From assembly GCA_013152275.1 (NCBI GenBank), contig JAADGS010000073.1:62001-84779 (forward strand): a stretch of DNA of 22,779 bases, in the 5' to 3' direction. Origin of the DNA: Actinomycetota bacterium (GTDB lineage Bacteria; Actinomycetota; Acidimicrobiia; Spongiisociales; UBA4744). The first letter of the stretch is position 1; each line of letters starts with the position of its first letter. Shown piece after piece: positions 1-22,779 of the stretch. The position numbers and the translations under genes are program-made. Under the pieces are notes generated by a model, which did no database searches, was not told where the DNA came from, and saw nothing but the letters and a program-made list of their open reading frames with translations.

Positions 1-1633
1 TGGAGGCTACGGACGTACCTTCGTCGCCCAGATGGAGCAGATCATGGGCACCGTGCTCGATCGCGAGGTGAAGGTCGTGGTGAACGCCGGCGGCCTCGAC
101 CCTCTCGGCTGTGCAGAAGCCGTCCGAGAGGTCGGCAACCGTCTCGGGCTCGCTCCCACGGTGGCTGCGATCACCGGCGACGACCTCTCCGGCCGCCTCG
201 GGGATCTTGCCGCCGCAGGGGCATCGTTCATCAACCTCGACACCGGAGAACCGCTCGACGACAAAACGGACAGGATCCTCACCGCCAATGCCTATCTCGG
301 AGGCTGGGGGATCGCCTCGGCACTCCGCCACGGCGCAGACATCGTGGTGACCGGCAGGGTCACCGACGCCTCGCTCGCCGTCGGCCCCGCGGCCTGGTGG
401 CACGAATGGGCGAGGGACGATTGGGATGCACTGGCGGGAGCGGTCGTGGCCGGCCACGTGATCGAGTGCTCGATGCAGGCGACCGGCGGCAACTTCTCGT
501 TCTTCGACGAGGTACCCGACCTCGACTATCCCGGCTTCCCCTGGGTGGAGATCGCGGCTGACGGGTCGAGCGTGGTCGGTATCCATGAGGGTGCCGGCGG
601 CGAGGTGTCGATCCCGACGGTGACCTCGCAGCTTCTCTACGAGATCGGGAGTCCCGAGTACGACAACGCAGACGTCACCGCGCGTTTCGACTCTATCGAG
701 ATCGAGGAGATCGCTCCGAACCGCGTCAGACTCTCCGGGATCAAGGGGCAGCCGCCGCCGCGGACCCTCAAGGTGGCTGCCGCCTACGCGGGCGGTTTCC
801 GCAACACGATGATGATCGGCCTGACAGGCCTCGACGCCGAAGCCAAGGCAGACCTCTTCTGCCGCCAGTTCTGGCGGGCATGCCCATGGGATCCTGAGGA
901 CTATGAGGAGGTGCGCACCACGCTCATCGGCCGGGGCGAACAAGATCCGTCGTCGAACGCCGCCGCCGTCTCCTACCTGGAGATCGCGGTGCGCGACCCG
1001 GACGAGGAGAAGGTGGGCCGCTCATGGGCGGACACGGTGGTGCACATCGCGCTCGGCTCGATCCCCGGTCTGTTCGGCGTGTGGCCGCCCCGGAAGGCCT
1101 CTCCCTACGCCATCTACTGGCCGACCCTGATCGATCGAGATGCGGTCACCGACGTTGTTCATCTCGGTGAGAGATCCTTCACCGTACCCGAAACCGATCC
1201 CGGCGAGCGGTTCACCGTGACCGTGGAAGCACCCCGGCTGCCCTCTCCGCCGTCGGGGTCCCTGGTACGGGTCCCCCTGGGACGAGTCGTCGGGACACGG
1301 TCGGGCGACAAGGGTGGCAGCGCCAACCTGGGAGTGTTCACTCGAACCGATGACGGTTACCCCTGGCTCGCAGCATTCCTCACCATCGACCGTCTCGTCG
1401 ATCTGCTCCCCGACCTCGTCGAATACGAGATCGACAGGTACGAACTGCCCCGCCTGCGAGCCCTCAACTTCGTCGTTCACGGCATCCTCGACGAAGGCGT
1501 CGGCTCCTCCCTGCGCTTCGACGCACAGGCGAAGGGTCTCGGCGAGTACCTCCGAGCCAAGTGGATCGAGGTGCCCGCGGCCCTGACGGCGCCGCAAGAT
1601 CGAAACCAGACCGACCGAGAGCCCGGTCGGTGA
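1..1633 (+). CDS. atuA: Acyclic terpene utilization AtuA-family protein (DUF1446), 5' end outside window
   Basis: Frame is open from base 2 (GGYGRTFVAQM...). Family motifs NAGGLDP, ANAYLGGWGI, GADIVVTGRVTDAS, AGHVIEC, GGNF, QLLYEI. C-terminal domain RSGDKGG..N.GV and DAQAKGLGE. Confidence 0.9.
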   Translation, partial: GGYGRTFVAQMEQIMGTVLDREVKVVVNAGGLDPLGCAEAVREVGNRLGLAPTVAAITGDDLSGRLGDLAAAGASFINLDTGEPLDDKTDRILTANAYLGGWGIASALRHGADIVVTGRVTDASLAVGPAAWWHEWARDDWDALAGAVVAGHVIECSMQATGGNFSFFDEVPDLDYPGFPWVEIAADGSSVVGIHEGAGGEVSIPTVTSQLLYEIGSPEYDNADVTARFDSIEIEEIAPNRVRLSGIKGQPPPRTLKVAAAYAGGFRNTMMIGLTGLDAEAKADLFCRQFWRACPWDPEDYEEVRTTLIGRGEQDPSSNAAAVSYLEIAVRDPDEEKVGRSWADTVVHIALGSIPGLFGVWPPRKASPYAIYWPTLIDRDAVTDVVHLGERSFTVPETDPGERFTVTVEAPRLPSPPSGSLVRVPLGRVVGTRSGDKGGSANLGVFTRTDDGYPWLAAFLTIDRLVDLLPDLVEYEIDRYELPRLRALNFVVHGILDEGVGSSLRFDAQAKGLGEYLRAKWIEVPAALTAPQDRNQTDREPGR

Positions 1634-1658
1634 CCAAGGACCGATGTCAGGAGACCCC

Positions 1659-2804
1659 ATGCCATTCACCGAAGATCATCACCACTTCCGACGGGTCGTC
1701 CGGGAGTTCGTCGAGCAGGAGATCAATCCCAACGTCGAGGGCTGGGAGGCGGAGGGGATGATGCCCCTCCACGACGTCTTCTCGGTGATGGGCGACCTCG
1801 GATTCCTCGGCCTCGAGTACGACCCGGAGTTCGGCGGTCAAGGCGCAGACCATTTCTTCACCGTCGTTCTCTCCGAAGAGTTCGGTCGAGCGGACCACGG
1901 CAGCATCGGGATGGCGCTCGGGGTGCAGGTCGCGATGGCGACACCGTCCCTGCACCGTTACGGATCTCCCGCATTGAAGCAGCGGTACCTGGCCCCGGCC
2001 CTACGCGGCGAGATGGTGGCGGCAATCGCGGTCACCGAGCCGGACGCAGGTTCCGATGTGGCCGCCATCCGCACCAGGGCGGAACGTTTCGGTGACGAGT
2101 GGGTGATCAACGGATCCAAGATGTTCATCACCAATTCGCTTCAGGCGGACTGGCTCTGCCTTCTCGCCCGCACCTCTGATGAATCCGGGTACCAGGGGAT
2201 GAGTCAGATCATCGTTCCCACCGCCATCGAGGGCGTCGAGGTTTCGCGCAAACTGGACAAGCTCGGGATGCACGCTTCTGATACGGCACCGATCACCTTC
2301 ACCGACGCGAGGGTCCCCGTCGACCACACGCTTGGCATCGAAGGGATGGGATTCCAGCAGCAGATGGCACAGTTCGTCGAGGAGCGGATGTGGGCTGCGT
2401 ACTCGTCGGTCGGCTCCATGGAGCGCGCCCTCGCCCGCACCTCCGCGTACCTCAAGCAGCGACACGTGTTCGGAAAGCCGCTGAGTCGCAATCGCTACCT
2501 GACATACAAGCTTGCAGAGTTGGCCGCCGAGGTGGACCTGCTCAAGTACTACAACTACGCCTGTGCCGAGGCCTTCGCCCGGGGCGAGGACACGACACGA
2601 TTCGCCACCATCGCCAAGTACAAGTCGGGCAGGCTGATCAGGGAGGTCGCCGACTGGTGCCTCCAGTTCCACGGTGGGACCGGGTACATGGAAGAGACCT
2701 GGACCACCCGTTTTCTGCGGGACTCCCGTCTCGGCGGTATCGGCGGGGGAGCGGACGAGGTGATGCTCGACATCCTCTCCCGCATCGACGGCTTTGCCGG
2801 GTGA
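1659..2804 (+). CDS. Acyl-CoA dehydrogenase, AtuD/citronellyl-CoA or long-chain type
   Basis: Motifs TEPDAGSD, INGSKMFITN, KLG, QFHGG.GY, RD...GIGGGADEVM. The IGGG motif with Glu in QFVEER fits the LCAD/IVD/AtuD class. AGGAG at 1649-1653 precedes ATG 1659; alternative start 1644. Confidence 0.9.
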   Translation: MPFTEDHHHFRRVVREFVEQEINPNVEGWEAEGMMPLHDVFSVMGDLGFLGLEYDPEFGGQGADHFFTVVLSEEFGRADHGSIGMALGVQVAMATPSLHRYGSPALKQRYLAPALRGEMVAAIAVTEPDAGSDVAAIRTRAERFGDEWVINGSKMFITNSLQADWLCLLARTSDESGYQGMSQIIVPTAIEGVEVSRKLDKLGMHASDTAPITFTDARVPVDHTLGIEGMGFQQQMAQFVEERMWAAYSSVGSMERALARTSAYLKQRHVFGKPLSRNRYLTYKLAELAAEVDLLKYYNYACAEAFARGEDTTRFATIAKYKSGRLIREVADWCLQFHGGTGYMEETWTTRFLRDSRLGGIGGGADEVMLDILSRIDGFAG

Positions 2805-2808
2805 CCTG

Positions 2809-3408
2809 ATGCCACCGAACGACCTCAGAGCACGGCGAGAAGACGAGATCGCTCGCGGCGCGTTGAAACTCTTCCTGGACAAGGGATTCCACGCCACTTC
2901 GGTCCGCGAGATCGCAGCGGCCTCCAACCTCTCCATGGGCGGTCTCTACGAATACATCGAGTCGAAAGGCGATGTTCTGTGGCTCGTCTACCGCCACCTC
3001 CTCACAGGCCTCGAAGCTGCGGTCCCCTCCTCGGCCTCCGGTGAGGACCTGGAGGCGACGCTCGCCGCACTCATCGCGGCGACGACCGAGCACGCCGCCG
3101 AAGTACAGCTCATGTACAGGGAGGCGGGTGCTCTCGACCCGGCGGATCGGGAGCGGCTCGCCGTCTCCGAGCGGGAGCAGGCAGGTCGGCTTGCCGCCAT
3201 GGTCGAGGACGGGATCGCATCGGGGCATCTGGCCGGGAACGACCCGGAACTCGTCGCTCACCTCCTCATGTTCCTCACCGCGTTCTATCCCCTCCGGCGC
3301 TGGCTGCTGCGGCACCGCGCCGACCTCGATGCGGGCACCGTCGCCCGATCCGTGGCCCGCATCGTCGTGCACGGCCTGCGTGCCCGCTCCGGTGTGGACT
3401 CTTCCTGA
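2809..3408 (+). CDS. TetR/AcrR family transcriptional regulator
   Basis: HTH LFLDKGFHATSVREIAAASNLSMGGLYEYIESK. ATG 2809 lies just after the upstream stop. Confidence 0.9.
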   Translation: MPPNDLRARREDEIARGALKLFLDKGFHATSVREIAAASNLSMGGLYEYIESKGDVLWLVYRHLLTGLEAAVPSSASGEDLEATLAALIAATTEHAAEVQLMYREAGALDPADRERLAVSEREQAGRLAAMVEDGIASGHLAGNDPELVAHLLMFLTAFYPLRRWLLRHRADLDAGTVARSVARIVVHGLRARSGVDSS

Positions 3409-3722
3409 GCGACCGGAGTGCGGTCGTCGCCGGTTCCCGACACGACGCGGCCGATCGTGTCGGCGCTGCTGTCGGTTCGTTGCGCAAAGTCGGCGAGCGA
3501 GCGCCACGATTCGCGGCGAGGGCGGCATCCACCATGGTGTTCCCCGGATCTCGGTGAGGTTGCGAAGCTTGCCACCACGTGCGGCTCCAAGGGTGACCGT
3601 GGTGACGAGAACGAGGAGCATCCACGGCAGAGGCGCACCGTGATCGGTGTGCTTCCTTGGGCGACCCTCTGGAATGTCCGGATTGGTTAGTGTTTCGCGA
3701 AGCCGCGAGAAGGAGGGTCTGT

Positions 3723-4490
3723 GTGATCGGTTACGAGGTGTCCGACGGTGTTGCGACGATCACGATCGATGACCCTGAGCGACGGAACCCGTTGTCGAAT
3801 GAGGCGGTCCGGGAGTTGAAGGAAACCATCTGCCGGGCAGGGGACGATGCCGACGTGCGGGTGCTCGTGATCACCGGCGCCGGAGAGAGAGTCTTCTCCG
3901 CGGGTGGCGACCTCGCCGGTGGTTTTGTGGACTCGCCGGTCGCGGCGCATGCCTCCCGTGGCGAGTTCGCCGACCTGTTGCGGGCGATGATGACCCTTCC
4001 CAAGCCCATCGTGGGCCGTGTGAACGGTGCGGCGATCGGCGGCGGTTTCGGTGTTGCAGCAGCGTGCGACATCACGATCGTTGTCGACGACGCGAAGCTG
4101 GGAACACCCGAGATAAGCCTCGGATTATGGCCCATGATGATCTCTGCGGTGCTGTTCCCGCTCATGCCGCGCAAACGTCTCTTGCACATGATGATGACGG
4201 GACAACTCATCTCGGGGGAAGAGGCCGTAGAACTCGGGATCGCGACCCTCGGTGTGCCCCGAGAGCGACTCGATGTGGTGGTCGATGCCACCGTCGCGAA
4301 GCTCAAGGAGATGCCTTCCGGCGCGCTCGCACTTGGAAAACGGGCGTTCTACGCGACGGCGTCGATGGATCCCGACACCGCGCTCGACAATCTGCACATC
4401 GGGCTCACCGCCGTGTCGTTCACGGACGATGCCGCCGAGGGGGTGGCTGCGTTCCTGGAGCGTCGCGGCCCCACCTGGACGGGCCGGTAG
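3723..4490 (+). CDS. Enoyl-CoA hydratase/isomerase (crotonase) family protein
   Basis: Motifs ITIDDPERRNPL, FSAGGDL, PKPIVGRVNGAAIGGG, PEISLG, EGVAAFLERR. AGGAGG at 3711-3716 precedes GTG 3723. Confidence 0.9.
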   Translation: MIGYEVSDGVATITIDDPERRNPLSNEAVRELKETICRAGDDADVRVLVITGAGERVFSAGGDLAGGFVDSPVAAHASRGEFADLLRAMMTLPKPIVGRVNGAAIGGGFGVAAACDITIVVDDAKLGTPEISLGLWPMMISAVLFPLMPRKRLLHMMMTGQLISGEEAVELGIATLGVPRERLDVVVDATVAKLKEMPSGALALGKRAFYATASMDPDTALDNLHIGLTAVSFTDDAAEGVAAFLERRGPTWTGR

Positions 4491-4665
4491 CAGTAGCGGC
4501 ACCCTGTGCCGAGTCCGGTACCGGGTGTGGCCGACGAAGCGAGCCCGGCAGCCCGCCGGAACATCTGGCAAGGGTGACGACGCCGTGCAGCCTCCCGATC
4601 GTGTGCTGCGAGCCGATGACGGGGAGGAAGATAGGGAAGTTTCCCCGACATGGTTCCGGGGCGCT

Positions 4666-4674
4666 TGCTATCGT
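4666..4674 (+). promoter_or_regulatory. Candidate extended -10 promoter (TGnTATCGT) for the ABC operon
   Basis: TGCTATCGT about 30 nt before the TTG start, followed by a GGGAGGG RBS. Motif match only. Confidence 0.4.
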
Positions 4675-4704
4675 CGCCGCATCCTCGGTGGGAGGGAATA
4701 GGGT

Positions 4705-5493
4705 TTGCTTGAGGTCGCCAACTTGGAGGTGGTCTACCACGACGTCATTCTGGTCGTGCGCGGCATCTCGTTCGAAGTCGGCGAAAGCCAGATCGTTGCC
4801 CTTCTGGGAGCGAACGGTGCCGGCAAGACGACCGTTCTGAGAGCCATGTCCGGGCTGCTCGATGTCTGCGACGGCAAGATCACGAAGGGCAGGATCACGG
4901 TCGATGGTGAGCCCATCCATCGAGCGGAGGCTCCGAGTATCGTGCGCAAAGGTGTGACCCAGGTGATGGAGGGACGCCGGATCTTCGCCGAGTTCACGGT
5001 GGAAGAGAACTTACGTGTCGGAGGGCACACGTCGCACGGCAACCTCGAAGAGCGCCTGGATCGCGTCTTCGGCCTGTTTCCCCTGCTGAAGGAGCGCCGC
5101 AAACTCGTCGCGGGGTATCTCTCCGGTGGAGAGCAGCAGATGCTGGCGATGGGAAGGGCTCTGATGTCCGACCCGAAGTACCTTCTGCTCGACGAACCGA
5201 GCCTCGGTCTGGCTCCGCTCCTCGTTCAGCAGGTCCGAGACCTCATTGTCGAGATCAACCGCCAAGGAACGGGGATCCTGCTCGTGGAGCAGAACGCGGC
5301 GATGGCGTTGTCGATCGCGGACCACGGCTACATCATGGAGACGGGGAAGATCGTGATGGACAAGCCCGCGTCCGAACTGATGCAGGACGAGGATGTCCAG
5401 GAGTTCTACCTGGGTCTTCGCGGCTCGGGAGGAGAGCACAAGTCGTTTCGAGACGTCAAGCATTACAAGCGGAGGAAGCGGTGGCTGTCATGA
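4705..5493 (+). CDS. Liv-type ABC transporter ATP-binding protein (LivF-like)
   Basis: Walker A GANGAGKT, signature LSGGEQQ, Walker B LLLDEP. Basic C-terminal tail SFRDVKHYKRRKRWLS. Confidence 0.93.
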   Translation: MLEVANLEVVYHDVILVVRGISFEVGESQIVALLGANGAGKTTVLRAMSGLLDVCDGKITKGRITVDGEPIHRAEAPSIVRKGVTQVMEGRRIFAEFTVEENLRVGGHTSHGNLEERLDRVFGLFPLLKERRKLVAGYLSGGEQQMLAMGRALMSDPKYLLLDEPSLGLAPLLVQQVRDLIVEINRQGTGILLVEQNAAMALSIADHGYIMETGKIVMDKPASELMQDEDVQEFYLGLRGSGGEHKSFRDVKHYKRRKRWLS

Positions 5494-6311
5494 CCGGCCG
5501 GCTCCTCGAAGTCACAGGCCTGCAGCTCAGTTTTGCCGGAATCAGAGCGCTGGACGATATCGGGTTCTCTGTCGGTGACGGTGAGCTGTTCGCCATCATC
5601 GGTCCGAACGGAGCCGGAAAGACCTCCATCTTCAACTGTCTCAACGGCGTGTACCGGCCACAGCAGGGGTCCATACGGCTGCGAGGCACGGAACTGATCG
5701 GCAAGCGACCGTACCGCATCGCGGGCCTCGGCATCGCCCGCACGTTCCAGAACATCGAACTCTTCGAAAACCTCACGGTGCTGGAGAACATCCTGCTCGG
5801 AAGACATCTTCACGTTCGATACGGAACTCTGTCTGCAATGGCGTGGATCGGCAGGGCGCAACGCCAGGAGGATCTGCATCGTGAGCGCGCCGAGGAGATC
5901 ATCGACTTCCTCGAGATCGAAGCGTACCGCAGGAGCCTCGTCGGAGTGCTTCCCTACGGTGTGCAGAAGCGGGTGGAGCTCGGACGCGCGCTTGCCATGG
6001 ACCCGGCGTTGCTGCTTCTCGACGAGCCGGCTGCGGGGATGAACCTCGAGGAGACCGAAGACATGGCTCGCTTCATCCTCGACATCCAGGAGGAGTTGGG
6101 GATCGCGATGATCCTCGTCGAGCACGACATGGGTCTGGTGATGGATATTGCAGACCGCATCATGGTGCTCGACTTTGGGAGGAAGATCGCCGAGGGAACA
6201 CCGGCCGAGGTGCAGCGTGATCCCGAGGTGATCAGGGCGTACCTCGGTGAGGAATTCGAGCGGGGCGATCTGAAGTCGGCCGAAGAGCGTTCGACCGGAG
6301 GTGGCACGTGA
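5490..6311 (+). CDS. Liv-type ABC transporter ATP-binding protein (LivG-like)
   Basis: GPNGAGKT, ARTFQN, LPYGVQK, LLLDEPAAG, EHDM, AYLG. ATGA overlap with the previous gene. Confidence 0.93.
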   Translation: MTGRLLEVTGLQLSFAGIRALDDIGFSVGDGELFAIIGPNGAGKTSIFNCLNGVYRPQQGSIRLRGTELIGKRPYRIAGLGIARTFQNIELFENLTVLENILLGRHLHVRYGTLSAMAWIGRAQRQEDLHRERAEEIIDFLEIEAYRRSLVGVLPYGVQKRVELGRALAMDPALLLLDEPAAGMNLEETEDMARFILDIQEELGIAMILVEHDMGLVMDIADRIMVLDFGRKIAEGTPAEVQRDPEVIRAYLGEEFERGDLKSAEERSTGGGT

Positions 6312-8110
6312 CGGCCAGTATCCCCGAGATGCTGCGTGAGGTTGCCGGCGCCATACCGGACAAGGTGGCTCTGCGAGAAAAAGAACTCGGGATCTGGCAG
6401 GAGACGACCTATGCCGGCTACTGGGATCTCGTCTCGACGGTCGGCATGGCGCTGTGGGCGCTCGGGGTGCGTTCCGGTGACAAGGTTGCGATTCACTCCG
6501 AGAACCGTATCGCGTGGGTCGTCACCGACCTTGCCGCGCAGGGTATCCAGGCGGTGTCGGTCGGGCTGTATCCGACGAACCCTCCTACCGAGGTCGAGTA
6601 TCTCCTGGGCCATTCGGAAGCCAAGGTGCTGATCGCCGAGGACCAGGAACAGGTGGACAAGGCCCTCGAAGTGAGGGAGAGGCTGCCGAACCTCGAACGG
6701 ATCGTGTATGTCGAACCGAGAGGCGTGAGTACGTATCGCGATCCGATCCTTCTGTCGTGGGAGGACTTCCTGACGCTGGGGCGTAAGCAGCGCGAAGAGA
6801 CACCGGCGCTCTTCGACGAACTCGTCGACGGTATCGACTCGCACTCCACGGCAACGATCGTGTACACATCGGGCACAACGGGTCCGCCCAAGGGGGCGAT
6901 GCTGTCGCACGACAATCTGCTCTGGACAGCCAGACGTGCGGAACGGATCATCTCGGGAACCCGGCCCGTCAAGGATGCGGAGTTCCTCTCCTATCTGCCA
7001 CTGTGCCATGTCTTCGGGCGGCTCTATGACCTCCTCGGAGCGATCGCGATGCGGGCGACGGTCAACTTCGCCGAGTCCATCGACACCCTCGTGAACGACC
7101 TGGCGGAGGTTCAACCGACCTACTTTCCGGCACCGCCGCGTATCTGGGAGAAGATGAAGGCAGCCGCCGAGATCCGGATGGCGGACGCGAGTTTCCTCAA
7201 GCGGACCCTGTATGGCGTGTTCATAAAAGCCGGATATCGCAATGTCGATCGTGTCATGAGGAAAGGCTCCAGGGGAGTCGTCGGAACGTTGACACAGGGT
7301 CTCGGATGGTTGTTCGTGTTTCGAGCTCTCCGCAAGAAGTTGGGGATGGGCAAGTGCCGGCAGGCGATCAGTGGAGCTGCGCCGATCGCGCCGGAGTTGC
7401 TGCAATTCTTCATGGCACTCGGAGTACCGATCTTCGAGGGGTGGGGGATGACCGAGACGACGGCATTGGGCACCGTCAACCCCGCGAACGATGTAAAGCT
7501 CGGCACGATCGGGAAGCCGCTCGATGAGATCGATCTCAAACTGGGTGACGACGGCGAGATCCTCATCCGTCATCCCGGCATCTTCCAGGGCTATTTCAAG
7601 AATCCCGAAGCAACCGAAGCTGCGTTGGAGGATGGGTGGCTCCACACGGGGGACGTCGGGGAGTGGGTCGGAGACCACATGCGGATCATCGACCGCAAGA
7701 AAGACATCATCATCACCGCCGGCGGCAAGAACATCTCTCCGTCGGAGATAGAGAACAAGCTCAAGGTCTCGCCGTATGTGAAGGAGGCGATGGTGATCGG
7801 GGACAAGCGCAAGTTCATCAGCGCCCTCATCGGCATCGAGTTCGACACGGTGGCGAACTGGGCGCAGCGCAAGGGCATCACGTTCACGACGTATCGAGAT
7901 CTGTCGGAGAAGCCCGAGGTCATCGAGCTGATCCGAAAGGAAGTCGACCGTGTGAATCGCGACTTCGCCAGGGTCGAGCAGATCAAGAAGTTCCGTCTCA
8001 TGCCCAAGGAACTCGACCACGATCAGGGTGAGCTGACCGCGACACTGAAGGTCAAACGCAAGGTGGTCGAGGGGCTGTTCGAGGACCTGATCGAGGAGAT
8101 GTACACATGA
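6308..8110 (+). CDS. AMP-dependent long-chain fatty-acid--CoA ligase
   Basis: YTSGTTGPPKG, YLPLCH, EGWGMTE, GWLHTGDVG, IIDRKKD...GGKNISP, ELTATLKVKR. GTGA overlap. Confidence 0.92.
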   Translation: MTASIPEMLREVAGAIPDKVALREKELGIWQETTYAGYWDLVSTVGMALWALGVRSGDKVAIHSENRIAWVVTDLAAQGIQAVSVGLYPTNPPTEVEYLLGHSEAKVLIAEDQEQVDKALEVRERLPNLERIVYVEPRGVSTYRDPILLSWEDFLTLGRKQREETPALFDELVDGIDSHSTATIVYTSGTTGPPKGAMLSHDNLLWTARRAERIISGTRPVKDAEFLSYLPLCHVFGRLYDLLGAIAMRATVNFAESIDTLVNDLAEVQPTYFPAPPRIWEKMKAAAEIRMADASFLKRTLYGVFIKAGYRNVDRVMRKGSRGVVGTLTQGLGWLFVFRALRKKLGMGKCRQAISGAAPIAPELLQFFMALGVPIFEGWGMTETTALGTVNPANDVKLGTIGKPLDEIDLKLGDDGEILIRHPGIFQGYFKNPEATEAALEDGWLHTGDVGEWVGDHMRIIDRKKDIIITAGGKNISPSEIENKLKVSPYVKEAMVIGDKRKFISALIGIEFDTVANWAQRKGITFTTYRDLSEKPEVIELIRKEVDRVNRDFARVEQIKKFRLMPKELDHDQGELTATLKVKRKVVEGLFEDLIEEMYT

Positions 8111-9003
8111 CTCAGTTCCTGCAAGCAACCGTGGCAGGTCTCTCCCTTGCCTCGATCTATGCCCTCCTCGCACTCGGGTTCGTCATCATCTTCAAGTCCA
8201 CCCAGGTGCTCAGCTTCGCCCACCCTGCCCTGATGATCTTTGGTGCCTACTTCGTGTCCTATTTCGCGGTCACGGTGGGAATCAACTTCTGGCTCGCACT
8301 CGCGATCGGCATTTTCCTCACCGCGTTGCTCGGAGCCGTGATCGAGCGAGTCACACTGCGGCCCCTCGTCGGCAAACCGCTGTTCTCGCTCGCGATTCTG
8401 ACTATCGGCCTCGATATCGCCATCCGCGTCGTCGTCGACGATCTCATCGGAGTGAACCTGCGCGGTGTCGGCGACCCGTGGGGTTTCAACAGCATACGGA
8501 TGGGTAACGTGGTGATCGAGACACGGGTGATCGCCATGTTCGTCGCTGCGGTGGTCGTCGCCGTGGCACTACTCGCATTCTTCAAGTACTCCAGGGTCGG
8601 TTTGGCCATGCGCGCGACGGCCGCAGACCAAGAGGTGGCTCTTGCGCAGGGAATCAATGTGCATCAGATCTTCGCACTGGCCTGGATACTCGGAGGCGCA
8701 CTCGCCGCGATTGCCGGCATGTTCGCCGCCTCGGGCGCTGCCGGGCTGAGCCAGAGCAACTGGATCGTCGCGCTGAAGGCACTCCCCGCGATCGTCGTCG
8801 GGGGCCTCGACTCGGTTCACGGGGCCATCGTCGGGGCGCTCATCATCGGGCTGGCCGAGGGATACAGTGCCACCTACCAGGCCCAGTACCTGCCGTGGCT
8901 GGGTAGCAACTTCAGCCAGGTGGTCCCGTATCTCGTGATGCTCATCGTGCTGCTGATCAAACCGTACGGGCTGTTCGGTACCGAGGAGGTGGAACGGGTG
9001 TGA
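8107..9003 (+). CDS. Liv-type ABC permease (LivH-like)
   Basis: Hydrophobic helices; YALLALGF, SFAH, GLAMRA, VGGLDS, KPYGLFG. ATGA overlap. Confidence 0.92.
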   Translation: MTQFLQATVAGLSLASIYALLALGFVIIFKSTQVLSFAHPALMIFGAYFVSYFAVTVGINFWLALAIGIFLTALLGAVIERVTLRPLVGKPLFSLAILTIGLDIAIRVVVDDLIGVNLRGVGDPWGFNSIRMGNVVIETRVIAMFVAAVVVAVALLAFFKYSRVGLAMRATAADQEVALAQGINVHQIFALAWILGGALAAIAGMFAASGAAGLSQSNWIVALKALPAIVVGGLDSVHGAIVGALIIGLAEGYSATYQAQYLPWLGSNFSQVVPYLVMLIVLLIKPYGLFGTEEVERV

Positions 9004-10112
9004 GAGGACGACCGAACCTCCACAGCTCCTATCGATCCGATGGGGCGATCCTGTCGACCTCCACACAGAAGGTTGCGTTTGCCGTCGGCCTGGGAGCGGT
9101 CATCGTTCTTCCGTTCCTCGGTCTCTCCCGGACGTGGCTGATCCTTCTGGCAACCACCTTCGTGGCGGCGATCGGAGCCATCGGGCTCAACCTCGTGACC
9201 GGCTACGCGGGACAGATCTCGCTTGGTCACGCCTTCTTCCTCGGTATCGGAGCGTATGTGGGTGCCGCGCTCTCCGGCGATCCGAGCGCGAGCGTGATCG
9301 GGCTCGGTCTCGACATGCTCATCTGGCTGCCGGCGGCGGGTCTCGTCGCAGCCGCGGCAGGCGTGCTGGTGGCCCCGGTGGCGTTGCGTCTCAAAGGCCT
9401 CTACCTCGCACTCGTCACCCTGGGACTGGTCTTTCTCGGCGAGCACATCTTCAGGAACTGGGACTCGCTGACCGGAGGCACCGGAATCGGCCGCAAACCG
9501 GCGGTACTGCAGCTGCTCGGGTGGCGGTTCGACAAACCGGGACAAATCGGCGGGATCCTGCTCTCGCGGGAACAGCAGATCTACTTCTTCACGTTCATCT
9601 TGTTCGTCGTGATGGCCTTCGCTGCGAAGAACCTGGCCCGGTCCAGGGTCGGCAGGGCGTTCTCCGCCATTCGGGATCGCGACATCGCCGCGGAAGTCAT
9701 GGGAGTGGACCTGACCAAGTACAAGGTGCTGGCGTTCGCGGTGTCCTCTTTCTATGCGGGAGTCGCCGGATCGCTGTACTTTACGGTGACAGGCTTCGTC
9801 GAGCCCGCCAGTTTCAACTTGCTCCTGTCTATCCTGTTCATCGCGATGGTGGTCATCGGGGGAGCATCCTCGATCGCAGGCTCGATCATGGGTGCTGCGT
9901 TCGTCACGCTGCTGCCCCAGATCATCAACTCTGCATCGGGCTGGCTTCCGTTCATCGGAGACGGCGCAGGAGGTGTGCTCAGCCCGGCGCAGCTGGAACG
10001 GATACTCTTTGGAGGGTTGATCGTGTTCTTCCTGATCTTTGAGCCGCTCGGTTTGTTCGGCGTATGGATCAGGGTCCGCAACTACTGGAAAGCGTGGCCG
10101 TTCTCATATTGA
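9000..10112 (+). CDS. Liv-type ABC permease (LivM-like)
   Basis: GLNLVTGYAGQISLGHAFF.GIGAY, RLKGLYLALVTL, GRAFSAIRD. Ends WPFSY. GTGA overlap. Confidence 0.92.
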   Translation: MRGRPNLHSSYRSDGAILSTSTQKVAFAVGLGAVIVLPFLGLSRTWLILLATTFVAAIGAIGLNLVTGYAGQISLGHAFFLGIGAYVGAALSGDPSASVIGLGLDMLIWLPAAGLVAAAAGVLVAPVALRLKGLYLALVTLGLVFLGEHIFRNWDSLTGGTGIGRKPAVLQLLGWRFDKPGQIGGILLSREQQIYFFTFILFVVMAFAAKNLARSRVGRAFSAIRDRDIAAEVMGVDLTKYKVLAFAVSSFYAGVAGSLYFTVTGFVEPASFNLLLSILFIAMVVIGGASSIAGSIMGAAFVTLLPQIINSASGWLPFIGDGAGGVLSPAQLERILFGGLIVFFLIFEPLGLFGVWIRVRNYWKAWPFSY

Positions 10113-10149
10113 GGGGCCTAGGACGAGACAAGACAAGGGAGGAAGACTG

Positions 10150-11571
10150 ATGAGACGATGGACGAAGCCGGTGATCGTGATCGCAGTGTTTGCACTCATC
10201 GCCGTTGCGTGTTCGCAGGGCGAGACTGCTACAACGACCACGGCAGCACCGGTTACCACGGCAGCACCGGTCACGACGGCGGCACCGGGAACGACGGCGG
10301 CACCGGGAACGACGGCGGCACCCGAGCCGGAAGTGAAGTTCGACGTGGGCGTGACCGCGGAGCCGTGTGAAGGCGGCAATCCCGATCGTGGCTGCATCTA
10401 CCTGGGCATCATCGATGATGAAACGGGTCCGTTCGCGGCGACCGCACCGGCACTCGTCGGTGGCCAGAAGGCTTTCTGGGCAACGGTGAACGCCACCGGT
10501 GGAATCAGCGGTGCCTATGACGTTGCCATTCCCGACAATCTCGTGAAGGACGGCCAGTACAAGCCGGACGTCACGGTCCAGCAATACACCCAGATGGCCG
10601 ATTCGATCGCCGCGCTCGCCATGCTCCTCGGTACACCGCAGGGCATCGCCACGCTCGATTCGATGAAGGCCGACAACACGATCGCTGCGCCGATGACGTG
10701 GTGGTCGGGTTGGGACTTCGACAGTACCGACTATGGACTGGTTCTCGAGTTCGGCACCAACTACTGCTTCGAGGCCATGAATGCCGTGGACTGGGCTACC
10801 CAGGCGGTACCTGCCGCCGGCCGTTCGGCGGTCGCCAGTGTGGGCATCGTCAAGTTCCCGGGCGATTACGGTGACGACTATGCAGCGGGAGTGGCCAAGG
10901 CTGCAGCGGCGGATGGCCTGAACGTGGCGTGGGAGCAAGTGATCATCCCGGCATCTGCGGGCGGTGATCCGACCCAGGCAGAAGCAGTCGCCAAGATCGT
11001 CAGCGATCCGGTCGATGTCGTGTTCGTCGTCTCCGGACCGAACGAACTGGCTGCGGTCGTCGCCGGTGCAGCTCAGAATCTCGGCGAGAAGGTGCCGATC
11101 TTCATCGGTGCATCTCCGACATGGAACCCGGGCTTGCTCAAGACGGCTGCGGCTCCCGCGTTCGAATCCGGGATCTACTTCCAGTCAGGGCCCTTCGGGC
11201 CGTGGGGGTACGACTCGCCCGGTCACGAGAAGATGCGTACGGCACTTGGTGATGTGCCGGGCAACTTCTTCTTCGTGGCAGGATGGGCATCCCAGTATGC
11301 GCTCAAGGCGGCATTCGAAGCCGCGTATGCGGCCGGCGATCTGACCAAGGCGGGGATCTACGCAGCGGCGCAGAGCCTCACCGACGTCGACTACGACGGC
11401 ATGATGCCGGCCCGCTCGTTCGCGGGCTCGCCAAATGACGTGTTCCCCCGTGAATCGTTGATCTCGGGTATCGACACGACGGCGGTGGACGGTGTCAGCG
11501 TGGTCAAGGACTTCTTCGTAGGTCCGACCGCAGCCAAATACGACTTCACCGAACCCTGCGCAAAGCCGTAG
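10150..11571 (+). CDS. ABC substrate-binding lipoprotein (type I periplasmic-binding fold, LivK-like)
   Basis: GGGAGG RBS before ATG 10150. Lipobox-type signal (…LIAVA-C). Thr/Ala/Pro linker, then D.TGPFA, VNATGGI, GDYGDD. Confidence 0.85.
   Translation: MRRWTKPVIVIAVFALIAVACSQGETATTTTAAPVTTAAPVTTAAPGTTAAPGTTAAPEPEVKFDVGVTAEPCEGGNPDRGCIYLGIIDDETGPFAATAPALVGGQKAFWATVNATGGISGAYDVAIPDNLVKDGQYKPDVTVQQYTQMADSIAALAMLLGTPQGIATLDSMKADNTIAAPMTWWSGWDFDSTDYGLVLEFGTNYCFEAMNAVDWATQAVPAAGRSAVASVGIVKFPGDYGDDYAAGVAKAAAADGLNVAWEQVIIPASAGGDPTQAEAVAKIVSDPVDVVFVVSGPNELAAVVAGAAQNLGEKVPIFIGASPTWNPGLLKTAAAPAFESGIYFQSGPFGPWGYDSPGHEKMRTALGDVPGNFFFVAGWASQYALKAAFEAAYAAGDLTKAGIYAAAQSLTDVDYDGMMPARSFAGSPNDVFPRESLISGIDTTAVDGVSVVKDFFVGPTAAKYDFTEPCAKP
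10237..10326 (+). repeat. Five 18-bp tandem units encoding TTAAP(V/G/E)
   Basis: ACCACGGCAGCACCGGT(T/C) x2, ACGACGGCGGCACCGGGA x2, ACGACGGCGGCACCCGAG. Confidence 0.9.
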
Positions 11572-11587
11572 GGCAGAACGCACGATC

Positions 11588-11615
11588 GAGGGGCGGCCCG
11601 ACGGGGCCGCCCCTC
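11588..11615. terminator. Stem-loop terminator between convergent SBP and bioY genes
   Basis: Perfect 12-bp inverted repeat GAGGGGCGGCCC-gacg-GGGCCGCCCCTC; no strong U-tract. Confidence 0.75.
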
Positions 11616-11658
11616 TGTCGTCTGCTGCTCTCCCCGCCGGCCGCGGGTAGCCCCTGTG

Positions 11659-12201
11659 TCAGAGTCGGGGGACGGGCACCAACCCGGCGAGCAACGCCTT
11701 GAGGGCATCGCCGATGAGGAAGGGGAAGAGGCCCAACGCCAAGGCATGGCCGAGGCCGATTCCGAGAGCGTACGCCAGCCAGGCGACACCGAAGATGTAG
11801 ATGATGGCGGTTCCGGCAAGCGCGGCCGGAATGCCGAAAAGGAGCCCGGGTTGCCTCGTCCGTAGCCTGCCCACGATCGCTGCAGCGGCGATGAATCCGA
11901 CCAGATACCCGAGCGTGGGACCTGTGACGTACGACCAGCCGCCCTGTCCACCTTGGAAGACCGGCAGTCCGACGGCTCCTGCAGCGACGTAGAGTGCCTG
12001 ACTCGCCGCTCCTGCCCGGGTACCGAGGGCCAGTCCGGCGAGCAGCACGGCGAAGGTCTGGCCGGTAATCGGCACCGGCGTGAAGAACAAAGGTATCCGC
12101 ACCTGTGCGAGAACGGCGGTGAGCGCGGCGAAGGCGACGACGAGTGCCACCGTCAGCACTCGACTACGTGGCAGGATGCGGGAAGATACGAGGGTCGACA
12201 A
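11659..12201 (-). CDS. bioY: Biotin transporter BioY (ECF S-component)
   Basis: PVPITGQTFAVLLAG, GLPVF.GG.GG, GPTLGYLVGF, PFLIGDALK. TTG at 12201 follows GGAG; the ORF extends to ATG 12231. Confidence 0.92.
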   Translation of the reverse strand: MSTLVSSRILPRSRVLTVALVVAFAALTAVLAQVRIPLFFTPVPITGQTFAVLLAGLALGTRAGAASQALYVAAGAVGLPVFQGGQGGWSYVTGPTLGYLVGFIAAAAIVGRLRTRQPGLLFGIPAALAGTAIIYIFGVAWLAYALGIGLGHALALGLFPFLIGDALKALLAGLVPVPRL

Positions 12202-12264
12202 GGTCCGGCTCCAGGGTTGGTGACGGCTCATCCGACCCTGTGCGCGGAGCGGAGGTTACGAACA

Positions 12265-13458
12265 ATGCGGTTGCGAGCACTGCCGGCGTTGGTGGCGATC
12301 ATCGCTGCCGCGTGTACGCCGACCCAAGTCACCACGACCGCGACTTCGTCTCTTCTCCCGCCGCCGACCACGACAACGACCACGGCGCCCACCTTCCTGA
12401 CCGGTGTGGGAGTCGGCGATGACACGGTTCGTCTTGCCGCCTTCTTGCCGTTGAGCGGTTCTCTTGCCGGAATCGGGGAGTCGATCCTCGAAGGGCACCG
12501 GGCGTATTGGCGGTATGTGAACGACGACCTGGGCGGTGTCGCCGGACGATTCATCGTCACGCTCGATGAGGTCGACACCGCGTACGACCCGGTGTCCGCC
12601 GTCAGCGAACTCGCGGCACGTGAAGACTCGATCCTTGGGATTTCCGCCATGCTCGGCAGTCCGATCACGCGGGCGCTCTTGGACGCGGACTCGACCATGC
12701 CGATCATGGTCGGATCGCAGGCGGTCTTGTGGGCGAAGCACCACAATGCGATGTACGACCTGGCGGTGCCCACGTATCGGGATCAGGTCTCTGTCCTCTG
12801 GGATCTTGCGGTCGACGCTGCCGGTGACCCGTCCGACGTGGGGTTCGTTGCACCAGTCGATCTCTATGGCGACGACTGCCTCGCAGGCGTGGGCACGCAG
12901 CCGCAGATCATGTCTCGTTACGCCCCCGGTACGACCGACTTCGAGGGTGTCATCAAAGACCTCGACGGCGCGAAGGCGCTTGTGGCGTGTGTTACGAGCG
13001 CCGACCTCGTGCGCATCATCGCGACCGGCAATCTGCTCGGGAGCACACCGGCGATCTACGCGACGGGCCTGTCGTATGACCCGACGGTCCTCGATGCGCT
13101 CGGGAAGGTTCCGGAGGATCTCTGGATCGCAGGCGCACCACCCGCCTACGAAGCTGACGTTCCCGGGATGAAGCTGTTCCGCACGGTGACCGGCGAGATC
13201 GAGGACGTGAATGCCTGGACGTTCTTCGGGTACACGCAGGCCGCGACGTTCCACGTGTTGCTCGAACAGGCCGTCGACGACGGCACATTGACCAGGTCGG
13301 GTGTGCTGGCGGCCCGGGGCCGCGTTGGCGATGTCGACTTTGGGTACGGGTGGGGGCCGGCCGGCTTCGACAGCGGCGGGATCGTTCCGAAGGTGCCTGT
13401 CACGGTATCGGTTCCCGGCCCCGATGCGATCTTTGGCCTTCGTTCTCTCGACCGGTAG
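12265..13458 (+). CDS. Second ABC substrate-binding lipoprotein (LivK-like fold)
   Basis: GGAGG at 12251-12255. Lipobox (…IIAAA-C), Thr/Pro linker, LPLSG.LA, YVN…GGVAGR, DTAYDP, YGDD. Confidence 0.8.
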   Translation: MRLRALPALVAIIAAACTPTQVTTTATSSLLPPPTTTTTTAPTFLTGVGVGDDTVRLAAFLPLSGSLAGIGESILEGHRAYWRYVNDDLGGVAGRFIVTLDEVDTAYDPVSAVSELAAREDSILGISAMLGSPITRALLDADSTMPIMVGSQAVLWAKHHNAMYDLAVPTYRDQVSVLWDLAVDAAGDPSDVGFVAPVDLYGDDCLAGVGTQPQIMSRYAPGTTDFEGVIKDLDGAKALVACVTSADLVRIIATGNLLGSTPAIYATGLSYDPTVLDALGKVPEDLWIAGAPPAYEADVPGMKLFRTVTGEIEDVNAWTFFGYTQAATFHVLLEQAVDDGTLTRSGVLAARGRVGDVDFGYGWGPAGFDSGGIVPKVPVTVSVPGPDAIFGLRSLDR

Positions 13459-13529
13459 ATCAGGACGTTCTTCTATCCGGTCCTCCGGCTTCGGCTCCAG
13501 TTCTCGCAGGCTTTTGCCGATAGGTCGAT

Positions 13530-14054
13530 ATGCAGGCTGTCATCCTCGCTTTGGTACTGGCGTTGGCAACGCCCAGCTTCAGCCCTGCGATCACCGAGGT
13601 GCCCGCGAGAGCTCGCGTCGATGCCGTGACTCAGCAACTCGGGATCGTTACCGGACGTCTCGAGATTCCGGCGATCGACCTCGACGAGGTGATCCGAGAC
13701 GGTGTCGATCTGTCGGTCATCGATCGCGGTGTGGCCCACTGGTCGGGGACCGCGGATCCTGGCGGCGCCGGCAACATGGTGCTTGCCGGCCATCGAACGA
13801 TTCACTCGGCGCCGTTCCTCGATCTGGACAAGCTCGAGCCCGGAGATGAGATCTACGTCACGGGGATCGGAGGGCGCATCGCCACCTACCGGGTCGTCGA
13901 GACGCTGATCGTCACGCCTGCGGACATGTGGATCGTCGACCCGACCGACACGCCGATGCTCACGATATTCGCCTGCCATCCCAAACGGTCTGCTCGTCAA
14001 CGTATCGTCGTACGAGCCGAACTGGTCGATACGCCGGTCGTGCAGTTTCCCTGA
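13530..14054 (+). CDS. Sortase (class D/E-like)
   Basis: LEIPAID, GVAHW.GT..PG..GN.VLAGHRT (His), LTIFACHP (Cys), RIVVRAEL (Arg). N-terminal hydrophobic segment. Confidence 0.88.
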   Translation: MQAVILALVLALATPSFSPAITEVPARARVDAVTQQLGIVTGRLEIPAIDLDEVIRDGVDLSVIDRGVAHWSGTADPGGAGNMVLAGHRTIHSAPFLDLDKLEPGDEIYVTGIGGRIATYRVVETLIVTPADMWIVDPTDTPMLTIFACHPKRSARQRIVVRAELVDTPVVQFP

Positions 14055-14164
14055 GACGGTGCTGCGTACTTCGTAGTTTGTGTTTCGCAGTCGAGACGGT
14101 GTCGTTCTGCCGAGAGCGCTTCAACGGCTGCTGATCTGCCGGCCGGCAGTACTATTCGCCTCCC

Positions 14165-15196
14165 ATGATCGACTACCCGCAACAGAGAGCGCCGCGGTGG
14201 CCGTACGTTGCCGTCGGTGTACTGACAGGTTTGCTCATGCTGGCGGTGGTCGCCTGGAGCGTGACGTTGCCCTATGTCGCATGGTCGCCGGGACCGGTGC
14301 CCGAGGTCGTCAGCCTCATCACGGTCGAAGGCGCCCCGACCTATCCGGTGCGAGGCAACCTGTACATGCTCACGGTATCCCAGCAGGATATCAACGCATA
14401 TGAGCTGCTCGCCGCGTGGGCGGATCCGACGGTCGATGTGCTCGACCGTGACGTGGTTCGCCCGGTCGGCCAGTCACCGGAGGAGTACCAGCGGGTCGCG
14501 CAGCATGACATGCTCGAGTCCAAGAACACGGCAATCCTCGTGGCACTCGACCGTCTCGGCTACGACGTCACCTACAAGGGGGATGGTGTCGAGGTGGCGA
14601 CGATCCTGAAGGGGACTCCTGCCGACGGCGCCCTCGAAATCGGTGATGTGATCACGGCGATCAACGGCAAACCGGTCGAGCTCGCCAGAGACGCCGTGGC
14701 GCTGATCACTTCATACGCGATCGGCGACACGATCACGCTCACCGTCGAACGCGGCGGCCAGACGATCGATGTGCCGATCACGCTGGTGGAGCACACGCAG
14801 GAGAAAGGCCGGCCGATGGTCGGGTTCGGGGCCGTCACCCACAACCTGACGTACGACTTCCCGATCGAGGTCGATATCGATTCGACCAACATCGGTGGGC
14901 CTTCTGCGGGCATGATGTACACGCTGGCGGTCTTGGACGTGCTGACCCCCGACGACATCACGAAAGGGCACAGGATCGCCGGAACAGGGACCATCGCGTC
15001 AGACGGGACCGTCGGACCGATCGGCGGGATCCGTCAGAAAGTCGAGGGTGCAGAGGCTGCCGGGGCAGAGTACATCCTCGTTCCGAAGGCCAACTATGAA
15101 GAGGCGCTGACTGCACCTGTGAAGGGCGTGAAAATCGTCCCGGTGCAGAACATCGACGATGCGCTTGCGTTCTTGTCGGGCCTCCCGAACGCCTAA
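14165..15196 (+). CDS. Membrane-anchored PDZ-domain Lon-like (S16) protease, YlbL/Rv3194c-like
   Basis: N-terminal TM helix, PG motif, PDZ segment (TPADGALEIGDVITAING), catalytic Ser GGPSAG, IAGTGTI, Lys in IGGIRQK. Confidence 0.9.
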   Translation: MIDYPQQRAPRWPYVAVGVLTGLLMLAVVAWSVTLPYVAWSPGPVPEVVSLITVEGAPTYPVRGNLYMLTVSQQDINAYELLAAWADPTVDVLDRDVVRPVGQSPEEYQRVAQHDMLESKNTAILVALDRLGYDVTYKGDGVEVATILKGTPADGALEIGDVITAINGKPVELARDAVALITSYAIGDTITLTVERGGQTIDVPITLVEHTQEKGRPMVGFGAVTHNLTYDFPIEVDIDSTNIGGPSAGMMYTLAVLDVLTPDDITKGHRIAGTGTIASDGTVGPIGGIRQKVEGAEAAGAEYILVPKANYEEALTAPVKGVKIVPVQNIDDALAFLSGLPNA

Positions 15197-15222
15197 AGCT
15201 CAGATCCGGAGATCGGGCACGG

Positions 15223-15228
15223 TATCGT
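15223..15228 (+). promoter_or_regulatory. Candidate -10 box of a leaderless transcript for the DivIVA gene
   Basis: TATCGT ends 7 nt before ATG 15236; no SD sequence. Confidence 0.5.
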
Positions 15229-15235
15229 TGGCATC

Positions 15236-17206
15236 ATGGCTGGCTCGCTACGCCCGGAAGACGTCACCGCCAAGTCGTTCAAGTCCGGATGGCGGGGCTA
15301 CGAAACGGGTGCCGTCGATGCGTTCCTCCGTGAGGTCTTCGCAACGCTGACCGCTCTGCAGAGTGAGAACGAGCAGTTCCGTGACCGGCTTCGCAGACTT
15401 GGCGACCGTGACCTTCATGCGGAGTTCGATCAGGTGTCCGCCGAGGTTGGCGAGCTACTCCAGAGTGCAAGGGAAACCGCCGAAGGGATGCGATTCAGAG
15501 CCTCGGTCGACGCGGAGCAGATCGTTGGTGAGGCCCGCGACGACGCGGTGAAGGTTCGCCAGGACGCGTGGAACGAAGGTTCGGCGCTGCTCGAAGCATG
15601 CCAGGAGGAGGCCGACGCGCTCGTAGAAAGGGCCAAACGCGACTCCCTGGCGATCATCAGCGATGCAGAGCGTGACGCTCACCGAATTGCCGTCAAGGCG
15701 CGCAAGGACTCCGAAGAGACGATCCGAGGAGCCAAGGTGCAGGCCGATCAGCTCGTCGTCGACGCCCGTTTGCACCGTGACGAGCTGATCCGTGAAGGCG
15801 AAGCCGAGAGAGCAGCGGCCCAGGAGAGGGTTGCGGTCCTCATGCAGCGTCGAACTGAGCTGCTCGCAGAGATCGAATCGCTGCAGTCCAAGATCAATGA
15901 ACTCCGTGCCGAGCTCGAGGAACGGCGTGCCGAGATCGGAAAAGCTCGAGCAGCAGATATCTCCAGTGTGAAGGTGCTGCCCGGCCCTGTTGGCAGGGGA
16001 GATGCAGAGACGTCACGGACGTCCGAGGCTCGGCACGGCGACGGAGAGACATCACAGACCGGCGAAGGCTGGCACGAAGGTGAGGATACGGTTCGCATCG
16101 TTCGACCACCGAGACGTTTGAAAACGCCGACCGGAGAAATCGATGCGGAGGCGATGGCCGCGGAGGTGCGAAAGCTTCGCCAACCGCCCGAACCGAAGCA
16201 ACCGGAACCGATCGTAGAGACTGCCGAGATCGTAGAGACCGTCGAGACCGTCGAGACCGTAGAGACTGCCGGGACCGTCGAGATCGTAGAGACTGCCGGG
16301 ACCGTCGAGACCGTAGAGACCGTCGAGACTGCCGGGACCGTCGAGACCGCACCAACTTCCGAAGTGCCGGTACCACCAGAGGCGTCCGAGGTCACGCCGG
16401 TCGGTGAGGAAACCACGGGCGTGTCGGCCGGGATCGACGAGTTGTTCGCCAGGCTTCGCTCGGAGTCGGAGACCGCACCCCAGGTCGACCAGGCGGCGAA
16501 GGAGATTCCTGCCCGTCCGAAGCCGGCGGAGCCTTCCATACAGCTCGAGCAGGAGGCACGCTCGGTGCCCACGATCGATCCGTTCGAGTTGCGGGACCGT
16601 CTCCTCTTGCCCATCACCAACAAGACCCTTCGGACGTTGAAGCGGAGCCTCACCGAAGCGCAGAACATTGCTCTCGATGAGCTGCGGGTTCAAGAGGCCG
16701 CGTGGAAGCCGGACCTCGACAGGCTCGAGGTGGCGATCACCGGTGACCTCGAGGAACTGCTGCGCCGTGCCGTGTCGGCGGGGTGGGCCGGCGCCGGGCG
16801 GCTCCTCGAGAGCGAGATCGAAGAGGCCGACGTGCACATCGAGAGTTCCGCAGGGCACGACTTTGCGGCAGCGATCACCGACGGTGTGCGCAGCGCCCTC
16901 GACGGTGCCGGCGAGGGACCGCGCCGACGCGCCGCCGCGATCTCCAGGGTCTACCGGGCGTGGCGGGTCGATGAGGCCGAACGACAGGTACGTTTGCTGG
17001 CCATCGGCGCCTATCACGACGGGCTGATCGGAGCGCTCGAGCAGGCCGGAGTGCAGCAGGTGCGGTGGGTGTTGACCGGCCGGGGATGTGTGACGTGCAG
17101 GGCACTTGCCGAGGCCGGTCCGGTCGAGCCGGGAGCAGCGTTCGCATCGGGCCCGAAACGGCCACCGGCGCACGAGTCGTGCGAGTGCACCCTTCTGCCC
17201 GTGTGA
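15236..17206 (+). CDS. DivIVA-domain coiled-coil protein with C-terminal MuF/gp7-like Cys/His domain
   Basis: N-terminus LRPEDVTAKSFKSGWRGYETGAVDAFL is the DivIVA motif. About 200 aa of A/E/R coiled coil, then an acidic Pro/Thr linker. C-terminus RW…CVTC…F.SG…PPAHESCECTLLPV. Confidence 0.85.
   Translation: MAGSLRPEDVTAKSFKSGWRGYETGAVDAFLREVFATLTALQSENEQFRDRLRRLGDRDLHAEFDQVSAEVGELLQSARETAEGMRFRASVDAEQIVGEARDDAVKVRQDAWNEGSALLEACQEEADALVERAKRDSLAIISDAERDAHRIAVKARKDSEETIRGAKVQADQLVVDARLHRDELIREGEAERAAAQERVAVLMQRRTELLAEIESLQSKINELRAELEERRAEIGKARAADISSVKVLPGPVGRGDAETSRTSEARHGDGETSQTGEGWHEGEDTVRIVRPPRRLKTPTGEIDAEAMAAEVRKLRQPPEPKQPEPIVETAEIVETVETVETVETAGTVEIVETAGTVETVETVETAGTVETAPTSEVPVPPEASEVTPVGEETTGVSAGIDELFARLRSESETAPQVDQAAKEIPARPKPAEPSIQLEQEARSVPTIDPFELRDRLLLPITNKTLRTLKRSLTEAQNIALDELRVQEAAWKPDLDRLEVAITGDLEELLRRAVSAGWAGAGRLLESEIEEADVHIESSAGHDFAAAITDGVRSALDGAGEGPRRRAAAISRVYRAWRVDEAERQVRLLAIGAYHDGLIGALEQAGVQQVRWVLTGRGCVTCRALAEAGPVEPGAAFASGPKRPPAHESCECTLLPV
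16217..16351 (+). repeat. Fifteen 9-bp tandem units encoding ETV/ETA/EIV/GTV
   Basis: Units GAGACCGTC, GAGACCGTA, GAGACTGCC, GGGACCGTC, GAGATCGTA and a terminal GAGACCGCA, all in frame. Confidence 0.92.
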
Positions 17207-17234
17207 TCTAATCCGCCGTTAGAGTGGAGGACAC

Positions 17235-20048
17235 ATGATTCAACGAAACCCCACCCCGCGCCGGAGTCGGCGAGGGCTTACCTTTTTCATCTTCGTCGGG
17301 TTCGTCTTACTCCTGGCATTACGAGGCTTGGCCACGTTCTGGACCGATCTGTTGTGGTTCCGATCTGTAAACCTCGCTTCGGTGTGGGAGACGCTCATTC
17401 TCTTCAAGGTGATTCCCGCCGCCATCGGATCGGTGATTGCGTTCCTGATGCTCTGGACGAACGTGCTCATCGCCGACCGCCTCTCACCCCGGTTCCGGCT
17501 TTTCGACATGGCTCCCGAAGAGGAGTTCGTCGAGCGCATGCAGGAGTGGATCGAACCTCGGATTCGCAAGGTACGGTTGGGGGCATCGGCAGTGTTCGGC
17601 GTGCTTGTCGGTGTGAGCGCCGCCGGCTGGTGGGACAACATACTGCGCTATCTCAACCGCAGCTCATTCGGGCTGGCGGACCCGATTCTCGGCAAGGACG
17701 TTTCGTTCTACGTCTTCAAGCTGCCGCTGTACCGGGACCTGTTCGGTTGGGCGTTCCAGCTGATGCTTCTCACGACGCTGCTCGTTGGGGCAATGCACTA
17801 CCTCAACGGTGGTATCCGGCTGCTCCCCGGCAGGGCGCCGCGAGTATCCGCCGGCGTTCGGGCGCATCTGTCGGTGCTGCTGGCCGTGATCGCGATCCTC
17901 AAGGCGGTCGGCTACCGGCTCGATGCATATCAGCTGTTGTACTCGCCCCGGGGGATTGTGTATGGGGCCAGTTTTACCGACGTCAAGGCACAACTGCCCG
18001 CCTTGACGCTGCTCTCACTCATTTCCCTGTTTGCCGCCGGTCTTTTGCTGTGGAACATTCACAGTCGCGGCTGGACCCTGCCTGCCGTCGCAGTTGGAGG
18101 CTGGCTGGTGATGTCGATCATCGTCGGAGGAATCATTCCGGCTGCGGTGCAGCGGTTCCGGGTGGAACCCGCCGAGCAGATACTCGAGAAGCCGTACATC
18201 GAGAACGGCATCACCTTCACACGCCAGGCCTACGGCCTCAATAACGTTGAGGTGCGTCAGTTCGCCGCGTCGCCGAATCTGACACTCGACGATATCGAGA
18301 ACAACCGGCCGACGGTCGACAACATCAAGTTGTGGGACGCGGCGGTGCTCACCGACACGTACACCCAGCTGCAGGAGATCAGGACCTATTACGGACTCAA
18401 CGATGTCGATGTCGATCGGTACATGATCAACGGTGCGCTCACGCAGACGATGATCGCCGGGCGCGAACTCGACGAGGCCGCCGATGTCATCTCCGGATGG
18501 GTGAACGAACATCTCGTCTACACCCACGGATTCGGTGCGGTCCTGAGTCCCGCCAACGCGGTTGACGAGCAAGGCCAGCCGGTGTTCCTCGTCCAGGACG
18601 TTCCCCCTGTGGCGAGCGACCCGAGTCTCAATATCACCCAGCCGCGGATCTACTTCGGAGACACCTACTCGGATCGGTTCCTCATCGTCGGGACCAAGCA
18701 GAAGGAAGTCGACTTTCCGCTGACCCAGGAAGGTGAGTCGGTCGCTCGTAACACGTATGGCGGGTCCGGTGGTGTACCGATCGGCAGCATGTTCAACCGC
18801 GCTGCGTTCGCGCTGCGCTACTCGGATCTGAACACGGTGATCTCGAATCAGCTCACCACAGACTCGAAGACGCTGATGATTCGCAACGTCTCCGCTCGTC
18901 TGCGCACCGCCGCACCGTTCCTGCGGGTGGACTCGGACCCGTACCTGGTCGATGTCGGCGGACGGCTCATCTGGGTCGTCGACATGTACACGGTGTCGGA
19001 TGCGTACCCGTACGCGGAGCCGGCGTCGATCAACCGACTCGGTATCGGCGCGGGGACGTTGCCGAACAAGTTCAACTACGTGCGCAATACGGTGAAGGCG
19101 ACCGTCGATGCGTATGACGGCACGATGCGGTTCTACGTCGTCGACGACAGTGACCCGATCATCCGCGCCTATCGGGCTGCGTTCCCGGATTTGTTCTCCG
19201 ACGGGTCCACGATGCCGGAGGATCTCGTGGCGCATCTGCGCTATCCGGAGGATCTGTTCCGTGTACAGAGTGACATGTACCTGCGGTTCCACATGACCGA
19301 ACCCGACGTGTTCTACAACAGTGAGGACGAGTGGGAAGAACCGCTCGACCCGTCCAACGCAGGAAACCAGGACAAGCTTCGTGGCGAGTACCTCGATCCG
19401 ACGTGGGCCAGGCCGATGCTGCCGTACTACCTGCTGATGCGTCTTCCCGAAGAACAGCGGCTCTCCTACCTCATCCTGCAACCGTTCCTGCCGGTCGAGC
19501 GTCCGAACATGGCCTCGTTCCTCATCGCGAAGTCGGGTCCTGAGGACTACGGCAAACTGATCGACTATCGCCTGCCCCGCACCGGGTTCGTCGACGGGCC
19601 CAACCAGGTCGACGCACGTATCGATCAGAACCCGCAGGTGTCCCAGCAGATCACGCTGTGGAACCAGCAGGGATCGAAGGTGATTCGGGGCGATCTGCTC
19701 GTGGTGCCGATCGAATCGTCACTCCTGTACATTCAGCCGGTCTATCTGCAGGCTGCAAAGGTGCCCCTGCCGCAATTCAAGCGGGTCGTTGCGGTGTTCA
19801 ACGAAGAAGTTGTGATGCGTAAGACCCTGGCCGAGGCGCTCCAAGACCTGTTTGCGGGCGGGGAGACGTCTGCTACTTCCACTGAACCGGTTGGCGACCA
19901 GACGGCACCCGATCTGCTCGACCAGGCCGCCGAGGCGTTCTCTCAGGCGGAGACCGCGCTGCGGGCGGGGGATCTGGGGACCTATCAGGCCAAGATCGAA
20001 GAGGCCAGGGGGCTCATCGAGCAGGCGAGGAAGCTGCTCGGCGGCTGA
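17235..20048 (+). CDS. UPF0182 family integral membrane protein
   Basis: WTDLLWF, DP..GKDVSFYVFKLP, GASFTDV.AQLP, EKPYI..I.FTR.AYGL, QLQEIR.YY, DVDRY, HLVYTHGFG, QPRIYFG, NYVRNTVKATVDAYDG, HLRYPEDLF, G.LLVVPI..SLLYIQPVY. Confidence 0.95.
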   Translation: MIQRNPTPRRSRRGLTFFIFVGFVLLLALRGLATFWTDLLWFRSVNLASVWETLILFKVIPAAIGSVIAFLMLWTNVLIADRLSPRFRLFDMAPEEEFVERMQEWIEPRIRKVRLGASAVFGVLVGVSAAGWWDNILRYLNRSSFGLADPILGKDVSFYVFKLPLYRDLFGWAFQLMLLTTLLVGAMHYLNGGIRLLPGRAPRVSAGVRAHLSVLLAVIAILKAVGYRLDAYQLLYSPRGIVYGASFTDVKAQLPALTLLSLISLFAAGLLLWNIHSRGWTLPAVAVGGWLVMSIIVGGIIPAAVQRFRVEPAEQILEKPYIENGITFTRQAYGLNNVEVRQFAASPNLTLDDIENNRPTVDNIKLWDAAVLTDTYTQLQEIRTYYGLNDVDVDRYMINGALTQTMIAGRELDEAADVISGWVNEHLVYTHGFGAVLSPANAVDEQGQPVFLVQDVPPVASDPSLNITQPRIYFGDTYSDRFLIVGTKQKEVDFPLTQEGESVARNTYGGSGGVPIGSMFNRAAFALRYSDLNTVISNQLTTDSKTLMIRNVSARLRTAAPFLRVDSDPYLVDVGGRLIWVVDMYTVSDAYPYAEPASINRLGIGAGTLPNKFNYVRNTVKATVDAYDGTMRFYVVDDSDPIIRAYRAAFPDLFSDGSTMPEDLVAHLRYPEDLFRVQSDMYLRFHMTEPDVFYNSEDEWEEPLDPSNAGNQDKLRGEYLDPTWARPMLPYYLLMRLPEEQRLSYLILQPFLPVERPNMASFLIAKSGPEDYGKLIDYRLPRTGFVDGPNQVDARIDQNPQVSQQITLWNQQGSKVIRGDLLVVPIESSLLYIQPVYLQAAKVPLPQFKRVVAVFNEEVVMRKTLAEALQDLFAGGETSATSTEPVGDQTAPDLLDQAAEAFSQAETALRAGDLGTYQAKIEEARGLIEQARKLLGG

Positions 20049-20057
20049 CCCCAAACC

Positions 20058-20106
20058 GTTCTCGTGACGGTTGGGCCGGATTAACCGCACGAGGCGTCAC
20101 GAGAAC
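20058..20106. repeat. 49-bp palindromic element / bidirectional terminator candidate between convergent genes
   Basis: Perfect 12-bp IR GTTCTCGTGACG … CGTCACGAGAAC with a 25-nt spacer. Confidence 0.7.
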
Positions 20107-20116
20107 AGGTGGATGC

Positions 20117-20671
20117 TCACTCTTGCGCCATCAGGACGGCGTGCGCTGCCAGCTCGGCAAGCTCGAGCCGGTCGAACGCCTCATCGAGATCCGACCCGAC
20201 GGCGACCACACCATGCCCGTACAGCAGCACGATGACCGCCCCGTCGGCAACGGCTGCACCGACGGCTCGACCGAGCTCTTCACTGCCGCTGGGAGCAAAG
20301 TCGACGGTGGCGAAGAGGCCGACCGCTTCGGCGAGTTCAGGGAGCCGTGCAGTGAGGTCGAGTTCGCGCAGGCCTGCAGCGATGAGCGCCGGTGCGTGGG
20401 CGTGAAGAACCGCCCCGACGTCGGGATTCGCAAGGTATGCGGCGCGATGAAGCGGGAGTTCGGTGCTGGCCCGAGTCGACGTCTCGTCCGAGTCGAGCCG
20501 AACGGCGACGAGGTCGGTCGGGCGGAGGGTGTCCTTGCGGGTGCCGCGAGGGGTGATGAGGATCGTGTCGGCGATCCGCGCCGACAGGTTGCCGGCGCGT
20601 CCGGCGATCAGACCGGCACCGTGCATGCTCTTGCCGATACGGCAGATCCCGGAGCGGATGTCGTACCTCAT
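20117..20671 (-). CDS. Class II aldolase/adducin family protein (FucA/Ald2-like)
   Basis: GNLSAR, ITPRG, STELPLH..AY, AVLHAH, LL.GHGV (metal-binding His residues). ATGA overlap with the mtnA stop. Confidence 0.88.
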   Translation of the reverse strand: MRYDIRSGICRIGKSMHGAGLIAGRAGNLSARIADTILITPRGTRKDTLRPTDLVAVRLDSDETSTRASTELPLHRAAYLANPDVGAVLHAHAPALIAAGLRELDLTARLPELAEAVGLFATVDFAPSGSEELGRAVGAAVADGAVIVLLYGHGVVAVGSDLDEAFDRLELAELAAHAVLMAQE

Positions 20672-21699
20672 GGGAGGGTCTGCTCGAACGGTGGCGTGGC
20701 GATGCCCATCTCGGTGACGATCCCGGTGATCAGTGCGGCAGGAGTGACGTCGAATGCCGGATTCCAGACGTCGGCGGTCTCCGGGGCGGTGAGCGTCCCG
20801 AACCCACGGCGGACTTCGTCGGCGGAGCGCTGCTCGATGGGGATGTCCTCGCCGGTCGGTGTGGCGTGATCGATCGTGGAGGTGGGGGCGAACGAGTAGA
20901 AGGGAATGCCGTGGTGGCGGGCGAGGACGGCGAGCGGGTAGGTGCCGATCTTGTTGGCGACGTCACCATTTGCGGCGATCCGGTCGGCGCCGACGAAGAC
21001 GACATCGGGCGGTTGGCGGCTGAACAGGGCACCGGCCATCGAGTCGGTGATGACGGTGACGTCGATGCCCGCCTGGTCGAGTTCCCATGCGGTGAGACGG
21101 CTGCCTTGGAGGAGCGGACGGGTCTCGTCGGCGTAGACGTGAATGGCCCAGCCACGTTCATGGGCGAGATAGATGGGGGCGAGGGCCGTGCCGATACCGC
21201 CGGTGGCGAGTGCCCCGGTGTTGCAGTGCGTGTGCACGGTGGCACCGTCGCGCAGGAGCGTGAGGCCGTGCTCGCCGATGCGCCGGCACATGGAGCGGTC
21301 TTCGTCGTGGATGGCGGCGGCCTCGTCGGTGAGAGCTTGGGCGAGGTCGTCGGGCCGGTGGGAGACGACGGATCGCATACGGTCGATCGCCCAGGTGAGG
21401 TTGACGGCGGTGGGGCGGGTGACGGCGAGGCGGTCCGCCCACCGGTCGACGGCGCCGGCGAGAGCGGCCTGATCGAGGCGGCCGGCGGCCTGGTTGGCCA
21501 GCGCGGCGATGCCCATGGCGGCGGTGATGCCGATCAGCGGTGCGCCCCGCACACGAAGCGAGACGATCGCTTCTGCGATCTCCTCGACGGTTTCGAGTTG
21601 CTGCTCTTGTCGCCGTTGAGGCAGCAGGGTCTGATCGAGGATGATCAGGGCCGTGCGGCCGTCGGCCCAGCGAATGGTTGTGATGGGTTCGTGCGTCAC
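20668..21699 (-). CDS. mtnA: S-methyl-5-thioribose-1-phosphate isomerase
   Basis: ILDQTLLP, VRGAPLIG, TRPTAVNL, THCNTGALAT.GIGTA, DETRPLLQGSRLTAWEL, VGADRIAANGD.ANKIGTY, NPAFDVTP. GTG 21699 preferred over 21759, which overlaps the tRNA promoter. Confidence 0.95.
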   Translation of the reverse strand: MTHEPITTIRWADGRTALIILDQTLLPQRRQEQQLETVEEIAEAIVSLRVRGAPLIGITAAMGIAALANQAAGRLDQAALAGAVDRWADRLAVTRPTAVNLTWAIDRMRSVVSHRPDDLAQALTDEAAAIHDEDRSMCRRIGEHGLTLLRDGATVHTHCNTGALATGGIGTALAPIYLAHERGWAIHVYADETRPLLQGSRLTAWELDQAGIDVTVITDSMAGALFSRQPPDVVFVGADRIAANGDVANKIGTYPLAVLARHHGIPFYSFAPTSTIDHATPTGEDIPIEQRSADEVRRGFGTLTAPETADVWNPAFDVTPAALITGIVTEMGIATPPFEQTLP

Positions 21700-21706
21700 G
21701 GTTGCG

Positions 21707-21712
21707 ACCCTA
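21707..21712 (-). promoter_or_regulatory. Candidate -10 box (TAGGGT) for a leaderless mtnA transcript
   Basis: TAGGGT on the minus strand, 7 nt before GTG 21699; no SD sequence. Confidence 0.55.
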
Positions 21713-21731
21713 GTAGCTGCCTGGTGCGCCT

Positions 21732-21760
21732 TTGCGGTTGCCCCGGCGGGCGCGTACACT
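21732..21760 (+). promoter_or_regulatory. Housekeeping-sigma promoter of tRNA-fMet
   Basis: TTGCGG (21732-21737), 17-bp spacer, TACACT (21755-21760). Confidence 0.65.
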
Positions 21761-21771
21761 CACCGCTGCGA

Positions 21772-21845
<74 letters not shown>

Positions 21846-21855
21846 CGAACGAAAT

Positions 21856-21883
21856 CCCCGGTCAGACGTGTGCCTGGCCGGGG
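21856..21883 (+). terminator. Stem-loop downstream of the tRNA
   Basis: CCCCGGTCAG … CTGGCCGGGG, a 10-bp stem with one G-U pair. Confidence 0.65.
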
Positions 21884-21958
21884 CTTCTACCGTCTCGCGG
21901 CGGTCTTCTACCGTGGCTTCTACCGTTTGGCGGTGCTCTTCTACCGTCGCTTCTACCG
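21884..21958. repeat. Five exact CTTCTACCG direct repeats, candidate integrase arm-type sites
   Basis: Copies start at 21884, 21905, 21917, 21938 and 21950 (spacing 21/12/21/12). Confidence 0.85.
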
Positions 21959-22779
21959 GCCGTTGGCGATCAGCCTCTCGAAGACGCGTGCCGCTTGGGC
22001 TTGCGTGCCAAGCAGGACGTGTTGGTAGGTGTCGATGGTGAACGCCGGGTTGTTTGACGGGGACGCCTTCTTTGATCAGCAGGGTGCCGTGGGTGTGGCG
22101 GAGGTCATGGAGTCGGATCTTGGGGGCGCCGGCCTGAGCGACGATCCGTTCGAAGGCCTGGGAGATCGAGTGGGGTGGATCGGGTTGCCCTCGACGTCGG
22201 CGAACACCCATCGGGTTGGTTCGATCCCCGCGGCGTTCCGTTCGGCTTGCTGCCACGCCTTGAGGGCGGAGAGGACCTTGACGGTGGTCGCGTCGAGGTC
22301 GACCGCGCGCCGCGAGTTGCTGGTCTTGCCTCGTGAGCCATAGAGATCGTAACCGACGGACACGAGGCCCCGGTTGACCGAGAGGGTGGCGGCGTCGAGG
22401 TCGACATCCGTCCATTGCAGGCCGAGGAGTTCGCTGCGGCGCAGCCCGGTGGTGGCGAGAAGCCACAGGGCGGGAAACAGCCGGTGGCCGGCGGCTTGGC
22501 GCAGAAACGCCTGGAGTTCGGGGGCTGTCCAGGCCTGCTGTTCCACCTTGGGGATCGACCGCATCTTGGGGGCGTGAGCAACGAGCGCCACGTCTCAAGA
22601 CACAATGCCGCGGCGTACGGCGTCGTTGAGGGCACCCCGGATGATCAGATGCAGCTCCAGCACCGTCTTGGGGGCCGACGGCCGGGTGTCGTCGGTGGGA
22701 TGCAGCTTGGAGTCATACAGCGCCTCGAGGTGATCGGGTCGGAGTCGACGGATCGGGACCCTGCCGAGGGTGGGGAGGA
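21953..22779 (-). pseudogene. Tyrosine recombinase/phage-type integrase, inactivated; 5' end outside window
   Basis: Motifs TGLRRSELLGLQW, KT..SRR, HDLRHTHGT and T.DTYQH are spread over different frames. In-frame TGA at 22595-22597, 1-nt frameshift near 22172, and the LGH segment is missing near 22052. Confidence 0.9.

Follow-up and report, generated by a model that had tools for sequence, protein, structure and literature searches.

A gene in the window (the whole 22,779-nt stretch of DNA that was analysed) joins a DivIVA domain, through a long linker, to a domain resembling the MuF/VG15 minor head proteins of phages. Both this domain anatomy and the homology to minor head proteins are very probably correct. 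The product is best explained as a membrane-anchored cytoplasmic adaptor working with the UPF0182 envelope module, a reading to which we give a probability of about one half and which is proposed because the gene sits in a fixed PDZ-Lon_C protease, DivIVA-MuF, UPF0182 array. The gene is conserved, vertically inherited and chromosomal, not phage-borne, and it occurs in Acidimicrobiia and a few other classes of Actinomycetota. Here the cell seems to have put a phage part to use in its ordinary biology.

The first-pass annotation, which was made from the letters of the DNA, knew of no characterised protein with this architecture, and our literature search likewise found no paper describing a DivIVA+MuF protein. 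The ‘MuF superfamily’ is that of Jamet et al. 2017 (PMC5576092). In the available text of that paper and of a second one, MuF domains appear solely as virion-associated components that phages and prophages encode, and their molecular function is given as unknown.

The gene and its DivIVA part

The frame at 15236–17206 (+) is uninterrupted, as first read, and its translation gives 656 aa, including the C-terminal sequence quoted in the first-pass annotation. The features of the gene and its two constant neighbours are listed in Table 1. The GC content of the gene is as in its surroundings. A scan of 13300–20400 for promoters and terminators gave no promoter-like and four terminator-like sites, against 2.9 of the latter expected, an uninformative outcome. 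One terminator-like site lies after the sortase gene (14061–14077).

Table 1. Features of the DivIVA-MuF locus (positions in the window; residues of the encoded proteins).
Feature	Position	Strand	Evidence
DivIVA-linker-MuF-like gene, whole	15236..17206	+	656 aa + stop; ORF list, translation
DivIVA domain, aa 7–118	15254..15589	+	Pfam PF05103, E 2.8e-17, 63.3 bits, cut-off 28
Helical, probable coiled-coil continuation, aa ~119–240	15590..15955	+	Weak coiled-coil family matches aa 140–245; gap-free alignment across homologues
Low-complexity Pro/Glu-rich linker, aa ~241–446	15956..16573	+	Alignment of 25 full-length homologues
9-nt tandem repeat, 15.2 copies, encoding linker (ETV)n	16213..16349	+	Tandem Repeats Finder
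MuF/VG15-like domain, aa 447–656: four long helices, then a small strand/helix/strand knuckle	16574..17203	+	AF2, Foldseek, PHROG
CxxC, C618 and C621	17087..17098	+	Both Cys in 78/78 orthologues; in the model, start of domain helix 173–180
HxxCxC, H646, C649 and C651	17171..17188	+	C649 78/78, H646 72/78, C651 73/78; invariant PP 643–644 before
PDZ + Lon_C protease, membrane-anchored, upstream	14165..15196	+	Pfam PDZ_2, Lon_C; ends 39 nt before the gene
UPF0182 membrane protein, downstream	17235..20048	+	Pfam PF03699, E 5.9e-272; starts 28 nt after the gene

The DivIVA N-terminus recognised at first sight is borne out by a Pfam score far above threshold (63.3 bits against 28), and the NCBIfam model TIGR03544 for the DivIVA domain is also matched above its cut-off (33.8 bits; cut-off 22). 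Nearly all sequences in the homologue alignment keep R20 and G21, which belong to the loop ‘W-R-G-Y’. In the B. subtilis DivIVA structure of Oliva et al. 2010, the membrane-binding residues are said to sit in the loop matching this one. The helical region that follows (aa ~119–240) probably forms a coiled coil.

The Wag31 equivalog model NF050102 gives 60.5 bits against a cut-off of 260, and the gene is not a canonical DivIVA/Wag31 orthologue. A separate canonical divIVA, a point raised in the first-pass annotation, does exist in the genome: contig C71 carries a second DivIVA gene (102.5 bits), which follows closely on ftsZ and sepF (ftsZ at 126225, sepF at 128097 and the dcw-linked divIVA at 128664). 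The window gene is a paralogue of this divIVA and not the dcw-cluster orthologue. Like DivIVA/Wag31 and other Actinomycetota DivIVA paralogues, it has an N-terminal DivIVA domain above the Pfam cut-off and then a long helical region. Unlike canonical DivIVA/Wag31, the protein is 2–3 times longer, carries a linker and a MuF-like domain, and is encoded outside the dcw cluster.

Length and composition of the linker vary among the 25 full-length homologues, while three short motifs are kept (W.EG.E.VRIV.PP, VDA.AMAAEV..LR and IDDLFA.LR). The 9-nt tandem repeat in the window gene is missing from an 81%-identical homologue (P0002). This repeat bears on the possibility that the gene is a prophage remnant, or that a mis-assembly joined divIVA to a MuF part across it. 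Short Logan contigs from three runs of the same organism break inside 16213–16349, where the repeat is tiled by pieces of 38–53 nt, and no contig in these three runs bridges it; in one run (X2) 9 nt are deleted at 16253. A tRNA-Met and then an integrase-like ORF are also found 4.6 kb downstream. However, these lie past UPF0182 and two further ORFs, there is no other phage gene, and read depth is equal on either side of the repeat (36.2 vs 37.4 in run X1). The architecture also recurs in a single frame in 32 full-length database homologues and in relatives from 210 species genomes, among them close ones that lack the linker repeat. The assembly chimera considered in the first-pass annotation is thereby not the case, and we regard a remnant or artefact of either kind as extremely improbable.

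When the C-terminal domain was sought in shorter, free-standing proteins, only two were found (234 and 272 aa), and at least one of them is a broken frame in a MAG (L008). Of the 32 full-length homologues, 23 have a precomputed match to the entry PF28068.1.

The C-terminal domain and phage head proteins

A C-terminal domain is present as first annotated, but it is longer than was thought: the conserved block starts at the ‘DPFELRDRLLLP’ motif in the homologue alignment, so that the domain begins at aa ~447 (nt ~16574) and not at ~16740 (aa ~502). The AlphaFold2 model has high confidence over all 210 residues (pLDDT 96.0, pTM 0.91). With this model Foldseek returned 68 matches in BFVD at E≤1e-3 (best 1.3e-6, TMq up to 0.71). 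Among the 50 matches listed, 31 are named, and 26 of these bear the name of a minor capsid, head morphogenesis, MuF-like, capsid maturation or minor structural protein. The other five are portal-named (two), toxin-named (two) or uncharacterised (one), and the portal and toxin names agree with known MuF fusions. The own model of the ESM Atlas gave a TM by query of 0.78–0.89 to viral Phage_Mu_F clusters, either alone or together with Phage_portal or Ntox50. The structures compared in BFVD and the ESM Atlas are all predicted, and by these models the domain shares the fold of the MuF superfamily over its whole length. Foldseek found nothing in the PDB at E≤0.001, the VIA structure search gave only generic helical bundles (Z≤8.3), and a profile search of PDB sequences gave a best E of at least 0.2.

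Pfam Phage_Mu_F (PF04233, cut-off 29.6 bits) had no match at E≤10 in the window protein, used whole or as the C-terminus alone, and a Phage_Mu_F search of the whole genome gave none at E≤1. The score of the window domain against VG15 (PF25310) is 11.1 bits (E 0.44), below the cut-off of 26, and the protein’s own PHROG matches are weak (E 0.012 and 0.074). Because it falls below both Pfam cut-offs, we regard the protein as a divergent cellular branch of MuF/VG15.

The sequence profiles of its relatives speak more clearly. When 78 orthologous domains were scanned against PHROG, 38 matched phrog_2662 (best 8e-11), 35 matched phrog_4728 ‘head morphogenesis’ and 31 matched phrog_115 ‘minor head protein’ (best 1.9e-7), and the distant homologue L093 matched a PHROG head family with E 2e-11. 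The phrog_2662 matches fall on ~431–712 of the 717 profile positions, a stretch that represents the C-terminal extension of a portal family; at their longest they span residues 23–213 of a 216-aa orthologous domain. In a Pfam scan of the same 78 orthologues, VG15 was found in 14 (best E 0.0022) and Phage_Mu_F in 11 (best E 0.0069), in every case below threshold, and the next family in only 4. The VG15 match spans profile positions 5–189 of 212, or nearly the whole domain. Two distant fused homologues (L093 and L097) match Phage_Mu_F over profile positions 3–112 (E ~1e-3, 20 bits), and a profile built from the orthologous MuF-like domains retrieves a VG15-family protein with E 1.6e-9. Comparison with 34 SPP1 gp7-family proteins by hhalign was not significant (probability 1.1%, E 0.048, 17 columns covering the CxC motif only). 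We read this null result as subfamily distance, as the CxxC of the window family is aligned with D..TR..H in the gp7 subfamily. The MuF/gp7 likeness noted in the first-pass annotation thus holds by fold and by the sequence profiles of relatives, but not by the Pfam cut-offs for the window protein itself or by hhalign with the gp7 family.

The CxxC and HxxCxC motifs lie exactly where they were first placed (17087–17098 and 17171–17188). Their residues are kept in orthologues, contrary to the objection that the Cys and His might not be conserved: C618, C621 and C649 are present in 78/78, H646 in 72/78 and C651 in 73/78. Residues H594, W576, R577 and D579 are likewise kept in 78/78. The Cys-Cys...(His)-Cys-Cys knuckle probably holds a metal ion.

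The domain resembles phage MuF/SPP1 gp7 in its fold over the whole ~210 aa and in the signature W...(C/D)..(C/H) followed by C.C, and it serves as a fusion partner of other modules, as phage MuF domains do. Unlike these, its gene lies outside any phage or prophage, has no adjoining portal or terminase and is vertically inherited. MuF is usually N-terminal to effectors in its fusions, whereas the window domain is C-terminal, behind a cytoskeletal domain. With VG15, the Pfam family that the 78 orthologues match most often, it has the motifs ‘TGR..C..C’ and ‘H..C.C...PV’ in common. A member of this family is gp15 of Mycobacterium phage L5, which is annotated as ‘capsid maturation protease’ and encoded right after the portal. 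The window protein differs from VG15/L5 gp15 in its cellular context and in the gap between the two motif halves (~25 residues compared with ~60).

The likeness might also be convergent, the domain being an unrelated helical bundle with a zinc knuckle. Helical models often gather middling structural matches, and the missed Pfam thresholds and the hhalign result would fit such a reading. Convergence is nevertheless very unlikely, since the PHROG head families are matched by orthologues over most of the domain at E 8e-11 (2e-11 for the distant homologue), the families matched are almost only head-morphogenesis ones, and two independent models and the structure searches agree. The order and spacing of W...GR.C..C ... 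H..C.C were counted as L5 gp15-like as well; this point is weak alone.

Inheritance and the conserved neighbourhood

The first-pass annotation had seen no phage structural genes nearby and a housekeeping context, and the neighbours, a sortase, the PDZ-Lon protease and UPF0182, agree with this. The PDZ-Lon_C protease has an N-terminal hydrophobic segment (aa ~11–35) and precedes the gene on the same strand in 70 of the 72 loci with enough upstream sequence. UPF0182, which has seven hydrophobic segments within aa 15–305, follows downstream on the same strand in all 77 loci with room for it. The median distance from the gene to UPF0182 is 52 nt, with ≤100 nt in 62/77, and the adjacency is also seen in other orders and classes. 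The array is fixed and probably co-transcribed. The invariable adjacency to UPF0182 is the strongest functional clue we have, and it was absent from the first-pass annotation.

In the genomes sampled, the MuF-like domain was found in 6/6 of the same order and in 10/15 from the rest of the class. Outside the class any match was seen in 9/279 Actinomycetota genomes, and both the fusion and the adjacency could be confirmed for only 5 of them; a frame of 91 aa that lies at a contig end (G137) was left aside. One weak match (G096, L104; E 1.6e-4) was dropped, as it was not recovered by hmmsearch at E≤0.01. Pairwise identities of the MuF-like domain and of the membrane part of UPF0182 are correlated (Pearson 0.83 over 2211 non-independent pairs from 67 genomes), with similar means of 0.46 and 0.50, respectively. 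When IMG/VR was scanned with the profile of the MuF-like domain, the pattern appeared in 27 stretches, none of which was confirmed as a relative. Phage_Mu_F genes were found twice in 201 sampled Actinomycetota genomes; these two matches are too few for an alignment, and one of them (L084) was taken as a search seed.

This mode of inheritance bears on an idea put forward in the first-pass annotation, that the protein is an anti-phage decoy or sensor. In such a role the MuF-like domain, held at the pole, would bind incoming or assembling phage portals, or ejected DNA or proteins, and so block infection or assembly. MuF proteins do bind the portal, according to the available text of PMC5576092, and a mycobacteriophage protein inactivates Wag31/DivIVA against superinfection (as stated in the title of Ko and Hatfull 2018, cited in PMC10884400), a hint that the DivIVA site is of importance to some phages. 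Yet neither the gene nor its five neighbours had a match in PADLOC-DB 2.0.0 at E≤0.01, and Phage_Mu_F prophage genes are present in just 2/201 of the sampled genomes. The occurrence in all six sampled genomes of the order, the fixed housekeeping synteny and the co-divergence with UPF0182 at a similar rate are also unlike patchy, fast-moving defence genes. The vertical inheritance and the missing PADLOC match did not bear the idea out, and a defence role appears decidedly unlikely.

Another suggestion had been a polar chromosome or DNA tether. In this model DivIVA would hold the protein at the pole, and DNA would be bound by the MuF-like domain in the manner of SPP1 gp7. SPP1 gp7 is a DNA-binding protein brought to the procapsid via the portal (from the title of Stiege et al. 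2003, cited in PMC5576092), and the first helix of the window domain carries invariant Arg, Lys and Asn residues, the alignment having R453, R455, N462, K469, Q476, N477 and R484 as invariant. However, the domain is acidic (26 K+R vs 32 D+E, pI 5.36), as are its orthologues (median pI 5.33 over 78, range 4.7–7.9), which speaks against a general tether for DNA or chromosome. Genes for ParAB, SMC or nucleoid proteins are also missing from the conserved neighbourhood, where the constant neighbours are envelope proteins. The tether was therefore not upheld, and we consider it improbable.

Proposed role with UPF0182

The adaptor reading, which we prefer, combines the two ends of the protein. Like other DivIVA proteins, the DivIVA domain and the coiled coil would form oligomers and attach to the inner face of the membrane, and would thereby anchor the protein there, with poles or septa as the probable sites. 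The long flexible linker with its conserved short motifs would join this end to the MuF-like end, which may be a module for binding other proteins, namely UPF0182 or the partners of UPF0182.

UPF0182 is universal in Actinomycetota, and its phenotypes correlate with ftsH and yccA in three actinobacteria, according to the available part of a recent preprint (bioRxiv 10.1101/2025.11.14.688347), which also reports a polymyxin and macrolide profile when UPF0182 is knocked down. No DivIVA or MuF partner is named in that part of the paper, and its model organisms belong to groups that appear to have no DivIVA-MuF copy (0 matches in large families). Compared with the UPF0182 membrane-protein quality-control module (MSMEG1959, FtsH/YccA), the locus described here always has the UPF0182 orthologue directly downstream of the DivIVA-MuF gene, usually with the PDZ-Lon_C protease upstream. 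That UPF0182 is the functional partner is a tentative suggestion drawn from gene order only. Most of the sampled Actinomycetota lack the gene, while UPF0182 is reported as universal in the text available, and the protein is therefore not an obligatory partner of UPF0182. Hydropathy suggests a topology in which little of UPF0182 is exposed to the cytoplasm (the N-terminal ~14 aa and loops of ~32, 16 and 10 aa), and this small exposure counts against the adaptor model. A complex prediction for the MuF-like domain with aa 1–330 of UPF0182 scored 0.00 in two runs without controls, which speaks neither for nor against an interaction.

A more specific version, which we hold to be doubtful, is an ancient exaptation in which an early actinobacterium captured a portal-binding MuF/VG15 head protein of a phage and joined it to DivIVA. 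The product would now be a curvature-targeted cytoplasmic adaptor of a UPF0182/PDZ-Lon (FtsH-linked) quality control, with the old ring-binding surface docking on an oligomeric membrane complex. The direction of transfer, from phage to cell, is one we infer.

The MuF-like domain described here is vertically inherited, about as well conserved as a core membrane protein, and is wired to a polarity scaffold and a fixed envelope array. It offers a clear case of host cell biology adopting a structural domain of phages and makes it testable what the MuF fold binds in a capsid-free system. It also makes testable who works with UPF0182, an enigmatic actinobacterial membrane protein that has lately been tied to FtsH in the available part of the preprint, and what use the poorly studied Acidimicrobiia make of a second DivIVA paralogue. 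If the exaptation reading is true, a MuF domain would here have its first cellular function, and UPF0182 its first physical partner.

Architecture of the protein and identity of its C-terminal domain

The DivIVA-MuF gene is a single open frame and encodes a DivIVA N-terminus (PF05103 at aa 7-118, E 2.8e-17, 63.3 bits vs a cut-off of 28), which is also above the cut-off for TIGR03544. The C-terminal sequence quoted in the first-pass annotation is present in the translation, and both Cys/His motifs lie exactly where they had been placed. The two ends are joined by a Pro/Glu-rich linker. It is variable, and in distant homologs it keeps three short motifs (W.EG.E.VRIV.PP, VDA.AMAAEV..LR and IDDLFA.LR) that look like docking motifs for partners.

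Features of the DivIVA-MuF gene and its surroundings in the window
Feature	Coordinates	Strand	Remarks
AtuA/acyl-CoA dehydrogenase/enoyl-CoA hydratase block			Neighbor
Liv-type ABC transporter and AMP-binding enzyme			Neighbor
Sortase			5' of PDZ-Lon
Sortase and PDZ-Lon, combined span	13530-15196
Terminator-like hairpin	14061-14077		Between sortase and PDZ-Lon
PDZ + Lon_C protease (PDZ-Lon)			Ends 39 nt 5' of DivIVA-MuF gene
DivIVA-MuF gene	15236-17206	+	656 codons
Linker	15956-16573	+	aa ~241-446
Tandem repeat	16213-16349		Inside linker; 9-nt unit, 15.2 copies; codes (ETV)n run
CxxC	17087-17098
HxxCxC	17171-17188
UPF0182			Starts 28 nt 3' of DivIVA-MuF gene
Two ORFs (248 and 314 aa)	20123-21810		3' of UPF0182
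tRNA-Met	21772-21846	+
Integrase-like ORF	21843-22598	-

The C-terminal domain was cut from 77 related loci and aligned with the window copy (78 species). Invariant residues include C618, C621, C649, H594, W576, R577, D579 and P643-P644, while H646 is found in 72/78 and C651 in 73/78. Conservation of the Cys/His residues, on which the proposed likeness to phage head proteins partly depended, is borne out, without exception for C618, C621 and C649. AlphaFold2 run on this alignment gave a model (pLDDT 96.0, pTM 0.91) with four long helices followed by a small strand-helix-strand element that bears the Cys/His motif.

With Foldseek, BFVD yielded 68 matches having E<=1e-3 (lowest 1.3e-6) and query-normalized TM-scores up to 0.71. 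Among the 50 matches listed, 31 are named: 26 as minor capsid, head morphogenesis, MuF-like, capsid maturation protease or minor structural proteins, two as portal proteins, two as toxins and one as uncharacterized. Portal-MuF and MuF-toxin fusions are described as known architectures in the accessible text of two earlier studies (PMC5512222, PMC5576092). Residues 447-656, as modeled independently by the ESM Atlas, also matched its viral Phage_Mu_F clusters with TM-scores by query of 0.78-0.89; these clusters contain Phage_Mu_F by itself or together with Phage_portal or Ntox50.

Sequence profiles point the same way for the orthologs but not for the window protein. The C-terminus of the latter falls short of all curated thresholds: it has no Pfam match to Phage_Mu_F at E<=10, scores 11.1 bits with VG15 (cut-off 26), and has PHROG matches with E 0.012 and 0.074. 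VG15 (14/78) and Phage_Mu_F (11/78) are the two most recurrent Pfam families on the 78 orthologs, the next one being found in 4. Phage L5 gp15, encoded directly 3' of the portal gene, is a VG15 member (E 2.3e-23). The orthologous domains are also matched by phrog_2662 (38/78, best 8e-11), phrog_4728 'head morphogenesis' (35/78, best 4.4e-5) and phrog_115 'minor head protein' (31/78, best 1.9e-7). The matches to phrog_2662 ('portal protein', 717 positions) fall at ~431-712, corresponding to a C-terminal extension, and cover almost the entire domain. Alignment with 34 SPP1 gp7-family proteins by hhalign was not significant (probability 1.1%), and searches of the PDB by Foldseek, VIA and sequence profile gave no specific matches. 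The suggested MuF-like C-terminus is upheld by fold and ortholog profiles, but not by the window protein's own scores or by the gp7 family. We assign the domain to the MuF/VG15 head-protein superfamily, as a divergent branch that is cellular and does not belong to the Pfam-defined families.

Integrity and distribution of the fusion

Logan contigs from three runs of the same organism all break in the tandem repeat, which is tiled solely by pieces of 38-53 nt. Read depth is the same on either side of it, and one run holds a 9-nt copy-number variant (deletion at 16253). The closest database homolog, P0002 (81% identity), lacks the ETV repeat and still has a single frame. Since repeat-free close relatives retain one frame, the repeat is not a mis-join, and the fusion is real rather than an assembly chimera. 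In the domain itself P0002 is 83% identical. One source assigns it to 'Gammaproteobacteria bacterium'; as the other named relatives are all Actinomycetota/Acidimicrobiia, this MAG is probably mis-binned or mislabeled.

A search with aa 449-656 gave 32 proteins of 536-757 aa, mostly from Acidimicrobiia MAGs. Every one contains DivIVA, and their source names are just 'DivIVA domain-containing protein' or hypothetical. A dedicated search for short forms of the domain found two in total. At E<=1e-3 the domain profile matched 1445 cluster representatives, of which 779 also reach E<=1e-10. The 150 matches listed all have the domain C-terminal or nearly so, and most of these are 500-870 aa long, the remainder being shorter and in part probably fragments. 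Relatives are encoded in 210 stretches (contigs, one genome per species), from which 80 loci were retained, almost all from Acidimicrobiia MAGs. Five of these MAG loci (L008, L019, L041, L049 and L063) have the gene in shorter frames or with an altered C-terminus (the latter e.g. L019 and L041), which may reflect assembly frameshifts or genuine decay.

When 301 evenly sampled Actinomycetota genomes were scanned, the domain was found in the source genome, in 6/6 others of the same order, in 10/15 from the remainder of the class and in 9/279 from other classes. One of the distant matches is a lone VG15-family protein (L103, G025:C130, 1250-1984; 244 aa, 28.5 bits vs a cut-off of 26) at a different genomic site. 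It adjoins a HAMP-domain protein, its contig also encodes a sulfotransferase and ThiI farther on, and phage genes are not seen there; it is another MuF/VG15-like domain without an evident prophage around it.

Full-text searching found no description of the DivIVA + MuF-like architecture, and the accessible text of PMC5512222 and PMC5576092 treats MuF as virion-associated only. PF28068 is precomputed on 23/32 homologs, so part of the protein may already correspond to a catalogued family. DivIVA and MuF are each known domains; what is new, as far as could be checked, is their fusion, the association with UPF0182 and the fact that a MuF-like domain is inherited by cells.

Gene neighborhood and inheritance

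The Pfam-annotated neighbors agree with the housekeeping context noted earlier, and a separate canonical divIVA (102.5 bits) was located directly after ftsZ and sepF on another contig (C71) of the genome. Conservation of the array PDZ-Lon, DivIVA-MuF, UPF0182 is strong. Of the 72 loci with >400 nt of room, 70 have PDZ-Lon 5' of the gene and in the same orientation, and UPF0182 follows the gene in 77/77. The median gap from the DivIVA-MuF stop to the estimated UPF0182 start is 52 nt (<=100 nt in 62/77). Among the distant matches examined, ten have DivIVA plus the domain directly 5' of UPF0182; half of them come from other orders of the class and half (G190, G281, G252, G229 and G123) from other classes. 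Pairwise identities of the MuF-like domain and the membrane part of the adjacent UPF0182 (means 0.46 and 0.50) correlate with a Pearson coefficient of 0.83 over 2211 non-independent pairs, which fits vertical co-inheritance.

In one genome of another class, two tandem MuF-like frames precede UPF0182 (L096, G003:C4, 6059-8744). Pfam finds DivIVA in neither, and here the gene may have been split or duplicated. The sortase likewise precedes PDZ-Lon in closer relatives (e.g. L002, L004-L009, L012 and L019). The two ORFs 3' of UPF0182 have no Pfam or PADLOC matches, and in the 80 related loci neither was found to adjoin UPF0182; the true extent of the 314-aa ORF is doubtful because it overlaps tRNA-Met. 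The integrase-like ORF immediately after this tRNA scores 25.4 bits with Phage_integrase, slightly below the cut-off of 27.1, and GC rises to 0.68 over 20-22 kb. This region may be the border of an integrated element extending past the window.

Possible role of the protein

The first-pass annotation suggested, as examples, a metal-binding chromosome tether or a decoy or sensor for phage portals or incoming DNA. A DNA tether is weakened by the acidity of the domain (pI 5.36; median 5.33 over the 78 orthologs), and a decoy by the gene being universal, syntenic and slow to evolve. Defense-system models matched neither the gene nor its neighbors.

Hydropathy places seven membrane segments in aa 15-305 of UPF0182, suggesting a large extracellular C-terminal part, and predicts a single N-terminal anchor for PDZ-Lon. 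The DivIVA-MuF protein has no such membrane segment by hydropathy and is therefore predicted to be cytoplasmic. A recent preprint (bioRxiv 10.1101/2025.11.14.688347) reports, for three actinobacteria, that UPF0182 is phenotypically tied to FtsH and YccA, and proposes that it takes part in membrane-protein quality control. From gene order only, the best reading is a cytoplasmic adaptor of a PDZ-Lon/UPF0182 envelope module, which the DivIVA end would anchor and in which the MuF-like domain would act as the protein-binding module.
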